Assembly (NCBI GenBank): GCA_013387205.1
Contig: WARV01000009.1
Location: forward strand, 667-64,666
Length of the DNA stretch: 64,000 bases
Source of the DNA: Patescibacteria group bacterium
GTDB taxonomy: Bacteria > Patescibacteriota > Doudnabacteria > UBA920
Reading direction: 5' to 3'
Notes under the pieces: model-generated
The model's database searches: none
Seen by the model: the letters and a program-made list of their open reading frames with translations, nothing else
Told to the model about the DNA's origin: nothing
Position numbers and translations under genes: made by a program
Part shown: piece after piece, positions 1 to 64,000 of the stretch
How positions within the stretch are numbered: the stretch's first letter is position 1
Layout: every line of letters starts with the position of its first letter

Positions 1-72
1 CAGCTAAATGAAAATGCAAATGTAAAAAATAATATACTAACCATAGCAGCCAATCTGCCGGTAAATAACAGG

Positions 73-2598
73 GTGATGCTGCTTGATCGACTAAAGGATT
101 TAATAATTGCCAAACATCAAGACTTTATTTTTTTATCTGCATGTACTTTAATTAAATCTTTGGCAGATGATGGAGAAATTGATGCTGCGCTGGACCTCTC
201 TAAAATATTTCTTGGATTTGTTATGACTCCAGAAAGGGAAATCTCTGTTGGAGAAGGCGAAGTAATTAAGAGATCACCAGAACCGGAAAGTAGGCTCAAC
301 CAGTGGCACTATGCGGAATTTATGCGCAAGGTTTTGCCAGCATTACTAAGGGCAAACCCAGAAAAAACTCTTACAGCTTTAAGTGACCTACTTTGCGATT
401 TTCTCGAGCTTACTTATAAAGATCGGACCGAAAACAGCTACGAAGATTTTCTTTCTATTTCAGTACAAGCTCTAGGAGATCCATCTGAGGGTTTTGGCTA
501 CGAGAGTGTGGAATCAATCTTGGTTTTAGCAATACGAGATTCAGCGTTACGCGTAGTAAATAATCCTGCTAGGATTAAAACTGTTTTAGCTGATTTTGAA
601 AGAAGGCAATGGACAATTTTCCGTCGACTAAGCATGTATGTCTTGAGCCGATTCCTTGAATTTGAGCCAGAAGACATCGCGAAATATTTAACCAATGAGG
701 CCGTCTTAGATGACCAGAATTTTCAGAACGAGTATGCCCAGTTAGCCAAAAAAGGTTTCAAATTTTTAAACGCTGAACAAAAAGATAAAGTTTTTCAGAT
801 GATTGAAGAAGCTAAAAGTATTAAAGATCGAATTGCTGGCACTAAGGAAAAAATTGATGAAACTGTTGCAGCAAATATTGTTGAGTCTTGGCAGCGCGAC
901 AAGTTATCTTACTTTGAAGAGAATCTTTCCCCAGAGTGGCGAAGCCGTTTTGATGATCTACTGGCTAAGCATGGCCAGCCTGACAATCCCGATCGTCCAT
1001 ATCAAGTACACAGCTTTAGTGGGCCTACCAGTGATATAACTGTTGGGGATATTTTGAAAATGGATACAACAACCCTTTTCGCTGCTCTCAAATCTTGGGA
1101 GCCAAAATCTGACCGACATGGATTTGGTCCTACAAAAGAAGGTTTGGGCAGAGAGCTTTCGGCTGCAGTAAAGAAGGAACCGGAAAAGTTTAATAAAGTT
1201 GCTGAACAATTTCAAGAATTGGACCCAACTTATGTACGAGCTTATCTTCAAGCGTTCGATGAACTTGTAAGAAATAAAACCAATATAGACTGGGCACCAA
1301 TTTTAAATTTATGCGAGTGGATAGTGAAACAACCTCGTGAGATACCAAATCGACAAGGAGAAATAATGGATCAAGATCCACATTGGGGATGGGCAAGGCG
1401 AACCGTCGTTTCTTTGATTTCAAGTGGGCTAAATCATAATTTGATTCCCTTTGAGCTCAGGGAGAAAGTTTGGGCTATTGTTGAACCACTAACTACAGAC
1501 CCAAGTCCGACTCCTGAAGAAGAAAAGAAAAAAGATGGGGACTTAGTTGATGACCCTTATGGTTTGGCTATTAACACAGTACGAGGAGAAGCAATTGGAG
1601 CTACAGTAGAATATGCTCTTTGGGTTTACCGCAATATGGAAAAAACCGAGGAAGGCAAGGAGTCACTAAAACAGGGATTTAGCATGATGCCTGAAGTTGG
1701 GAAAGTTTTGGAATATCATCTGGACCCTAAAAATGATTCTTCGGTAGCTATAAGGTCTGTATACGGACGATATTTTCCGTGGATTTTGCTTATGGATCGG
1801 GTCTGGACACTTAAACACATTCCTTACTTATTTCCGCCCGGAGACTTTGACAACCCTTTGTATGCTGGCGCATGGAATTCTTATTTGATCCACGGCCAAG
1901 CTTATAACGAGCCGATGAAAGCGCTGGTTGCGCAGTATAAAGAAGCATTGCAAAATTTAGGGAAAGTAAAACAAGATTCAAGGACGGACAGAGACAAAAG
2001 GTTGGTTCAGCAACTGATGATTTTCTATTGGAGAGGTCTTTTGACAGATGCCGATGATTTAATCACCTCGTTTTGGGATTCTGCTCCAGCAAAATTCCGG
2101 GGCGAAGCATTGGATTTTATCGGTCGAAGTTTGCGTAGCGACACAGATGAGCTAGAACCTAAAGTGCAAGAACTTCTAAAAAACCTGTGGGAGAGGCGTA
2201 TAACTTTAGCAGAAGCGGCGGTTGATAAGAACGAGTTTGCTGAAGAGGCGTCCGCTTTTGGTTGGTGGTTTGCGTCCGGTAAATTTGATCTTGCATGGAG
2301 CTGCGAACAATATTTAAGAGCTCTTGAGATTGGGACGAAGATTCAGTCGGACTATTTTGTTGCAGAGAAACTTGTTGAAACTGTAAAAACATTACCTCTT
2401 CAGGCGGTAAGGATTCTGACTAAGTTAGTAAAAAATGAGGAACCAAAGTGGTTTATCTTCGGAAACAAAGATCAAATCACTCAGGTTCTGTCTGCGGCTT
2501 TAGCTAGCTCAGATGCAGTTGCGCAGCAGGAAGCTCGCGATTTAGTCGGTCGTTTAGTCGCTAAGGGATATACTGAATTTAGTGATTTACTAAAATAA
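73..2598 (+). CDS. large all-alpha hypothetical protein (841 aa from GTG/ATG at 73; frame has no stop back to nt 1, so the gene may be 5'-partial at the window edge)
   Basis: Long uninterrupted ORF of helical-repeat-like composition with no catalytic motif I recognise. Frame 1 stays open from nt 1 to 73. The next gene follows after a 13-nt gap on the same strand. Confidence 0.6.
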   Translation: MMLLDRLKDLIIAKHQDFIFLSACTLIKSLADDGEIDAALDLSKIFLGFVMTPEREISVGEGEVIKRSPEPESRLNQWHYAEFMRKVLPALLRANPEKTLTALSDLLCDFLELTYKDRTENSYEDFLSISVQALGDPSEGFGYESVESILVLAIRDSALRVVNNPARIKTVLADFERRQWTIFRRLSMYVLSRFLEFEPEDIAKYLTNEAVLDDQNFQNEYAQLAKKGFKFLNAEQKDKVFQMIEEAKSIKDRIAGTKEKIDETVAANIVESWQRDKLSYFEENLSPEWRSRFDDLLAKHGQPDNPDRPYQVHSFSGPTSDITVGDILKMDTTTLFAALKSWEPKSDRHGFGPTKEGLGRELSAAVKKEPEKFNKVAEQFQELDPTYVRAYLQAFDELVRNKTNIDWAPILNLCEWIVKQPREIPNRQGEIMDQDPHWGWARRTVVSLISSGLNHNLIPFELREKVWAIVEPLTTDPSPTPEEEKKKDGDLVDDPYGLAINTVRGEAIGATVEYALWVYRNMEKTEEGKESLKQGFSMMPEVGKVLEYHLDPKNDSSVAIRSVYGRYFPWILLMDRVWTLKHIPYLFPPGDFDNPLYAGAWNSYLIHGQAYNEPMKALVAQYKEALQNLGKVKQDSRTDRDKRLVQQLMIFYWRGLLTDADDLITSFWDSAPAKFRGEALDFIGRSLRSDTDELEPKVQELLKNLWERRITLAEAAVDKNEFAEEASAFGWWFASGKFDLAWSCEQYLRALEIGTKIQSDYFVAEKLVETVKTLPLQAVRILTKLVKNEEPKWFIFGNKDQITQVLSAALASSDAVAQQEARDLVGRLVAKGYTEFSDLLK

Positions 2599-2611
2599 GG
2601 AAAGTGCCAAA

Positions 2612-3190
2612 ATGTTACCTACAAATCACTCACCTAAACTTTTTTACAATTTTGATTTAAAAAGGATACCTCAATTTGATGGTGATTTTTATTATGATGT
2701 TTTTGAAATAAATCAAACTTGGCACGACATAGAATACTTGAACTTCTTATTTCACAAATCATTTGGGCAAATGGCAAGTGAAACGAATAACCAAGAGCAA
2801 ATCATGTTGTTCCAATCTTCCAAAATTCTCAGTTCATATTTTTATATCCATTTGGAGATAATCAGAAAAATTTTCGAAGTGAAACTTCTTCGAAAAATTT
2901 CTGATCCGAAATTTAAAAGCCTGTTTAACACTTTTGGAGATAAATTTTGGGACTCTATAGCAATTGCAAGAAATAATATTCTGATCCATAAGGAAAAACC
3001 CAATTATATAAAGAAGCAGTTAACAGTGGAAGGAACTGACCCAGAGTCGTTTATTGTAATAGAAATTAATTACAAAGATCCCTCAGGTAAACTGCAAAAG
3101 ATAGCTTTGCGTCCACTTCAAGATATTGCAATGGCTCAAAAATTTTTGTCTGAGTTTCAAAACCTATTTAATGCAACTTCATTTAATTAG
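2612..3190 (+). CDS. hypothetical protein with HEPN-like Rx4-6H motif (IARNNILIH)
   Basis: 192-aa ORF 13 nt after the 841-aa gene. The R-NNILI-H motif lies in its C-terminal half, as in HEPN domains. The assignment rests on this motif only. Confidence 0.45.
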   Translation: MLPTNHSPKLFYNFDLKRIPQFDGDFYYDVFEINQTWHDIEYLNFLFHKSFGQMASETNNQEQIMLFQSSKILSSYFYIHLEIIRKIFEVKLLRKISDPKFKSLFNTFGDKFWDSIAIARNNILIHKEKPNYIKKQLTVEGTDPESFIVIEINYKDPSGKLQKIALRPLQDIAMAQKFLSEFQNLFNATSFN

Positions 3191-3197
3191 GCCTAGT

Positions 3198-3704
3198 TTA
3201 AAGTCCTAATAATTGTTTTTTCTTTGCGGTAAATTCTGCTTCTGTAATAATACCTTTGTCTTTTAATGTAGCTAACTGCTCTAGTTCAGAAACATTACCG
3301 CCGTTAGACTTTTTACCACTCCTTAATTCTTCTATTGCTTGTTGCCATGGGGCAAAGTAGTTTGCTTGCACCCTGGCAAGCTCACCCATGGCAAGTGAGC
3401 TGTTAAACAGAGAGAAGTACATAAAGTGTGCCGTTTGTTCTTTGCCTTCTGCTCTATAAGTGACATACATATCGCTGGCTGTACTTGCGCCCTTTGCGGT
3501 CCTGACATTAATAATATCTTTAACAGGGATAGAAACAAGTTTTTTACTTTTTCTATCTTGGTGATATAATTCTGTGGTAGTTAGAACTAGCTCTCCTCTG
3601 GTATTTGAGAAGAAACTTTTTTTATACTGAATCTTACCTTCTTTTTTGATGATGTTTTCTTGGTCCATTGGAATAAATATTCTTTCCGCCGGCGTAGATA
3701 ACAC
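3198..3704 (-). CDS. PH-like (bPH) + C-terminal SHOCT domain protein
   Basis: The C-terminus SELEQLATLKDKGIITEAEFTAKKKQLLGL matches the SHOCT short C-terminal oligomerisation motif. The N-terminal ~120 aa is beta-rich, like bacterial PH domains. The start may be the internal Met (MDQENI). Confidence 0.6.
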   Translation of the reverse strand: MLSTPAERIFIPMDQENIIKKEGKIQYKKSFFSNTRGELVLTTTELYHQDRKSKKLVSIPVKDIINVRTAKGASTASDMYVTYRAEGKEQTAHFMYFSLFNSSLAMGELARVQANYFAPWQQAIEELRSGKKSNGGNVSELEQLATLKDKGIITEAEFTAKKKQLLGL

Positions 3705-3932
3705 AAGGCCCCACGCCAGCTGGACCTTGCGGTCCCATACCAGTTTCCCGGTATGGCTCGTGAAAGCGCTGGACGTAGGGTCCAGTATCTTTCACGAGTC
3801 TTTTTCACCATGCCAGCGGTTGCCCGCTGGTTTAGGCTACTTTTATAAATTGTTAATGTAATTATACCACTTAATTGTAAGGTTTTAAAGCTCCTTTCTG
3901 CCCTTTGGGCAATGTAGACAGTACCGCAAGGT

Positions 3933-4442
3933 TCAAGATAAGTCCAGGTTGTTTTCGGGTTCATCATTATCATCCGGAAGAGCCCCTGAAATTTGATTTA
4001 AATCTGGCCTGTTCTTTCGGTAAGCAAAAACGTAATTTATCGCTCTATCTATCGACTCTTTTTGTTCTGGTGTCAGTTCAGGGTCGTTAGCCACTTGCTT
4101 TAACAAATAATCGTAATGCTGCCTTTCTTTCTGGCCGAGCGGTACCATATACACGCTGCGCTTTTGAATGTAGCGAGGGTCGTTGTTAGAAAGAAAATAT
4201 TTAATAGCGCCAAAATTACCTTCTCTAATTAACTTCATTAAGGCAGCTTCTGCAATATCAATATATTGGTTTCGGCCAAGCTCAAGAGCCACTTCAGCAT
4301 CTTGTCTGAACTTTTTGTTATCTCTAATCCAGCGATAGAATGTCGCCCTGGCTACTCCGACTTTTTTACAAGCAAAACTTACATTGGGGCTATCAGCAAG
4401 GATTTTAAGTAGTTCGGATTTTTCACGACTACGTCTCGCCAT
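3933..4442 (-). CDS. phage terminase small subunit-like HTH protein
   Basis: The N-terminal helix-turn-helix VGVARATFYRWIRDNKKFRQ is typical of TerS/HTH_Tnp-like phage proteins. The gene overlaps the downstream ParB-methylase gene by 14 nt, an arrangement common in phage. Confidence 0.5.
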   Translation of the reverse strand: MARRSREKSELLKILADSPNVSFACKKVGVARATFYRWIRDNKKFRQDAEVALELGRNQYIDIAEAALMKLIREGNFGAIKYFLSNNDPRYIQKRSVYMVPLGQKERQHYDYLLKQVANDPELTPEQKESIDRAINYVFAYRKNRPDLNQISGALPDDNDEPENNLDLS

Positions 4443-5823
4443 AAATCTTCACACGCTTTTTGCCAGTGAACTTCTCCCAGCGGTTCATAATAACCTCGGC
4501 GTAGACCGGCGACTTTTCCATAATAAAGCAGCGTCGACCTATGGCTGTTGAGGCGATTAAAGTTGAGCCACTGCCACCGAACGGCTCGAGCACTAATTGG
4601 TTGCGCTTGGTTAAAACTTTGATGTATGGAATAAGAATTTCGATTGGCTTAACCCCAAAGATAATTCCTTGGCCGGAGGATTTTTCGTCTGCGGCATTAA
4701 ATTCAATGAAGTCCGTCGGGCAGTATTTGTTGCCTTTGTTATAACCTTCCCACTGCGGTTTTCCCTGAATAGCAAACAGGGCTGTTTGATATTCATTTTC
4801 TACTAATTCATCTTCTGGTTCTAAGTCTACGCCTAAATGATTCTGGCTGGTGCCGACCATGGCGATGTCGTGCTTGGAGAAAAATTTAAGTTTTGCGGCA
4901 TAGCCTTGGTTACGGTTAGGAAGATGCCAAACCAACATATTGCGGACTTTCCAATGCTGTTCCATGCTGCCCCAAATTTCCCGGAGGTTTTTCCAGTTTT
5001 CATAAACGATAATGGAAAAGTCTTTGTTCTGTACTTTGGCAACATTGTTCATCCAAAGCTCGGTAAAATCTTCCGGCAGACTTTCGGTTTCCAAGTAGCG
5101 GCGATTTTTCTTGGCACCAAAGCCAGTGGTAGATTCACCATTCCTGGTTTTGCCTTTTAAATAATCTAAGCGATACGGAGGGTCAGTCATGACCATGTCA
5201 ATTTTTTGGTCGCCAACTAGCGAAAGCATATCAGCTTCAATGGTGCTGTCACCGCATTTTAATCTTGATCCATCGAGATCATAAATGTCTCCTTTTTTAA
5301 CGGTAATAGTTTCAATTTGGAGTTTCTCTAATTCTTTTTCTAAGTCAAATTGTGTTTCGACTTTTTCCTCCTCAAAGATTTTATCTAAATCTTCCGAGCC
5401 AAACCCGACGTCCGCTAAAAAGCTTTCGTCATAGGCAGCCAGCAAGTCAAAGTCGAACTCACCTTGATTTTTGTTGAGCCTTAAGTTAAGTTCCTTTTCT
5501 TTGTCCAAATCTGGAATGGAAATGAACACTACTGGCACTTGGTCGTAGCCAAGTTGCTTCATCACTTCAAGACGGAAGTGACCACCGATGACAACATTCT
5601 CACGGCCAGGTGCATTGTTGACCACTAATGGGTCAACGACGCCAAATCGTTTTAAAGATTCTTTTAATTGTTCCTCCGCAGTCTTGTCGTGTTTGCGGGG
5701 ATTATACTCAGCCGGTTTAAGTCCGGTAACTGGCACATACTTGATGTGCAACTGCAAGTTGTCTTGCATATGTATTTTTATTTCTGAGCCAAAAGGCTCG
5801 TTATTAATAAAACGCCCAGGCAC
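4429..5823 (-). CDS. ParB-like nuclease domain fused to N6-adenine/N4-cytosine DNA methyltransferase (DPPY type, beta class)
   Basis: The N-terminal ParB/Srx-like region carries GGHFRLE. The DPPY catalytic motif IV (MTDPPYRLDY) is followed C-terminally by the AdoMet motif I (LEPFGGSGSTLIAS). This is the architecture of phage-encoded orphan methylases. Confidence 0.85.
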   Translation of the reverse strand: MPGRFINNEPFGSEIKIHMQDNLQLHIKYVPVTGLKPAEYNPRKHDKTAEEQLKESLKRFGVVDPLVVNNAPGRENVVIGGHFRLEVMKQLGYDQVPVVFISIPDLDKEKELNLRLNKNQGEFDFDLLAAYDESFLADVGFGSEDLDKIFEEEKVETQFDLEKELEKLQIETITVKKGDIYDLDGSRLKCGDSTIEADMLSLVGDQKIDMVMTDPPYRLDYLKGKTRNGESTTGFGAKKNRRYLETESLPEDFTELWMNNVAKVQNKDFSIIVYENWKNLREIWGSMEQHWKVRNMLVWHLPNRNQGYAAKLKFFSKHDIAMVGTSQNHLGVDLEPEDELVENEYQTALFAIQGKPQWEGYNKGNKYCPTDFIEFNAADEKSSGQGIIFGVKPIEILIPYIKVLTKRNQLVLEPFGGSGSTLIASTAIGRRCFIMEKSPVYAEVIMNRWEKFTGKKRVKIYGET

Positions 5824-5909
5824 TCACCACACTTTTGTGTGATAGATGCCTGGGCGTTCCAGGTCTAAGCTCGATTTAGTTTTTTACTTTACTTATTTTG
5901 CTGCTACTC

Positions 5910-6164
5910 CTAAGTTAAACGTAACGTAATCATCGGGGGAGATGACTTAGGTACCAGGGTAACGTATGGCCATTTAAAATTACAGAACGGGCAAGTGGTG
6001 TACGTAACGCTGCTGCAAGAAGCTTGAAATTCTAAATCCACATTAAAAGATTTACCGAATTTATCTTTGCGAATACGAAAACTATGGCTGCTAGTTTTCT
6101 GCAGTACAATCTCTGCGCAGTCCGGACACCTGACTAATGTTTTTTCCTGATATTGGTTTTTCAT
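5910..6164 (-). CDS. small zinc-ribbon protein (CPDC..CPFC)
   Basis: Paired CxxC motifs (VRCPDCAEIV ... TCPFCNF). I chose the start at the internal Met (MKNQYQ). The ORF track extends it to 6206. Confidence 0.4.
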   Translation of the reverse strand: MKNQYQEKTLVRCPDCAEIVLQKTSSHSFRIRKDKFGKSFNVDLEFQASCSSVTYTTCPFCNFKWPYVTLVPKSSPPMITLRLT

Positions 6165-6589
6165 TTTGTTTCTATTTCCGTTGACTCTATATATACATAT
6201 TATCATTAAACCAAAGATAAATAATTTTAATTCAAAATACTCTGGTTTTTTCTATGTGGCTGCAAACAGCTTTTTATGCGGTTTGTGACCGTATATGGCG
6301 TTTACAAAACCGTATCGTGGTGGTTTGTAAGCCCTTTTATGGGGTTTGGGTATTTTATACAAATCTTCAATTTATTGGGGTTTTTGAATTATTCAGCTAT
6401 CTAGCATAACCTGCTTATCCACAAAAATAATCCCAAATCGTATGGCCTTAGGAGTGTCTCATTTGTCTCATGCTCAATTAGCTTATGAGTATAATAGCTG
6501 CTAGAATATAAGGGAAATATGAAAACTACTCTTGAAAAATCAAAGGTTGCTGCTCTTTTAATATCTATAGCTGTCTTATTTGTGTTTTT

Positions 6590-7024
6590 TTGGGACACTA
6601 TTACTTTGGTAGCCACTTCATAAAGTACCTTTGGGTTTTCGACGGTGTATTATTTACCTTCCTGCTGTTTGTCATTATGGCTATCACTGGGTTTTTCATT
6701 CTAAACGCTCTGTTCTTAGTTGCTGCTGAATTGTCTTTGCTGATATTCTTAGCCCAAGCCTATTGCGCAGTCCCGCAACGTACAGCGCAGGCAGACCTGG
6801 CTTTAAAAACTTTGGTTGTTGCTGGACTCATTTATATTGCCGCAAAGTTCATTTATGAGTTCCGTAATAAAGCTCAAGATAAGTTAAAGGCTATTCAAAA
6901 AGAAAAGTGGTCAAAAGAAAAAGTTTTCTTTGTTGTCTGTTTTGCAGTTTTTACAGTATGGTTTATTTGGCAGATTTGCTTAGTCATGTCGCCAATTGTG
7001 TCCGACTTGTGTGTTTTCCGGTAG
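6590..7024 (+). CDS. hypothetical membrane protein (3-4 TM)
   Basis: Hydrophobic helices throughout. It sits directly upstream of the RHS C-terminal toxin fragment and could be an orphan immunity protein. Confidence 0.45.
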   Translation: MGHYYFGSHFIKYLWVFDGVLFTFLLFVIMAITGFFILNALFLVAAELSLLIFLAQAYCAVPQRTAQADLALKTLVVAGLIYIAAKFIYEFRNKAQDKLKAIQKEKWSKEKVFFVVCFAVFTVWFIWQICLVMSPIVSDLCVFR

Positions 7025-7093
7025 TGGGGAGCGTATAGCTATTTTTTTCAACAAAACCAAAACGGCTTCTTAAAATCCTCCAGCACCATTTCT

Positions 7094-8050
7094 ATGGTAG
7101 AAGTTATAACAAAAACCCAAAATACTGAAAGAACCTTTGAAATCCTTCAAGGTTCGCTCTGGTGCTCCAAACCTACTGCGAAGGTTGTTGATTCAGGACA
7201 TGGAGCAGGTGTCGACCAGCGTATTTTCGCAGGCCAAATACTCGACGCTGATACCAACTTGACCTACATGAATGCGAGATACTACGAGGGGAACCGTGGA
7301 CAGTTCCTTTCACAAGATCCGTCGTTCTTAGCAATAGGTGATCCTGTAAAATTCAAAGCTTTGACTGGACAAGACATGATTGATCAGTTGTCTGACCCGC
7401 AGCAGCTAAATTCATATTCATATGCAAGGAATAATCCTTTAAGGTATAATGATCCTACTGGTAATATAAATTGGGATACATTATGGCACCCCTCACAGTA
7501 TCCATCTGTATTAGGCCAAGCAGGTATATGGTATGGAGCTTCTCTTGGATTTAATGTAACTGGTCACCCATTAACAGGAGCTTTGATGCAGCATTCGCTT
7601 ACAGTAGGTCCGAGGGATGTAAATATTAACCAACAAAATCAAAAGTCCTGGGGTAATGCAATTACCCAAATCCAAAATTCTTCTGATTTCACTAATGCCT
7701 TGAACGGTTATTTGTCCACAGACGGTAAAAATGGATCTATTAATCAAACTTATGATGCGTTACAAGGAAGTGTTGTGTTCAATAGCGGTGATTTGAAAAC
7801 AGGTGTACATGGTACCTATTCTACTGCGGTTCAAGGAACTCAAAATCAAGACGGTACTTGGAATTTAAATGTTGCTATCACTGATAGATATGATTATACT
7901 TATCAGAATTATAATGGGGGCGAGGGTGGCAAGACATTAACTGGCGCTAACAATGCAGCAAACTTTAGTCAGAACCAGGGAGTTATTAGCAACTATGGCG
8001 TGACTTTCTCAATAAGTATGCCAAATTATAATCCAAATAAGAAAAAATAA
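7094..8050 (+). CDS. orphan RHS/YD-repeat C-terminal fragment: RHS repeat-associated core tail + novel C-terminal toxin domain
   Basis: YMNARYYEGNRGQFLSQDP ... LNSYSYARNNPLRYNDPTGN matches the conserved end of the RHS repeat-associated core (ARYYDPxxGRFxSxDP ... NxYxYxxNNPxxxxDPxG). The following ~190 aa are a Q/N/T/G-rich domain of unknown type. No RHS body lies upstream in frame. Confidence 0.75.
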   Translation: MVEVITKTQNTERTFEILQGSLWCSKPTAKVVDSGHGAGVDQRIFAGQILDADTNLTYMNARYYEGNRGQFLSQDPSFLAIGDPVKFKALTGQDMIDQLSDPQQLNSYSYARNNPLRYNDPTGNINWDTLWHPSQYPSVLGQAGIWYGASLGFNVTGHPLTGALMQHSLTVGPRDVNINQQNQKSWGNAITQIQNSSDFTNALNGYLSTDGKNGSINQTYDALQGSVVFNSGDLKTGVHGTYSTAVQGTQNQDGTWNLNVAITDRYDYTYQNYNGGEGGKTLTGANNAANFSQNQGVISNYGVTFSISMPNYNPNKKK

Positions 8051-8052
8051 TT

Positions 8053-8526
8053 ATGAAAAAAATAACTAAATATATAATTGGCGGATTGTGTGTACTTGTG
8101 TTAGTTGGAGCAATTTACTTTTTTAGTTTGATTGCTAAGGATGGATTTGGACCAGGTTCGGCAGACTATACTTATAAAATAGCAGGCAGTTGTAACTTAA
8201 CCAGATCCAGTGCTCACGTAGTAGTTATAGGATGTAGTGGAGTAGGGGTTCCCCCAGAAATTATAGAAACTGGGTGGAATGATAGTTATTTACTCGCAGT
8301 AAATAACCCGATCAAAGGTTATCCGAACACTTATTCTGATCCGGATCCATCAGTTAAAAATTGGTGGATAGTAGATTTAAAGAATAAAAAGGCTTACGGT
8401 CCGATGATGACAGAATATGAATTTAATCAGAAAAAAGCATCTTTGGGTATAACAGATATACAGTTAATGCCGATTGAACAGGCAAAAACAAAAGGTACTT
8501 GGGTTAATGGAGACTTCAAGAACTAA
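8053..8526 (+). CDS. putative cognate immunity protein (N-terminal signal anchor)
   Basis: It starts 2 nt after the toxin stop, has one N-terminal TM helix and is 157 aa. This is the position and size expected for a polymorphic-toxin immunity gene. Confidence 0.5.
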   Translation: MKKITKYIIGGLCVLVLVGAIYFFSLIAKDGFGPGSADYTYKIAGSCNLTRSSAHVVVIGCSGVGVPPEIIETGWNDSYLLAVNNPIKGYPNTYSDPDPSVKNWWIVDLKNKKAYGPMMTEYEFNQKKASLGITDIQLMPIEQAKTKGTWVNGDFKN

Positions 8527-8528
8527 CT

Positions 8529-8566
8529 AAAAGAGAGCTCATATGAGCTCTCTTTTAGTTTTTGAT
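8529..8566 (+). terminator. intrinsic terminator hairpin + T-run
   Basis: AAAAGAGAGCTCAT-ATG-AGCTCTCTTTT is followed by AGTTTTTG immediately after the immunity gene stop. Confidence 0.7.
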
Positions 8567-8671
8567 GTTTAGCTGGATGTATTTCCAACCTGCGAAAATA
8601 ATCTTACATCTTTCATCTTCCTTTTGCTTTCCCCGACTAAGTTATTAAACTGGAGAAGGCTAATGATGTCA

Positions 8672-8708
8672 CAAGGGGAACCCTGTATCTGATACAGGGT
8701 TCCCCTTG
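8672..8708. terminator. perfect 17-bp stem hairpin (CAAGGGGAACCCTGTATC/GATACAGGGTTCCCCTTG)
   Basis: Lies between convergent genes (8526+ and the CDF gene stop at 8754-). Probably a bidirectional terminator. Confidence 0.55.
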
Positions 8709-8753
8709 TTTGATAATCGCTTGATTCTTGCTACTTACTACTTGCTACCAGTT

Positions 8754-9611
8754 TCAGTGTTCATGCGGCGGGCAGGCGGTGGTTTCCACTTCAATGGTCG
8801 AGTGGTTTATTTTGAATTTATCTTGCAGGTTCTGCTTAATCTCTTTTACGATTTGCAGGTTTTTTTCCGTGTCGAAAACTTTGGGCACCATATGGCACAC
8901 TAAAGCAGTAGCTTTGGAAGAAATTGTCCAAACGTGCAAATCGTGCAGGCTTAAAACATCCGGGTGCGACAGGATTTGGGCCTGGATATCGCCCAGGTTA
9001 ATTTCTTCAGGTACGCCTTCCAGCAAAACGTGCAGGGCTTTGTTTAATATCTCCCAGCTGGAAAACAGCAGCATGGCACCAATAATGATGCTGATAAAAG
9101 GGTCTACTATGGTTTTTCCGGTAAAGTAAATGATGCCGCCGGCAACAAGTGCGCCAATAGAAGCGATTACGTCATTAGCCATATTCAAATACGCGCTCCT
9201 GACGTTAAGATCGCTGCGGTCTTTGTAAAATATCAGCGCCACGGCTCCGTTGACTAAAATTCCAAAAGACGCCACTATCATTACCCAGCTTCCTTCCACT
9301 CCCTGCGGATGGAGGATTCTCTGGTAAGCCTGGTAAAAAATATACAGGGCGGCAAAAATCAAAATCAGGCTGTTTATGAAAGCCGCGATTATCGTAATTT
9401 TGCCATAGCCGTAAGTGTGCTCGTGCGTGGCCCGCCGCTTGGAAATTTTTTGCGCCGTAAAGGAAACCACGAGGCTCAAAGAGTCGGTTAAATTATGCCC
9501 GGCATCCGAGACCAGGGCCAAGCTGCCGCTGATTATTCCGGTGATAAGTTCAAAAATCGCAAAAGAAGTGTTTAGTACCAAACTGGCTTTAAATTTTGTT
9601 TCCAATTTCAT
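8754..9611 (-). CDS. cation diffusion facilitator (CDF) family metal efflux transporter
   Basis: Six TM helices and the CDF signature region around HEHTYGYGK, plus a C-terminal cytoplasmic domain. Start set at MKLETKF (9611). The longer track ORF would read into the MITE copy. Confidence 0.8.
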   Translation of the reverse strand: MKLETKFKASLVLNTSFAIFELITGIISGSLALVSDAGHNLTDSLSLVVSFTAQKISKRRATHEHTYGYGKITIIAAFINSLILIFAALYIFYQAYQRILHPQGVEGSWVMIVASFGILVNGAVALIFYKDRSDLNVRSAYLNMANDVIASIGALVAGGIIYFTGKTIVDPFISIIIGAMLLFSSWEILNKALHVLLEGVPEEINLGDIQAQILSHPDVLSLHDLHVWTISSKATALVCHMVPKVFDTEKNLQIVKEIKQNLQDKFKINHSTIEVETTACPPHEH

Positions 9612-9620
9612 AAATAGTTG

Positions 9621-9785
9621 TAGAAGTAATCTCGAAATCTCATTTTGGCTGCAATCCCAGAATTTTAGCCATTCGGCCAAAAATTTTTCTCAGCTTAGCT
9701 TCCAGCTAAACATCAAAAAATATTTTGCCCGACTGTCATAAAATTTTGGAATTTCGCCTGAAAAGCAGCTTTCGAAACTACTTCA
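9621..9785. repeat. MITE-like palindromic element copy A (termini TAGAAGTAATCTCGAAA / TTTCGAAACTACTTC)
   Basis: Shares the core CATTTTGGCTGCAAT(T/C)CCAGAATTT ... AAACATCAAAA ... GGAATTTCGCCTGAAAAGCAG with copies at 11.1, 13.9, 15.5, 24.5, 47.2, 59.0 and 59.5 kb. It is intergenic between the CDF and ferric-reductase genes. Confidence 0.8.
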
Positions 9786-11102
9786 AAGAGAAAAATTTTC
9801 AAAATGGATTTTATCCGGCAAAATGCCTGCTTTCAAGAAAGCATTAACCAGGCTCTCCATAAAACCTTTAGGGCCGCAGAGGTAGATGTCCCGTTGCTGG
9901 AAATCCGGCACCGCCTCTTTAATTTTATCCAAATCAATATGTCCATGCTTGAAGTTTGGGTTGGTCTCCTGGCTTAAAACATGGAATACGGGCAAGGAAG
10001 CGCTTTTGGACAAATTGTTTAACTCATCAAGGAATACGATGTCCTTGAAAGTTTTGTTTCCATAAATAAGCGCAGCCTTTTTGCCGTTTTTGGATATCTG
10101 TTCCGCCAGCGCCCTTATGGGAGTTATGCCAATGCCGCCGGCAATGAGCAAAATTTTATCGCTCTTGGAAAAGTTTTCAGTAAAGATTCCGTACGGGCCT
10201 TCTATTATTATTTTGGTGCCTGGCTTTAATAATTTTATCGTGGAAGTATAGTCGCCCACGTTTTTTATGGTAAGCCTTAAGGTTTGCCCGTTCGGAGCCG
10301 CTGACAGGGAAAAGGGATGGGCTTGCCACCAGAAACCTTTTTGCAGAAACCTGACAATCATGAATTGCCCGGCCTGTATCTTGAACTTCTCCATGTTTTT
10401 GCCGGAGATGTATACGGAAGTGACTTTTTCGTTTTCTGCCTTAACTTCTTTTACGTAAAACCTAAAATTTTTAAAATTCCAAAGAGGCAGAAAAATCCGG
10501 TAAAATGCCAGGCTTGCCAGGACAAAAGCGTACAGTAGGTACCAGTAATAAGTAAACAGGGCATTTCCCGCAAAGTCTCCGCCAAGACCCAGCTGGTGGC
10601 TAAAGGCCAAAGCAATGGCTAAATAAGTGAACAAGTGGGAAAAATACCACCATTCGTATTTGACTCTCGCTCTTACCAGGTAGAGCGAGTATCCCACGAC
10701 AAAAAGGAAAAGAAAGAGGCCTATAGCTGCCGCAAGTACGTCTTCGAAATTCCTGATGAAGTCCAAAATTTGGCTAAAAAACCCAAGGCCGGTATTAGCG
10801 GAATATCCCAAAGCCAAAAATATAGGATGGGCGATAATGAAGGTAATTAAGAATGTGCCGTTTAAGTGGTGGAGCCTTGATAGCCTGTCCAGGCCGAAAT
10901 TCTTTTCCAGCCATCCGGTCCTGCCAATCATCAGAAGCTGTAACAGCACAAAGAAGACACTTAAAAGGCCCATTAGCCTGCCAATAGCTAAAAAGGCGGA
11001 TGACATGCTAGTTCTAAACAGTATTCCCGAACCCTGCCACCAGAACCAGAAAATTATAAAAAGGTTAATGGCGAGAAACAAATAAAACCAATTTTTTCTC
11101 AT
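9783..11102 (-). CDS. ferric reductase-like transmembrane domain + FAD/NAD(P)-binding oxidoreductase
   Basis: N-terminal multi-TM region with His-rich helices. The C-terminal FNR-like module has HPFSLSAAP (FAD site) and LIAGGIGITP (NAD site). Confidence 0.75.
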   Translation of the reverse strand: MRKNWFYLFLAINLFIIFWFWWQGSGILFRTSMSSAFLAIGRLMGLLSVFFVLLQLLMIGRTGWLEKNFGLDRLSRLHHLNGTFLITFIIAHPIFLALGYSANTGLGFFSQILDFIRNFEDVLAAAIGLFLFLFVVGYSLYLVRARVKYEWWYFSHLFTYLAIALAFSHQLGLGGDFAGNALFTYYWYLLYAFVLASLAFYRIFLPLWNFKNFRFYVKEVKAENEKVTSVYISGKNMEKFKIQAGQFMIVRFLQKGFWWQAHPFSLSAAPNGQTLRLTIKNVGDYTSTIKLLKPGTKIIIEGPYGIFTENFSKSDKILLIAGGIGITPIRALAEQISKNGKKAALIYGNKTFKDIVFLDELNNLSKSASLPVFHVLSQETNPNFKHGHIDLDKIKEAVPDFQQRDIYLCGPKGFMESLVNAFLKAGILPDKIHFENFSL

Positions 11103-11122
11103 GGATTTTTTAAAAAATTTAC

Positions 11123-11290
11123 TTAGAACCTATACGAAAAATCCTTTATGCTGCAATTCCCAATTTTCAGACAAAACAGCATAAAAATTTGTTCCGCTTA
11201 GCCTTCGGCTAAACATCAAAATTTGTAATGCTGTTTTGTCTCGAAAATTGGGAATTTCGCTTATAAACTATTTTTCGTATAGGTTCTTAA
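11123..11290. repeat. MITE-like element copy B (termini TTAGAACCTATACGAAAAAT / ATTTTTCGTATAGGTTCTTAA)
   Basis: Same core as copy A but with the second terminus type, also seen at 47.2 kb. Its right terminus supplies the last 7 codons and the stop of the phosphoesterase gene. Confidence 0.8.
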
Positions 11291-12392
11291 ACGTCACAAC
11301 CACAATTTCCGAATTGGTGCCGACCCTTGAAACCGGCCCCCAGGTACCGACTCCGTCCGAAGTAAATACCAGCATCTTGCCGAAATACTTTAAGCCGTAG
11401 TCATAACCTTGGTAAATTTTATGTGTCAAATACATTAAAGGGAAGACCTGGGCACGGTGGGTGTGGCCGGAAATTTCCATGGATATTCCTGCTTGTTCGG
11501 CTACGTCCAAGTTAAACGGCGCGTGCTTAAGAAGTATGCTCGGCAAAGATTTGTTAAGGCCTATGCCAGCCAGGATTTTTTTATAATTTTCCCGTCCCGC
11601 GCTTTGGTGGTAATCAACGCCAATTATCTGCAAATTTTCAATGTTAACAAGGCGGTTATCCAAAACCGTTATGCCGGAATTTTTAACCGCTTTTATGAAT
11701 TTGCCATCCGTGGAAAATTCTTCGTGGTTGCCGCTGATAAAGTAACTTCCCATAGCAGGCTTAATGGCTGCTATCGGGGTAATGACTTTATTGGCATCTA
11801 TGGCCACGCCGTCATACAAGTCTCCGCCAATAAATAAAATATCCGGGTTTAAGGATTTGACTTTGTCAGCCAGCCTTTGGCTGTAAGAAATGTTCCTGAC
11901 CTGGCCTAAATGGATATCGCTTATCCAAACCGCGCGCCTGCCTTGCCATGAGGCTGGTAAGTTGGGCAAAGACACGGAAATTTCCGTGACCTTGAAAATG
12001 CTCGCGTGGATTAGGCCATAAATCCCTATTAGTAAACCTAAAGCCAAAACTGCCCTGCTTATTTGGATAACCGGAAAATTACCAGTCAGGATTCTTTCAA
12101 AAATTAAAATTATCGAAACTAAAATAGAAGCCAGGAACAAGAACCATAATATGCCCATCCAGGAGGCGGAAATAGTATATAAAATCCTGGTGAATAAATT
12201 GTTGAAGCGGAAGGCAAACAGGGAAGCCAGCAGGAAACTGACTGACAAAATTGCCATGGTGATTTTAAATGGCAAAAGTAGTCCTGCGCCTTCCAGGTTA
12301 AACAGCCTGGTTACGGTTTTATAAACTACCCAATGCCCGAAAAGTATAACAGCCTGGACAATTGAGATAAAAGTAATAATTTGGTAAGACAT
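11268..12392 (-). CDS. membrane-anchored metallophosphoesterase (calcineurin-like)
   Basis: Four N-terminal TM helices, then the motifs DIHLG, GGDLYDG, GNHE and GHTHR. Confidence 0.8.
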   Translation of the reverse strand: MSYQIITFISIVQAVILFGHWVVYKTVTRLFNLEGAGLLLPFKITMAILSVSFLLASLFAFRFNNLFTRILYTISASWMGILWFLFLASILVSIILIFERILTGNFPVIQISRAVLALGLLIGIYGLIHASIFKVTEISVSLPNLPASWQGRRAVWISDIHLGQVRNISYSQRLADKVKSLNPDILFIGGDLYDGVAIDANKVITPIAAIKPAMGSYFISGNHEEFSTDGKFIKAVKNSGITVLDNRLVNIENLQIIGVDYHQSAGRENYKKILAGIGLNKSLPSILLKHAPFNLDVAEQAGISMEISGHTHRAQVFPLMYLTHKIYQGYDYGLKYFGKMLVFTSDGVGTWGPVSRVGTNSEIVVVTFKNLYEK

Positions 12393-12858
12393 ATCTTAAT
12401 TATAGCACTTTTTAACTTTTTGCGTGGTATACGCGTGGTGTAATAGAGGTAATCATTCGGGTGTTAAGATATGAAAAAAATTGGCCAATATTGGCTTTGC
12501 CGTGATATTTGTTCTGGGTTTGATGTTCAATTTGCTCGCCATGCCGCGGTTCGGCATGCAGTGGGATGAAGCTGTCCAGCAGCACCTGGCAAGAGCCAGC
12601 CTGTCTTTTGCCAAATCCGAAACTTCCCAAATCCAGCTGCTTAGGGATGATTTAACTTTTAATTGCACGGCTAATGCCAAGTACCTGATGTACTTTATAT
12701 CCATGAAGTTTATAAGTATGGCGAAAACGATCCCGCTTTTACAATCAACAGGATGGGATTGGACCTGCTATATGTTTTTAAATTGAAATAAAATAAATTC
12801 TTCCTAATTTGACGGCCGTCAAATTAGGAAGAATAAAAATAAAAAAATATCAAAAACA

Positions 12859-13494
12859 TCAGGGTGTTTGCAGAATTAGGGGACTGTCGTTCTTTGCGGA
12901 ATTTACCAGTGAGGATACCGGCCGCATTTGCATTAGTTCTCTGGGGAATGACGTTAGCATTTTTAAAAGATCATTTTTTTCAAAATCCGGATTAAGCCAG
13001 TCTTTCTCGCGGTTTAGCGGCAAAATTGCCGGCATGCGGTTATGGATTTTTGAAACCAAACTGTTCGGCTCAACCGTGATAATGGAAAAAGCCGGAGTTT
13101 TTTTATCGCTGCTTTCATCCCAAATGCCGGCGAATGCGAACAGTCCGTGAGTTTTTAACTCAAAGCGGTACGGGATTTTCTTTTGGCCTTGCTTTTCCCA
13201 TTCATAGAACCCGTCGCTTAAAATCAGGCAGCGCCGGTTTTGGAAATTATTTTTAAAAGTAGTTTTGGTTTCCAGGGTTTCTTTCCTGGTATTAATAAGC
13301 AGATTTTTACTCCAGGCGGGCTTAAGCCCCCATAAACCCATCTGGATTTGCTTCGGGGATGCGTTTAGGATTACCGGCAAAATTTGCGAGGGACGGGCAT
13401 TGAAGCGCGGGGCAAAAGGCAAAGCCGGCGCTTTGGCATTAAAGCGCTCGGATAGTATTTTATAATCAGACAATAATGAAAATGCTCCGCACAT
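12859..13494 (-). CDS. SOS response-associated peptidase (SRAP/YedK family, abasic-site processing)
   Basis: The N-terminal MCGAF has the catalytic Cys2. GFYEW and HNRMPAIL motifs are also present, and the size (211 aa) fits. Confidence 0.85.
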   Translation of the reverse strand: MCGAFSLLSDYKILSERFNAKAPALPFAPRFNARPSQILPVILNASPKQIQMGLWGLKPAWSKNLLINTRKETLETKTTFKNNFQNRRCLILSDGFYEWEKQGQKKIPYRFELKTHGLFAFAGIWDESSDKKTPAFSIITVEPNSLVSKIHNRMPAILPLNREKDWLNPDFEKNDLLKMLTSFPRELMQMRPVSSLVNSAKNDSPLILQTP

Positions 13495-13588
13495 AATTTG
13501 TTATATGCTAAAACGAAATTAAACCTTAAACCCCCGGCCACAGGCTGGGTTAAGATTTAGGTTTAAGGATTAATTGACGAGCCTTAGG

Positions 13589-13723
13589 CTAGGTGCCCCT
13601 TGGTCTGCCGCCTCCCCGGGAAGCGCGTCCTCCGGCGCTGGCAACCCTCCTGCGGACTTCAGGATCGGCAGAGGCCAGGCCTCTCTTGCTTTTGCCCTTT
13701 TCTTCGTTATAAGTTTTCATCAT
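13589..13723 (-). CDS. small KGG-repeat-like stress-induced protein (44 aa; not in ORF track)
   Basis: Translation MMKTYNEEKGKSKRGLASADPEVRRRVASAGGRASRGGGRPRGT resembles YciG/GsiB-type stress peptides. A strong SD (GGAGGTGAT) lies 8 nt upstream and a hairpin (13524-13570) lies downstream. Confidence 0.45.
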   Translation of the reverse strand: MMKTYNEEKGKSKRGLASADPEVRRRVASAGGRASRGGGRPRGT

Positions 13724-13857
13724 AAAATTAAATCACCTCCTAAATCGCCTTAATTTTTAGCGATGATTAAATGGACGTATCAGGGCCAAAGCATTTTTTC
13801 GGTTATTGCAAAAATGCAGTAATAAAAAGATTTTATCGTCTTTATGCGTATTAATTA

Positions 13858-14066
13858 TAGAAGTAGTCTTGAAAACCTCATTTTGGCTGCAATTCCAGAA
13901 TTACGGCTGCAAACTTTTCATCAAAACTCGTCGTAACCTTGTCAGTCTCTCATGGGGCCTTAAGGCCCCATGAGGCATGATTCCGGCTACACTTTCGTTT
14001 CTCTTCAAAGTTTTCGCTTAAAAATTCTGGAATATCGCCTGAAAAGCAGCTTTTCAAGGCTACTTC
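13858..14066. repeat. MITE-like element copy C with nested perfect hairpin (CTCATGGGGCC-TTAA-GGCCCCATGAG)
   Basis: TAGAAGTAGTCTTGAAAACCTCATTTTGGCTGCAATTCCAGAATT ... TTCTGGAATATCGCCTGAAAAGCAGCTTTTCAAGGCTACTTC. The inner palindrome spans 13948-13976. Confidence 0.8.
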
Positions 14067-14179
14067 GAAGTCAGGCCGCGGGCTTAAAAACGTCCATAGT
14101 TTTAGGACAAATATTTTAAAGCGCTGCTTTAAAAATGATAATTTCCTAACCACGCTTATTTAAAATTATTTTTTAAGAT

Positions 14180-14974
14180 ATGCATTTAAATTTATCAAAA
14201 ATCATTGCTTATTTCCTGCTTGCTGTGTTGGTTTTATCTGCGGCGCCTTTGCTTTTAAACCACGCCAGGCAGGCAAAAGCCGCTTCATTAAAGTACAAAA
14301 CTGCAGCGGTAGCCAAGGCCGGCGCCGCCAAATCCTCGGTTAAAATTCGGGGCTCCCTAAAAACAAAGAAGCCTCAAACAAATACGATAAAAGTTACAGC
14401 CGCCAGCACCGCTTCTACAACCACTAATCCAGCTGCTGAAAATAGCAATAGCGCATATCTGATTCTTTCTTCCTATTACATTTCGCCGGGGCAGTCGTTT
14501 AGCGTTTTTGGCAGGAGATTTTTGCCTAATGAAGAAGTGGAAGTGAGAATTGGCACAACGGCTAAAACCGTTAAAGCCGACAAGAACGGAGAATTTTCCG
14601 TAAATAACATTGGCACCGATCTTGGCAGCTTGAACAATGTGCTGCTTATTTCCGCTACTGGCAAAACCAGCGGGCAAGTAAATCCAATCACGCTCAAAGT
14701 CGGCAGCTTCTATCCTTTTGTCTCGCCCAGCAGCTATTATTTGCATAGCGGCGAAAGAGTTAGCTTTAACGGCATAAGGTTTGCGCCAGGCGAGCAGGTA
14801 TCCATTGAAAGCGGCAAACAGGTTTTGGCAACTGTCTCTGCCGATAGTTCCGGAAGCCTCACCACGCCGCAGTTTGACGTGCCTGGTGCCCTAGGAGATA
14901 AAACATATACCTTTACCGGACAGACCAGCAAGCTATCTTACCAAGTGAAAATTAAAATAGGACAAAAGCAATAA
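14180..14974 (+). CDS. secreted/anchored protein with two Ig-like repeats
   Basis: N-terminal TM/signal, an A/K/T-rich linker and two ~80-aa beta-rich repeats (SPGQSFSVFGRRF.. / SGERVSFNGIRF..). Confidence 0.5.
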   Translation: MHLNLSKIIAYFLLAVLVLSAAPLLLNHARQAKAASLKYKTAAVAKAGAAKSSVKIRGSLKTKKPQTNTIKVTAASTASTTTNPAAENSNSAYLILSSYYISPGQSFSVFGRRFLPNEEVEVRIGTTAKTVKADKNGEFSVNNIGTDLGSLNNVLLISATGKTSGQVNPITLKVGSFYPFVSPSSYYLHSGERVSFNGIRFAPGEQVSIESGKQVLATVSADSSGSLTTPQFDVPGALGDKTYTFTGQTSKLSYQVKIKIGQKQ

Positions 14975-15089
14975 AAAACCCCGCCCCGCCCTTTCTTTTA
15001 AAAGATAACTCATTGCTTATCCATCAATCAAAAATTGATAGTAAAGACAATGTGTTACTCTCAAAGGAAAGGGCGGGGCGGGATTAAAT

Positions 15090-15464
15090 TTACATCGCTT
15101 CCGGCTTTTGGTATTTCGCGATTGAGCCAGCGCTCCATCCGGCAAAGATCACGACCAGAACTCCTAATATCATGTTATTCCACAACGCGTTTGTGGTTGA
15201 AGAGAATCCTAAGAGGAAAGGGGAGAAGAATGTCCAGATTCCCAGAAGCACGTTAAGCCACCTGGTCCAAACCATCCTGGCATTCGCCATTCCTATGAGG
15301 GCGAGGATAAGCACCAATACACCGACAATTATGTCATTCCTGGTGGCGTTGCTGACAGAGGAAAATCTTATTATGTACGGTGAAATGATTAGCCAGATAC
15401 CGGCCAGAATGCTTAAGATACTCCCGGTCCTGGCGGCCCTATTGTTGTCTACAGTTGTTGCCAT
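15090..15464 (-). CDS. SPW-repeat membrane protein
   Basis: Four TM helices with repeated SP(Y/F) motifs (ISPYI, FSPFL). Start set at MATTVDN (15464), preceded by the SD AAAGGGGGTGAGAC. The longer track ORF would read into the MITE. Confidence 0.6.
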   Translation of the reverse strand: MATTVDNNRAARTGSILSILAGIWLIISPYIIRFSSVSNATRNDIIVGVLVLILALIGMANARMVWTRWLNVLLGIWTFFSPFLLGFSSTTNALWNNMILGVLVVIFAGWSAGSIAKYQKPEAM

Positions 15465-15484
15465 ATGTCTCACCCCCTTTCTAT

Positions 15485-15649
15485 TAGAGTTGGTCTCAAA
15501 ACCCCATTTTGGCTGCAAGTGCAAATTTTTGGCATCTTGCCAAAAAAAATTTTTCAGCTTAGCTCTAGCTAAACCTCAAAATTTATTTCCGCCAATCTGC
15601 TCAGAAATTTGCACTTTCGCCTGAAAAGCAGGTTTTGAGACCAACTCTA
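15485..15649. repeat. MITE-like element copy D (perfect 19-bp terminal IR TAGAGTTGGTCTCAAAACC)
   Basis: Third terminus type with the same internal core (CCCATTTTGGCTGCAAGTGCAAATTTTTGGC ... GCACTTTCGCCTGAAAAGCAGG). Confidence 0.85.
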
Positions 15650-15734
15650 GTTTGTCCCTATATTTGACGAGGGGCTTTTTGGTTAGTGACAAACAAAAAA
15701 AGGAGCAAGCGGGTACGCTGCTCCTTAGGGTTTT

Positions 15735-16121
15735 TCAGGATAGGCTGTCTAAAAACATCTTTAACGCTTCCGAAGATCCGGATTTTCCCAGGAAAGTGTC
15801 GAAATGTTCCTTAAAGTGCAAAACATCTTCTTCGCCAAATCCGGTATGCAATGCAATGGTAATGTTGAGCCCAGCGGACTTAATCCGTTTGCATATTTCC
15901 CAGCCATCATTGCAGCTCCGGTTTTTCCTGTTGTCCAGATTGCCGCCCACGATCGCGGCTGTAATGCCATGCGATATAAGGGAGTCTTTTTCTGCCAGTT
16001 TTCTCGCCTCCTCTAAAGTTCTCGCTTCCAAGGCCAGATTATGCTTGCCATACATGCCAATCATCCGCCTTAAGAATAAAATATTCAATTCGCAGTCTTC
16101 TGCCACCAGAATTTTAGCCAT
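15735..16121 (-). CDS. stand-alone response-regulator receiver-like domain protein
   Basis: MAKILVAEDCELN has the acidic pocket. About 128 aa with a CheY-like alternation of hydrophobic strands. The phospho-Asp position is uncertain. Confidence 0.45.
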   Translation of the reverse strand: MAKILVAEDCELNILFLRRMIGMYGKHNLALEARTLEEARKLAEKDSLISHGITAAIVGGNLDNRKNRSCNDGWEICKRIKSAGLNITIALHTGFGEEDVLHFKEHFDTFLGKSGSSEALKMFLDSLS

Positions 16122-16259
16122 CCTGATTCAAATCCTCCTCTTAAGATTTGTAGGAGGCATGGTAGCAAAATATAATTGTTGTTTCAAGGGCTTTGGCAGG
16201 AAAATATTTTTTTCTGCCATTGCAAGCCTAAAAAAGTAGGTTTTGGAACTACTTCCTAA

Positions 16260-16847
16260 TTATTGCTTTTTTTCTTCTTCCGGTTTTAGTTCTGGTTTCG
16301 GCCTGAAAAATATCACCAAAAGCAGCAGGCTGATGGACAGCGATGCCAGCCAACCCGCCAGGGCGATTAAGGTTATGCCGTTAATCCTGTTTTCGATTTC
16401 TTTTAAGGACCTGCCGACTAAAACATAGCCGGATCCGCTGCTGGAAGTATAATGGGTTATTACGGCCGCAATCCGCACGTCTTTTTTCGGCTGCCATGTT
16501 ACCCTGTATTCTCCGCGTTTTTTAGTGGTATCAAAAACTCCGGAAGGGGGAGTGGGCGCGTTGCCGTCCAGCTTGGCTGAAGTGGCTACGGATTTTCCGG
16601 ATTCGTCGAATACCATGATGAAAGGGGATAAAGATTGGGCCATGTCCGTGGAATCTGCCGGTACCAGGGAAGCAGGCGGTATTCCGGTACCCAAAACTTT
16701 AGCCGCGTCCTGGGCGACCTGGATTTGCGGGTCATTGGCGTCCATCCTTAAAATTTGCTGCCCGATCGTGTAGAAAGACCCGAAAATAAGTGTCAATACA
16801 GCCGCGCCAATTATCCAAATTTTTAAAGGTGTTTTGAAATTTTCCAT
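16260..16847 (-). CDS. hypothetical bitopic membrane protein
   Basis: Has an N-terminal and a C-terminal TM helix, with a periplasmic middle domain and a K/E-rich tail. Confidence 0.45.
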   Translation of the reverse strand: MENFKTPLKIWIIGAAVLTLIFGSFYTIGQQILRMDANDPQIQVAQDAAKVLGTGIPPASLVPADSTDMAQSLSPFIMVFDESGKSVATSAKLDGNAPTPPSGVFDTTKKRGEYRVTWQPKKDVRIAAVITHYTSSSGSGYVLVGRSLKEIENRINGITLIALAGWLASLSISLLLLVIFFRPKPELKPEEEKKQ

Positions 16848-17027
16848 AAAATATTTTTTTAATTTCGTTTAAATTCTAGCATACTAGCATATATGACGGT
16901 TTAACAATAACCCTCTTGAACCCTGGGGGTTTCATTTTTTTTGGCTTAAGGATATTGGTTTAAAGCGTGGCGCGGCATAAAACCGCGGTAAGCCTTAATT
17001 CAGCCAAGTTTTCTTTGTAACCCGGTA

Positions 17028-17075
17028 TTGACAAAATTAATTAGCTGCCTTATAATTAGGTAGCTAACTATAATA
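17028..17075 (+). promoter_or_regulatory. sigma-70-type promoter (TTGACA-17-TATAAT) overlapped by inverted repeat TTAGCTGCC..GGTAGCTAA (likely MarR operator)
   Basis: The -35 TTGACA at 17028, a 17-nt spacer and the -10 TATAAT at 17051, about 24 nt before the MarR start. A 9-bp imperfect inverted repeat straddles the -10. Confidence 0.55.
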
Positions 17076-17079
17076 ATTT

Positions 17080-17511
17080 ATGGAACATTTAACCCCCAAA
17101 TTAAAGCACTTGGTGTTTGCCATAAGCAAATCGATAAAAATGGATTTGGAACACAGGTTTGCCAAGGCAGAAGTGAAAATAACTCCTTTCCAGTTTGCTG
17201 TGCTAAAGCATATCAAGACAGGGCAGTTTACTGCCAATGGACTGGCCGGACACTTATCTATAAAGCCGCCGTCGCTAGTTCCAGTACTGGATGCTTTGTC
17301 CAAAGGCGGGTACATTGCCAAAAGCCATGACAAACTTGACCGCAGGAAAATCCATTTGTCCCTGACAGGGAAAGGCCAATACCTGCTTAACCACATCAGC
17401 TGCAGCGACCAGTCCGATTTGCTTTATCACGCCCTGCGCAAACTTGGCCAGAAAAAAGCCAGCAGTTTAATTGCCTTGCTTTCGGAACTGTCAGCCAATT
17501 TGGAAAAGTAA
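17080..17511 (+). CDS. MarR family transcriptional regulator
   Basis: Winged HTH with FQFAVLKHI, SKGGYIAKSHDKLDRRKIHLSLT (DRR wing), 143 aa. Confidence 0.85.
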   Translation: MEHLTPKLKHLVFAISKSIKMDLEHRFAKAEVKITPFQFAVLKHIKTGQFTANGLAGHLSIKPPSLVPVLDALSKGGYIAKSHDKLDRRKIHLSLTGKGQYLLNHISCSDQSDLLYHALRKLGQKKASSLIALLSELSANLEK

Positions 17512-17567
17512 CCATCATTAAAAATATCAGCTAGGGCAAAGCCAGCTGGCTTTGCCTGTAACATATC

Positions 17568-19865
17568 ATGGATTCTAATGTCGCCAATTTAAAAATCGTA
17601 GGAGCCGAAAGCCGGCCTGAAGAAGTAGTTCCTAAAGCCGGGTTCCGCAAGTGGGCGCCTTTAATCGTGCTTAGCCTGGCTTTGGCCATTGTCATTTTAG
17701 ATACTACTATTTTGAACGTTTCGTTAAGGGTGATTATCAACGATTTGCACACGGATATAGAAAACATCCAGTGGGTGATAACCGCTTACTCCCTAATACT
17801 GGCCGCTTTTACCATTACCGGCGGCAGGTTGGGTGATTTGTTCGGCCGCAAAAAAATGTTCGTTTTGGGCGCGGTTATTTTTGCCGTTGGCTCATTCGTT
17901 GCTTCCATCAGCAAAAATGTAGGCATGATGATTGCCGGTGAAGCGATAATAGAAGGGATAGGCGCGGCTTTAATGATGCCAGCCACGGCCTCCCTGCTCG
18001 TTTCCAATTACAAGGGGCGCGACCGCGCCATTGCTTTTGGCGTCTGGGGCGGAATTGCCGGGGCTGCCGCGGCTTTGGGCCCAATCTCCGGCGGATATTT
18101 GGCTACCAATTACACCTGGCGCTGGGCTTTCCGCATTAACGTATTTGTGGCAGCTATGCTGGTTTTAGGGTCTTTCTTAATCAAAGAATTTAAGGACAAA
18201 GAAGAAAAACCAGGTTTGGATTTTGGCGGCATAATTTTGTCAGCGCTTGGTTTATTATCAATCGTGTTTGGTTTTATTAAAGCAACAGATTACGGCTGGC
18301 TGAAAGCCAAAGCGCCAATGGTGCTGTTTGGCCACCAGCTGAACTTGGGCAGCTTGTCAGTGGTGCCGCTCTTTATCGGCCTTGGAATAATCATTATGGG
18401 CTTTTTCCTGTTTTGGGAAAAACGCATGGCTAAGAAATGCAAAACGCCTTTGGTTTCTTTGCGGCTGTTTAAAAACAAGCAGTTTACCATAGGCGCCTCC
18501 ACGTCCGCAATTCTGGCCTTGGGCCAGGCAGGTTTGATTTTTTCCGTGCCCGTATTTTTCCAGGCGGTTAAGGGACTCGATGCTTTCCATACCGGGATAG
18601 CCATGCTGCCCATGTCAATCACATTGCTCGTGGCCGCACCGCTCTCTGCGCTCATTTCCAAATATTTGTCGCCAAAAAGTATTATCCAAATCGGCCTGGC
18701 TATCAGCGTAGCATCTTTCTTTGTGCTGCGGATGGGGATTAATCCTTCATACAGCCAGTGGGCGCTTTCTCCGGGATTTATCTTGTTCGGTTTAGGGATG
18801 GGATTAATGATGGCGCAGGCCAGCAACATAACCTTGTCCGCGGTTTCGGTGCAGGAGTCGGGAGAAGCTTCGGGAGTCAACAACACGTTCAGGCAAGTCG
18901 GGTCCACTTTGGGATCCGCGATTTTGGGAGCGGTTTTGCTTTCCACTCTGGCCACTAATGTCTCAACAGGCATCAGCCAAAGCACGGTGATTCCGGACAA
19001 TTTGAAACCTAAAATAGAAAGCGCGGTTGCCGCGCAGTCTTCCAATATTGAATTTAGTAGCGGACCGGCTGCCGGCAGTGTTAATCTTCCGGAGAGCATA
19101 AAAAATGAAATAACCAGGATTAAAAATGACGCGATTGCCAAATCCAACAAGACCGCATTGGCTTATGGCTCCATATTTATTATTTTAGGCTTCATTATTT
19201 CGTTCTGGCTGCCAAAAGGCAGGGACGTGGAAACCGAGCAGTCAGTAGCCGAGCCTGAAAATAGCGAATTGGTTCCGGTTAAAAAAGCGCGCGCCAGCGC
19301 AATGGTATTCGCCTTGCTTATGGCAATTATTGCCGGCATCTCAGGTTTTTATATCGGCAAAAATAAATACGACAGGCAGGACCAGCGGCAAAACAGCCAA
19401 CCGGCGGTTCTTGGCCAGAATATAACCAATTCCAACACCGATCCGGTTCAGCCAAGAGGCCAGCAGCCGGCCGCACCGGCCCAGCAAACGCCAGCGCAGG
19501 ATAATCGGGAAACGGCCTATAATAATACAGACATGCACTTTAGCCTAATGCTGCCATCTGGCTATAAAGTGGAAAAGACTACGGGCAGCGAGGCTGATAT
19601 TATTTCACAGGATAAATCGCGCTATAGCGTGCAGGTTTATAATGCAAACAGCGGAGACGGCCAGGCTTTGAAAGATTTTTTGTCTGCCCAAAAAGATTTG
19701 CATAACGTGAGCGAGGCCAAAGTAGGCAACCAGGATGCGTTTCGATTCCAGATCGACGGCACCTATAAACAAGGTTATGCGTTTTTGGCTAACGGCCGGC
19801 TGTATTATTTGCTGGGGCCGGAATCTTCGGATCAGCCTTTGTGGGCAAGCTTTACCGCGCTGTAA
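17568..19865 (+). CDS. MFS transporter, DHA2 (EmrB/QacA) family, 14 TMS, with ~190-aa C-terminal soluble extension
   Basis: The N-terminus LSLALAIVILDTTILNVSL matches the DHA2 motif. GRLGDLFGRKK is MFS motif A. The second half has 6+ further TM helices and an extra Q/P-rich tail domain. Confidence 0.85.
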   Translation: MDSNVANLKIVGAESRPEEVVPKAGFRKWAPLIVLSLALAIVILDTTILNVSLRVIINDLHTDIENIQWVITAYSLILAAFTITGGRLGDLFGRKKMFVLGAVIFAVGSFVASISKNVGMMIAGEAIIEGIGAALMMPATASLLVSNYKGRDRAIAFGVWGGIAGAAAALGPISGGYLATNYTWRWAFRINVFVAAMLVLGSFLIKEFKDKEEKPGLDFGGIILSALGLLSIVFGFIKATDYGWLKAKAPMVLFGHQLNLGSLSVVPLFIGLGIIIMGFFLFWEKRMAKKCKTPLVSLRLFKNKQFTIGASTSAILALGQAGLIFSVPVFFQAVKGLDAFHTGIAMLPMSITLLVAAPLSALISKYLSPKSIIQIGLAISVASFFVLRMGINPSYSQWALSPGFILFGLGMGLMMAQASNITLSAVSVQESGEASGVNNTFRQVGSTLGSAILGAVLLSTLATNVSTGISQSTVIPDNLKPKIESAVAAQSSNIEFSSGPAAGSVNLPESIKNEITRIKNDAIAKSNKTALAYGSIFIILGFIISFWLPKGRDVETEQSVAEPENSELVPVKKARASAMVFALLMAIIAGISGFYIGKNKYDRQDQRQNSQPAVLGQNITNSNTDPVQPRGQQPAAPAQQTPAQDNRETAYNNTDMHFSLMLPSGYKVEKTTGSEADIISQDKSRYSVQVYNANSGDGQALKDFLSAQKDLHNVSEAKVGNQDAFRFQIDGTYKQGYAFLANGRLYYLLGPESSDQPLWASFTAL

Positions 19866-19888
19866 ATTTAATCATGGTTTAGTAAAAA

Positions 19889-19927
19889 ACAAGGGGCATC
19901 CTTGCGCAGCGCAAGGATGCCCCTTGT
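19889..19927 (+). terminator. perfect 18-bp stem hairpin after MFS gene
   Basis: CAAGGGGCATCCTTGCGC-AGC-GCAAGGATGCCCCTTG. Confidence 0.55.
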
Positions 19928-20004
19928 ATCGCAAGGCTTGCTATAAGGCTTTGAATATCCACCTCATTTTTTGTTATAATGAAACAAATATTAACTTTAA
20001 ATTT

Positions 20005-20406
20005 ATGCTCAAAGGCTTTAAGCAGTTCATCTTAAGAGGGAATGTCGTTGACCTGGCAGTCGGCGTCGTGGTCGGAGCCGCGTTCGGGGCCGTGGTCAAC
20101 GCTTTGGTTAAAGACATTATCACTCCGCTCATATCGGTTATTGTCAGGATGCCGAATTTTTCCGGACTGGCGTTTAACATAGGCAGGTCCAGGTTTTTAT
20201 TCGGAGATTTTTTCAACGCGGTCATCTCGTTTCTGCTGATTTCCGCGGCGATTTATTTTTTTGTGGTCGTTCCGGTTAATGCTTTAGTCTCCAGAGCCAG
20301 AAAAGAAGATCCGGTAGACCCGACCACCAAAAAGTGCCCGCAATGCTTAAGCGAAATTCCCATAGAAGCTAAGCGCTGCGCGTATTGCACGCAGGTTGTA
20401 GAATAA
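20005..20406 (+). CDS. mscL: large-conductance mechanosensitive channel MscL with C-terminal CxxC..CxxC zinc-ribbon extension
   Basis: MLKGFKQFILRGNVVDLAVGVVVGAAFG is the MscL N-terminal signature. Two TM helices follow, and the tail is KCPQCLSEIPIEAKRCAYCT. Confidence 0.85.
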   Translation: MLKGFKQFILRGNVVDLAVGVVVGAAFGAVVNALVKDIITPLISVIVRMPNFSGLAFNIGRSRFLFGDFFNAVISFLLISAAIYFFVVVPVNALVSRARKEDPVDPTTKKCPQCLSEIPIEAKRCAYCTQVVE

Positions 20407-20573
20407 TATCGCTTAATTTACACAAAGGACATTCCTATTTATCGGGATGTCCTTTGTTTTCCTACCTTGATAAAATTGGGCAATAAGGTTAAAATAAGTA
20501 ACCGCAAACTTCAGGGCTTCTTTCCTGCCTTGGGCGGTAAATTCCATGAAAGGGAAGGTTTAAAGGAGGTCGT

Positions 20574-21320
20574 ATGGAAGAGCTTACGCCTTTGGTTGAG
20601 TATCCACATGCGTTTATGGCTATCTGCCACGGGTTTAAAAATGCGGCAGATGCCAGGGAGTTTAGGGCCAAACTGGTTAACTGTCCTGTTAACGGAATCG
20701 AACCGCTTCTCATTACGTCGAGGTCTTCGTATGTTTTCCGGCCGGATGTGGGCTGCTACAGCACCAGTATGCTTTCTGCCAGGCTATTTAGCGGGGACCG
20801 CAGGAAAGTTTTAATGCTGCGTCCCAAGTCCAGGCCGCGCTATTTCGATAATTTCAATGTCGGTTTGGTTTGCCAGGGAGTGTCCCGGGCGATCGTTGGC
20901 GGTATCCAGGTCGGCTGTTATTCTATTTGGCGCTACTCTGACGGCAGCGCCTTGAGCATTCCTGTCTTTAAAGACAGGAATAAAGACCGCTCGTGGTATG
21001 CAGTAAAAAGCGGCTGCGGGGTGCTTTACGCGCGAAGCATTGGCAGGGATCCTTATACCCAAAAAGCATTGACTTTGGACACGGCTATTCTTGGTATTAT
21101 GTTCAAGATTTGCGACTCCAACCAGGATAAAGACGACATGCTGTTTGTCGACATTAAGTTCCAGTTGAAAAAGGAATCGTTTAACCTAAGCAGTCACCTT
21201 GATCCGGAGTTGCCCGGCGGAACGCCGAACTATTTTAAGGACATGATCTACCATGCCAGGAGGAACTACGAGAAGCACCATCTCATGGACTGCCTGGATA
21301 ACGGCAATAAAAAAGCGTAA
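20574..21320 (+). CDS. hypothetical protein
   Basis: 248-aa ORF with somewhat higher GC than its neighbours and no motif I recognise. Confidence 0.4.
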   Translation: MEELTPLVEYPHAFMAICHGFKNAADAREFRAKLVNCPVNGIEPLLITSRSSYVFRPDVGCYSTSMLSARLFSGDRRKVLMLRPKSRPRYFDNFNVGLVCQGVSRAIVGGIQVGCYSIWRYSDGSALSIPVFKDRNKDRSWYAVKSGCGVLYARSIGRDPYTQKALTLDTAILGIMFKICDSNQDKDDMLFVDIKFQLKKESFNLSSHLDPELPGGTPNYFKDMIYHARRNYEKHHLMDCLDNGNKKA

Positions 21321-21607
21321 GACGAGCTAAAACGGTCGTAAAATTTTAAAGAGCCTGACCAGCTCTTTTTCTTTTTGCTTCGCCACGCCGGAGTATAAAC
21401 GAAGGCGGGTATTTGCCACGCTTAAATCCTGATTATAATCCGGGGGAAGGCTGATAATTTTTAATTACATATTTAACCTGCCTCTCCGGCGGACCTGCCG
21501 GAGAGGCGGATTACGTAATTCAAAAATGAAATAAAATCAACAGATTTTTGTATTAAATGAAACCGGAATGTTTTTAAACGCGTATTAGATATAAAGACAA
21601 AGTTTTT

Positions 21608-22183
21608 ATGGAAATAAACACTAAATTGCTGGAAAAAGCCAAAAAGGGGGATTTGGGAGCTTTCGAAGAAATTGTCAGCCTTTTTGAAAGGCCGATTTTC
21701 AGTTTTGTTTACAGGCTTTTAGGCAACAGGCAGGATGCGGAAGACGCTACCCAGGAAACATTTGTTAAGCTGTATAAAAAAATCGGCAAAGCTGACACAT
21801 CCCAAAATTTCAAGTCCTGGATTTATACCATCGCTACTAATACGGCTTACGATATTTTAAGAAAGCGCAAGCATGTCGTGGAAACGGAACTGGAAGAAGC
21901 GATTTTAATTCCGGATGAAACCGAAACCGGGGAAGATCCGTATTACCAGGCAGACAGGCAGTTTGATGCAGGGGTAGTGCAAAGCCATCTGTTAAAGCTA
22001 AAGCCCGCACAGAGGTCTGTTATCCTTTTGCATTACAACCAGGATTTCAGTATAGAACAGATAGCTGCTATTACCGGGCTGCCGACAGGAACAATAAAAA
22101 CCCATTTGCACCGCGGCCGGAATGAGCTAAAAAAAATAATCGCCAAATACTATGAGCCACAACTCATTAAAGAATATGCCTGA
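21608..22183 (+). CDS. ECF (sigma-70 family) RNA polymerase sigma factor
   Basis: Region 2 (RLLGNRQDAEDATQETFVKLY, SWIYTIATN) and region 4 (SIEQIAAITGLPTGTIKTHLHRGR). Confidence 0.85.
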   Translation: MEINTKLLEKAKKGDLGAFEEIVSLFERPIFSFVYRLLGNRQDAEDATQETFVKLYKKIGKADTSQNFKSWIYTIATNTAYDILRKRKHVVETELEEAILIPDETETGEDPYYQADRQFDAGVVQSHLLKLKPAQRSVILLHYNQDFSIEQIAAITGLPTGTIKTHLHRGRNELKKIIAKYYEPQLIKEYA

Positions 22184-22529
22184 AATGGAATTTCCGCAAA
22201 ATCTGCATGCCAAGATAATGAGGAGGATTATGTTTTATAAATTCAGGACGGCTTTATTGCTCTTATCCGCATTTTTAGCCGCCAACCTCGGCCTTATTAT
22301 TTACCGGATTTCTGTCCACGTTTCCGAATTCCAGTCGTTTGCCATTTTAAGCAGCATCTTAAAAGATTTTGAATTAAGCTGGGAATATTTGTCCTCGCTG
22401 CTATCCATGGGCGCAGAAGTATTGCCGTTAAACCTGTTAGTTTTTGGGGTAATCAATGCCGCGTTGCTGGCTTATTTGATTTCTTTATCGTTTAAATTTA
22501 AAAAATTAATTAATGGTTCGGCCGCATAA
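22152..22529 (+). CDS. putative anti-sigma factor (small membrane protein)
   Basis: Overlaps the sigma gene stop and has 2-3 TM helices. Confidence 0.45.
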   Translation: MSHNSLKNMPEMEFPQNLHAKIMRRIMFYKFRTALLLLSAFLAANLGLIIYRISVHVSEFQSFAILSSILKDFELSWEYLSSLLSMGAEVLPLNLLVFGVINAALLAYLISLSFKFKKLINGSAA

Positions 22530-22557
22530 AAAATGCCGGACATAAAAAGGAAAAAGT

Positions 22558-22986
22558 ATGAAAATAAATTCAAGAAAAATAGCAGTGGTTGCGGGGATCT
22601 TGGCTACGCTGGCAGTTGCTGCCCCGGCATTAGCCCAGCAAGACAGTACGTCTACCGGGACCAGCCAGAACACCACAACCACCCAGAATAAAAAGGCTGC
22701 TTACAAGGCTTACCAGGCTGCTTTAAAGCTTGCCAGGGATGCCAGAGCCGCTTCATTAAAACAGGCCAGGCTCAATTTTGATACAGCCATGAAAGCCGCC
22801 CGCGATGCCAGAAAAAACGCTTTGACTTCTGCCAAGACTAAAGACGACAAAACCGCTGCCAACACCGCTTACAAAACCAGCGTAAAAGCCGCGCAAGATG
22901 CTTATAAGGCAGCTAGGCAGGCAGCAGAGAAACAGTTTCAGGCTGACAAAAAAGCCGCCCAGGACCAGTACCTGAAGAATAAATAA
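22558..22986 (+). CDS. secreted Ala/Lys-rich repeat protein
   Basis: Signal peptide ending AAPALA-QQ, followed by repeated KAAxDAxKAAR helical units. Confidence 0.5.
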   Translation: MKINSRKIAVVAGILATLAVAAPALAQQDSTSTGTSQNTTTTQNKKAAYKAYQAALKLARDARAASLKQARLNFDTAMKAARDARKNALTSAKTKDDKTAANTAYKTSVKAAQDAYKAARQAAEKQFQADKKAAQDQYLKNK

Positions 22987-23000
22987 TTTTAGGCTCGAGC

Positions 23001-23042
23001 AAAAACCCCGCCCAAATAGTACCTAAGGGCGGGGTTTTTTTC
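23001..23042. terminator. bidirectional intrinsic terminator
   Basis: AAAAACCCCGCCC-AAATAGTACCTAA-GGGCGGGGTTTTTTT lies between convergent genes. Confidence 0.85.
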
Positions 23043-23057
23043 GCATGCAATTAAGTG

Positions 23058-23864
23058 TTATTTTATAACAGACTCATCTTTTATTTTAGTAGCTATAACC
23101 TGGACGTTTTCGGACACGTGTTTTCCTTCAACTTTGAGCGTGTCGCCTATGTTGAAGAGGCCAAGAGAAATTGTTTTACCGTTTTTGTCGACGAGTTTGG
23201 CCTTGTTGGCATCAACCCCATAAATTACATGGTTATCGCCTTCTATTGTCAGGGCGTAAAGGTTTTTCATGGCTAACCTGCCGGTAACGCTTATGTTTAC
23301 CAGCCGCGCGGTTGTTTGCACGTCCTTGGCCAAAACATTGGAATTTGTCCTGTCCCAAATGCCTTTGACTTTGGCAGTATATCCCAGCTCCAAATCCCTA
23401 AAGGTAGAATTTTTGCTGTTCTTTTTGTAATTAGTCAGTTCGTTTGTACGGATAGTCTGCGTGCCATACTGCTTGCTCTGCATGGTAAAATTCAGGTTGG
23501 ATGGGTCTATGGCAGTGATTTTTCCGTTAAAGGTGCCGTTGTGCACATAGAGCGACATATTCCGGATATACGATGCGCTTATGCTGTTATCCGGCCATAA
23601 CCTGCCTTTGACTTCAAGTTTGTCGCCTATTAAAACCTCGTCAAATTTCATTGTTGCCCCATTCTTGCGCGCCAGCACGGCGCTGCCGGTTTCCGCATTG
23701 TATGTTGCCGCGCTTGTGGTCTTAAACACAAATTGGCTGCCATTAATTTTTGTTATCGTGCCGGAAAAAACTTTTTCCGCCGAAGGGCCAAAGGCCAGGC
23801 TGATGCCCGGAATAATTAGGCACAAAGCCATAACTAACGCGAACTTTTGGTATTGTTTTTTCAT
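23058..23864 (-). CDS. secreted hypothetical protein (signal peptide, beta-rich)
   Basis: MKKQYQKFALVMALCLIIPGISLAFG signal sequence. No catalytic motif. Confidence 0.5.
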   Translation of the reverse strand: MKKQYQKFALVMALCLIIPGISLAFGPSAEKVFSGTITKINGSQFVFKTTSAATYNAETGSAVLARKNGATMKFDEVLIGDKLEVKGRLWPDNSISASYIRNMSLYVHNGTFNGKITAIDPSNLNFTMQSKQYGTQTIRTNELTNYKKNSKNSTFRDLELGYTAKVKGIWDRTNSNVLAKDVQTTARLVNISVTGRLAMKNLYALTIEGDNHVIYGVDANKAKLVDKNGKTISLGLFNIGDTLKVEGKHVSENVQVIATKIKDESVIK

Positions 23865-24046
23865 TTTTTAAATTTTTAATAAAAAACGCCTCAACTTTTG
23901 AGACGTAATCTTTCTTTTATGAAGGACTCGATAGTCTCTAAGTTTGTAAGTTTAGTATATCACTTAAAATAAGTTATAGCCAGCCAGAAAAAAATATGAT
24001 TAAAATTAGCCAAGGCATCTGCCTTGGCTAATTTTTTTGGATGTTG

Positions 24047-24445
24047 CTATTCGGTTGTTACGCCGTCGAATTCAGCTTCGTTAGCTACAGCTTCTTCTTT
24101 GGTAGAGCGTACGATGCCGTCTTTGTGGTGGGCAGGGGAGTAAATGGTGTAAAGCTTTAAATCTTCAGAGTCTGAAACATTTACGACATTGTGCTGGGCG
24201 CCTTTTGGGACAATAATTGCCGAGCCGTCGCTTACTTGGTATTCATTGCCGTCAATTATGCACTTGCCTTGCCCTTTTTCAAAGCGGAAGAACTGGTCGC
24301 TGTCTCCGTGGACTTCCATCCCGATTTCTTCTTTGGGCTTAAGGCACATCAGCACTAACTGGCTGTGCTTGCCCGTGTATAAAACCTTGCGGAAATTATT
24401 ATTCTCCAAGGTCTCTTTTTCTATGTTGGCGTTAAATCCTTTCAT
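24047..24445 (-). CDS. cupin domain protein
   Basis: Cupin motifs G(x)5HxH-like (GMEVHGDSDQFF) and a second motif (GSAIIVPKGAQHNVVN). Start set at MKGFNANIE. The longer track ORF reads into MITE copy E. Confidence 0.7.
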   Translation of the reverse strand: MKGFNANIEKETLENNNFRKVLYTGKHSQLVLMCLKPKEEIGMEVHGDSDQFFRFEKGQGKCIIDGNEYQVSDGSAIIVPKGAQHNVVNVSDSEDLKLYTIYSPAHHKDGIVRSTKEEAVANEAEFDGVTTE

Positions 24446-24456
24446 AAAATTTATTT

Positions 24457-24621
24457 TAGAGACGGTTTCAAAACGTGCTTTTGAAGCGAAATTGGATAAT
24501 TTCAAGCAGATTGGCACAAACAATTTTTGAGGTTTAGCTAAAGCTAAGCGGATAAAATTTTTGTGACAAGCTGCTGAAATTATACATTTGCAGCCAAAAT
24601 GAGGTTTTGAGACCGGCTCTT
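24457..24621. repeat. MITE-like element copy E (reverse orientation; termini TAGAGACGGTTTCAAAAC / GTTTTGAGACCGGCTCT)
   Basis: Reverse complement of the copy D type, with the internal GAGGTTTAGCTAAAGCTAAGC block. Confidence 0.75.
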
Positions 24622-24634
24622 AATTAATTACCTA

Positions 24635-24859
24635 TCAATCCCTTCTTGGGGTGAATAAAATTAATAACCCCGGAATGATTAAAAACAACGGCCAAAGTTT
24701 TCCCCATACATCACCTTTTATTATGCCGTAATTATTCAGCAAAAACACTAGCCCGATCACAAGCAAAATAGTACCTGGGAGGATGCGGCCGTAACGGCTA
24801 TGCCGCCTGGCCTTTTGGGAATTATTATCCGCCTGGATAGGGGGTTGGTTATTTTCCAT
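24635..24859 (-). CDS. small two-TM membrane protein
   Basis: 74 aa, two hydrophobic helices. Confidence 0.4.
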   Translation of the reverse strand: MENNQPPIQADNNSQKARRHSRYGRILPGTILLVIGLVFLLNNYGIIKGDVWGKLWPLFLIIPGLLILFTPRRD

Positions 24860-25077
24860 AAAACTCCTTCCTATTTTTTAATACTTACAGCTTTCCAGCG
24901 GCTAAATTGCCCCGCCAGCTGGCGGATTAGCCGTAGGAAAGCATTTAAACAACATTATAAATAGTACCTATTAATAGTATATACCCTAAATAACGCATAA
25001 ACAAAGGGGTGGTTAACTAAGCACTATAAAAACAGCCCCTTCTTAACAGATTGGGGCTGTGCCTGCTGCTTAAAGAG

Positions 25078-25545
25078 TTAACTGTGCAATTCTATCAGTT
25101 CTTTAATTTTTTGATGTTCATTTTTCCAGGAATCCCAGACAGATTCGGCCCATTGTTTTATCGCCTCATCCCGCAATAAGCCAGGCTTGGTGTTTAAAAC
25201 TTCCCTTACTGTAATGTGCGGGCGTTCTTTAGGCGGAATAAATTGCGGCCAGGTTTTTTTATTTTTTGCCAGAGCCATATGCGCTTTCTGGACTGCTTTG
25301 CCTGTATATTTTTTTTCAGCAAAAAGATAAAGGCCAATTAGGGCAAAGGCATTGGTAATGGGTTTTGGGTTGTCTGTTGCGTGCTGGGCCGCGTAGGCGT
25401 CAACTATATATTGATGTATGAAAAATTCCGGGTCGGAATGCTGCAGGGTATAGTAAGACAGCTCGTTGTAGAGGTCTCTGCAGGTTGCGTAACCGGAAAT
25501 GTCAGCGCTGCAGGTTGGGCAAGCGGTTAGGGTATTCGTCGGCAT
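25078..25545 (-). CDS. hypothetical protein (N-terminal CPTC motif)
   Basis: 155 aa with the start MPTNTLTACPTCSADISGYATC. Confidence 0.45.
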   Translation of the reverse strand: MPTNTLTACPTCSADISGYATCRDLYNELSYYTLQHSDPEFFIHQYIVDAYAAQHATDNPKPITNAFALIGLYLFAEKKYTGKAVQKAHMALAKNKKTWPQFIPPKERPHITVREVLNTKPGLLRDEAIKQWAESVWDSWKNEHQKIKELIELHS

Positions 25546-25579
25546 GATTTAATTATGCACTTTACATTTGCGCGGTGTT

Positions 25580-25759
25580 TTATTTTTTCCATTCGTTTTT
25601 TTGTCCCCGCTTTGCTTTTAAAGATTTCATCCGGGCTTTGCTAAGCAATGTCCAGGCAAGTACGCCGACAGCGGCCAAAACGGCTTCTTTTTCTTCAGTT
25701 GGAAACTTGTATTTGTCCAGCATCTTAATTAAAACGTCAGCTGCTTCTTTGTGCTCCAT
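25580..25759 (-). CDS. small helical hypothetical protein (59 aa; not in ORF track)
   Basis: MEHKEAADVLIKMLDKYKFPTEEKEAVLAAVGVLAWTLLSKARMKSLKAKRGQKNEWKK is read from the minus strand. It is 4 nt from the ABC permease stop. Confidence 0.3.
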   Translation of the reverse strand: MEHKEAADVLIKMLDKYKFPTEEKEAVLAAVGVLAWTLLSKARMKSLKAKRGQKNEWKK

Positions 25760-25763
25760 AGCT

Positions 25764-27056
25764 TTAAAACGTCTTTTTCTTTTTCAGGTTCAAGTTCATC
25801 GTTAAGATTTTGTCGGAGGAGAAGATTTTTGCGGCTATGTAGACAAAGACTACAAAGAGCAATGCCATGTAGCCAATACCCAGCCAAATGTTCCCGTACC
25901 GGTGCAGCATTAAATTCGGCGCGGCTAAAAACGGATGCGAGAACGGTATGGCGTAAATAAAATACTTCAAGGCCGGAGAAACGGCGTTTAAATCCAGAAA
26001 CATTACCATGAAATAGGGGATTAAAATAAGCATCATCAGCGGCGTTATTACGCCTTGGGCGCTTTTTGCATCCTGGGCAAAAGACCCTAAAATCAAGGCT
26101 ATGGAAAGAGCCACCAAAATTCCGAAGAACAGGGATAAGCCCAGCATAATGTAATCAAAGCTGCAGAATACCAGACCCAGCTGCAATGCGGCCTGGTGCA
26201 TGCCTCCGGCATCAACTCCGGCACCCATAAGTCCGCTAAGGCCGCTTGTATAACTGCGCATGCCAATAAGGTAAACAGCAGAAGCAAATAGCGCGACCAG
26301 TCCGGCGCCCACTAACTTGGCCGTTACCAGCGCCTTCCGGCTTACCGGGCTGGAAAGCAGGGTTTCCAAAGTTTTGTTCTCCTTTTCTGTGGCTATTGAA
26401 GTGGCGATAAGCTGGGAAGCGAGGATGATCACCAAAAATAAGATAATGGGGATAAGCGTGGTCTGGGAAGTAATGTATCCGCTGACAACTGCCGGGCTGA
26501 CATGGGCCTGGTTGCTGCCGATAATCACATAATCATCGGTTTTTACCGGCTGTTTTATGCTGGCCGGATCTGCGTTTTGCGAAAGCTTTAAAATTTGGCT
26601 TTTGCTTAAATTGTCGTTTATCGCGGCAATGGCTGCTGCCAGGCTCTGTCCGGCCCGAGAACCGGCAAAAGAAAAATTCTCCATTATGGTATAGGTGGGC
26701 AAGGGGACAGTTTTTTGGGAATTCAAGTCGCGTTCGAACCCGGCGGGCACGACGACCAAAGATTTGTTGTTTTCGCTTTTCGCTTTCGCTATGGCATCTT
26801 CAACGGAGATGTTGCTTAAGGCTTCAACGTCAAAGCGGCTGTTTTTTAAAGCTGCTTCGAAATTTTTGGAAGCCGCGGAATTGTCCTGGTCCAATACTAT
26901 GACAGGTACGTTTTTTTTGGCAGACAGAGCCGCCTGTTTGCCTGCCACTTTGCCTATGAACATAAATACCACTACCACTGCCAAAAGAGGCACTGTCATC
27001 TGCGGGGTAAGCAGCTCCTTGACTTCTTTTTTTACCAGGATGTAGAATTTTTTCAT
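25764..27056 (-). CDS. ABC-2 type transporter permease with large extracytoplasmic loop
   Basis: An N-terminal TM, a ~150-aa periplasmic domain, then five C-terminal TM helices. Overlapping/adjacent to the ATPase gene. Confidence 0.75.
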   Translation of the reverse strand: MKKFYILVKKEVKELLTPQMTVPLLAVVVVFMFIGKVAGKQAALSAKKNVPVIVLDQDNSAASKNFEAALKNSRFDVEALSNISVEDAIAKAKSENNKSLVVVPAGFERDLNSQKTVPLPTYTIMENFSFAGSRAGQSLAAAIAAINDNLSKSQILKLSQNADPASIKQPVKTDDYVIIGSNQAHVSPAVVSGYITSQTTLIPIILFLVIILASQLIATSIATEKENKTLETLLSSPVSRKALVTAKLVGAGLVALFASAVYLIGMRSYTSGLSGLMGAGVDAGGMHQAALQLGLVFCSFDYIMLGLSLFFGILVALSIALILGSFAQDAKSAQGVITPLMMLILIPYFMVMFLDLNAVSPALKYFIYAIPFSHPFLAAPNLMLHRYGNIWLGIGYMALLFVVFVYIAAKIFSSDKILTMNLNLKKKKTF

Positions 27057-27084
27057 AAGAGTAATAATTATCAGCGTCCTTAAG

Positions 27085-27804
27085 CTAGCGCGACAACTTC
27101 ATAAATACCTCTTCCAGGTTAGCGGCCTGGTATTTTGTTTTTAAATCATGTGATGTTCCGACTTCCATAAGGCAGCCCTTTTCAATAATCCCGACACGGT
27201 CGGACAAGAATTCTATTTCCAGCATGTTGTGGGACGAAAGCAAAACAGCCATTCCCTGCCCGGCCAGCTCGCGGATGGTTTTGCGTATTTCCAATCCGTT
27301 AATGATATCCAGGCCCGAGGTCGGCTCGTCTAAAATTGCCAGCTTAGGCCGGCTCATGACAGTGCGCGCCAGCAGCAGTTTCCTTGTCATGCCTTTGCTG
27401 TAAGTTTTTATTTTGTCTTTCAGCCTGTCCTTAAGGCCAGTTACCTCGCCGCCGAAGTCTACGAATTCTTTCTGTTTTTTTTGGTCGTCGTTATAAATTG
27501 CGGCCATGAATTCCAAGTATTCTTTGCCGCTTAAATTTTTGTAGGCACCTGCCTCTTCCGGCAAATAGCTAATAATTTTTCTGACTTCGTCCGGCTGCTT
27601 TATCAAGTCCTGGCCGTATATTTCAGCCTTGCCGGAAGTCGGGGTCAAGATAGTGGCCAGCATTTTTAAGGTGGTGGATTTCCCGGCACCGTTCGGGCCA
27701 ATGAGCGCGAAAATTTCTTTTTCAGCCACAGCAAAATTAATGCCTTTTACGGCCTCAAATTTGCCATAGCTCTTTTTTAAATTTTCTACGTTAAGGGCAA
27801 ACAT
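27085..27804 (-). CDS. ABC transporter ATP-binding protein
   Basis: Walker A GPNGAGKST, an ABC-signature-like YSKGMTRKLLLAR, Walker B AILDEPTSGLD and an H-loop. Confidence 0.9.
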   Translation of the reverse strand: MFALNVENLKKSYGKFEAVKGINFAVAEKEIFALIGPNGAGKSTTLKMLATILTPTSGKAEIYGQDLIKQPDEVRKIISYLPEEAGAYKNLSGKEYLEFMAAIYNDDQKKQKEFVDFGGEVTGLKDRLKDKIKTYSKGMTRKLLLARTVMSRPKLAILDEPTSGLDIINGLEIRKTIRELAGQGMAVLLSSHNMLEIEFLSDRVGIIEKGCLMEVGTSHDLKTKYQAANLEEVFMKLSR

Positions 27805-27993
27805 ATCTTTATATCGGATTTTTCTATAATATTATATTCCGTATATTAATTATAACCATTTTTTTATCTCTGAATCAAGTTGTTGTTTTGGGTTTCAATG
27901 CATGTTGGAACTAAGTCTGTGGGGGAAGCTGTATTTGATATTTTATAATTCGATTTTCCGTTAAAATAGTAACATAATTTTAAAAGTAATAAT

Positions 27994-28030
27994 AACGGCT
28001 AAAACGTAGATTTATTACGTTTTAGCCGTT
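27994..28030. terminator. conserved-stem hairpin family copy 1 (AACGGCTAAAACGTA-GATTTAT-TACGTTTTAGCCGTT)
   Basis: Lies downstream of the minus-strand wHTH gene. The same stem sequence recurs 8 more times in the window. Confidence 0.6.
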
Positions 28031-28085
28031 AATTTTACCTATAACCACCTCCCAACAAACTTGAGAATGTTGGGATGTTATTGGG

Positions 28086-28436
28086 TTAGATTTTGGTGTA
28101 TTTGACAGAGCGGCCTTCGGCGCCGACCTGCTTGAGTTTGCCTTCGTTTTCCAGCTCCTGCAGGTAATTGGTCGCCGTGGCATCGCTGACATTCAGCAGC
28201 TTTTGCACATCGTCATTGGAGATTTCATCCTGGCTCCCAGCCATCTCCATAATTTTATTTTTGCCCGCCACTTTCTCCTGCTGTCTTTTTTCATTAACGG
28301 CATCAAGCCTTGCGTTATTCTCTACCTTTCCGGCGTCATTCTGAGACGCAGGCGAAGAATCTCTCTTTCTTCTCATCACTAACACAATCACAATCACTGC
28401 CAACACTATTGTCACAAAGTATATCATTAAATCCAT
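28086..28436 (-). CDS. membrane-anchored winged-HTH protein
   Basis: An N-terminal TM (MDLMIYFVTIVLAVIVIVLV) and a C-terminal wHTH (DVQKLLNVSDATATNYLQELENEGKLKQVG). Start set at the Met at 28436. Confidence 0.5.
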   Translation of the reverse strand: MDLMIYFVTIVLAVIVIVLVMRRKRDSSPASQNDAGKVENNARLDAVNEKRQQEKVAGKNKIMEMAGSQDEISNDDVQKLLNVSDATATNYLQELENEGKLKQVGAEGRSVKYTKI

Positions 28437-28452
28437 ATTTTTGTTTTTTATG

Positions 28453-28869
28453 TTAATTGTTATTTTTATGGTATTCAAGAAAGAATCTTCCTAACTCTGA
28501 ATTGAGCTTCCTTATCCATTCGACAGTTGAGGTTTCTTTATAAAAATTTTCAAAACGTTTATCATTATATTCATGCTTCCTTGGGTAATGAAAAGTTGCA
28601 TTACGATAATGTCTTAATAAATCAGTATTTTTGGATTTTAGCAACATATCAATAGCATCGTCCTTTAATTTGAGGTCCTTCCACCCTTCCACAACCACAT
28701 AAAGCAAACCATACCATACTGACATATATATCATCCATTCAATCTCAATCCCATGTTCATCAATCTCATTATTCATGTGCTTTCCCAAAATGTCATCAAA
28801 ATGAACTCGCATCCTGTTAGCCCAAATAAAATATCGATGAAGAATATTAATAGGATCGTCAGGCCTCAC
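28453..28869 (-). CDS. hypothetical protein with HEPN-like Rx4H motif (LRHYRNATFHY)
   Basis: 138 aa, helical, with the motif near the C-terminal third. It sits immediately upstream of the wHTH gene. Confidence 0.4.
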   Translation of the reverse strand: MRPDDPINILHRYFIWANRMRVHFDDILGKHMNNEIDEHGIEIEWMIYMSVWYGLLYVVVEGWKDLKLKDDAIDMLLKSKNTDLLRHYRNATFHYPRKHEYNDKRFENFYKETSTVEWIRKLNSELGRFFLEYHKNNN

Positions 28870-28963
28870 ATGTTTTTTACTTCTACTGACTTTCTTGTTG
28901 AATAGGTCATTTTTTAATGAATAAATAATGAGAAAAAGGTGTCAGGTATTTTTTTGCCCAAGT

Positions 28964-30190
28964 TTAGTTAGCCTGGCTATTTATTTTATCTCTTGTCACT
29001 TTATCTAAAATACCAGTTTGTTTTAATTTTTGAGATTTCTGATATTTCTTTAAAGCATCCCGTGTTGTTGCGCCAAAAATACCATATATTGTCGGTTTTT
29101 TGATTTTTAGTAATTGTTTAACCTCCAAAAAGTTTTGTAAAATTTCAACATCAGTGCCTTTGCTCCCCATCTTTAAATCTTGAGTAAAGTTGTATGAACC
29201 GGTTTTTATACCCAATACCTGGCTGGCTTGAATATTATTATTTGATATCTCCGGAACACACAAAGTTTTACTCTCATTTAATACAAAACCACCACTGCAA
29301 CTACAATTTTCATATGCTGAACCTATAGCCTGAAAATCATTGTTCTTTACTAAAGCGTTAGATCCCAACTCACGTATACAATAAGCAGCACGTGAAATAC
29401 AACTATTAGTTTTAGTATCAAAAATAGTTAATGAGTCACAAGCAAGATATATTGAAATACAACTACTCCTGTCTTTATTCCAAGTAAAATTTGTATCGCA
29501 AATGCATTGATTAGCTCCATAAGATTTGGCACCTAAACCATATTGGCTCTTACAAGTCTGATCTAAAGTAACACAAGTATTGTTTGTTTTATCAAAATAA
29601 TATCCATCATTACAGACACATTGATTTAAACTATCCACCTTAGCATTATATCCATATAAATTTTTACAATACTGGTCCATTGAAATGCAATATGTCTTAT
29701 CGGAATTAAAAACGTAACCATCACCACATTTACATTGTGTTAGTCCATAAGATTTAGCATTTCCAAATTGCCTTTGGCATGATTCATCAGTGGAAAAAAT
29801 GGAAGAATTATTTGATTGATAATCATAACCAGAACCAGAATTACTAGAATAACCCGGTAATGAATAGTTATATGAATTGTTATAACTGGGCGAACTATAG
29901 TTATAATTAAAATTTGTTCCTAAACTGCCACTGCTATTGTTATAGTAATTTTTCAGATAAGTATCGGAGTTGCCATCCGCAGTTTTTCCCGTATAAGGGT
30001 TAGTATTCCCGGGATAACTCCAATTATTATATGGATTACCATCGGGAGCTGAACGATAGTGGGGTTGTACATATGTTCCATTTTTTCTATAGTAACCATT
30101 TACATGAACACTTCCTCGAGCTTCAGTAAAATTGAAAAAACCAACACTAAAAATCGCGGCTAATAAAAATGCAGCTATGATTTTTTTCAT
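28964..30190 (-). CDS. secreted Cys-rich repeat protein with C-terminal peptidoglycan-binding domain
   Basis: Signal peptide, an N/S/Y-rich region and five CxCxDGYxFxxxxxxC..DQxCKxxYG repeats. The C-terminus GSKGTDVEILQNFL ... ALKKYQKSQKLKQTGILD is PG_binding_1-like. Confidence 0.65.
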   Translation of the reverse strand: MKKIIAAFLLAAIFSVGFFNFTEARGSVHVNGYYRKNGTYVQPHYRSAPDGNPYNNWSYPGNTNPYTGKTADGNSDTYLKNYYNNSSGSLGTNFNYNYSSPSYNNSYNYSLPGYSSNSGSGYDYQSNNSSIFSTDESCQRQFGNAKSYGLTQCKCGDGYVFNSDKTYCISMDQYCKNLYGYNAKVDSLNQCVCNDGYYFDKTNNTCVTLDQTCKSQYGLGAKSYGANQCICDTNFTWNKDRSSCISIYLACDSLTIFDTKTNSCISRAAYCIRELGSNALVKNNDFQAIGSAYENCSCSGGFVLNESKTLCVPEISNNNIQASQVLGIKTGSYNFTQDLKMGSKGTDVEILQNFLEVKQLLKIKKPTIYGIFGATTRDALKKYQKSQKLKQTGILDKVTRDKINSQAN

Positions 30191-30205
30191 ATGTTTCTGT
30201 TTTAA

Positions 30206-30646
30206 TTATTTTGCTTTGCAAGAATTTCCCACTTTCCTATAACCATAATTGCAATACCAAGTTGAGCCGGAAACATAGGCATTTTTTGGAGCAATGACTT
30301 TCTTACAGACTTTGCCTACTTTTTTATATCCTGAGTCGCAACTAAAACCTATTCCGGAAGCAGAGGTATTGGCATTTTCAGGAACTTTCTTTAAGGCACA
30401 GTTATAGCAGTCTTTATAATAACCGCTGGGCGGGTAGATTACGCCGCCGCTTTTTGGGTAAGTCGGATACAAACAAGGATGTCCGGCATCACCACAAGTA
30501 TACGAACCGCTATCGGAAGGGCAAGAATGCCAGCGGTGACAGCCAGACCTATGAGCAGAGGCATAATCAAAAATAATAAAGCTACCTAATAAGGTTAGTG
30601 TAATTACTACGATTCGTATTCGCCTTTTTAAACTTAAAATATCCAT
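30206..30646 (-). CDS. secreted Cys-rich small protein (paralogous repeat type)
   Basis: Signal peptide and repeated C..GY(K/R)KVG..CK units. Confidence 0.5.
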   Translation of the reverse strand: MDILSLKRRIRIVVITLTLLGSFIIFDYASAHRSGCHRWHSCPSDSGSYTCGDAGHPCLYPTYPKSGGVIYPPSGYYKDCYNCALKKVPENANTSASGIGFSCDSGYKKVGKVCKKVIAPKNAYVSGSTWYCNYGYRKVGNSCKAK

Positions 30647-30802
30647 ATCATCTTAAGCATATACCTAAGCCAAAAAATTGTAAATATGGCTTGTTTAAGA
30701 TGGATGGACTGAGGAGGGCGCCTTGAGCGATTTGCCCACTGCGGAGTGCAGAGAGCGCGTTTTAGACCAGTTATCTTTATGCCTTAAAATCATGTATTAA
30801 AA

Positions 30803-30839
30803 AACGGCTAAAACCTAAGAAATTTACGTCTTAGCCGTT
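30803..30839. terminator. conserved-stem hairpin family copy 2
   Basis: AACGGCTAAAACCTAAGAAATTTACGTCTTAGCCGTT, downstream of the giant surface-protein gene. Confidence 0.6.
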
Positions 30840-30976
30840 AGTGGTGTTAAATGCAATCTCATACAAAGTGTATTTGAAAAAAGGATAATAAAAAAAGCCC
30901 CAAAGTTTCCCTTGAGGCCCGAGGCTTGTATTGAGCTAAGTGTGAGAATGGTAACCGCAGGTCTTACTACCGCCTG

Positions 30977-33900
30977 CTAGTTTACCGTGAAAGCACTGGA
31001 ATAAGCTGTTCCGTAGGCAGTTTGTAGCTTGATCTGCCAGCTACCGGTGCTAAGCAATATATTGATGATTCGGATGGTGTTCAGAGACTGGATGGTGAGT
31101 CCAGCAACACCGTTCGTTCCACCGTCATTCGGATAGCAGGTGTTGGTGCCACTGACGCAGAACCACACCTTTGTGCTTGGTGTAAAACCCGTGCCGTAGA
31201 TGTACCCTGAGAACTGGACACCACCCACTGGCTGATTGTCCCAGTAGTAGCCCCCTGTTCCAGAATTGATCGTTGGCGCCACGCCGTTGACCGTAACACT
31301 GCAACTATTGGAAGTAGTGGTATTGCTGCTGTCCTTAACGGTAACGTTGTAGGTGAATGTTCCAGCGTCGTTTGGCAATACAGTAGCGCTGTTGCTTGAC
31401 TGGTAAGATCCTCCGTTGAGGCTGTACAGATAACCGCCAGTGCCGCCTGTTGCGTTCCCAATAAGGGACGAGCCGTTTCCTAAGTTAACAGGATTCGGCG
31501 ACAGGTAGCAGCTTACGGAAAGCGGAGCAGGAGGCGGCGCTGTCACGGTCAAGGTCGGATAGAGGTATTGGTCAACCCCTCCGCCCTGAGCGTGTAGCGT
31601 TAATGTGTAAGTCCCTGTTGGGGTAGATCCAGTAGTCTGCAAAGTCAGGGTAAAACTTGCCCCGCTTGTTGGACCGATGGAAAATACCAAAGACGAAGGA
31701 CTGGCAATTGTGGTATTTGCAGGTAAACCGGAAACAAATACTGTCACCTGATAGGTAAAGTTGTTGACGGGTGTAAGGTTTAAGTCAAACCCGACAGAAT
31801 CTCCAGCCTGTGCAGACTTGTTTCCGTTGAGCATGGTAAAAGTGTAAGTCGGAGTTGGAGTACTAGCCAGATTCACCGCAAAACTCACTGTTCCGCCAGC
31901 AGACAGGGTCTGGGTGGCAGCAGGAGTGATGGAATTGATGGTGTAGCCAGAAGGAGCCGTGCAGGACAAGGTGTAACTGCCTGCAGCCTGGCTGTTCAAG
32001 GTCGCCGGTGCCGAAATGTTCGTACCGTTAAGCGTACAACTAACCGTTCCTGCATAACCGCTGACTGTGACATTGACGGTGCCGGCGGAGGAAGACTGAC
32101 CCCCACTATATAGATTCGCAATCTCAGCCACGCTCAAAACCCGGCTGAAAATTGCAAGGTCGTCTAGCAAACCATCGAAACTGCGGTAAGCGCTGTTAAC
32201 ATACCAGCTACCGAGCAAGACGTTGGAAAGATCCAAAGATGGAGTGGTGGTAAAGGTGTTGGTTTTGTCCAAAACCCCATCAATGTAATACTTTATGGTC
32301 TTGTTGTTGACATCTATTGTGGTGGCAACATGGTGCCAGTTCTGGTCACTGATGGCAGAAGACACATAGTTTACGTCCCAACCTGGGTCAGGAATTCCAT
32401 ACACATACGAGCTTAGCCTGTCATTGTAGTAACCGACACGCGTGGTCATCATGAAAGCAAACTGGCCATTTGAACCAAAGCCGTTAGAACCAAACATGGC
32501 CCTATCCGTGTGGACAGTGGTAAAAGAAGTGGGCTTTATCCAGGCCGTGATTGTCACGGCATTGTTCCCAGTTCCATTGACGTCTCCAACGGTAATACGG
32601 CTATTGGAAGCATTGGAAAGCAATGCTCCTTGGCCGAACTTACCATAGCTGGTGCCATAGGTTACACTGGTGTCATTGCCGTTATGTCCGCCTTTGATAT
32701 CATTACTGTTTCCTTCAAAGCGGTAGTAAGCAAGCAGGTTCGGGTCATTGTAGAGCGAGGTGGAGAAGAGCTCGGTGGGACCGGAAGGCGCAGCCGTGAC
32801 GGTAAATGCATTGGAAAGATTGGACCATGTACCTGTACCGTTGCGTACCTTCACTTTCCAATCACCAGCAGAAAGGTTAATGCTAGAAATTACCGCTTGA
32901 CTGCCATCGATATTGGCAGCGACGGTAATTCCCGCGGGTTGCTGGTAGCAAGTGGTGTATCCGGGATCCTGGCAAAACCACACTTGTAGATTGCCAGGAA
33001 CTTGGTCAAAGTTGAGTCCGCTGACAATTCCATCGAAAGGAGTTCCAGCGGTAGCGGAACTGCTTGTGACGCCGAAAAGGTTGACAGAAGGCTGGCCGAG
33101 TTGGATTTGGTTGACACAGGTTGTGTGGGTTTGGTTACCCAGAGAGTCTGTGACATACAAATCCACGCCTGACAAGTATCCACCGTTGGTATAAGTGGTG
33201 GTGACCGAATTTCCTGTTCCGACAGCGCCGTTCTCCCAACTTATGGAGTGAGAAGATGAGCCACCGGAGACGGTAGCCGTGTAGGTCACTGGCGTATTAA
33301 CTGAAAGGATGCTGCTGTTCGGAGAGCATACCGCAGTCAACGAAGGGTTAATGACGAGGTTTTGGCTATTAGACAAAGACCCGCCAGGCCCGTTCCTTAA
33401 CTGAAACTGGTATGTATCCGCTTGCAACGGAGCAGTAAAACTGCCGACATAAGAAGTGGTCGTGGCATCGATCTTAGTTCCAAGACACCCGTTTGAACAT
33501 CCAGGTCCATAAATTAGACCTTGTATGTTCGCAGGATCCACAGAGCTAGCAGTGGCATACACATTGAAATTGTTGCCAACTGTCATGCCGCCAGATACTC
33601 CAACTGCGTTAATAGTGGGGGTGGTACTGGTTGGTGTCCCGCTATACAAATTCGCAATCTCAGCGTCTGTTGGCATGCGGTTAAAGAACGCGACGTCATC
33701 CATGTAACCGTTCCAGTACCGGTAGTTGTTAGTGGCGAATACCCCCAAGCTAGTAGGGGCGCCCGTTGCTATGCTTTCGGTATTGGTGAAGGTTGCCGAA
33801 TTATCGAGTACGCCGTTGATGTAGATCTTGGTAACACCGGTGGTAGCGTTGTAGGCTACGTCCCACATGTACCAAGTATTGGTTGTCAAGGTGGTGTTGG

Positions 33901-35545
33901 TCGATGATAAAACATTTGCTTTTGTATCGTAAAGCTCCAGATGGAGCTTGAATTGCGTCGCTGAAGTTCCTCTGATGTGCCAGAAAAGCTGCCCCAACGT
34001 GGACCACGTAGGCGAAGACCATATGGTTTCGTCGTAAGGGTAGCCTGGGGCAACAAGGACGTTAAACCATCCGTGTATCCAGAGGATGTTACCGCTGGGA
34101 GGTATTGCCGATAAGCCAAGGGCGATATTGGAAGAATTGCCGTTGAAGAGCGCCCCCTGCCCAAATTTCCCATAGCTTGAACCGTACGCCATGTTGGTGT
34201 CGCTGCCGTTGTGGCCGCCTTTGGTATCGTTACTGTTTCCTTCAAAGCGGTAGTAAGCAAGCAAGCTCGGGTCAGTGTAGAGCGAGGTGGAGAAGAGCTC
34301 GGTGGGGCCGGAACCACCCGGAACAGGCGGCTCAATTGCCTGGATGGTTAATGTGGAAGAGGGAGTAGCGCCCACACTACCGTTATTATCCTGAAAAACC
34401 GTTTGAAGTTTTGCAGAATAAGTACCAAGCGGTGTTTGAGAAGGTACGTAGATGAGACTCTTAGCTGGTACAGTGGCGTTGGCCGACAGCACTTTATTGC
34501 CGTCTGAAAATGAGAGTATACTAGCTGGTGTTGATACTACGTTTCCTTGAGCGGTTCCTGCAAAGTTTAGCATGCTCTGTAGGTTAAACGGAATTTCTCC
34601 CATACCACCTTGAGTAATGGAAATAGAAGATGGAACCGATGTTAGGTTTACTTTGGGATTTGTAGTTGAAATTCCTGCTGCAGAAATGTTGTTATCCGGG
34701 GTATTGGCCGTGTTAGTTAGCCATTGAATTGGGTCAGTAAAGCCATATGTCTCCTGCCAGGTCGATTTGGTCTGAGGTATATAGTCAGTATCGTACCCTA
34801 AGCCCAATTTTTGATTAACCATTGGTATTGAAGGGAAGTTGGGATTAGTATTTGGAACAAAAATCCCTAAATGTAAATGCCTTGCGTTTGCTCCTTCCCA
34901 ATCTCCAATCAGTGCAAATGGTTGCCCAGCGACAATTGGATCATTAAGTTGAAACGGCAGTTTCGTAACAATATTGTAATCCAGTACGTGGCCGTAAACA
35001 CCCCAGAAGAAGTTGTTACTGCCTGCGATTTTGTGTTTAACTAAAATCGCAACGTTGTACTTTCTTATTCCAACACCGCAATTGGGATCTTTCCACTGTA
35101 CCAGATCTTTCATGGTTTCGCATTTTGTTGTGCCCCAATTAGCCAAATCCGTAGATACGTAACCGGACTGGTTGAAGTACCCAGGTGTTGGCGAAGCATC
35201 ACCGCTGATACCTTTACTAACATTAGTAACTATACCATCGGCAATTGCATAGACCGAGTGCCCTATACCATTAGGCGTACCATCTGTGTAGGTAGGGCTG
35301 CTTACAAGCATATCCTGACCCGTGTGATAGAGCTTGGGCCTGTAGCAACCGTGGCCGGTTCCGCCCGGACTTCGCGACAACCAATCACTACATCCATTTT
35401 GATTTCGTGTCGCATCTGCTCCCGCAGGGTTGTAGTAACCAGTTGCACTGACTTGAGTGTGACCAAAGACTTGGTCAAATGCGGACTGTGCTTGAGCCAA
35501 GCCCACAAAGATAACAACCGTGGTCAATAAAATCAACTTTCTCAT
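30977..35545 (-). CDS. giant secreted multidomain surface protein: N-terminal M23 peptidase-like domain, Ig-like/beta-rich regions, two LamG (concanavalin A-like) domains
   Basis: Signal peptide MRKLILLTTVVIFVGLAQA. M23 motifs HTGQD (HxxxD) and ARHLHLGIF (HxH). Two copies of ELFSTSLY(T/N)DP(S/N)LLAYYRFEGNSND(T/I)KGGHNG, typical of Laminin_G_3 starts. Start set at 35545, preceded by the SD AAGAGGAAAAG. Confidence 0.7.
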   Translation of the reverse strand: MRKLILLTTVVIFVGLAQAQSAFDQVFGHTQVSATGYYNPAGADATRNQNGCSDWLSRSPGGTGHGCYRPKLYHTGQDMLVSSPTYTDGTPNGIGHSVYAIADGIVTNVSKGISGDASPTPGYFNQSGYVSTDLANWGTTKCETMKDLVQWKDPNCGVGIRKYNVAILVKHKIAGSNNFFWGVYGHVLDYNIVTKLPFQLNDPIVAGQPFALIGDWEGANARHLHLGIFVPNTNPNFPSIPMVNQKLGLGYDTDYIPQTKSTWQETYGFTDPIQWLTNTANTPDNNISAAGISTTNPKVNLTSVPSSISITQGGMGEIPFNLQSMLNFAGTAQGNVVSTPASILSFSDGNKVLSANATVPAKSLIYVPSQTPLGTYSAKLQTVFQDNNGSVGATPSSTLTIQAIEPPVPGGSGPTELFSTSLYTDPSLLAYYRFEGNSNDTKGGHNGSDTNMAYGSSYGKFGQGALFNGNSSNIALGLSAIPPSGNILWIHGWFNVLVAPGYPYDETIWSSPTWSTLGQLFWHIRGTSATQFKLHLELYDTKANVLSSTNTTLTTNTWYMWDVAYNATTGVTKIYINGVLDNSATFTNTESIATGAPTSLGVFATNNYRYWNGYMDDVAFFNRMPTDAEIANLYSGTPTSTTPTINAVGVSGGMTVGNNFNVYATASSVDPANIQGLIYGPGCSNGCLGTKIDATTTSYVGSFTAPLQADTYQFQLRNGPGGSLSNSQNLVINPSLTAVCSPNSSILSVNTPVTYTATVSGGSSSHSISWENGAVGTGNSVTTTYTNGGYLSGVDLYVTDSLGNQTHTTCVNQIQLGQPSVNLFGVTSSSATAGTPFDGIVSGLNFDQVPGNLQVWFCQDPGYTTCYQQPAGITVAANIDGSQAVISSINLSAGDWKVKVRNGTGTWSNLSNAFTVTAAPSGPTELFSTSLYNDPNLLAYYRFEGNSNDIKGGHNGNDTSVTYGTSYGKFGQGALLSNASNSRITVGDVNGTGNNAVTITAWIKPTSFTTVHTDRAMFGSNGFGSNGQFAFMMTTRVGYYNDRLSSYVYGIPDPGWDVNYVSSAISDQNWHHVATTIDVNNKTIKYYIDGVLDKTNTFTTTPSLDLSNVLLGSWYVNSAYRSFDGLLDDLAIFSRVLSVAEIANLYSGGQSSSAGTVNVTVSGYAGTVSCTLNGTNISAPATLNSQAAGSYTLSCTAPSGYTINSITPAATQTLSAGGTVSFAVNLASTPTPTYTFTMLNGNKSAQAGDSVGFDLNLTPVNNFTYQVTVFVSGLPANTTIASPSSLVFSIGPTSGASFTLTLQTTGSTPTGTYTLTLHAQGGGVDQYLYPTLTVTAPPPAPLSVSCYLSPNPVNLGNGSSLIGNATGGTGGYLYSLNGGSYQSSNSATVLPNDAGTFTYNVTVKDSSNTTTSNSCSVTVNGVAPTINSGTGGYYWDNQPVGGVQFSGYIYGTGFTPSTKVWFCVSGTNTCYPNDGGTNGVAGLTIQSLNTIRIINILLSTGSWQIKLQTAYGTAYSSAFTVN

Positions 35546-35700
35546 ACTTTTCCTCTTTTGCGTTGTGAAGGTGCTAATGGGTTTATACCCACGACTTGCC
35601 CATAAAATTATGAGCAAGATGATGGGAATAATATAAATGTGTGAATTGCGTAGTTGATATGGCTATGTTACAATAAAATACCATCAATAAGACTTAAAAT

Positions 35701-36198
35701 ATGATAAAAAAAATATTATTTTTTACATTTTTTTTAGGGTTGTTAGGGGCAGGCTGCAATAAAACTGAACCAATCAACAATTCACGAGAAACTTATACTA
35801 ACACCAAATACGGTTATAAAGTGGAGTATCCTTCTGGATATGTAGTTGATACATTTAAGACAACTGATGCAGGAGAAGACCTTCCTACAACTCCAGCACA
35901 AGCAGATTCTAACCCCGTAACAATAAGTAAGAATGGAAGTAAAAATTGGATCTCTATAAATGTATACATGGGGGCTTTGCCATTAACAGATGAGAATGTA
36001 GGAAAAGGTTTTGCCACCAACCCTACGGTAACAAAGATACAAGTTGCTAATTTACCAGGTTATAAATTGACATTTCCAGATACGCCATACGAGTTATACT
36101 TTGTCCAAAAATTTAACGGGCCACGTATTGGAATTAAAATACCTGTTAATAATTCCTTATCTGAAGATATGCTCAAAAGCTTTAGTTTTACCAATTGA
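35701..36198 (+). CDS. lipoprotein, hypothetical
   Basis: Lipobox LLGAGC after a hydrophobic leader. Confidence 0.55.
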   Translation: MIKKILFFTFFLGLLGAGCNKTEPINNSRETYTNTKYGYKVEYPSGYVVDTFKTTDAGEDLPTTPAQADSNPVTISKNGSKNWISINVYMGALPLTDENVGKGFATNPTVTKIQVANLPGYKLTFPDTPYELYFVQKFNGPRIGIKIPVNNSLSEDMLKSFSFTN

Positions 36199-36361
36199 TC
36201 CAAACTTTTTCAATTTTAGGCTCTTGTAAAAAATTTCAATATGAAACTAAAAATCCGCTTGTAAATATTCAGCGGATTTTTTAATTTTCCTCATAAATTA
36301 TACAGTTTTTATAATATTTGTCAAGATTATGCGGTTTTTTCAAAAAGGATATTAACAAAAC

Positions 36362-36397
36362 AACGGCTAAAACCCAGGAAATTTAGGTTTTAGCCGT
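36362..36397. terminator. conserved-stem hairpin family copy 3 (between convergent genes)
   Basis: AACGGCTAAAACCCAGGAAATTTAGGTTTTAGCCGTT. Confidence 0.6.
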
Positions 36398-36409
36398 TTA
36401 GGGAATTTA

Positions 36410-36955
36410 TTATTTTGAGGATTTGATTTCTTCGGCGATGGTGTTGGTCCAGGATTCGATTTCTTTCCAGTCGCGGAAGTCGCCTTCGGGCATATTTTGG
36501 CGGGCAGAGGGGATTTTTTGCACTATCCTGTAGACAAAGCCGACAAAGCCGGTCAATTTTTCCCCAAAAAGCGCGCCAAAGAAAACTTTGTGGCCGCGGG
36601 GTTTGACAAGGGCCTTTAGCCCATCTATCTCTTGAGGCATTACTGAGGTTTCAAGCAAATCGCGTCCCTTGGCGTCCGTCTTCTTGTCGCTTGTGGGTCC
36701 GCTGGAAAATAGCCACACAGGGCGAGTGGAAAGCAGGGCCTGGTTTTTGGAAACAAACTGTTTTGCCTGTTTCATCCAGCTGCCCATGAACACGGCGCTG
36801 CCAATAACAAACGCGTTATAGCTTTCTAAATTTTTTACTTCATCTACATTAATCACGTCCGCTTCCAGTCCATGCTCGTTGAGTTTTTTGCCAATATGTT
36901 CGGCAATCCCTTTGGTGGAACCATATTTGCTCGCATAGGCTACTAAAATTTTCAT
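36410..36955 (-). CDS. flavodoxin-like fold protein
   Basis: MKILVAYASKYGSTKGIAEHIG is the flavodoxin FMN-phosphate loop (T/S-x-T-G). 181 aa. Confidence 0.7.
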   Translation of the reverse strand: MKILVAYASKYGSTKGIAEHIGKKLNEHGLEADVINVDEVKNLESYNAFVIGSAVFMGSWMKQAKQFVSKNQALLSTRPVWLFSSGPTSDKKTDAKGRDLLETSVMPQEIDGLKALVKPRGHKVFFGALFGEKLTGFVGFVYRIVQKIPSARQNMPEGDFRDWKEIESWTNTIAEEIKSSK

Positions 36956-37046
36956 ATATTTATTTAATTAATTTAATATTGTTTTTAGTGGTACAGTTAT
37001 TATTAATGACTATATAAATTGTATCACCTTACATTTCCAACAAAAA

Positions 37047-37400
37047 TTAATTTTCACCCTTATCGCTTGGGATGTGGAATTTGTGCAGCAGGCGGTGGAT
37101 TATCGGTGCCAGCAGGACGCCTACTGAAACCAGGAACACGACGCCGGAGAATAGGGCGTAAAGGGAGGCGAATATTTTCCCCGCGTTTGTATTCAATTGG
37201 TTAACCGGTCCCATGCCGCCTAAAATCATTGCTGCATTCAAAGTGGAATCTATCCACGACATGCCTTCTAATAGTTTGTAGCCAAGGATGCCAATGAACC
37301 AGGACACTGCGACAAGCAGTAATGCGCTTGCGGCAAACCGCCCCATCCTGCGAATAAAAGCCCGCCTGGAAATTAAAGGTTGTTGATGATGTTCGAACAT
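37047..37400 (-). CDS. two-TM pore-loop channel-like protein with non-canonical filter (ILGGMGPV)
   Basis: Paralogous to the K+ channel at 59178: SWIDSTLNAAMILGGMGPV...TNAGKIFASLYALFSGV versus [40 protein letters not shown]. Confidence 0.5.
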   Translation of the reverse strand: MFEHHQQPLISRRAFIRRMGRFAASALLLVAVSWFIGILGYKLLEGMSWIDSTLNAAMILGGMGPVNQLNTNAGKIFASLYALFSGVVFLVSVGVLLAPIIHRLLHKFHIPSDKGEN

Positions 37401-37539
37401 AAATAAAAATTATTTCTTGTATTTTTATTATACGATAATTTAATTATTATAGATAGATTAAGAAATTTTTATACTAACCCGTCATAAGTGTTATAATGAT
37501 TTTATAAGGTTTAGGAGTATCTGCCATTAATAATATTCT

Positions 37540-38580
37540 ATGAAAGCTACTATTTTTCAAGGATCGGGCAAGATTGAAGTGCGGGAAGTGCCGGATCCGG
37601 TTATTCAAAATCCAGATGAGGCTATAGTTAAAATTACATATAGCTGCATTTGCGGTTCTGACTTGTGGTATTATCGCGGACTTAGTCCGCTTGAAGTCGG
37701 CGGCCGCATTGGCCATGAGTTTATGGGGATTGTGGAAGCGGTTGGGGAAAATGTAAAAAATATTAAGCCCGGCGATTTAGTTGTGGCGCCGTTTGTCGCC
37801 TCGGACGGTACGTGTCCCGAATGCCTGGTTGGGCAGACCAGGTTATGCCGCAATTTCAAGTTTTGGGGTACCCAAGGTTATGACGGGGGACAGGGGCAAA
37901 AGGTGCGCGTGCCAATGGCAGACGGAACATTGTTTGTCATACCAAAAGATAAGGCAAAAGACGAGCATATGATGCGGGCGCTATTGCCTCTCTCTGACGT
38001 TTTAGGTACCGGGCATCATGCCGCCGTAAGCGCTGGAGTTAAACAAGGATCTACCGTGGCAGTTGTTGGCGATGGGGCAGTGGGGCTGTGCGCTGTTGCA
38101 GCAAGCAAGAGATTAGGGGCTTTGAGGATATTTTTAGTGAGCACTCATGAAGACCGCGCAGAAATAGGAAAAAAATTCGGTGCGACAGATATTATAGCGG
38201 CACGGGGTGAGGAAGCGATAAGACAAATAAAAGTAGCGACAGGAGATTTGGGAGTTGATTGCGCTTTGGAATGCGTGGGTACGCCCGAATCGTGGGATGC
38301 CTGTTTTGGCGCGGTGCGCAAAGGCGGTAATATTGGTGCGGTGGGGGTGCCTCATGGCGTGGCTGATATCCCTGTTTCCAGAATTTTTACCGCTAACATA
38401 GGAGTAAAAGGCAGTGGTGCGCCGGTGGCCCATTATATCCCGGAGCTGATGCCGGACGTGCTGTCTGGTAAATTAGATGTGTCAGATATTTTCACCAAAA
38501 CTATCCCGCTATCGGACATCGCCCAAGGTTATAAAGATATGGACGAGCGGAAAGAAATAAAAGTTTTGATTAAACTATGA
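37540..38580 (+). CDS. zinc-dependent alcohol dehydrogenase (MDR) family oxidoreductase
   Basis: GHEFMGIVEAVG (catalytic Zn), CPECLVGQTRLC (structural Zn) and GDGAVGLCAV (Rossmann). Confidence 0.9.
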   Translation: MKATIFQGSGKIEVREVPDPVIQNPDEAIVKITYSCICGSDLWYYRGLSPLEVGGRIGHEFMGIVEAVGENVKNIKPGDLVVAPFVASDGTCPECLVGQTRLCRNFKFWGTQGYDGGQGQKVRVPMADGTLFVIPKDKAKDEHMMRALLPLSDVLGTGHHAAVSAGVKQGSTVAVVGDGAVGLCAVAASKRLGALRIFLVSTHEDRAEIGKKFGATDIIAARGEEAIRQIKVATGDLGVDCALECVGTPESWDACFGAVRKGGNIGAVGVPHGVADIPVSRIFTANIGVKGSGAPVAHYIPELMPDVLSGKLDVSDIFTKTIPLSDIAQGYKDMDERKEIKVLIKL

Positions 38581-38616
38581 AATTAACAATACTTTATAGA
38601 AATAACAAAAAACATC

Positions 38617-39459
38617 ATGACAACCATTAAGGCTTTCATAGAGCGCCACTCGCTGCCGATATATTTTATACTAACGTTCGCTATCTCTTGGGGCGGCATT
38701 CTGTTCATGGTTGGCCCTGGCGGAATCCCGGGTTCGCCGGTGCAAACCGCAAAGCCTCCATATGTGTATTCGGTTTTACTCTTTGGTCCCAGCGTAGCTG
38801 GTATCCTGTTGACCGGACTTGTCCGCGGAAGGGCGGGCTATCGCGAATTACTGTCCCGGTTATTCAGGTGGAGGGTGAGTGCCCGCTGGTACGCAATAGC
38901 TCTCCTGACTGCTCCGCTTTTGACAATGGCGGCACTTCTTGCGCTTTCGCTTGCTTCCCCGACTTTCCTTCCTGGCATATTCACCTCTGGTAATAAGGCC
39001 TCCATGCTGCTGGTTGGTATCGCGCTGGGGCTTACTGTCGGTATTTTTGAAGAGATCGGCTGGACAGGGTTTGCTATCCCTAAGCTTAAACAGCGCTATG
39101 GCGTGCTAACTACAGGGCTCGTTGTGGGTTTCTTATGGGGCGCGTGGCACTTTATTATGTTTTGGGAAAGCGACAGTTTTTCCAGGGCACTTCCTCTAAC
39201 TCTCTTGCTGGTGCGCCTATTTTCCTGGCTGCCGGCCTATAGGGTGCTCATGGTGTGGGTTTACGACAGGACCGGGAGCCTGCTTTTGGCGATACTTATG
39301 CACGCAAGTCTCGTGGTTAGCCAATTAACCCTCTTGCCTCTGGCGATATCAGGAGCGTTCCTTTTAGCTTCCATCCTTGTATGGGCCGCCGCGCTGTGGG
39401 TCGTCGTGTTCGTTTTTTTGCGAAAAAGACAATTGCCAGAATTGCAAATGGAAACATGA
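38617..39459 (+). CDS. CPBP (CAAX protease/Abi) family intramembrane metalloprotease
   Basis: Multi-TM with GIFEEIGWTGF (EExxxR-like motif) and LWGAWHF (FxxxH). Confidence 0.65.
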   Translation: MTTIKAFIERHSLPIYFILTFAISWGGILFMVGPGGIPGSPVQTAKPPYVYSVLLFGPSVAGILLTGLVRGRAGYRELLSRLFRWRVSARWYAIALLTAPLLTMAALLALSLASPTFLPGIFTSGNKASMLLVGIALGLTVGIFEEIGWTGFAIPKLKQRYGVLTTGLVVGFLWGAWHFIMFWESDSFSRALPLTLLLVRLFSWLPAYRVLMVWVYDRTGSLLLAILMHASLVVSQLTLLPLAISGAFLLASILVWAAALWVVVFVFLRKRQLPELQMET

Positions 39460-39525
39460 TCTATATTAAATTGAAAAACAGGCTGACAAAATCAGCCTGT
39501 TTTTTTGGTTTGCAAACTGGAAGAA

Positions 39526-40191
39526 TTAAGTTTCACTTTCTTTTGTATGCAAAAGCGTAATAGATAATATTGCCGTCCATAGCATAGGTGAGTAGACGCT
39601 AATGCGTTCCATAACGCCCATCCACGGAGTGGGCAATTGCGCCACCATCTTGGGAGCTTGCATTCCCGTAAGAGCCCCAAAAACTAGCATGGCTAAGATT
39701 GTCAGGACAGAATATAGGCGAAACCATTTCCCATTCACGCCAGAACCAAAGGCAATGAAAGCTACCATAAGAGGAACGGTAATGGCTGTCATGACTATGT
39801 GCATGGTATCGGTAGCAGACCCCAAGGCTCCGCGCAAGTGCATTGGGAAAAACAGCCAAGCAAATCCTAGAATACCCCATATCGTCAGCAGGATTCCCGC
39901 AATACGCAGAGCGCGCTTCTCCTTGGATAATATCCAAACGCCTATTCCGAACGCTGCAACAAGAGGGTTAAACAAAAAACTCATGGCGATCCATGTGGTT
40001 CTGGTCGGGGCTCCGATTGCCGACAGTTCGCTGATGGTTTGAGAGGTGTAGCTATAACTTGTCCAGCTTAATGCCAGCAGTGTATCGGTAATAATATAGA
40101 GCAGCGCCGCAACAATGCCGCAAATGAGCAGGGGCTTAATAACAGCAGTCCGTTTTAGGGCCGTTTGATTGGCTGGTATCTGGTTTTCCAT
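39526..40191 (-). CDS. DUF998-like membrane protein
   Basis: Six TM helices with an ISELSAIGAPT motif region. Confidence 0.5.
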   Translation of the reverse strand: MENQIPANQTALKRTAVIKPLLICGIVAALLYIITDTLLALSWTSYSYTSQTISELSAIGAPTRTTWIAMSFLFNPLVAAFGIGVWILSKEKRALRIAGILLTIWGILGFAWLFFPMHLRGALGSATDTMHIVMTAITVPLMVAFIAFGSGVNGKWFRLYSVLTILAMLVFGALTGMQAPKMVAQLPTPWMGVMERISVYSPMLWTAILSITLLHTKESET

Positions 40192-40372
40192 ATAAATTTT
40201 TTATGTTATTGATGACATCTTAAGTTTAAATCTGAATTTTTATTTATGCAAGGCTTAAGGGTAAAACTATGGGATTAAAAATGCCAAATCGGCAGATTTA
40301 CCTTCCTGGCCTATTAGTGATAGAATAAAATATATTTAATTAATGGTGTTTATATTCGTTTAAAGAATATAT

Positions 40373-40756
40373 ATGGATATTAAAGCAAAACTTTCAACTT
40401 TGTGGTTATTCGCGACACTTAATTATCTTTATGCCGATGTTGTTGGATTAATGAATCCTGGGCTGCTCAGGCAATACCTGACGGGTACCGTAAACGGCGT
40501 TCATTTTAGCCAAGCGTTCCTATTGGGGGCATCAGTTTTAATAGAAATTCCTATTGCAATGGTCCTGCTGTCGCGGGTATTAAAATATGCTCCAAATCGG
40601 TGGGCAAACGTGATTGCAGGCACAATAATGACCGTTGTTCAGTTTGCAACGCTCTTTCTGGGAACACCAGCTTCTTATTATATATTTTTCAGTGTCTTAG
40701 AAATTTTAACCACTTCACTAATTGTCTGGTACGCCTGGCGGTGGCATCAGGCTTAA
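40373..40756 (+). CDS. hypothetical 4-TM membrane protein
   Basis: Hydrophobic throughout; 127 aa. Confidence 0.45.
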   Translation: MDIKAKLSTLWLFATLNYLYADVVGLMNPGLLRQYLTGTVNGVHFSQAFLLGASVLIEIPIAMVLLSRVLKYAPNRWANVIAGTIMTVVQFATLFLGTPASYYIFFSVLEILTTSLIVWYAWRWHQA

Positions 40757-40768
40757 AGTTATTTAATT

Positions 40769-41425
40769 ATGAATAACGATGAAATAAGTTCGTTGAATAA
40801 AACCGCAAGAGTCGCGGGACTGCTGTACCTTTTGGTTGCGATATTTAGCGGCTTCGCAGCGGTTGTCCGTTCTGGTTTGGTCGTATCGGGAGATGCTGCT
40901 GCGACGGTTAGCAACATTCAATCTTCTTTAATGCTATTTCGTTTTGGTATTGTCAGTGATTTGGTAGGACAAGTGTTTCATATTTTTTTGGCTTTGGCTT
41001 TATATGAGCTGTTCAAAACAGTGAATAAAACTCAAGCTTTGCTGATGTTGGTATTAGCTTTGGTGCCGGTTCCCATTGCGATGCTTAATCAGCTTAACCA
41101 ATTTGCTGTCCTGCCGCTTTTGGGCGGCGCTAGCCAATCTCAGGTAATGTTCTTCCTCAATTTACATAACTTTGGGGTGCTTATTGCCCAAATTTTTTGG
41201 GGCCTGTGGCTGTTTCCTTTAGGCTTTCTGGTATTTAAGTCGGGTTTTGTCCCCAAAATTCTCGGGCTGTTTTTAATAATCGCTGGTTTTGGCTATGTCA
41301 TAGACAGCTTTGGTAAATTTCTTTCCCCCAGCTACTCTTTAACCATTTCCGTGTTCACATTTATTGGAGAAGTGCTGTTTCTTTTATGGCTTTTGATTAA
41401 AGGGGTTAAAGTTCCAGCGAGTTAA
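40769..41425 (+). CDS. DUF4386-like membrane protein
   Basis: The N-terminus ARVAGLLYLLVAIFSGFA, and 6 TM helices. Confidence 0.5.
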   Translation: MNNDEISSLNKTARVAGLLYLLVAIFSGFAAVVRSGLVVSGDAAATVSNIQSSLMLFRFGIVSDLVGQVFHIFLALALYELFKTVNKTQALLMLVLALVPVPIAMLNQLNQFAVLPLLGGASQSQVMFFLNLHNFGVLIAQIFWGLWLFPLGFLVFKSGFVPKILGLFLIIAGFGYVIDSFGKFLSPSYSLTISVFTFIGEVLFLLWLLIKGVKVPAS

Positions 41426-41453
41426 AAAATATACGGGAACTGATTGTTTGTTT

Positions 41454-41496
41454 GCCAATAAAAATCACCAATGAGTATTGGTGATTTTTATTGGCT
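41454..41496. terminator. 19-bp perfect stem hairpin (GCCAATAAAAATCACCAAT-GAGT-ATTGGTGATTTTTATTGGC)
   Basis: Lies between convergent genes. The stem core CACCAATG...CATTGGTG recurs at 49.6 kb and as CCACCGATG..CATCGGTGG at 42.2 kb. Confidence 0.6.
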
Positions 41497-41556
41497 CCGC
41501 TGTGTCGGGCAAGCCAGGAAATTTTGTATGCAAGAGTCGATTTATTCCGGGGTTTG

Positions 41557-42036
41557 CTATTTTACCAGAAATTTTTCGAGCTTGTCGAACTGTTGATTGT
41601 AACCCCACTGCATACCCTCGACCGCCATTTTGGCATTTGGTCCGACCTTATTGATTGTGGCTTTTAATGTCATTTTGGTTTTACCGTTATCTTTGGTCAA
41701 AACAAGTTCGACCACTTGATCTATTTCTGTCTCTTCTTCTTCCTGGCCTTCGGTCCAGGCTTTGGCTGTATATGACAGCTTCGAACCGGTCTCTATCAAC
41801 GTAAACCTGCCTTCCATCGGCCATCTCGTGCCTTTGTAAGAACCCGTCGCTTCGCCAGCTTCCATTACAATGTAAATTTTTCCGCCGACCCTGAGGTCAA
41901 CTTCGCATTCTGGAATACTGACATCGTTTGGGCCCCACCACTGTTTCAGCATTTCGGGGTCAGTCCAAGCCTGCCAAACCGACTCCGGTGAGGTGTCAAA
42001 TGTTCGCTCAAACATCACTTCTTTAATTGGTTCCAT
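41557..42036 (-). CDS. SRPBCC/AHSA1-like domain protein
   Basis: MEPIKEVMFERTFDTSPESVWQAWTDPEMLKQWWGP is the Activator-of-Hsp90-ATPase-like/SRPBCC start. Start set at MEPIK, preceded by the SD AAGAAGGAGAAAA. Confidence 0.75.
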   Translation of the reverse strand: MEPIKEVMFERTFDTSPESVWQAWTDPEMLKQWWGPNDVSIPECEVDLRVGGKIYIVMEAGEATGSYKGTRWPMEGRFTLIETGSKLSYTAKAWTEGQEEEETEIDQVVELVLTKDNGKTKMTLKATINKVGPNAKMAVEGMQWGYNQQFDKLEKFLVK

Positions 42037-42180
42037 ATTTTTCTCCTTCTTGCCAGCCCTGGTCCGACTCAGGCGGACGACGGGTCTGTTAATCGATTTA
42101 AAATTCTTATCTAATGACGAAAAAAGGGGCATAACCCGTCGTTAATCAAACAGTCACCTGAGTGATTTTTATTATACAAT

Positions 42181-42213
42181 CAAAATCCACCGATGCGCAT
42201 CGGTGGATTTTGA
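42181..42213. terminator. hairpin CAAAATCCACCGATG-CG-CATCGGTGGATTTTG
   Basis: Perfect 15-bp stem upstream of the SRPBCC gene. Confidence 0.45.
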
Positions 42214-42268
42214 CGGCTTACTTCGTTGGCAGTATTAGAACCTGCTTCTTAGAAGTTATTGCCCCGGA

Positions 42269-42667
42269 TTATTTTTTAGAGTTATCCTTCATAGCCTTGA
42301 GGCTCGCTCGGACAAGCTTCTTTATAAGCGCCACCGGTATCTTTTTATCTGCCGGGAAGCTGACAATGGCCGTTGTTGTAGGATAGCCGGCGAGCTCTTT
42401 TTTGTGATTTTTTATCACCGGAGGCCATACATGCAAACGCATAAACGGCTCCTTAAAACTGAACCAAACGAACATGCCGTTATACGCGTAGTCTCCGGTA
42501 TAAAAATATCCAGGTATTTGGAAATAGTTGACCGTCTCAACGGCATCGGGGGCGACCTGCCGTATAGCCGCCCTTGTATCCTTTAAGGTAGCTTGGGCGT
42601 TTTTCGGACACTTGGCGATGTAGCTTTCCACGCCGCCGGGTTTAATATCAGATTTCTTTTTTGCCAT
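42269..42667 (-). CDS. DUF1801 (YdhG-like) domain protein
   Basis: 132 aa; VESYIAKCP ... FSFKEPFMRLHVWP pattern. Confidence 0.6.
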   Translation of the reverse strand: MAKKKSDIKPGGVESYIAKCPKNAQATLKDTRAAIRQVAPDAVETVNYFQIPGYFYTGDYAYNGMFVWFSFKEPFMRLHVWPPVIKNHKKELAGYPTTTAIVSFPADKKIPVALIKKLVRASLKAMKDNSKK

Positions 42668-42819
42668 AATTATTTTTCAAATTTCAAAGCAAAATTATAA
42701 ACAATTATTTGTTATTTGTATTATATCACGGCTTCGAACGTCTCACTTGGGTAAATAAAAATCATCCATTTTTATGAGTGGCTTTTTATTGCTCGGGAGG
42801 GGAATTTTGAATCTATAAC

Positions 42820-42846
42820 AAACGGCTAAATCGGGGATTTAGCCGT
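42820..42846. terminator. conserved-stem hairpin family copy 4
   Basis: AACGGCTAAATCGGGGATTTAGCCGTT, downstream of the DUF2207 gene. Confidence 0.6.
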
Positions 42847-42866
42847 TGATTTGAACATATTTTAAT

Positions 42867-44618
42867 TTACCAGCCTCCTCCACCGCCGCCCCCGCCTCCA
42901 CCACCAGAGCCGCCGCCGGAAAAGCCGGAACCGGAGCCGGGTGGGGTTGAGGCCGCGGCTACTGCGCCGGTAAAGGATTTGCCGACTGTGGAAGCAAAAT
43001 CGTTCGCGCTAAAGTGGGTCAAGGAACCGTAATACCAGAGGGGTGCGTATTTGACTCCTCGGTTATCTAAGCGGGCAAAGACTTCGGCGAATTGCTGGGC
43101 CCACTGGTGCTCCACGTCCAAAGCTAAAGCATAGGGCAGTATCTTTTCAAATAGTTCGGGGGTCTTTTCCGGCGGATTGTGAAAGTTCAGCCGATCTTTT
43201 TCCGTGACAGTCAAAAACCACTTAAAGCCTTCTATCTCATCTGCCAATTTTCGGCCTTCTAAGGTATAAGCTCTCATTAACCAGGCAAAGATGATGTTTA
43301 CTGCCACCATTGCCAGAATGAAAATCGGCCAAAACATTATCGGCAGAAGAGAGTCAACGCTAAAGCGTACAAAAACGGCTGATATTATGGCTAAGGCAAC
43401 CACACCCAAAGACAGAAGAGCGCCTCCGACCACGACCAGAATATTCCTGGAAAAAAATTGCCTGCCTGCCTGCTCCTTTAAGGAGTCGGCGAATTTTTCA
43501 CGGATCTTTAAGGTCTCGGTCGCGTTTTCTTTTTCCAGTTTGTAAGAATCGGCGCCGGAGAAAAATTCATCCATCAATATCTGTTCTTCTTTCGGCAATT
43601 CAATTTGGGGTGCCTCGCTCTTTTTGGTTAAGGTGTAGGTCTTACTCCAAAACAAGCCTTTTACTTCTGTAACAGTCAGCTTGTTTCTAACTCCCAAATC
43701 GATGATGGCCGAAGCGAACGCACGGTTATCATTACCCATGCGGTTTATGAAGCGGAGCAGACCAGGCGAAAATCCGCACGGCGGCTCGTAATAGGGGATT
43801 ATGGTTCCCTTTTTGGGGTCGCGTCCGTGCTTATTCCACATATATAGATAGAAAGCCAAGACCAGCAAGAAGCCCAAAATACCGACAATGTAATCTGAGT
43901 TCGCCTTAAGTCCGGCCCAAAGGTTTTGGGCTTTAGTGGGAGGTGTAATATAGCCTTTTGGCCAGCCGACCGCTATGGTCAATCCTTCATTGGGACCAAG
44001 CGGGCGGGTGGTCTTGAATTCCGCGACGGAGTTGCCGGTTACGGTCGCCATGCCATCCTTTGCAGTTGAACCTTGTCTGCCAGTGTAAAGCGCGGTCGTA
44101 ATTTTCTCTTTGGGGATGTCGTTGGGAAGCTTGATTGTGGCTGTGGCCGAATCGATAGGGAAGACCCAGCCGTTTCCAGTGACGTTCCAATAAAGCTCGT
44201 CGTGGTCCTGGAAAAATCCCAACTGCCGGTCGGTTTTGTAAGTTAAAACATATTCCTGTTCGCCTAAGGGGACCAAGGTATCTTTTTTGCCTATGTATAT
44301 CCTCAGTCCGTTGCCTCCGCGCTCAATGTGATATTGTTCTGCCATTCCATCACGTTTGGCATCCAATAGCTCAAACCCCACTTGGTAGCGGTGACCTAAT
44401 TGGTCTTTGTAAGCGATGGGGAAATCGCGGTAAATGCCGTGGTTGATCTGCTGGTGCGCACTTATTACTTTGATGGTCTCCGTCACTATCATGGAGGAAT
44501 CTGCCTTCACTTCTATCTTACTGTCATATGAAAGGATGCGCTCTTGGGTTTGAGCGCTGGTCAGCAGGGGAAAGGTCAAAAGTATAGCACAAAGACTGAT
44601 CTTAAAGAATTTAATCAT
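42867..44618 (-). CDS. DUF2207-like membrane protein with Gly-rich C-terminal tail
   Basis: Signal/TM, a large extracellular N-domain, a mid TM cluster and the C-terminus [23 protein letters not shown] typical of this family. Start set at MIKFFK. Confidence 0.65.
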
Positions 44619-45065
44619 ATAAGTTGTTTTTGTCTCCGGCTTAATAAATGGAGTTACGAGACTATTAAGGTTGGGCCGCACATTAAAATGACGGCAAAAG
44701 GTGCATGAAAAGCGGGAATATCATCATCCAACCGCCAAATCCCTCAAGGACGTCAAAGGCGAATATGGAAATGAAAAAAACAAAGGCCAAAGACAATATC
44801 CTCGGCAACCGGATTACGGTTTGTTTTGTGCTTGGTATGGAATTACAGCAAAGTGCTTACGAATCTGCCGATGTAGTAAGGCCAGATTACGATGGCCAGC
44901 ACGCCCTGCCAGAACGAGAGATGTAGAAAGCCGATGGTGAAGATCCACGCGGCAAACCAGGAAAAGGCGGTAAAACTATGGTTTTCGATTTTAATTTTTT
45001 CCATAGTTTAATTATAACATATCTCAAAAACTCGCAGCCTGTTCGAATCCTGTTGTTGAATGCAT

Positions 45066-45100
45066 TGAAAAACAGACTACGTAAAAGTAGTCTGTTTTTC
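45066..45100. terminator. intrinsic terminator hairpin with flanking A/T runs
   Basis: GAAAAACAGACTAC-GTAAAA-GTAGTCTGTTTTTC. Confidence 0.8.
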
Positions 45101-45204
45101 AATGGCTCAACTTAAGTCTTCAAAGTCAGAACCAAGATTCGGGAGAGCAAGGGATATATTTATATACCAGACCTAGCAATGCAGGGTTGGATTTAGTTTG
45201 TCAA
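45101..45204. repeat. conserved ~105-nt intergenic element, copy 1
   Basis: AATGGCTCAACTTAAGTCTTCAAAGTCAGAACCAAGATTCGGGAG ... is ~85% identical to 48729-48833. Both copies lie between a terminator hairpin and the stop of a minus-strand secreted-protein gene. Confidence 0.6.
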
Positions 45205-45206
45205 AA

Positions 45207-45617
45207 TCAAGGGTTAACCGTTATGGTACCAGTATCGCTCTCGTTTAAGTGGTTATGGAAATCCCAAACGCCAGTACGGGCAAACGTAAAAATGTAATCT
45301 TGCCCTGGCGGATAAGAACGATTAGCGTTGAATTCGGGATACGCGTTGTCGTAAGGGTGGGGGCCCGATGCAACCCATAGGCTTGCCGAACTGTCGTTCC
45401 TGAATATTATTTTTTGCCCAGTTTTAACCGTTAACTTGTTTGGCGAAAACCCCTTGTCGGTATAATCAATTGTAATGGGTCTGGAATTTATGGCTGGAAC
45501 TGAAACTGCCGCGGGTTGATTTGGCACAGCGGATTTTTTACTTTTTGCCAAAACCAAACCTGTCCCTGCAACTATCAAAATAATGATACCGACTGTCAAC
45601 GCATAGGTTTTATTCAT
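45207..45617 (-). CDS. cupredoxin-like domain protein (Cupredoxin_1/EfeO-type, no obvious Cu ligand set)
   Basis: N-terminal TM, then YTDKGFSPNKLTVKTGQKIIFRN ... WDFHNHLNESDTGTITV. Confidence 0.55.
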   Translation of the reverse strand: MNKTYALTVGIIILIVAGTGLVLAKSKKSAVPNQPAAVSVPAINSRPITIDYTDKGFSPNKLTVKTGQKIIFRNDSSASLWVASGPHPYDNAYPEFNANRSYPPGQDYIFTFARTGVWDFHNHLNESDTGTITVNP

Positions 45618-45640
45618 AATTGCTCCATGGCAGATTAAAG

Positions 45641-46495
45641 TTATTCAACCTGGACTTTTATAACGTATGGTTTTTGGATATTTGTGGCTGGCCAATAAGG
45701 GATGAAGGTGAAAGAATTGGTAGCAGTAAAACTGACAGTCTTGGAACTGCCTGTGACTATGGTTCCTGTACTTAGGTTTGGGCTCCTAAAATCCAGACCG
45801 CCATGATACGTTTCGTTGGCAGCAACATTAAATTTAATACTGACAATATCTCCTTTACTGGCAGTAATCGTCGTTAAGTTTGCCGAGTTGTCGTTGGCGT
45901 TGACGGTAAAATTCTTTTGAGCTGGGCTCGGCATGCTGGAAGCGGAGACGGATGGCGATGTTTTTACAGGCTGGGAAGTTGGAGAGGTCACCATAGCGGC
46001 TGGTTTAGCAGGTAATCGATTGGCTGATTGTGAGAAGGCGGCTGCAGAGGCCGAGGGTTGGGTAACCACAATAGTTCCGCCCTCGCTGGGATTTAGGTGG
46101 TTATGGTAGCCCCAGCTGCCCACGATATCAAATTTAAAACTCCATGCTTGATTAGGGGCGATATTAGCGCAGGAGTCAAAGGTACTGCCCACACAGCCGC
46201 CAGTGGTTGGGTAACCATTGTGAATAGGGTGGGGGTTGGAAGCCACCCGCGCATCATCTGAAGCTTTATTCTCAAATACCACGGTATCTCCCTTTTTGAT
46301 AGTTAATGTTTTCGGGGAAAATCCGTTATCAGTATACGTAACCACGTTTTGCGCATTTTGCGGGATCGCGGTTATGTTGTTGTTTCCTGCATTTCCCGAC
46401 TGGTTATTCGCGGAAGGCGTGGATTTGGAGTTGCACGCCGCGGCCAACAGCGCCACCAAGCTTAAGGGGATGATAATTTTGTATTTTATATTCAT
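45641..46495 (-). CDS. cupredoxin-like domain lipoprotein + S/T/P-rich C-terminal region
   Basis: Lipobox LLAAC. YTDNGFSPKTLTIKKGDTVVFEN ... WGYHNHLNPSEGGTIVV, paralogous to 45207. Confidence 0.55.
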   Translation of the reverse strand: MNIKYKIIIPLSLVALLAAACNSKSTPSANNQSGNAGNNNITAIPQNAQNVVTYTDNGFSPKTLTIKKGDTVVFENKASDDARVASNPHPIHNGYPTTGGCVGSTFDSCANIAPNQAWSFKFDIVGSWGYHNHLNPSEGGTIVVTQPSASAAAFSQSANRLPAKPAAMVTSPTSQPVKTSPSVSASSMPSPAQKNFTVNANDNSANLTTITASKGDIVSIKFNVAANETYHGGLDFRSPNLSTGTIVTGSSKTVSFTATNSFTFIPYWPATNIQKPYVIKVQVE

Positions 46496-46519
46496 GGCGT
46501 TAGGAATTATTTTTTAAAT

Positions 46520-47182
46520 TTAATATCGCGGAAACGACGGAGCAGAAGGCTGCGGAGCGGAGAAGCGTCTGCTCAAATTTAGCCGAAAGCTGAATCTGCG
46601 GCGGGGAATTATTCTGAGGAAGGACCTGTGCAATGGGGTGAAGAAACGGATAGTTGGCGGATTATAAGACGGAAGCGGGCGATTTTGGTTAGCAGGCGGT
46701 ATATACGGCGGAGGGGGGTTCTGGCCGGGCATCGGCATGTTCATTGTCGGCGGAGGGTTCGTGGGTGGCATTGGAGGATTATTTGGCGGCGGCATAATCA
46801 TTGGGGGCGGGTTAGTTTGGCTGGCAGACATGACAGTGACCGTTCCTGACATTCCAACTCCTCCTGGGCCGCCGTGAAAGCGACAATAGTAGGCAAACGT
46901 GCCAGGCGTGTTGAAGGCGAACATAAATGTCCCGCCAGGGTTGATTGTGCCACTGTCAAACATGCCGTTATCCGCAGTAACCGTGTGCATAAGGTTACTT
47001 TGGTTTGTCCACATCACCGCAGTACCTCGGCTTATGGTTATATTAGCAGGCGAAAACATCATACCCACCATAGCCACGTTCGTCTGGTTGTCAGCTCGGC
47101 CTGGATATGGAGCGATGGCCAAAACCGCCGCAAATATAATTACAGGCAAAAACAATATAGTTGTCTTAGTTCTCATATACAT
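46520..47182 (-). CDS. type-1 blue copper protein (plastocyanin/amicyanin-like) with Pro-rich tail
   Basis: Signal peptide. The ligand set H (LMHTV), C-x2-H-x7-M (YYCRFHGGPGGVGM) is in a ~100-aa beta-sandwich, followed by a PPxP-rich linker. Confidence 0.7.
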   Translation of the reverse strand: MYMRTKTTILFLPVIIFAAVLAIAPYPGRADNQTNVAMVGMMFSPANITISRGTAVMWTNQSNLMHTVTADNGMFDSGTINPGGTFMFAFNTPGTFAYYCRFHGGPGGVGMSGTVTVMSASQTNPPPMIMPPPNNPPMPPTNPPPTMNMPMPGQNPPPPYIPPANQNRPLPSYNPPTIRFFTPLHRSFLRIIPRRRFSFRLNLSRRFSAPQPSAPSFPRY

Positions 47183-47222
47183 TCACCTCCCTTACAAACA
47201 AGCGGTTAATTGGCAATTTACC

Positions 47223-47387
47223 TTAGAACCTATACGAAAAATCCTTCTTGGCTGCAATTGCAGAATTTCGGCCATTCGGCCAAAAAATTTTTCCGCTTAT
47301 CCTGCGGATAAGCATCAAAATTTATTTTGCCCGACTGTCTCGAAATTCTGCAATTTCGCCTAAAAACTATTTTTCTTATAGGTTCTT
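47223..47387. repeat. MITE-like element copy F (TTAGAACCTATACGAAAAAT termini) with inner hairpin GCTTATCC-TGC-GGATAAGC
   Basis: Same type as copy B. It lies directly upstream of the blue copper gene. Confidence 0.8.
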
Positions 47388-47397
47388 GCATAAAAAT

Positions 47398-47430
47398 AAA
47401 GCCGCACAAGAGGCGGCTTTATTACAAATT
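47398..47430 (-). terminator. intrinsic terminator of anti-sigma gene
   Basis: AAAGCCGCCTCTTGTGCGGCTTTATTTTTAT on the minus strand, directly after the stop at 47436. Confidence 0.75.
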
Positions 47431-47435
47431 TTGGT

Positions 47436-48086
47436 TTAATCCGGATATTGCCTTAATTTAGAGTCAACTCCCTGTTCATACTGGGAAGTTTTACTTAGCA
47501 GCGACTGAAGCTGGGCCTGTGTGCGCTGGTCGCTAACAGAAGAAAGACGATTTTGGATAGTGCCTTTCAACGTATCCAGATAATTGCCGTAAGTTCTGTA
47601 GACAGCCAAGCATTGAGCCATGGTGTACTTGCCTGGCTCGCCTTTTAAATTGAGGGCACGGACATATCCGTCAGTTTGGGACGCTGCTTGCGATAAGTAG
47701 GTCAATTGCAGGGCGAGGTTTTGATTTTTGGTTGACTGTAAGGCGTATAGCTGTTTTTGGGAAAGTTCCAAGGCAAGTTTTGCTTTTTCAAAACGATTAG
47801 GAGCCAAGGCTATTTCCGTACGGTCCCATAATAATTGCGCTTGCGGTAAAACCAAATTTCTTTCCGTAACAGTTGCCACTACCAGCAGGCAAACCGCCAA
47901 CGCGCCAGCCGCCAGGACAGGCCGAGTTTGCAGTCGTCTGACTAATGTCCCTAGTTTTTCCTTCAGGCTTGGAGCTGGCATGGCTTGGCCAGCTTTAATG
48001 CGGCTTTCCAAAACAGCCAAAGTTTTTTGGGAAGGCTCAAGTTTCTTTAGTTGTTTCAACTTTTCAATAAGCTCGTTGTCGTTCAT
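47436..48086 (-). CDS. putative anti-sigma factor (single-pass membrane protein)
   Basis: Overlaps the sigma gene by 4 nt. Has an N-terminal cytoplasmic helix, a TM at ~aa 65-85 and an extracytoplasmic domain. Confidence 0.55.
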   Translation of the reverse strand: MNDNELIEKLKQLKKLEPSQKTLAVLESRIKAGQAMPAPSLKEKLGTLVRRLQTRPVLAAGALAVCLLVVATVTERNLVLPQAQLLWDRTEIALAPNRFEKAKLALELSQKQLYALQSTKNQNLALQLTYLSQAASQTDGYVRALNLKGEPGKYTMAQCLAVYRTYGNYLDTLKGTIQNRLSSVSDQRTQAQLQSLLSKTSQYEQGVDSKLRQYPD

Positions 48087-48583
48087 AATTTTCCTTTCAA
48101 CTCCTTTAAAGCCCGATGGATTAATACCCTTACGGCATTTTCGGTTTTTTGTACTATTTCGGCTATATCGGGCACCTCGACTTCTTCGATATAGTAAAGA
48201 ATTAAGATATCCTGGTAATCTTCTCTTAATTCGTGCAATTTGGCAAATAACTGGCTAATTTGCCGTTCCTTGTCCAGTTTGTTGTCCAAATCGTCAGTCG
48301 TAAAGATTAAGCCTTCAATCTGTTCCAGCGGAACATGAGTTCTGTGATCCCTTCTGCGATAATAGTCTACAACAAGGCCGCGGGCGATAAAAAACAGAAA
48401 GGCTTTGGGATTTTTAACAACCTGCCCTTTATAAAGAGCTTTCCAGAATTTCAGAAAAGTCTCCTGGGTGATATCCAGCGCCGTTTCGTAATCCGAGACT
48501 TTAAAATATACAAATCGAAAAATCGCCTTAACGTGCGCGTGGTAAACTTCCTCAAATTTCTGGTGGGGGTTTTGGTTCTCCAT
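48083..48583 (-). CDS. ECF RNA polymerase sigma factor
   Basis: Region 2 (ALDITQETFLKFW, FFIARGLVVDYYRRR) and region 4 (VPDIAEIVQKTENAVRVLIHRA). Confidence 0.85.
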   Translation of the reverse strand: MENQNPHQKFEEVYHAHVKAIFRFVYFKVSDYETALDITQETFLKFWKALYKGQVVKNPKAFLFFIARGLVVDYYRRRDHRTHVPLEQIEGLIFTTDDLDNKLDKERQISQLFAKLHELREDYQDILILYYIEEVEVPDIAEIVQKTENAVRVLIHRALKELKGKL

Positions 48584-48728
48584 TTTAGAAGCCGTAAAGT
48601 TTGTATTATTATTACAAAATCAAAAACTGTTTGATTCACTTGACTATATTATAGACGTTTATAGTTCCGACGTTATCAACTCTCTACAAATCTCAAATCA
48701 GAAACCCCCCAAATTATTGAGGGGTTTA

Positions 48729-48833
48729 TGTTGGCTCAACCTAAGTCTTCAAAGTCAGAACCAAGATTCGGGAATCTAAAGAGTATGTTTACATAACCGA
48801 TCTTATGATACAGGGCTAGATTTAGGTTGTTTA
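48729..48833. repeat. conserved ~105-nt intergenic element, copy 2
   Basis: TGTTGGCTCAACCTAAGTCTTCAAAGTCAGAACCAAGATTCGGGAA ..., preceded by the hairpin CCCCAAATTATTGAGGGG. Confidence 0.6.
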
Positions 48834-49523
48834 TTATTTTAGAAATTTTAAAGTTTTTTCAATACTGCCACTATTAGTATAGAAGTAGCTTGAGGTATCA
48901 AACCGATATACCGTGTTTTTATATTGGATTAAATATTGCTCTTCACAAATATCGCCGCAGCCTCCTGTGTTATACATCGGCTGGCCGTTTATAGTTGCAA
49001 ATACCTTTAGCTCCTCTGGCGTATTGTCTGAGGCAGCCCAGCATTGCTTAAGAGAAGTGCTGTCTGGACAACTTTGATATTGTTTATAAGCATCAAGAGT
49101 TGGAAACCGTTGGACCGTTAATACTGGTAGTCCAATAAACTGGTCTAAACTTAAATTTTGAAATGCTTGCTGATTCTGTTGATAGTATTTAGTACCTGCA
49201 GTTTTGTCTACAAAGGTTACCACGTCTCTGTGAGTGGTTTTGCCTAATTCCCAATTTGATGGTACCACAAATTCAATACCCCAACTTTGATTGGTGTATA
49301 ATTGCCCGTTACTGCTTGAAGACAATGTTCCCATGCTTTGTTGTTCTTGTGGTTGAGCTTGCTTCTGAGGAGTGCTTGTGGTGGAGGTAGTCATTTGTTG
49401 ACTAGGAACTTTTATAGTTTGGGAAGGTGGAGTTGATGGAGTATTCACAGCCTGCGGAGAAGATGAGTTGCAGCCTGCCGCCAAGAATAACACCAACGGA
49501 ATAATAAAAGATATTTTTTTCAT
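48834..49523 (-). CDS. secreted hypothetical protein with S/T/P/Q-rich linker
   Basis: Signal peptide + lipobox-like LAAGC, followed by a low-complexity linker and a globular C-domain. Confidence 0.5.
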   Translation of the reverse strand: MKKISFIIPLVLFLAAGCNSSSPQAVNTPSTPPSQTIKVPSQQMTTSTTSTPQKQAQPQEQQSMGTLSSSSNGQLYTNQSWGIEFVVPSNWELGKTTHRDVVTFVDKTAGTKYYQQNQQAFQNLSLDQFIGLPVLTVQRFPTLDAYKQYQSCPDSTSLKQCWAASDNTPEELKVFATINGQPMYNTGGCGDICEEQYLIQYKNTVYRFDTSSYFYTNSGSIEKTLKFLK

Positions 49524-49754
49524 AAATAATGGGTTTATTCTCTTATTACCATTATACTCTTCTTTAGTTACGACGTCATTAACTTTCTAAACATAAAATA
49601 CCAATGTTCATTGGTGTTTTTATGTTGGCTCAAAACTGCAGACGCTGTTTGAACCTGGTTTGTTGAAAAAGGCTGGATATTTATTGCGCTCAAAAAAAAG
49701 CGCCGTGTCCCCAAGGTAGTGGGGGCGTGCGCCGTAGTTGTTCTACACAACGTC

Positions 49755-50060
49755 TCACAAGCCGCGAGTCAAGCTCATTCCAGCCACAAAAGGCCGTCCG
49801 CGTGGCCGGAAGTTTTTCAGTCGCCGTTTGACATCCGCAGTGTCAATATCCGTACGTACGATGCGAGTACCAACCCGCTGCTTCTTAAAGAGGGTCAAGC
49901 CGAGAAATCGTCGCCCTTTTTGATTGAACGCTCTTTTGGCGATGATCTCAGCTTTCTGGCGAGCTTCTTCGTCATTATCAGCTTTGAACCGGATGCCACC
50001 ACAAGTGACATGCGCTATTGACCCAACTTCAGTCCATACTGGCACTACATAGTAAGGCAT
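49755..50060 (-). CDS. hypothetical basic protein (101 aa)
   Basis: A strong SD (AAAGGAGGAGGAATG) precedes the start. GC is higher than the neighbours. No motif recognised. Confidence 0.5.
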   Translation of the reverse strand: MPYYVVPVWTEVGSIAHVTCGGIRFKADNDEEARQKAEIIAKRAFNQKGRRFLGLTLFKKQRVGTRIVRTDIDTADVKRRLKNFRPRGRPFVAGMSLTRGL

Positions 50061-50294
50061 TCCTCCTCCTTTCTGCCTGTAGTTATAAATTATACCTATA
50101 AATCCGAAAAAGTCTAGAATAAGTTTACTACTTAAATAAAAAACACAAGCTGGTGCTAATGTTCTTTATTTGGCTCGCCATACGAGACTTGAACTACCCC
50201 GAAGGACTCTGAGCAGGCACTTGGGTCTTGGGCTATGGGAAACGTAAATTAGTCAACTTCAATATGATTGAGTTTTAAGTCCCTTGTTTTACGT

Positions 50295-51368
50295 TCAACC
50301 TAATACCTGGGCTAATTTTCTGACTCCAACATTTTCTTGAAAGGTCAACGTTCCTTGAATAAAATCTTTTATATCTTTATGTAACTGATTGAGGCTGTTA
50401 AAGTCTAACTCATACCACTCTCCGCCGATATTATATTGTTTATACTTTTTATGTAAGTATCTTTCCAGAATCCAAGCTTTATCAGTCCTATAATAATTGT
50501 AGATTTCAATCTGATTCGGGTTTCCAGTTTGTATATTACTGACGCGCTGTTTCAAATTTTGAGTCACACCGATTTTGAAATTGCTGGTTCCAAGAGAACG
50601 AACTATATAAAGCCCTAATTCATCGTTAGCTACGTCGTACACAACATTCTCAGCAAGGTTGCCTTCTTTATAAACCCGTCCGTTAAGTCTAGCCACACGA
50701 CCAAAACCATCATTCATTAAACTGAACCCCAAATCTTCCAACATCCATTCTTGGGCGTGATAAACCGGATCTTTATCATATTCTTTCAGCACATGGCAAA
50801 CTTTTTTGGCAACAGCGTCCCGGTAGTCGTAACCTTCGTAATTTTCGTGAAACCTGGCCGCTTGTGAAGAATTGGTAGCCACAATAAACCAATTCTCATC
50901 ATTGTCCTTGGTCGTAACCCAATATAGATGTTTAGGCTTTGTATACAAAGCTGCTCGCGTAATTAAATGTTTATTTACTATGTAAGAATCTTCACCTTCA
51001 AAGCTATATAGCTGATTTTTATCATCCAAATCCAGCCATTCGTAAGTATTTTTAACAATGCCGCCACGATAAATAACTCTAACACCAATCATATCTAAGA
51101 ACCTGTCGCAACAGTGGATATCTTGATATTTTAATATGGTATATTTTTTCCTAGTGGAAAACTCCCGGTCTATAGAAAAACGGAATGATTCTCCAAGTAG
51201 CTTTTGAATGCACTCTTTAATGTATGATAAATCATCCGTCTGAGCCATTTCCCATCCACGGACGTCTTTATATGGCAGTTGATACTTAAATTCTGAACGG
51301 TTTAACCTGTGGGCTAAAATCTTGCCATTAGGGTGCGTTATTAGAAATCGTAGGCCTGTGATATACAT
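50295..51368 (-). CDS. T5orf172 (GIY-YIG superfamily, MUG113-like) C-terminal domain protein with unknown N-terminal domain
   Basis: The C-terminus GLYIVRSLGTSNFKIGVTQNLKQRVSNIQTGNPNQIEIY...ERYLHKKYKQYNIGGEWYEL matches the T5orf172 pattern (YKIGxTxNxxxRxxxLxTGxP ... gEWFel). It lies ~70 nt downstream of the intron-containing tRNA. Confidence 0.65.
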   Translation of the reverse strand: MYITGLRFLITHPNGKILAHRLNRSEFKYQLPYKDVRGWEMAQTDDLSYIKECIQKLLGESFRFSIDREFSTRKKYTILKYQDIHCCDRFLDMIGVRVIYRGGIVKNTYEWLDLDDKNQLYSFEGEDSYIVNKHLITRAALYTKPKHLYWVTTKDNDENWFIVATNSSQAARFHENYEGYDYRDAVAKKVCHVLKEYDKDPVYHAQEWMLEDLGFSLMNDGFGRVARLNGRVYKEGNLAENVVYDVANDELGLYIVRSLGTSNFKIGVTQNLKQRVSNIQTGNPNQIEIYNYYRTDKAWILERYLHKKYKQYNIGGEWYELDFNSLNQLHKDIKDFIQGTLTFQENVGVRKLAQVLG

Positions 51369-51438
51369 ATATCTTTCAATTATTGACTAAATAAAAAAAC
51401 AAAAACCACCAAATTTTTGATTTTTAGTGGTTTTTGTT

Positions 51439-51812
51439 TGGCTCGGGAGGTGGGATTCGAACCCACGGCCAATCGATTACACTTATCCTGATGTTTCCAA
51501 AAGGGGTGGACTATATCATCATCCTATTCCAGGTGGCTCGGGAGGTGGGATTCGAACCCATCTCTTACCATCTAAAAATATAGGATGCGAGGCGCTTCGT
51601 TCCAAAGTTTTTAGAACTACTCCCATAAAGGGATAGTCTCTGAACCTTCCCGCCTGTTGAGCGGGCTTGGCTGCTGATTACCATTTTACAGGTTTCCAGC
51701 AATTCACCTCGTTTTTCCATTCCCAATTACTTGGGAAGGCTGCTAATGTTTGATCTCCTTTAGAGCGAGATCAGGTCTACAGTCGATTGCTCTACCGCTG
51801 AGCTACTCCCGA
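51439..51812 (-). tRNA. tRNA-Asn(GUU) interrupted by a 299-nt group I intron (exons 51812-51779 and 51479-51439)
   Basis: The joined exons give a canonical 75-nt cloverleaf: acceptor UCGGGAG/CUCCCGA, D stem GCUC/GAGC, anticodon stem AUCGA/UCGAU, loop CUGUUAA, T stem GUGGG/CCCAC, T loop UUCGAAU, G73 and an encoded CCA. Confidence 0.7.
51480..51778 (-). ncRNA. group I self-splicing intron (IC-like core) in anticodon loop between nt 35/36
   Basis: In the minus-strand reading: P1 candidate CUGU/GCAG, P2 CCCAAGUAAUUGGG, P element AAUUGCUGGAAAC, Q AAUCAGCAGCC, P6 CCCGCUCAACAGGCGGG, R GUUCAGAGACUA, S GAUAUAGUCC, and a terminal G before the 3' exon. The P8 region is enlarged and contains a tRNA 3'-half-like copy (51535-51562). 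Confidence 0.65.
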
Positions 51813-52078
51813 ATATGTTGTTTTATAAATTGCCTGCCTCGATGGCTTTTAAGCTGTTTTTCTCTTATCAAGGCTTGTTGGCGAGTATCAACATTTTCTG
51901 AATATATTAGTTGCCACTCACCATCAAAACTTGAAGTGTATCCCTTAAAAGTATGTTCGTTATGTAGCCTTAAACGCTCTGTTAAATTTTCGGTTTGACC
52001 GATATATATTTTCTTATGTTTTGGATTATAGATAGCGTAAACGCTAAACATTAGTGTCGATTGCTCTACCTCCGCCAT
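51803..52078 (-). CDS. small GIY-YIG nuclease family protein (YhbQ/UPF0213-like)
   Basis: VYAIYNPKHKKIYIGQTENLTERLRLHN is the GIY-YIG motif pair. The 3' end (IRE-stop) overlaps tRNA nt 1-10. The 5' end overlaps a duplicated tRNA 5' fragment. The start may be the second Met (52051). Confidence 0.7.
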   Translation of the reverse strand: MAEVEQSTLMFSVYAIYNPKHKKIYIGQTENLTERLRLHNEHTFKGYTSSFDGEWQLIYSENVDTRQQALIREKQLKSHRGRQFIKQHIRE

Positions 52079-52112
52079 CCGCCAACTGGCGGAGGCGGAG
52101 AGCTACTCCCGA
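52056..52112 (-). other. duplicated tRNA-Asn 5' fragment (acceptor/D/anticodon-stem 5' side) with 29-nt palindromic insertion in the D-loop
   Basis: The minus-strand read TCGGGAGTAGCTC[TCCGCCTCCGCCAGTTGGCGGATGGCGGA]GGTAGAGCAATCGAC matches tRNA nt 1-13 and 18-32. Confidence 0.7.
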
Positions 52113-52221
52113 ATACTATTGAATTTTTGAATTCCTAAATATTTTAACAATATTTTAATCTTTTGGCAATACTGGTTTTGTGGAAGTTTTTCATCAAAAT
52201 TATTGGATTTTTTTGTATTTC

Positions 52222-52248
52222 AACGGCTAAACTAATGATTTAGCCGTT
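52222..52248. repeat. conserved-stem hairpin family copy 5 (in divergent promoter region)
   Basis: AACGGCTAAACTAATGATTTAGCCGTT. This is the only copy not in a terminator position. Confidence 0.55.
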
Positions 52249-52306
52249 TAATTTTGCTATCATTGCTTAAAACCACCGCCGTCTTATATAGTGATTAACG
52301 AAATTT

Positions 52307-53002
52307 ATGGATATAAAAAACAAGGTCGCAATTATTACCGGCGCGTCTTCTGGCATTGGCTTGGCTTTGGCTAAAGAATTGTCTGCACGTGGCGCTAAAG
52401 TTGTCATTTCGGCCAGGTCAGGAGATAAATTAAAGCAGCTGGAAAGTGAAATTCCAAATTCTTTTGCCTTGCCCGCTGATATGGGTAAACCAGAAGATAT
52501 AAAAAATCTCATCCGGCAAACTTTGGAAAAGTTTGGGCAGATAAATATTTTGGTCAACAATGCCGGCCAGGGTTTGCGCGCGCCTCTGGAAAAAATTGAT
52601 GCCCAAGACTTCCGCGACTTAATGGAGATAAATGTTTTTGGGCCGCTTATTGCCATGCAGGAAGCTATCCCGATTATGAAAAAGCAGGGCGGGGGATTAA
52701 TTATAAACATTAGTTCCCAAGTCACTAGAGGCCATATTCCAAATTTATCAGCCTACTCCTCGACAAAATACGCGCTTAATTCCATTTCGCTGACTGCCAG
52801 GCAGGAATTGGAAAAGGATAATATTGTTGTCAGTGTTTTTTATCCCAAAACGACTGCCACCAATTTTGGGCAAAACGTACGCGGGGAAAAATACGACTCC
52901 AGGACCGTCCGTCCGGGGATAATAGCGGATACGCCGGAAGCCGTGGCAGAAAAGATCGCCGACCAGATAGAAACCGAAACCGCCGAAGAGTTTATGCGAT
53001 AA
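52307..53002 (+). CDS. SDR family oxidoreductase
   Basis: TGASSGIGLALA (TGxxxGxG), NNAG, and YSSTKYAL (YxxxK). Confidence 0.9.
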   Translation: MDIKNKVAIITGASSGIGLALAKELSARGAKVVISARSGDKLKQLESEIPNSFALPADMGKPEDIKNLIRQTLEKFGQINILVNNAGQGLRAPLEKIDAQDFRDLMEINVFGPLIAMQEAIPIMKKQGGGLIINISSQVTRGHIPNLSAYSSTKYALNSISLTARQELEKDNIVVSVFYPKTTATNFGQNVRGEKYDSRTVRPGIIADTPEAVAEKIADQIETETAEEFMR

Positions 53003-53122
53003 ACTAAAATATTTTTCCCTCTATATTTAACGGCCGTCATTTATAGAGGAGTTGAATTACATAACCAATTATGCAATTTAAAGTAACATCGATTGCCTGT
53101 TATTCGTTATATAGACATAGGT

Positions 53123-53791
53123 ATGAAAAAAATATTTATTATTCCAATTATTATCTTATTGGCCGTCGGGTGCAATTTGCCCGCGCAGACTGGTAATCAA
53201 AATCCGGTTGCTGAAAACAGCAGTACAACTCCTGCGCCTACATCAACCAGTTCTGGCGTTTTAAAACCAAAAAAACCTGACGCACTGTCACAAATTGTTT
53301 TGCCAATAAGCCAGGCTAAGGACCGCATCACTAAAAAGTTTTTTGGCACGTATGTTACCCCGCAAAATTCTCCGGTCCAGCCCGAGCGTTTTAAAGGTTA
53401 CCACACGGGCCTGGATTTTGAAACTTTTGCAAACGAGCAGAATTCCGAAGTGGCCGTTAACGTAATTTGCAGTGGCAAGATTTTGCGCAAGGGTTATGCT
53501 AGCGGCTATGGGGGATACGCTGTGCAGGCCTGCGTAATAAACGGCCAAACAGCCACTGTGGTTTATGGGCACCTGAGAGAACCGAGCATAACAGGGAAGC
53601 TAGGGCAAAAGCTGACAGCCGGCGATAGTTTAGCGGTTTTGGGCACGGGTTATTCCAGCGAAACTGATGGCGAACGCAAGCATTTGCATTTGGGCATCCA
53701 TAAAGGGGCATCTGTAAATATAATTGGCTACGTACAAAATCAAAACGAACTTTCCGGTTGGATGGATCCTCAAAAGGTTTTGGGATTGTAG
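53123..53791 (+). CDS. M23 family metallopeptidase lipoprotein
   Basis: Lipobox LLAVGC, then YHTGLDFE (HxxxD) and HLHLGIH (HxH). Confidence 0.8.
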   Translation: MKKIFIIPIIILLAVGCNLPAQTGNQNPVAENSSTTPAPTSTSSGVLKPKKPDALSQIVLPISQAKDRITKKFFGTYVTPQNSPVQPERFKGYHTGLDFETFANEQNSEVAVNVICSGKILRKGYASGYGGYAVQACVINGQTATVVYGHLREPSITGKLGQKLTAGDSLAVLGTGYSSETDGERKHLHLGIHKGASVNIIGYVQNQNELSGWMDPQKVLGL

Positions 53792-53854
53792 TGTTAAAGA
53801 AGGAAACAAAATTAGTGTATAATTAAAATAGAAAAATCATTAAACAAAAATTTT

Positions 53855-54268
53855 ATGGCTAAATGGTTATTCGGGGCAGTTTTGGCATTAGGGGCGCATT
53901 TTGCCGCGTCCTATATTATTCCTCTGGACCAAAAAGGGCAGGAAACTTTCGCCGGGCTTATGAAATGGTTTTGGCCTTGGGCTCATGGCAATAGCGGCCC
54001 GCTAGGCACAATATTGCCCTCCGGATTTCCGGTTCCGGGTTTTTTTATTGCTGTCACCGCTGCCGGACTGTTTATCCTTGCGGCCTTGGCTTTTGTCGGC
54101 ATTTGGGTTCCGTTCATCTGGTGGCGGGTATGCGCATTTGCAGGAGCGCTAATTTCATTATTCCTTATGCTGATGTTTTTCGGCCCGACGAAAATAATCC
54201 CAATTGCCCTGGATATTTTTGTGCTTTGGGCAGCTTGGAATAACTGGACTTTAGCCGCAATCCACTGA
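53855..54268 (+). CDS. hypothetical 4-TM membrane protein
   Basis: Hydrophobic helices; 137 aa. Confidence 0.45.
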   Translation: MAKWLFGAVLALGAHFAASYIIPLDQKGQETFAGLMKWFWPWAHGNSGPLGTILPSGFPVPGFFIAVTAAGLFILAALAFVGIWVPFIWWRVCAFAGALISLFLMLMFFGPTKIIPIALDIFVLWAAWNNWTLAAIH

Positions 54269-54474
54269 CCTAGAAGCAGTCTTGTTAAAAGCAGCTTTTG
54301 AGACTGCTTCTTAATAAAACAATTAGCAAACAATATATTTAAATGTTTAAAAAACACCAGTGAAAGCTGGTTTTTTGTTTAAGAGGAAGTCCCAGACTAA
54401 AGCCTGCATTAAATCCACTGAGAAAAAGAACATTGTATTTTGAATATGATATACTTAAGGAAACATAAAAACGC

Positions 54475-55593
54475 ATGGAAACAAATATTAAAACCAAACC
54501 AATATTCAAAGCCAAAAAATTTTGGATTGCTGTTTTAGCATTCTTGGTGCTGATTGTAATTTATTTTAAAGTGTCAGATTCGGGCCGCGATAAAATTTTT
54601 TCAGTTGAAAATATCACGCAGGTAAAATCTGCCGAAAAGCAGGCTGTTGCTGAAACGCCAAAGCTAGATATGGCAAGCTATGATAAAAAACTAAATGAAA
54701 TCGCAAATAATCTTACTAACGCATCAGCTACTTCACCCTCACCTTTATCCTCTCCCATCCAGGGAGAGGAGTGGAAAAAAGAATGGCCGGTAAAAACTGT
54801 TTATCCAAATGCCGGAGCGCTTTTGCCGTTTAACCGGATTGTTGCGTATTACGGCAATTTGTATTCTAAGAATATGGGCGTTTTGGGAGAATATCCAGAA
54901 GATGAAATGCTGAAAAGGCTAAATGAAGAAGTGAAAAAATGGGAAGAGGCTGACCCAAACACTCCCGTAATTCCGGCTTTGCACTATATTGCAGTGGTGG
55001 CGCAAAAAGGCGCTGGCCGCGACGGCAAACACCGGTTGCGCATGCCGGATAAGGAAATAGACAAGGTGCTGAAAATGGCAGAAAAAATTAACGGCATTGT
55101 TTTTTTGGACGTGCAGGTGGGAAAAAGCAATGTGCAGGCCGAAATTCCGCTGCTGGAAAAATATTTAAAACTTCCCCAGGTGCATTTGGGTATTGATCCG
55201 GAGTTTTCCATGAAGAGCGGGGCAGTCCCAGGCACATCCATTGGCACGCTGGACAGCCAGGACATAAACTTTGCGGCAGACTACCTGTCGAAAATCGTCA
55301 AAGACAACAACCTGCCTCCCAAAGTTTTGGTCATCCATCGCTTTACGCAAAAAATGGTAACGAGCTTTAAAGACATTAAGCCCTTGCCCGAAGTACAGAT
55401 TGTAATGAACATGGACGGTTTTGGCGGGCAAGCCAACAAATTAAACACTTACAAGCAATACATTTCCAAACAGCCCGTGCAGTTTACCGGCTTTAAGCTG
55501 TTTTATAAGAATGATGCGGCTAAGGGAGCAATGCTTACTCCCGAAAGGCTTCTTAAACTTACCCCCATTCCGGTTTATATACAATACCAATAG
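54475..55593 (+). CDS. hypothetical membrane-anchored extracytoplasmic protein (possible TIM-barrel glycoside-hydrolase-like fold)
   Basis: An N-terminal TM and an alternating beta/alpha pattern in a ~330-aa ectodomain. No firm catalytic motif. Confidence 0.4.
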   Translation: METNIKTKPIFKAKKFWIAVLAFLVLIVIYFKVSDSGRDKIFSVENITQVKSAEKQAVAETPKLDMASYDKKLNEIANNLTNASATSPSPLSSPIQGEEWKKEWPVKTVYPNAGALLPFNRIVAYYGNLYSKNMGVLGEYPEDEMLKRLNEEVKKWEEADPNTPVIPALHYIAVVAQKGAGRDGKHRLRMPDKEIDKVLKMAEKINGIVFLDVQVGKSNVQAEIPLLEKYLKLPQVHLGIDPEFSMKSGAVPGTSIGTLDSQDINFAADYLSKIVKDNNLPPKVLVIHRFTQKMVTSFKDIKPLPEVQIVMNMDGFGGQANKLNTYKQYISKQPVQFTGFKLFYKNDAAKGAMLTPERLLKLTPIPVYIQYQ

Positions 55594-55608
55594 ATGGTGA
55601 TATATTTC

Positions 55609-55635
55609 AACGGCTAAAACATCGATATAGCCGTT
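55609..55635. terminator. conserved-stem hairpin family copy 6
   Basis: AACGGCTAAAACATCGATATAGCCGTT, 16 nt after the stop. Confidence 0.6.
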
Positions 55636-55813
55636 GAAACACAACAAAAATATAAAAATAACATCCTTACATTCTCAAGTATGTAAGGATGTTATTGTAT
55701 GAAAATATGTACCAAAACAAAACCCGACTAAGACTTTTAGTCTTAAGTTTACCCATAAGTAATCATAGTTTTATCCGTCAAAATTCATAAGCAAAAGAAT
55801 TAACAAAAATTTT

Positions 55814-56209
55814 ATGGACCCAGTAGTGCATTTTGAGATGCCGGCAGAGGATAAAAGCCGGATGGTAAAATTTTACGAAAGCGTGTTTGGCTGGCAAACT
55901 AAAACGCTAGGCAAAGACATGGGTGAGTATGTTTTGGCTACCACCACCGAGCGGGATGAAAAAACCGGTTTTCCAACCAGGCCCGGGGCTATTAATGGCG
56001 GCTTTTATACCAAAAAAGAAAATTGGCCGGCGCAGCATCCATCCATAGTCATTGCCGTGGAAGATATTAGAGATTGTATGATGAAAATTGCCGATGCCGG
56101 AGGTAAGGTGCTTGGCGAGCCGGTGGAAATACCAGGCATGGGCCAGTACGTTTCATTCACCGATACCGAAGGCAACCGTGTAAGCATAATCCAGCCCAAA
56201 TCCATGTAG
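55814..56209 (+). CDS. VOC (glyoxalase/bleomycin-resistance) family protein
   Basis: HFEMPAEDKSRMVKFYESVFGW, and a C-terminal GGKVLGEPVEIPGMGQYVSFTDTEGNRV repeat half. Confidence 0.7.
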   Translation: MDPVVHFEMPAEDKSRMVKFYESVFGWQTKTLGKDMGEYVLATTTERDEKTGFPTRPGAINGGFYTKKENWPAQHPSIVIAVEDIRDCMMKIADAGGKVLGEPVEIPGMGQYVSFTDTEGNRVSIIQPKSM

Positions 56210-56226
56210 TATTTTGCCATCCTTTC

Positions 56227-56263
56227 AACGGCTAAATCCTAAGAAAACTACGATTTAGCCGTT
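56227..56263. terminator. conserved-stem hairpin family copy 7
   Basis: AACGGCTAAATCCTAAGAAAACTACGATTTAGCCGTT. Confidence 0.6.
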
Positions 56264-56314
56264 GTTTTGCTTTTGTTTATCCTGTAAACTTTCTAAAATT
56301 TTACCTCGCTTAGA

Positions 56315-57028
56315 TTGATTTATCTAAGCGGCTTGCTACAATTAAAACATATGGACAATCTAAACATAAAAGCGTGGTCTGGGCTTGCCTTTTTAGCCAT
56401 CGCGATGGGTCTTTTGCTTTTTGTCCCAGCGGGGACTGTTTATTATTGGCAAGCTTGGGTCTACCTGGGTGTTTTTTTCGGAGTAACCATCTTCATTACG
56501 TTCTACCTCATGAAAAAAGATCCAGCCCTTCTGGCAAGGCGGGTGAGCGCCGGGCCTGCTGCGGAGAAAGAAACCAAACAGAAAATTATCCAATTTTTTA
56601 CCTCATTGGGATTTATAGCCATACTGGCCGTATCCGCGCTCGATCATCGTTTCATGTGGTCAAGAGTGCCATTCTTTTCGGTTTTGTTAGGTGATGCGTT
56701 AATAGTATTGGGATTTGCCATTGTCTTTCGCGTTTTTAAGGAGAACACTTTTACCTCCGCTACTATTGAAATAGCCAAGGGACAGAAGGTGATTTCTACC
56801 GGACCATACGCTATTGTGCGCCACCCGATGTATGCAGGCGGCGCAATGTATATGCTTGGAATGCCTCTTGCCCTGGGTTCCTTTTGGGGATTTGTCCCAT
56901 TTATAGCTGTGCTGCCTTTCTTATTGTGGCGGCTTTTTGACGAAGAGCAGTTTTTGGCAAAGAATCTGCCCGGGTATACAGAATACACTAAACAAGTGCG
57001 CTGGCGTCTGATCCCTGGCATTTTTTAA
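56315..57028 (+). CDS. isoprenylcysteine carboxyl methyltransferase (ICMT/PEMT) family membrane methyltransferase
   Basis: GPYAIVRHPMYAGGAMYMLG and a C-terminal EEQFL motif region. 5-6 TM helices. Confidence 0.75.
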   Translation: MIYLSGLLQLKHMDNLNIKAWSGLAFLAIAMGLLLFVPAGTVYYWQAWVYLGVFFGVTIFITFYLMKKDPALLARRVSAGPAAEKETKQKIIQFFTSLGFIAILAVSALDHRFMWSRVPFFSVLLGDALIVLGFAIVFRVFKENTFTSATIEIAKGQKVISTGPYAIVRHPMYAGGAMYMLGMPLALGSFWGFVPFIAVLPFLLWRLFDEEQFLAKNLPGYTEYTKQVRWRLIPGIF

Positions 57029-57045
57029 CTTTTTATCTACCTACC

Positions 57046-57108
57046 AACGGCTAAAACACCCTAGTTAACTGGACTGCAAGTTAACGGGGGTAAACTTTTT
57101 TAGCCGTT
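57046..57108. terminator. conserved-stem hairpin family copy 8 (long loop with inner GTTAACT palindrome)
   Basis: AACGGCTAAAACACC ... GTAAACTTTTTTAGCCGTT, between convergent genes. Confidence 0.55.
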
Positions 57109-57639
57109 TGTTTTATGCCTGTGCCCGTGTTTGGTTGCCGTTTGCGCTTTATAGAACGGTTTGTGCGGGGTTTCCCGCATCCTTTTATCCAGCAGTTCAG
57201 CCAGCCACTGGAAGTATTCGCCTAAGAACGGGTCAGGCGTTTTTTCGCGCATATCCAAAAACATAACTTTGTATTTCTCCCATGAAGTCACGACAAATGA
57301 GCCGAGAGTGATATCTACCAAGTCGATATTAATAAACCGCTTTGCCACAAGAATGCCGAGCGATTCCATCTGCTGCGCGAGTTGGATAAAGGCAACCTGT
57401 TCGCCGTGGGGGAGCGCCCGCAATTCTTCTTGGCTGGTTGGCATTTTGTGCGAGGTTATATAGTGGATGAGTTCGGCAAATCCGCGCGTCTGGAAGTTGT
57501 GCAGCGTCTCGAGCGTGAGGCGTTCCCTGCGGTCGCGCTCTGCCGCTTTAACCTGCGCAATGCCAAACACGAGCGCCACGATGAACGATAGCGCCAGCGC
57601 AAGGTTAGCGATATTGGATATTATTTCGCTGCTTGTCAT
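57100..57639 (-). CDS. hypothetical membrane-anchored protein co-transcribed with MFS transporter
   Basis: 4-nt overlap with the upstream MFS gene. An N-terminal TM. Confidence 0.45.
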   Translation of the reverse strand: MTSSEIISNIANLALALSFIVALVFGIAQVKAAERDRRERLTLETLHNFQTRGFAELIHYITSHKMPTSQEELRALPHGEQVAFIQLAQQMESLGILVAKRFINIDLVDITLGSFVVTSWEKYKVMFLDMREKTPDPFLGEYFQWLAELLDKRMRETPHKPFYKAQTATKHGHRHKTNG

Positions 57640-59030
57640 ACAGCTGTGTGACGTTTGCGTAATAATTTTTTTTCTTCCGGAAGTTTACCCTGGGGGTTTT
57701 GGATGCCCACAGCAGAAACCAGCCCGCCAATTGTTACAAGCAAGGCCATTACGATTATCCCTTTGTGAAAGCCGGTAATATTTAACTGCGTGCCTACCAC
57801 CAAGCCAATGGTAGCCACAGCAACCAGGCCGGCAATCCGCGACACGGCGTTATTGACTGCTGAGCCTATGCCGGCATGCTCAGGCGGTATGTTGCCGAGC
57901 ACGGCAGCGGTAAGCGGCGCTACGGTCATGGACAATCCCAAACCAAAAACCACGACTCCAGGCAGTACCTGGAAAACATAAGTTGCAGCAGCGTTTACGT
58001 TAAGCAGCAGCATGAATCCAATACCTGCTACTATTGGCCCAATAGCCATAAAAAAACGCGGGCCGAACTTTCCAGCCAGTGCGCCAAACCGGGGTGAAAG
58101 CAAAAACATAATTATAGTCACGGGAAGAAACGCCAAGCCCGCCTCGAGCGCTGAGTAGTGCCCGATCTGCTGCAGCGCAATAATTATCAGGAAAGTCGCC
58201 ACGGCCAGACCTGCGTAAATAGTAACTGTGGCAAGGTTGCCGACAGAAAAATTCCTGATGCGAAACAGCTCAAGCGGCAACATTGGCTGGGAAGTCCGGT
58301 TTTCATACCAAAGAAAGCATGCTAAAAGCACTAAGCCGAACAAAAGGGGGATAAAAATTATAGGGCTGCCCCAACCGTAATGCGGCTGCTCAATTAGCGC
58401 GTAAACCGAGCCGCAAAGGCCAAGCGTGCATAAGACTGCCCCAGCCACATCCACTTTAGTTTCCTTTTTTAACTCCCGGGCTTGCTCTAATGATTTCATC
58501 AACCAAAGCGTTATGGCAATTGGGATGACGTTAATGAGAAAAATCGCCCGCCACGAAATAACATCAACTAAAAAGCCGCCGACCAGCGGCCCGACTATAA
58601 AAGAAATGCCTGTCCAGGCTGTCCAGGTGCCGATTGCTTTTGCTTGCTCGGCCCCCTGAAAAGCAGAAATTACAAGAGCGAGCGAGCTTGGAACCAGCAA
58701 GGCTCCGGCGATGCCTTGGAGGCCGCGCGCTAAAATTAAGAGCTCGCTTTTGGGTGCTATTGCGCATAATACCGAAGCTGCCCCGAACCCGATTAATCCT
58801 ATACCCAAGACTCTTTTCCTTCCCCAGAGGTCTGAAAGTGAGCCGGCAATGAGTATGAGCGAGCCAAGCGTAAGCAGATACGCATCTACGACCCATTGCT
58901 GGGCGGCCAAGCCGCCGCCAAGGCTATGGGCAATGGCCGGAAGCGCGACGTTAACGACAGAGGAATCTAAAAATGCGACAAACGAAGCTAGGATGCTAAT
59001 TATTAAGACGAGTTGCTGTTGTTTATTCAT
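57636..59030 (-). CDS. MFS transporter, DHA2 family (14 TMS)
   Basis: FVAFLDSSVVNVALP and GSLSDLWGRKR (motif A). 14 predicted helices. Confidence 0.85.
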   Translation of the reverse strand: MNKQQQLVLIISILASFVAFLDSSVVNVALPAIAHSLGGGLAAQQWVVDAYLLTLGSLILIAGSLSDLWGRKRVLGIGLIGFGAASVLCAIAPKSELLILARGLQGIAGALLVPSSLALVISAFQGAEQAKAIGTWTAWTGISFIVGPLVGGFLVDVISWRAIFLINVIPIAITLWLMKSLEQARELKKETKVDVAGAVLCTLGLCGSVYALIEQPHYGWGSPIIFIPLLFGLVLLACFLWYENRTSQPMLPLELFRIRNFSVGNLATVTIYAGLAVATFLIIIALQQIGHYSALEAGLAFLPVTIIMFLLSPRFGALAGKFGPRFFMAIGPIVAGIGFMLLLNVNAAATYVFQVLPGVVVFGLGLSMTVAPLTAAVLGNIPPEHAGIGSAVNNAVSRIAGLVAVATIGLVVGTQLNITGFHKGIIVMALLVTIGGLVSAVGIQNPQGKLPEEKKLLRKRHTAV

Positions 59031-59040
59031 TTATATTTAT

Positions 59041-59119
59041 TAGAAGTAGTCTCAAAACTTGTTTTTCAGGCTAATTCTGAAATTGCAGCCAAAATGAGGT
59101 TTTCAAGACCACTTCCTAA
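59041..59119. repeat. MITE-like element copy G (compact ~80-nt version: termini only)
   Basis: TAGAAGTAGTCTCAAAAC...GCAGCCAAAATGAGGTTTTCAAGACCACTTCCTA. Confidence 0.7.
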
Positions 59120-59177
59120 TTACTTTTTAGTTTACTGCCTTTGGCTTCCGCATCCGCTTGCTATACAGTTGAGTCAT

Positions 59178-59519
59178 TTAAAGTGTCTTACTTGTTTTTG
59201 TTTTCCTCCGGTCTGTTATCTTTTTCATCCTCTTTTTAACCGTGCGTTCAATAACGGCATTGGCAAAACCAATTAACACGCCAATGCCGGTTAAAACGTA
59301 AAATATGGTGAAAATTTTTCCTGCTGCCGTGTGAGGAGTGATATCGCCATAACCGACTGTTGCCAAAGTGATGACCGTAAAGTAAGCGGAGTCCAGCCAG
59401 CTTAAATGTTCAACCAAATGGTAAAACACAACACCAATGAGAATGGTTAGTAAACTGATGTATGCCAAAATCCTAAACTGCAGGATTTTATCTAATTGAT
59501 CTTGTTCTTTTTCGGCCAT
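59178..59519 (-). CDS. minimal 2-TM potassium channel (KcsA-like)
   Basis: Selectivity filter TLATVGYGD between two TM helices; 113 aa. Confidence 0.8.
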
Positions 59520-59530
59520 AAAATTATTTT

Positions 59531-59602
59531 TTAGGACCTATTCGAAAAACATTTTATGCTGCAATTCCCGATTTACGGCTAAACATCAAAAATCATTTTG
59601 AG
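59531..59602. repeat. MITE-like element partial copy H (left half of copy-B type)
   Basis: TTAGGACCTATTCGAAAAACATTTTATGCTGCAATTCCCGATTTACGGCTAAACATCAAAA. Confidence 0.65.
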
Positions 59603-59819
59603 AACAATTTGTACGCTTTTTACTATAATTTTTGTTTTTAGCTTGAGTTTCCTCAAGTTGTAAAAATGCTTAAAATGGCCCTATTTAAAGATTTTTATCC
59701 AAAAAGAAAAGAATGCGGCGTTTATTATGACGTAAATTACCATGGGGTTTTTGCAAGCAAAGCATGGATTCGGCGTTATATAACATAAGTTAAGTTATGG
59801 CAAATATAAACAATGGTTT

Positions 59820-60311
59820 ATGCCTGAAAATTCCAAAGAAGTGCAGTTTGTTTTGCAAAAAATCCAGCCGGCGCTGCTTGGGCTTATGGACGGGGCGGTT
59901 TCGACCATGGCGCCGATTTTTGCTACGGCTGAACTTACAAAAAACAGCCATAACGCGTTCATTATCGGGACTGCTAGCGCGCTCGGTGCCGGAATCAGCA
60001 TGGGTTTTGCCGAAGCCTTATCTGACAACGGGGAGGTGACGGGGCGGGGGCGGCCGGAATCCCGCGGGCTTATTACAGGATTAGCCACGGCCGTTGGCGG
60101 CATGCTGCACACCTTCCCGTTTTTAATTCCTGACCTGCAAGCCGCTTTGCATTTGGCTTACGCGGTTGTGGCGATGGAACTTTTGGTCATCGCCTTCGCC
60201 CGCTATAAATTCATGAACAGCCCTTTGGCAAAAACCGTTTTCCAAGTGGTGGTAGGCGGCGGCATTGTCTTTGCGGTCGGTTTGTTTTTGGGTCGCCTTG
60301 GCGCACAATGA
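59820..60311 (+). CDS. VIT1/CCC1 family (putative iron/manganese transporter) membrane protein
   Basis: [18 protein letters not shown] at the N-terminus and glycine-rich TM helices, as in the VIT family. Confidence 0.55.
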
Positions 60312-60452
60312 CAATTTAAATTTTTTATTCCTGGATTCGTGATGGTCGTCACGAATCCAGGAATTGTTTTAATTGAGTAACCAATTACATAATCCGCACT
60401 TTCTCCTCTAAGCAGGCAAGCGACTGACCTTTTAAGAGGGCAGGTTTAAGCC

Positions 60453-60968
60453 ATGCGGATTTCCACCGTCATAATTATCGGACTTAAAGTAAAAAATATG
60501 GATGAAAAAGAGCAATTAATTGAAAATTGGCAGGCTGAATTTCCGGTAACTTTTAAAGTGCTGATGAATTTTCCGCCCGACAAGACAGATTTAAAGCCGC
60601 ACGAAAGGTCGCGCAGCGCCAAGGATTTGGGACGGACTTTTGTCTTTGATATGCATTTGATGCGCCAGGCCATTGCCGGAAAAATCGATTTCGGCCAATT
60701 GAAATTCATGCCCATGCCGGAATCCTGGCAGGAAATTCTGGCCAGTTTGGAAATGGCTTATAAAGGGTTTATGGAAGAACTTGAGCAGTCTCCGGAAAGC
60801 GAACTTAATAAGCCTGTCACTTTCGGCAACGGATCGGTGAGGAGGATGGATGTCGTTTGGGAAATTTTAAAAGACATGATACACCATCGCGGCCAGTTCT
60901 CTGTATATTTGCGTATGGCAGGCGGCAAAGTCCCTTCTATTTATGGGCCTTCAGCGGATGAACCGTAG
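60453..60968 (+). CDS. DinB/YfiT-like (DinB_2) family protein
   Basis: The ILKDMIHHRGQFSVYLR motif. The start is probably the internal Met (MDEKEQL). Confidence 0.65.
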   Translation: MRISTVIIIGLKVKNMDEKEQLIENWQAEFPVTFKVLMNFPPDKTDLKPHERSRSAKDLGRTFVFDMHLMRQAIAGKIDFGQLKFMPMPESWQEILASLEMAYKGFMEELEQSPESELNKPVTFGNGSVRRMDVVWEILKDMIHHRGQFSVYLRMAGGKVPSIYGPSADEP

Positions 60969-60978
60969 GGGAATGACC

Positions 60979-61052
60979 TGCCTTCGTTCCGACCTTGTTG
61001 GAACTTCGGCGTGGCGAGGCCCACCTTCGTTTACACTTCGGCGTGGCGAGGC
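60979..61052. repeat. tandem direct repeat (2 units ending ACTTCGGCGTGGCGAGGC)
   Basis: (T)GCCTTCGTT..ACTTCGGCGTGGCGAGGC / CCACCTTCGTTTACACTTCGGCGTGGCGAGGC. Confidence 0.6.
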
Positions 61053-61160
61053 AAGAATTTTGTAATAAACCAGACCTAATTTTAGGGTTGGTTTTTTTGT
61101 TACCAAAATAAAAACATATCGTAATATAATATGAAGCAAGCTTTGGACGCCCTTTTTTGA

Positions 61161-61198
61161 GTATTCCATTTTTTCACGGCCGTGAAAAAATGGAATAC
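61161..61198. promoter_or_regulatory. perfect 19-bp inverted repeat GTATTCCATTTTTTCACGG|CCGTGAAAAAATGGAATAC
   Basis: Lies 85 nt upstream of an ECF sigma gene. It may be an operator or a terminator. Confidence 0.5.
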
Positions 61199-61282
61199 CA
61201 TAAAATATTATATGCAAATTTGCAAGCCGCGTTTTTATAGGCGATAATATAATCACTAAAAACAAAGTTAATATAACCACCA

Positions 61283-61855
61283 ATGGATTTTCCAGAATCA
61301 CAAATAATCGCCGATTGCCAAAAAGGGGAGTATTCCCAGTTTGGACAGCTCTATGACGCGTACATAAAAAAGATTTACAGCTTCATTTATTTCAGGACCC
61401 ATCATAAGGAAACGGCAGAAGACTTGACCAGTGTCGTCTTTATGAAGGCTTTGGAAAAAATCTCGAGCTTTAACGGCAACAAGGGGCAATTCTCTTCCTG
61501 GCTGTACCAGATTGCCAGAAATTCTATCATTGACCATTACCGCACTTTTAAAGCGGAAGAAGATTTGGAAAACGCCTGGGACGTTCCTTCAAACAGCAAC
61601 GTGGAAAGGGACGCGGATATTTCAAGGCAAATGGAAAACGTCAAAAAACAGCTGGCCGAACTTCCGGCCCAGCAGCGGGACGTGGTGGTTATGCGCGTGT
61701 GGGACGGTTTGAGCCATAAGGAGATTGCCGAAATTTTGAGGATAAGCGAATCCAGCAGCAAGATGTCTTTTTCCAGGGCTCTGGCCAAAATCAACAAAGA
61801 GACGGTTACAACTTTGGCCGCTTTGGCTGTAATTTTGGGAAATCAAAATTTTTAA
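61283..61855 (+). CDS. ECF RNA polymerase sigma factor
   Basis: Region 2 (FIYFRTHHKETAEDLTSVVFMKA, WLYQIARNSIIDHYR) and region 4 (LSHKEIAEILRISESSSKMSFSRA). Confidence 0.85.
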   Translation: MDFPESQIIADCQKGEYSQFGQLYDAYIKKIYSFIYFRTHHKETAEDLTSVVFMKALEKISSFNGNKGQFSSWLYQIARNSIIDHYRTFKAEEDLENAWDVPSNSNVERDADISRQMENVKKQLAELPAQQRDVVVMRVWDGLSHKEIAEILRISESSSKMSFSRALAKINKETVTTLAALAVILGNQNF

Positions 61856-61868
61856 ACCATCAATATTT

Positions 61869-63356
61869 ATGGATAATAATATAGAAAAAATTTTACAGGA
61901 GCTTTATGTAATGGACGCGGGATTTAAATCCCACGAAGCCAAGCTGAAAACCTTGCTTAGCGAACTTTTGCAGAACAAGCCTGATGTTAAGCTTGATGAG
62001 GAATTCGTATTAAACTTGCGCAGGAAACTTTTGGCCAAAGCCGATTTGATGCAGTCGCAAAACGCGTCGCGGTTTCCGCTCAAAGCTATTGCGTTTTCTT
62101 TAAGCGGTTTAATGGTTGTAGTTTTGGCTGTTTTGGTTGGAGTGTATTCCAGGCAAATAAAAACCAAACAGCTTCCTGCCACGCAACCTTATATTTTTGG
62201 CGGTAAAAGCGACAAACTTTTAAATGCCAGTGTTAATATTAACAAAGTCAGCCAGCAGGCTTTTGGTAAATTATCTATGGCAGATTTTTCTCCGGTCGGA
62301 CGCGGCGGAGGCGGAGCAGGGGCAGGAGCGGCGGAATCTTTTAGCAGTGCCGCGGCAGCGCCAACAATGTCGCCAGATGCGAAAGTTGCCATTATGCCGC
62401 CGATAACCACTTACTCATACGTATATAAAGGCGGCGAGATTGATTTGAAGGATACAGAGCTGCCGGTCTTTAAGAGGGTTAAAGGCCTGGGTGATAATTT
62501 TGATGCCAAATCCTTGCTCAAGCAGCTGGACTTCGGCTCAATCGACATGGATAAATTTGAAAATACTAAAATACAATCGCTGAATATTCTGCAAGACATG
62601 GAGTACGGCTATAACTTTTACATCAATTTGGAAGACGGGATTATTAACATGAGCGAGAATTGGGCAAAGTGGCCGAATCCGGAAAAGAGCTGCCAGGATA
62701 CACAGTGCTACCAAAACACGCGGCTTAAAATTAGCGATGTGCCCAGCGACGAAGAGCTGATAAATATCGCTAATAGGTTTTTGCAGGACCACAACATTTC
62801 CCTGGCTTCTTACGGCCAGCCCGCGGTGGCTGATACCTGGAGGCAGGAATATGAGAATATGTCAGATAAGTCGCAGGCTTATATCCCGGCAATTTATAAT
62901 ATAATTTATCCTTTGCAGGTTGAGGGCGAGGATGTTTATGATCCGAGCGGCTATAAGGCCGGGCTGGCTGTCGGCGTGGATATTAGGTTTAAAAAGGTTT
63001 CAGGTATGGCGGATTTGGCAAGCTTAAAATTCGAGAGTTCGGATTATCCTGTTATCACCCAAAGCCAAGAAATTATAAAGTATGCCGAGCGCGGCGGGGC
63101 GGCTAATCCCAATTTTTACATGCAAGGCTCCAGGGAAGTTAAATTGGAACTCGGCGATCCTTTTAAGGTTTACGTAAAAATTATGAAAAATGACGGCGCT
63201 TCAAGCCAGGAATTGTTAGTACCTGCTTTAATTTTCCCAATCAAGAATAGGCCGGCTGGCGCGGCCTATGCCCATAAGGGGATAGTGGTTCCGCTGGTAA
63301 AGGGAATTCTGAATGACCAGGCAACTGGCGGCGGCCCGGTGAGGATCTACAAATAA
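61869..63356 (+). CDS. putative anti-sigma factor with large extracytoplasmic domain
   Basis: Begins 14 nt after the sigma gene. An N-terminal helical region, a TM (~aa 75-95) and a ~400-aa ectodomain with a Gly-rich linker. Confidence 0.55.
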   Translation: MDNNIEKILQELYVMDAGFKSHEAKLKTLLSELLQNKPDVKLDEEFVLNLRRKLLAKADLMQSQNASRFPLKAIAFSLSGLMVVVLAVLVGVYSRQIKTKQLPATQPYIFGGKSDKLLNASVNINKVSQQAFGKLSMADFSPVGRGGGGAGAGAAESFSSAAAAPTMSPDAKVAIMPPITTYSYVYKGGEIDLKDTELPVFKRVKGLGDNFDAKSLLKQLDFGSIDMDKFENTKIQSLNILQDMEYGYNFYINLEDGIINMSENWAKWPNPEKSCQDTQCYQNTRLKISDVPSDEELINIANRFLQDHNISLASYGQPAVADTWRQEYENMSDKSQAYIPAIYNIIYPLQVEGEDVYDPSGYKAGLAVGVDIRFKKVSGMADLASLKFESSDYPVITQSQEIIKYAERGGAANPNFYMQGSREVKLELGDPFKVYVKIMKNDGASSQELLVPALIFPIKNRPAGAAYAHKGIVVPLVKGILNDQATGGGPVRIYK

Positions 63357-63455
63357 CTACAGATCTACGAATTCATCCGAATCTACAGATACCTACAGAT
63401 GTGCTTAGAAGATTATCTGTAGGCAATCCGTAGATCCGTAGATAATCTGTAGTTC
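63340..63455. repeat. array of 8-bp motif CTACAGAT (x3) and its complement ATCTGTAG (x3) plus CCGTAGAT variants
   Basis: ATCTACAAATAACTACAGATCTACGAATTCATCCGAATCTACAGATACCTACAGATGTGC..TATCTGTAGGCAATCCGTAGATCCGTAGATAATCTGTAGTTCTGTAG. Confidence 0.6.
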
Positions 63456-63464
63456 TGTAGAATA

Positions 63465-63500
63465 AACGGCTAAATCCTAGGAAATTTACGTTTTAGCCGT
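63465..63500. terminator. conserved-stem hairpin family copy 9
   Basis: AACGGCTAAATCCTAGGAAATTTACGTTTTAGCCGTT followed by an A8 run. A second imperfect hairpin lies at 63508-63561. Confidence 0.6.
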
Positions 63501-63578
63501 TAAAAAAAAGAGCCGGGGCTCTCTTAGGAGATATGTTCTCCAATAAGAGAGTCCCGGCTTAAGGTATTGCAGACTTTG

Positions 63579-63986
63579 TCAGCAGAGCAGGTTGATGTTG
63601 GTCTGCCCGCGCGCGGTGTTGGCGACTGCTGTCGCCGCGGTGTAGGTGGGTTTGATGACGTTGTATTCCACCTTGTTAGCTGCGCCGTCGATCGGCTTGT
63701 TAGCCACTACCAGATTCGCTACTGCTGCGGCCGTGCCGGCGGGTGCGCCGGTATTGGCCGTGTCAAGAGCGATACCCGTGTCGAAGCCGGCGATCATCGT
63801 CGTCGTGTTGCCGGATTTGACCGTGGTCGAGAAAACGGTGCTGTCCAAAATCACGCCATTGTTTGCCTGATCCACACAGGCCCACGTTATGGTTGGTGGA
63901 GAGGCGGTCGGGCCTGGCGCTGCGAAAGCCATCATAATGCCGGAGAGTCCGAGCATTAAGACGACAATAGCAAGCGCTGAAGACAC
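63579..63986 (-). CDS. secreted A/T/G-rich hypothetical protein
   Basis: Signal peptide ALAIVVLMLGLSGIMMAFA, then a low-complexity T/A/G/N-rich beta-type sequence. Confidence 0.45.
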   Translation of the reverse strand: MSSALAIVVLMLGLSGIMMAFAAPGPTASPPTITWACVDQANNGVILDSTVFSTTVKSGNTTTMIAGFDTGIALDTANTGAPAGTAAAVANLVVANKPIDGAANKVEYNVIKPTYTAATAVANTARGQTNINLLC

Positions 63987-64000
63987 CTTGCGAAAGTCTG

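Follow-up and report, generated by a model that had tools for sequence, protein, structure and literature searches.

The locus described here raises a simple question: why does a group I intron that interrupts a tRNA gene carry, inside one of its own loops, a near-perfect copy of the 3′ end of that same tRNA? The host gene lies on the minus strand of a Patescibacteria contig, of which a stretch of 64,000 nt (hereafter the window) was analysed. The gene and its flanking signals comprise the following parts:

51779..51812, minus strand: 5′ exon of tRNA-Asn(GUU), nt 1-35, 34 nt long, with a short D loop and the end CUGU
51480..51778, minus strand: group I intron, subgroup IA-like, 299 nt, without an ORF, omega-G at 51480
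51439..51479, minus strand: 3′ exon of tRNA-Asn, nt 36-76, 41 nt, CCA encoded
51393..51438, minus strand: terminator-like hairpin and then a T run, directly 3′ of CCA (inverted repeat I5, 17 nt, 94% complementary)
52141..52149, minus strand: extended -10-like box TGTTAAAAT, a putative promoter element recognized by cross-locus sequence comparison

As the original prediction held, the 34-nt and 41-nt exons join into a textbook tRNA-Asn(GUU) cloverleaf: ARAGORN identifies the 75-mer spliced in silico as tRNA-Asn(gtt), with every stem paired. When introns are allowed, it reports the precursor as tRNA-Asn(gtt) i(35,299), in agreement with the insertion point that had been proposed between nt 35 and 36. 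With default settings, the same program finds no tRNA gene in the whole 64-kb window. Default tRNA finders miss this gene and intron-aware ones often label it tRNA-Thr, which affects both the tRNA complement and the genome-completeness estimates for Patescibacteria. The Thr(UGU) register, with the 5′ site after U33 and the 3′ site 2 nt earlier, does give a valid cloverleaf. We nevertheless rejected it in favor of Asn because the intron's terminal G and the Asn hallmarks U1 and G73 are each found in 53 of the 53 homologous loci listed, whereas in the Thr register the final intron base is G in 39 of these loci, A in 9 and T in 5, leaving 14 of 53 without the terminal G. The literature likewise settles this ambiguity as Asn (PMC13011429).

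An independent Logan assembly (L001, 1013 nt) matches the locus at 100% identity, and the same architecture is found in L158, a metagenome contig; an assembly artefact is thus ruled out. In L158, where the GIY-YIG cassette described below is absent, the putative promoter box TGTTAAAAT precedes the tRNA at a comparable distance; in several loci that do carry the cassette, the box precedes the pseudo 5′ half.

The intervening sequence contains the group I elements in the following places (P8 is listed separately below):

51738..51746, minus strand: internal guide sequence UUAGCAGCC, whose GCAG pairs with the exon's CUGU (P1, U35·G; pairing read from the sequence) and whose AUUA can pair with UAAU of the 3′ exon as a possible P10
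51720..51737, minus strand: P2 hairpin UUCCCAAGUAAUUGGGAA, with covarying pairs
51705-51711, minus strand: P3 5′ strand (Rfam match and covariation)
51696-51702 and 51671-51677, minus strand: P4 (Rfam match and covariation)
51680-51693, minus strand: P5 (Rfam match and covariation)
51649-51665, minus strand: P6 (Rfam match and covariation)
51634..51645, minus strand: R element, P7 5′ strand, GUUCAGAGACUA (Rfam match)
51599..51633, minus strand: P7.1 (UCCCUUUAUGGGA) and P7.2 (GUUC..GAAC), which mark subgroup IA and both covary and are conserved in every relative
51588..51595, minus strand: P3 3′ strand GCGCCUCG (Rfam match and covariation)
51508..51517, minus strand: S element, P7 3′ strand, GAUAUAGUCC (Rfam match)
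51487..51506, minus strand: P9 hairpin CCCCUUUUGGAAACAUCAGG (Rfam match and covariation)

The group I core that had been read from the sequence is borne out by Rfam Intron_gpI (RF00028), which matches 51762-51487(-) over model positions 1-253 with 87.6 bits (gathering threshold 50) and an E value of 5.6e-21. A permissive Rfam scan of 51300-52300 returned only the intron and weak T-arm matches. In a set of 23 family sequences, 39 of the 52 RNAalifold consensus pairs show two-sided changes, distributed over P2-P6, P7.1, P7.2, P8 and P9; this count covers nested helices, with the pseudoknot P7 outside it. Both splice-site features that had been proposed, the U·G pair at the 5′ splice site (CUGU/GCAG) and the terminal G, are present, the latter in 53 of the 53 homologues listed. 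The guide GCAGC is kept in 14 of 14 aligned relatives, and the P10 pairing is not conserved among them. The present copy would splice to give tRNA-Asn(GUU). A promoter of the TGnTAAAAT type would drive transcription of the locus, in a transcript that would also include the upstream GIY-YIG cassette, and the intron would fold into its P1-P9 core. GTP would attack after U35, wobble-paired to G in P1, and the terminal G (51480) would then enter the G site, allowing ligation of the exons.

We place the intron in subgroup IA, an assignment based on the two extra covarying hairpins between P7 and P3′ (51599-51633), a motif shared with phage-type introns and the published classification of the family. 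Phage-type subgroup IA2 introns (T4 td type) likewise have P7.1/P7.2 between P7 and P3′ and share the motif GACUAUCCCUUU..GGGAGUAG, which we take to match T4 td itself; the form GACTATCCCTTT..GGGAGTAG occurs in 36 phage-type introns on viral contigs. These introns differ in that their hosts are protein-coding genes (0 of 36 in tRNA) and in that they carry endonuclease genes in other loops. Two segments of the P7.1/P7.2 region were considered as intronic copies of the tRNA 5′ end and rejected: GGGAGTAG (51621-51628) is a conserved P7.1/J7.1-7.2 motif of IA introns, its match to this lineage's acceptor stem being coincidence, and GGGAGUAG is likewise a conserved intron motif. The IC3 introns of bacterial tRNAs, i.e. 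cyanobacterial tRNA-Leu(UAA), tRNA-fMet, Azoarcus tRNA-Ile and Agrobacterium tRNA-Arg, are likewise self-splicing, interrupt the anticodon loop and have their exons aligned with help from the tRNA body, as for the present intron. However, they lack P7.1/P7.2, whereas both hairpins are present here; their sites are 33/34, 34/35 or 36/37 rather than 35/36; and no close sequence kinship to them is detectable. Since its 299 nt contain no ORF on the intron's own strand, the present intron is not an HEG-bearing mobile intron.

The locus is a member of a published family of Patescibacteria tRNA-Asn introns, so the host tRNA is not new. The original prediction had considered an Asn(GUU) host with a 35/36 site unusual; this does not hold, as the class is already in print, with experimental validation, and our genome scan found at least 53 homologous CTGT|...G|TAA loci in species-representative genomes. 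Williams 2020 (bioRxiv 10.1101/2020.01.27.920355) includes Asn.4Ug in its list. According to Nakagawa et al. (mSystems 2026, PMC13011429), 95 complete Patescibacteria genomes contain 15 tRNA-Asn 35/36 introns, which are classed as subgroup IA and in some cases carry HNH genes; the intron-bearing gene is reported as the sole tRNA-Asn copy in Patescibacteria genomes; and two family members self-splice precisely in vitro, with the junctions sequenced. The intron in the window resembles the family as described there (PMC13011429, Asn.4Ug) in host tRNA, insertion site and subgroup IA anatomy, in the 2-nt Asn/Thr annotation ambiguity and, like most members, in its lack of an HEG. Over the core and exon it is 70-84% identical to tRNA-Asn loci of Saccharibacteria, Paceibacterota and others, and the nearest exon matches are Saccharibacteria MAGs. 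The relatives that do carry HNH ORFs have introns of 511-590 nt.

The unusual part of this intron is P8:

51521..51586, minus strand: whole P8, with a covarying basal stem AUCCUAU / AUAGGAU (51580-51586 / 51521-51527)
51528-51579, minus strand: P8-loop insert, 52 nt, extra relative to homologues
51534..51561, minus strand: embedded copy of tRNA nt 49-76 (T arm, acceptor 3′ strand, G73, CCA), 27/28 identical to the 3′ exon, with A for G49

A copy of the tRNA 3′ end had been predicted in P8 at 51535-51562; it is indeed there, one nucleotide away from that placement, at 51534-51561. The ~110-nt insert that had been claimed between R and S is mostly normal IA anatomy (P7.1, P7.2, P3′ and P8), with only ~52 nt extra. 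An exact 27-mer, TGGGTTCGAATCCCACCTCCCGAGCCA, is found at both 51439-51465 and 51534-51560 (0 matches in 100 shuffles). The two 3′-end copies are 95 nt apart start to start, the 67 nt between them are all essential intron or exon sequence, and the 64-kb window contains no third copy. P8 is a short hairpin in 14 of 14 aligned relatives and also in the close relatives L167 and L161. Among 76 other intron-bearing tRNA genes, none has an exon copy within its intron (best local score ≤9, versus 27 here). L158, the closest relative of the window among those examined (84% identity), has a copy at the same place that is 31/31 identical to its own exon, and both copies end exactly at CCA. Among the loci examined, only these two carry the exon-copy insert, and the available part of the family description in Nakagawa et al. 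(PMC13011429) contains no mention of one that we found.

The insert is thus derived; it is shared by the window and L158 and unusually slow to diverge between them. The embedded 28-mer is 96% identical between them, close to the 3′ exon (98%) and the 5′ exon (94%), whereas the remaining intron is 74% identical with 36 gap columns and the flanks of the insert are 54% identical with 11 gap columns. By simple arithmetic, the probability of at most one difference in 28 positions is ~0.002 at 26% divergence and ~0.05 at 16%. The block of identity is sharp-edged, and the window's sole difference falls at its 5′ edge, where it breaks the first T-stem pair (A·C). We considered and rejected an extension of the homology over the entire 3′ exon: upstream of the block, 5 of 10 positions match in L158 and 4 of 13 in the window, no better than chance, and counted over both loci the weak resemblance upstream of nt 46 does not reach significance. 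A short-word BLAST of the insert's 5′ flank against all fetched loci gave no match, nor did a search of viral contigs for the embedded-T-loop pattern. The shared position, in the window's closest relative, suggests that the copy in the window and that in L158 had a single origin. The insert is predicted to fold as a single long hairpin (-24.5 kcal/mol), and in the predicted P8 folds the window and L158 differ both in the flank that is paired and in the part of the acceptor/CCA strand with which it pairs. Such lineage-specific pairing in the models looks more like an insert being accommodated within a hairpin than like a functional fold that is conserved.

Our answer to the opening question is that the copy is probably a fossil: a partial duplication of the 3′ exon that is tolerated as an extension of P8 and kept identical by gene conversion. 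The mechanism of origin, the conversion and the lack of function are all inferred, and past recombination between intron and exon is a plausible source. In the common ancestor of the window's lineage and L158, part of the 3′ exon would have been duplicated at the DNA level into L8, either by templated break repair or by tandem duplication of the segment from the P8 3′ strand to CCA followed by internal deletion. The insert would have been tolerated since it forms a long P8 extension, and P8 length varies freely in the family, with no conserved contact; L8 of these introns thus tolerates ~50 nt of structured foreign RNA. The core of the copy would then be held identical by conversion from the real exon while the flanks decay, and a sharp-edged block of identity is the pattern expected of a conversion tract. 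If the gene is the only tRNA-Asn copy, deletion between the repeats would destroy it, so such deletions would be purged.

Some observations sit less comfortably with a fossil duplication. At 27-31 nt, the repeat is close to the shortest homology usually regarded as efficient for RecA-dependent exchange, which counts against conversion. Random duplication of DNA does not predict that both copies should end exactly at CCA. Retention in two lineages that are 16-26% apart elsewhere, despite the deletion hazard posed by a 27-nt repeat, could equally mean that the copy confers a benefit. Furthermore, the T arm and acceptor of the exon are the same in the window and L158, so selection on the copy and conversion predict the same data. 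The identity of a 27-31-nt repeat pair despite 16-26% divergence of the surrounding intron is either a case in which gene conversion over short tracts can be measured in an ultra-small genome or a hint that the copy functions as an exon mimic. In the latter case, which we consider somewhat unlikely, the embedded T arm, acceptor and CCA would pair with the acceptor strand of the 5′ exon (UCGGGAG) and offer the T loop to the D loop, forming a tRNA "top half" on the intron ahead of transcription of the real 3′ exon. Its possible roles would be to direct folding during transcription, to retain the 5′ exon once the first step of splicing is complete, or to attract a tRNA-elbow-binding protein. It would suit the exon-like divergence of the copy (96% versus 74% and 54%), its persistence in two lineages and its precise CCA ends, as well as the CUCCCGA strand, which is partly unpaired in both predicted P8 folds and would be free to pair with the 5′ exon. 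However, 51 of the 53 homologous introns listed do without the insert, as do the experimentally spliced ones; the window's copy has an A·C mismatch in its T stem; the part of the strand that the flanks sequester is not the same in the two lineages; the proposed roles need no identity in the T stem, yet that identity is observed; and the real 3′ exon already supplies every such pairing. The bolder proposal is doubtful that the P8 copy is a selected top-half module which, by pairing with the 5′ exon or recruiting an elbow-binding factor, steers how a reduced genome's only tRNA-Asn precursor folds or splices; if it were true, a fragment of the host exon would be serving the intron as a chaperone in cis.

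It is improbable that the copy is instead the footprint of a mobile element, a cassette that once brought a replacement tRNA 3′ end into or near P8 and was later lost, whether a GIY-YIG or HNH gene or a recombinase-integrated element at the tRNA 3′ end, or that the copy serves as a decoy attachment site. The idea draws on the status of tRNA-Asn as a mobile-DNA hot spot among these genomes: GIY-YIG genes are flanked by duplicated tRNA halves in the window, L159, L161, L164-L168 and L146; extra direct and inverted 3′-end copies are found 150-330 nt downstream in L145, L118, L104, L115, L133, L135 and L083; and large serine recombinase genes adjoin tRNA-Asn in L159, L161 and L163. Here, though, neither an ORF remnant nor a recombinase is found in or beside P8, and L158 has the insert but not the GIY-YIG cassette. 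The HNH genes of the family are located in the P1/P2 region, not in P8, so the suggested link of P8 to HEG insertion or loss finds no support. The repeat, direct in orientation and extending over the T arm as far as CCA, does resemble the att-site repeats of elements that integrate into tRNA genes, as seen downstream of tRNA-Asn in relatives; in the present case, however, the second copy is intronic and 95 nt upstream, the repeats enclose only those 67 nt of essential intron and exon, and with no third copy in the window and no integrase we rejected an att footprint. The possibility that the copy provides an alternative 3′ splice or processing site, from which the ribozyme, RNase P or RNase Z makes a second product, seems very remote. 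A G does precede UAAGAG just upstream of the copy, and this UAA could form 3 of 4 P10 pairs; P10 is not conserved in the family, though, there is no equivalent G|UAA at that place in L158, and joining the 5′ exon at G|UAAGAG, as the original prediction would imply, gives a 68-nt RNA with neither a variable loop nor the 3′ strand of the anticodon stem. We give equally little credence to a dead locus, i.e. a decaying pseudogene backed by a functional uninterrupted tRNA-Asn elsewhere. Duplicated fragments around the gene might hint at decay, but the tRNA stems, conserved bases and intron core elements are all intact, the 3′ and 5′ exons remain 98% and 94% identical to those of L158, and the gene has both a promoter-like box and a terminator-like hairpin. 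Default ARAGORN finds no other tRNA in the 64-kb window, and the sole-copy status reported for such genes (PMC13011429) also argues against it.

The duplicated fragments belong to a cassette directly upstream of the gene, which may be the more interesting lead:

51803..52051, minus strand: small GIY-YIG gene (PF01541, E 5.7e-16), with its TAG stop falling within nt 8-10 of the tRNA
52056..52112, minus strand: pseudo tRNA-Asn 5′ half (nt 1-13 and 18-32; direct repeats D5 and D6, inverted repeat I11)

The GIY-YIG gene probably starts at ATG 52051, which would give 82 aa, like its homologues (82-83 aa, labelled Patescibacteria, Parcubacteria or Wolfebacteria), rather than the 91 aa of the mechanical ORF from 52078. 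The same overlap with tRNA-Asn is found in L159, L161 and L164-L168. In the pseudo 5′ half, a 30-nt GC hairpin (52070-52099) stands in place of the D-loop bases AGCG. Elsewhere in the neighbourhood, a genome-contig search with the downstream T5orf172 protein and an exact look-up of the neighbouring SDR protein gave no match. The cassette with its duplicated tRNA 5′ half recurs in at least 7 other loci, and it resembles a selfish gene able to enter a tRNA gene that is essential and present in a single copy while leaving that gene active. A comparison that bears on this cassette, not on the intron, is with the free-standing GIY-YIG homing endonuclease SegB of the phage T4 tRNA cluster (PMC2330249), whose small gene is likewise set among or against tRNA genes. 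The present gene differs from SegB in that it appears to encode nothing beyond a GIY-YIG domain of 82 aa, and in that it overlaps the 5′ end of the tRNA and is flanked by a duplicated 5′ half. In L166, the pseudo 5′ half and the locus's own tRNA both have the lineage-specific TCGAGAG, a sharing that is possibly due to concerted evolution of the tRNA fragments and that a recent local duplication explains equally well.

The tRNA-Asn(GUU) gene on the minus strand is split by a 299-nt group I intron, as the original prediction had proposed:

51812-51439 (-), first part: 5' exon, 34 nt, TCGGGAGTAGCTCAGCGGTAGAGCAATCGACTGT
51812-51439 (-), middle: intervening sequence, 299 nt, terminal base G
51812-51439 (-), last part: 3' exon, 41 nt, TAATCGATTGGCCGTGGGTTCGAATCCCACCTCCCGAGCCA

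A default tRNA run returned no tRNA across the whole window. With introns allowed, ARAGORN described the precursor as tRNA-Asn(gtt) i(35,299), the joined exons form a 75-nt cloverleaf that it also calls tRNA-Asn(gtt), and Rfam's Intron_gpI model matched end to end at 51762-51487(-) with 87.6 bits (E 5.6e-21; threshold 50 bits). The locus is 100% identical over 1013 nt to the Logan assembly of an independent run. The exon end CUGU can pair with intronic GCAG, and GCAG is kept in 14/14 aligned relatives.

If both splice sites are moved two bases, the product becomes a tRNA-Thr(UGU), which also folds. Our homologue set, for which species-representative genomes were searched for an S element followed by a T loop, holds at least 120 loci; 77 of the 120 listed are intron-bearing tRNA genes, and 53 of those have the ...CTGT-intron-TAA... 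layout. Read in the Asn register, the intron ends in G at 53/53 of these listed loci; read in the Thr register, its last base is G in 39, A in 9 and T in 5. Each of the 53 also starts with U1 and carries G73, which are traits of bacterial tRNA-Asn (as in E. coli and B. subtilis), not of tRNA-Thr. ARAGORN labels most of the 53 Thr(tgt) i33, and seven of these Asn-type loci Asp, Tyr, His, Lys or Thr with a cgt or ggt anticodon; the Thr(tgt) labels repeat a mis-annotation that Nakagawa et al. (PMC13011429) describe. The same scan caught other intron-bearing tRNA genes from many phyla (comparison loci L038-L157, labelled tRNA-Asp, Tyr, His, Gln, Ser, Met, Leu, Lys, Val, Arg and SeC), and several of those labels are register errors.

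An Asn host with an intron at 35/36 had been thought unusual, but both are already in the literature. The bacterial tRNA types known to be intron-split were raised from 4 to 21 (Williams 2020, bioRxiv 10.1101/2020.01.27.920355), among them 'Asn.4Ug' according to Nakagawa et al. (mSystems 2026, PMC13011429), who also count 15 tRNA-Asn(GUU) genes interrupted at 35/36 among 95 complete Patescibacteria genomes. That paper further describes GTP-dependent self-splicing in vitro with the ligated exons sequenced, loss of splicing when the terminal G is mutated, an IA classification for 25 of the 28 introns at 35/36, and HNH endonuclease genes within four Asn introns. The central claim of novelty therefore no longer holds, although the observation itself was correct and its interpretation right in part: this locus adds one member to an intron family already described in print, and its exon-derived P8 insert is rare and apparently conserved. 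Most hosts of the 53 listed loci belong to Patescibacteria (Saccharibacteria, Paceibacterota, Parcubacteria and others), with a few bins labelled Omnitrophota, Planctomycetales or Gammaproteobacteria; related tRNA-Asn introns in two Agromyces genomes and one Microbacterium genome were left out by the strict 53-locus filter. No ORF was found in the 299-nt intron. Introns of 511-590 nt (L145, L161, L167, L098 and others) encode an HNH endonuclease within their P1/P2 region, as PMC13011429 already reports, and L098 shows a similar HNH ORF just 3' of the tRNA, not within the intron.

The consensus fold of 23 aligned HEG-less family members (RNAalifold) comprises P2, P3, P4, P5, P6, P7.1, P7.2, P8 and P9, with two-sided changes in 39/52 pairs. 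P7.1 and P7.2 make up 37 nt after the R element that Rfam scores as an insertion. Because their motif, GACTATCCCTTT..GGGAGTAG, recurs in 36 phage-type introns from viral contigs (of which not one has a tRNA host), the intron is IA-like, unlike the classical bacterial tRNA introns, which are IC3. We also considered GGGAGTAG as a copy of the tRNA 5' end and rejected it: it is an intron motif that resembles that end.

The 14 aligned relatives, like the close relatives L161 and L167, have a short P8 hairpin of ~5-12 bp. The window's P8 keeps the covarying basal stem AUCCUAU/AUAGGAU and has 52 extra nt in its loop (51528-51579), enclosing a 28-nt tRNA copy. An exact 27-mer, TGGGTTCGAATCCCACCTCCCGAGCCA, occurs both in the exon (51439-51465) and in the intron (51534-51560), a repeat matched in none of 100 shuffles; the embedded 28-mer spans 51534-51561, one base off the predicted position of what was otherwise a correctly recognized tRNA 3'-end copy, and its 5' base is A where the exon has G. 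Exon-versus-intron local alignment gives 27 for the window and at most 9 for the 76 other listed intron-bearing tRNA genes. A metagenome scan for a T loop within P8 yielded one further case, L158 (JGI contig Ga0075426_10000688), whose P8 loop contains GCCGTGGGTTCGAATCCCACCTCCCGAGCCA, a match to the L158 3' exon at 31/31 positions. Since L158 is also the window's closest relative (84% over core plus 3' exon, inserts removed), the insert would most simply have arisen once, in their common ancestor.

Window versus L158, ungapped identity and gap columns
5' exon: 94%, 0 gap columns
3' exon: 98%, 0 gap columns
Embedded 28-mer: 96% (1 difference), 0 gap columns
Rest of intron: 74%, 36 gap columns
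Insert flanks: 54%, 11 gap columns

By hand arithmetic, one difference or none among 28 sites has a probability of ~0.002 if divergence is 26% and ~0.05 if it is 16%; the copy is being maintained in an exon-like state. In both lineages it stops precisely at CCA, and 5' of the identical block the insert resembles the exon no more than chance would allow. Each insert is predicted to form a single long P8 hairpin that carries the T arm at its tip (-24.5 kcal/mol in the window, -21.5 in L158), the flank pairing with the CCA region in the window versus CGAGCC in L158. The window copy's sole difference, A for G49, disrupts the first pair of the T stem.

The sharp-edged exon-identical block, edge erosion, unrelated flanks and lineage-specific strand tucking fit a partial 3'-exon duplication that persists as a fossil in the P8 loop and that gene conversion from the real exon would homogenise. 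Because P8 varies freely in length across the family, it should tolerate a structured insert; repeat-to-repeat deletion would be lethal if this were the sole tRNA-Asn gene. Conversion and selection on the copy are not separable, because the exon sequence is the same in both lineages; we regard a functional exon mimic, pairing with the 5' exon or presenting the T loop, as unlikely. Less probable still is a mobile-element footprint: mobile DNA clearly gathers at tRNA-Asn in these genomes, but P8 retains nothing element-like, and the insert's origin fits local duplication. The suggestion that the copy serves as an alternative 3' splice site is not supported: the product RNA would lack half of the anticodon stem.

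A further module adjoins the gene:

51803-52149 (-): GIY-YIG module, 5' of the real tRNA-Asn

On the same strand, in this order towards the tRNA, come a TGTTAAAAT box, a pseudo tRNA 5' half and a GIY-YIG gene of 82 aa that runs into the real tRNA, its stop codon falling within nt 8-10. The pseudo half corresponds to nt 1-32, except that a 30-nt GC hairpin takes the place of four D-loop bases; its D-arm region has a conserved CCGCCAG(Y)TGGCGG-type hairpin. At least seven further loci have the module 5' of tRNA-Asn (L159, L160, L161, L164, L165, L166, L167, L168), some in named Patescibacteria MAGs; their tRNA is intron-less, has an HNH-bearing intron or has an unrelated 200-nt intron. L158 is without it, so the module is independent of the P8 insert. 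The L166 pseudo half has the lineage-specific TCGAGAG of its own tRNA and extends to the 5' splice site, and L167 contains nested remnants of repeated insertion. The module resembles a selfish element: it would insert into an essential tRNA gene, leave that gene active and rely on the tRNA promoter. We found no published description of a GIY-YIG/tRNA-Asn 5'-half module in the literature.

Other loci show further additions around the gene. Extra tRNA 3'-end copies lie 150-330 nt 3' of tRNA-Asn/Asp in L145, L118, L104, L115, L133, L135 and L083, often preceded by an inverted copy just past the terminator; in L104, for example, GGCTCCGCGGATAGGATTCGAA repeats the tRNA 3' end in reverse complement, and in L135 the tRNA 3' end closes each of the ~140-nt tandem units. 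These copies may be att-site footprints or small structured elements. GIY-YIG ORFs lie 3' of intron-bearing tRNA-Asn in L146 and L071, followed in L146 by a degenerate tRNA 3'-end copy, and large serine recombinase genes adjoin tRNA-Asn in L159, L161 and L163. Mobile DNA in these genomes seems to use tRNA-Asn as a general landing site. Directly 3' of the window's tRNA, a 357-aa ORF (50295-51368, (-)), for which no relatives were found in species-representative genomes, ends in a MUG113/T5orf172 domain. This domain is related to GIY-YIG, and nuclease-like genes would then stand on both sides of the tRNA.

Near the start of the window, an 841-aa ORF (73-2598, (+)) weakly matches the sirtuin defence protein Dsr1 and a 464-aa ORF (4429-5823, (-)) has ParB-like and adenine DNA methyltransferase matches; this region may be a defence or mobile-element neighbourhood. 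A full-length Rfam LOOT RNA motif (RF03000) lies at 3722-3838 (-), with 87.3 bits (E 3.7e-15; threshold 46.4 bits).
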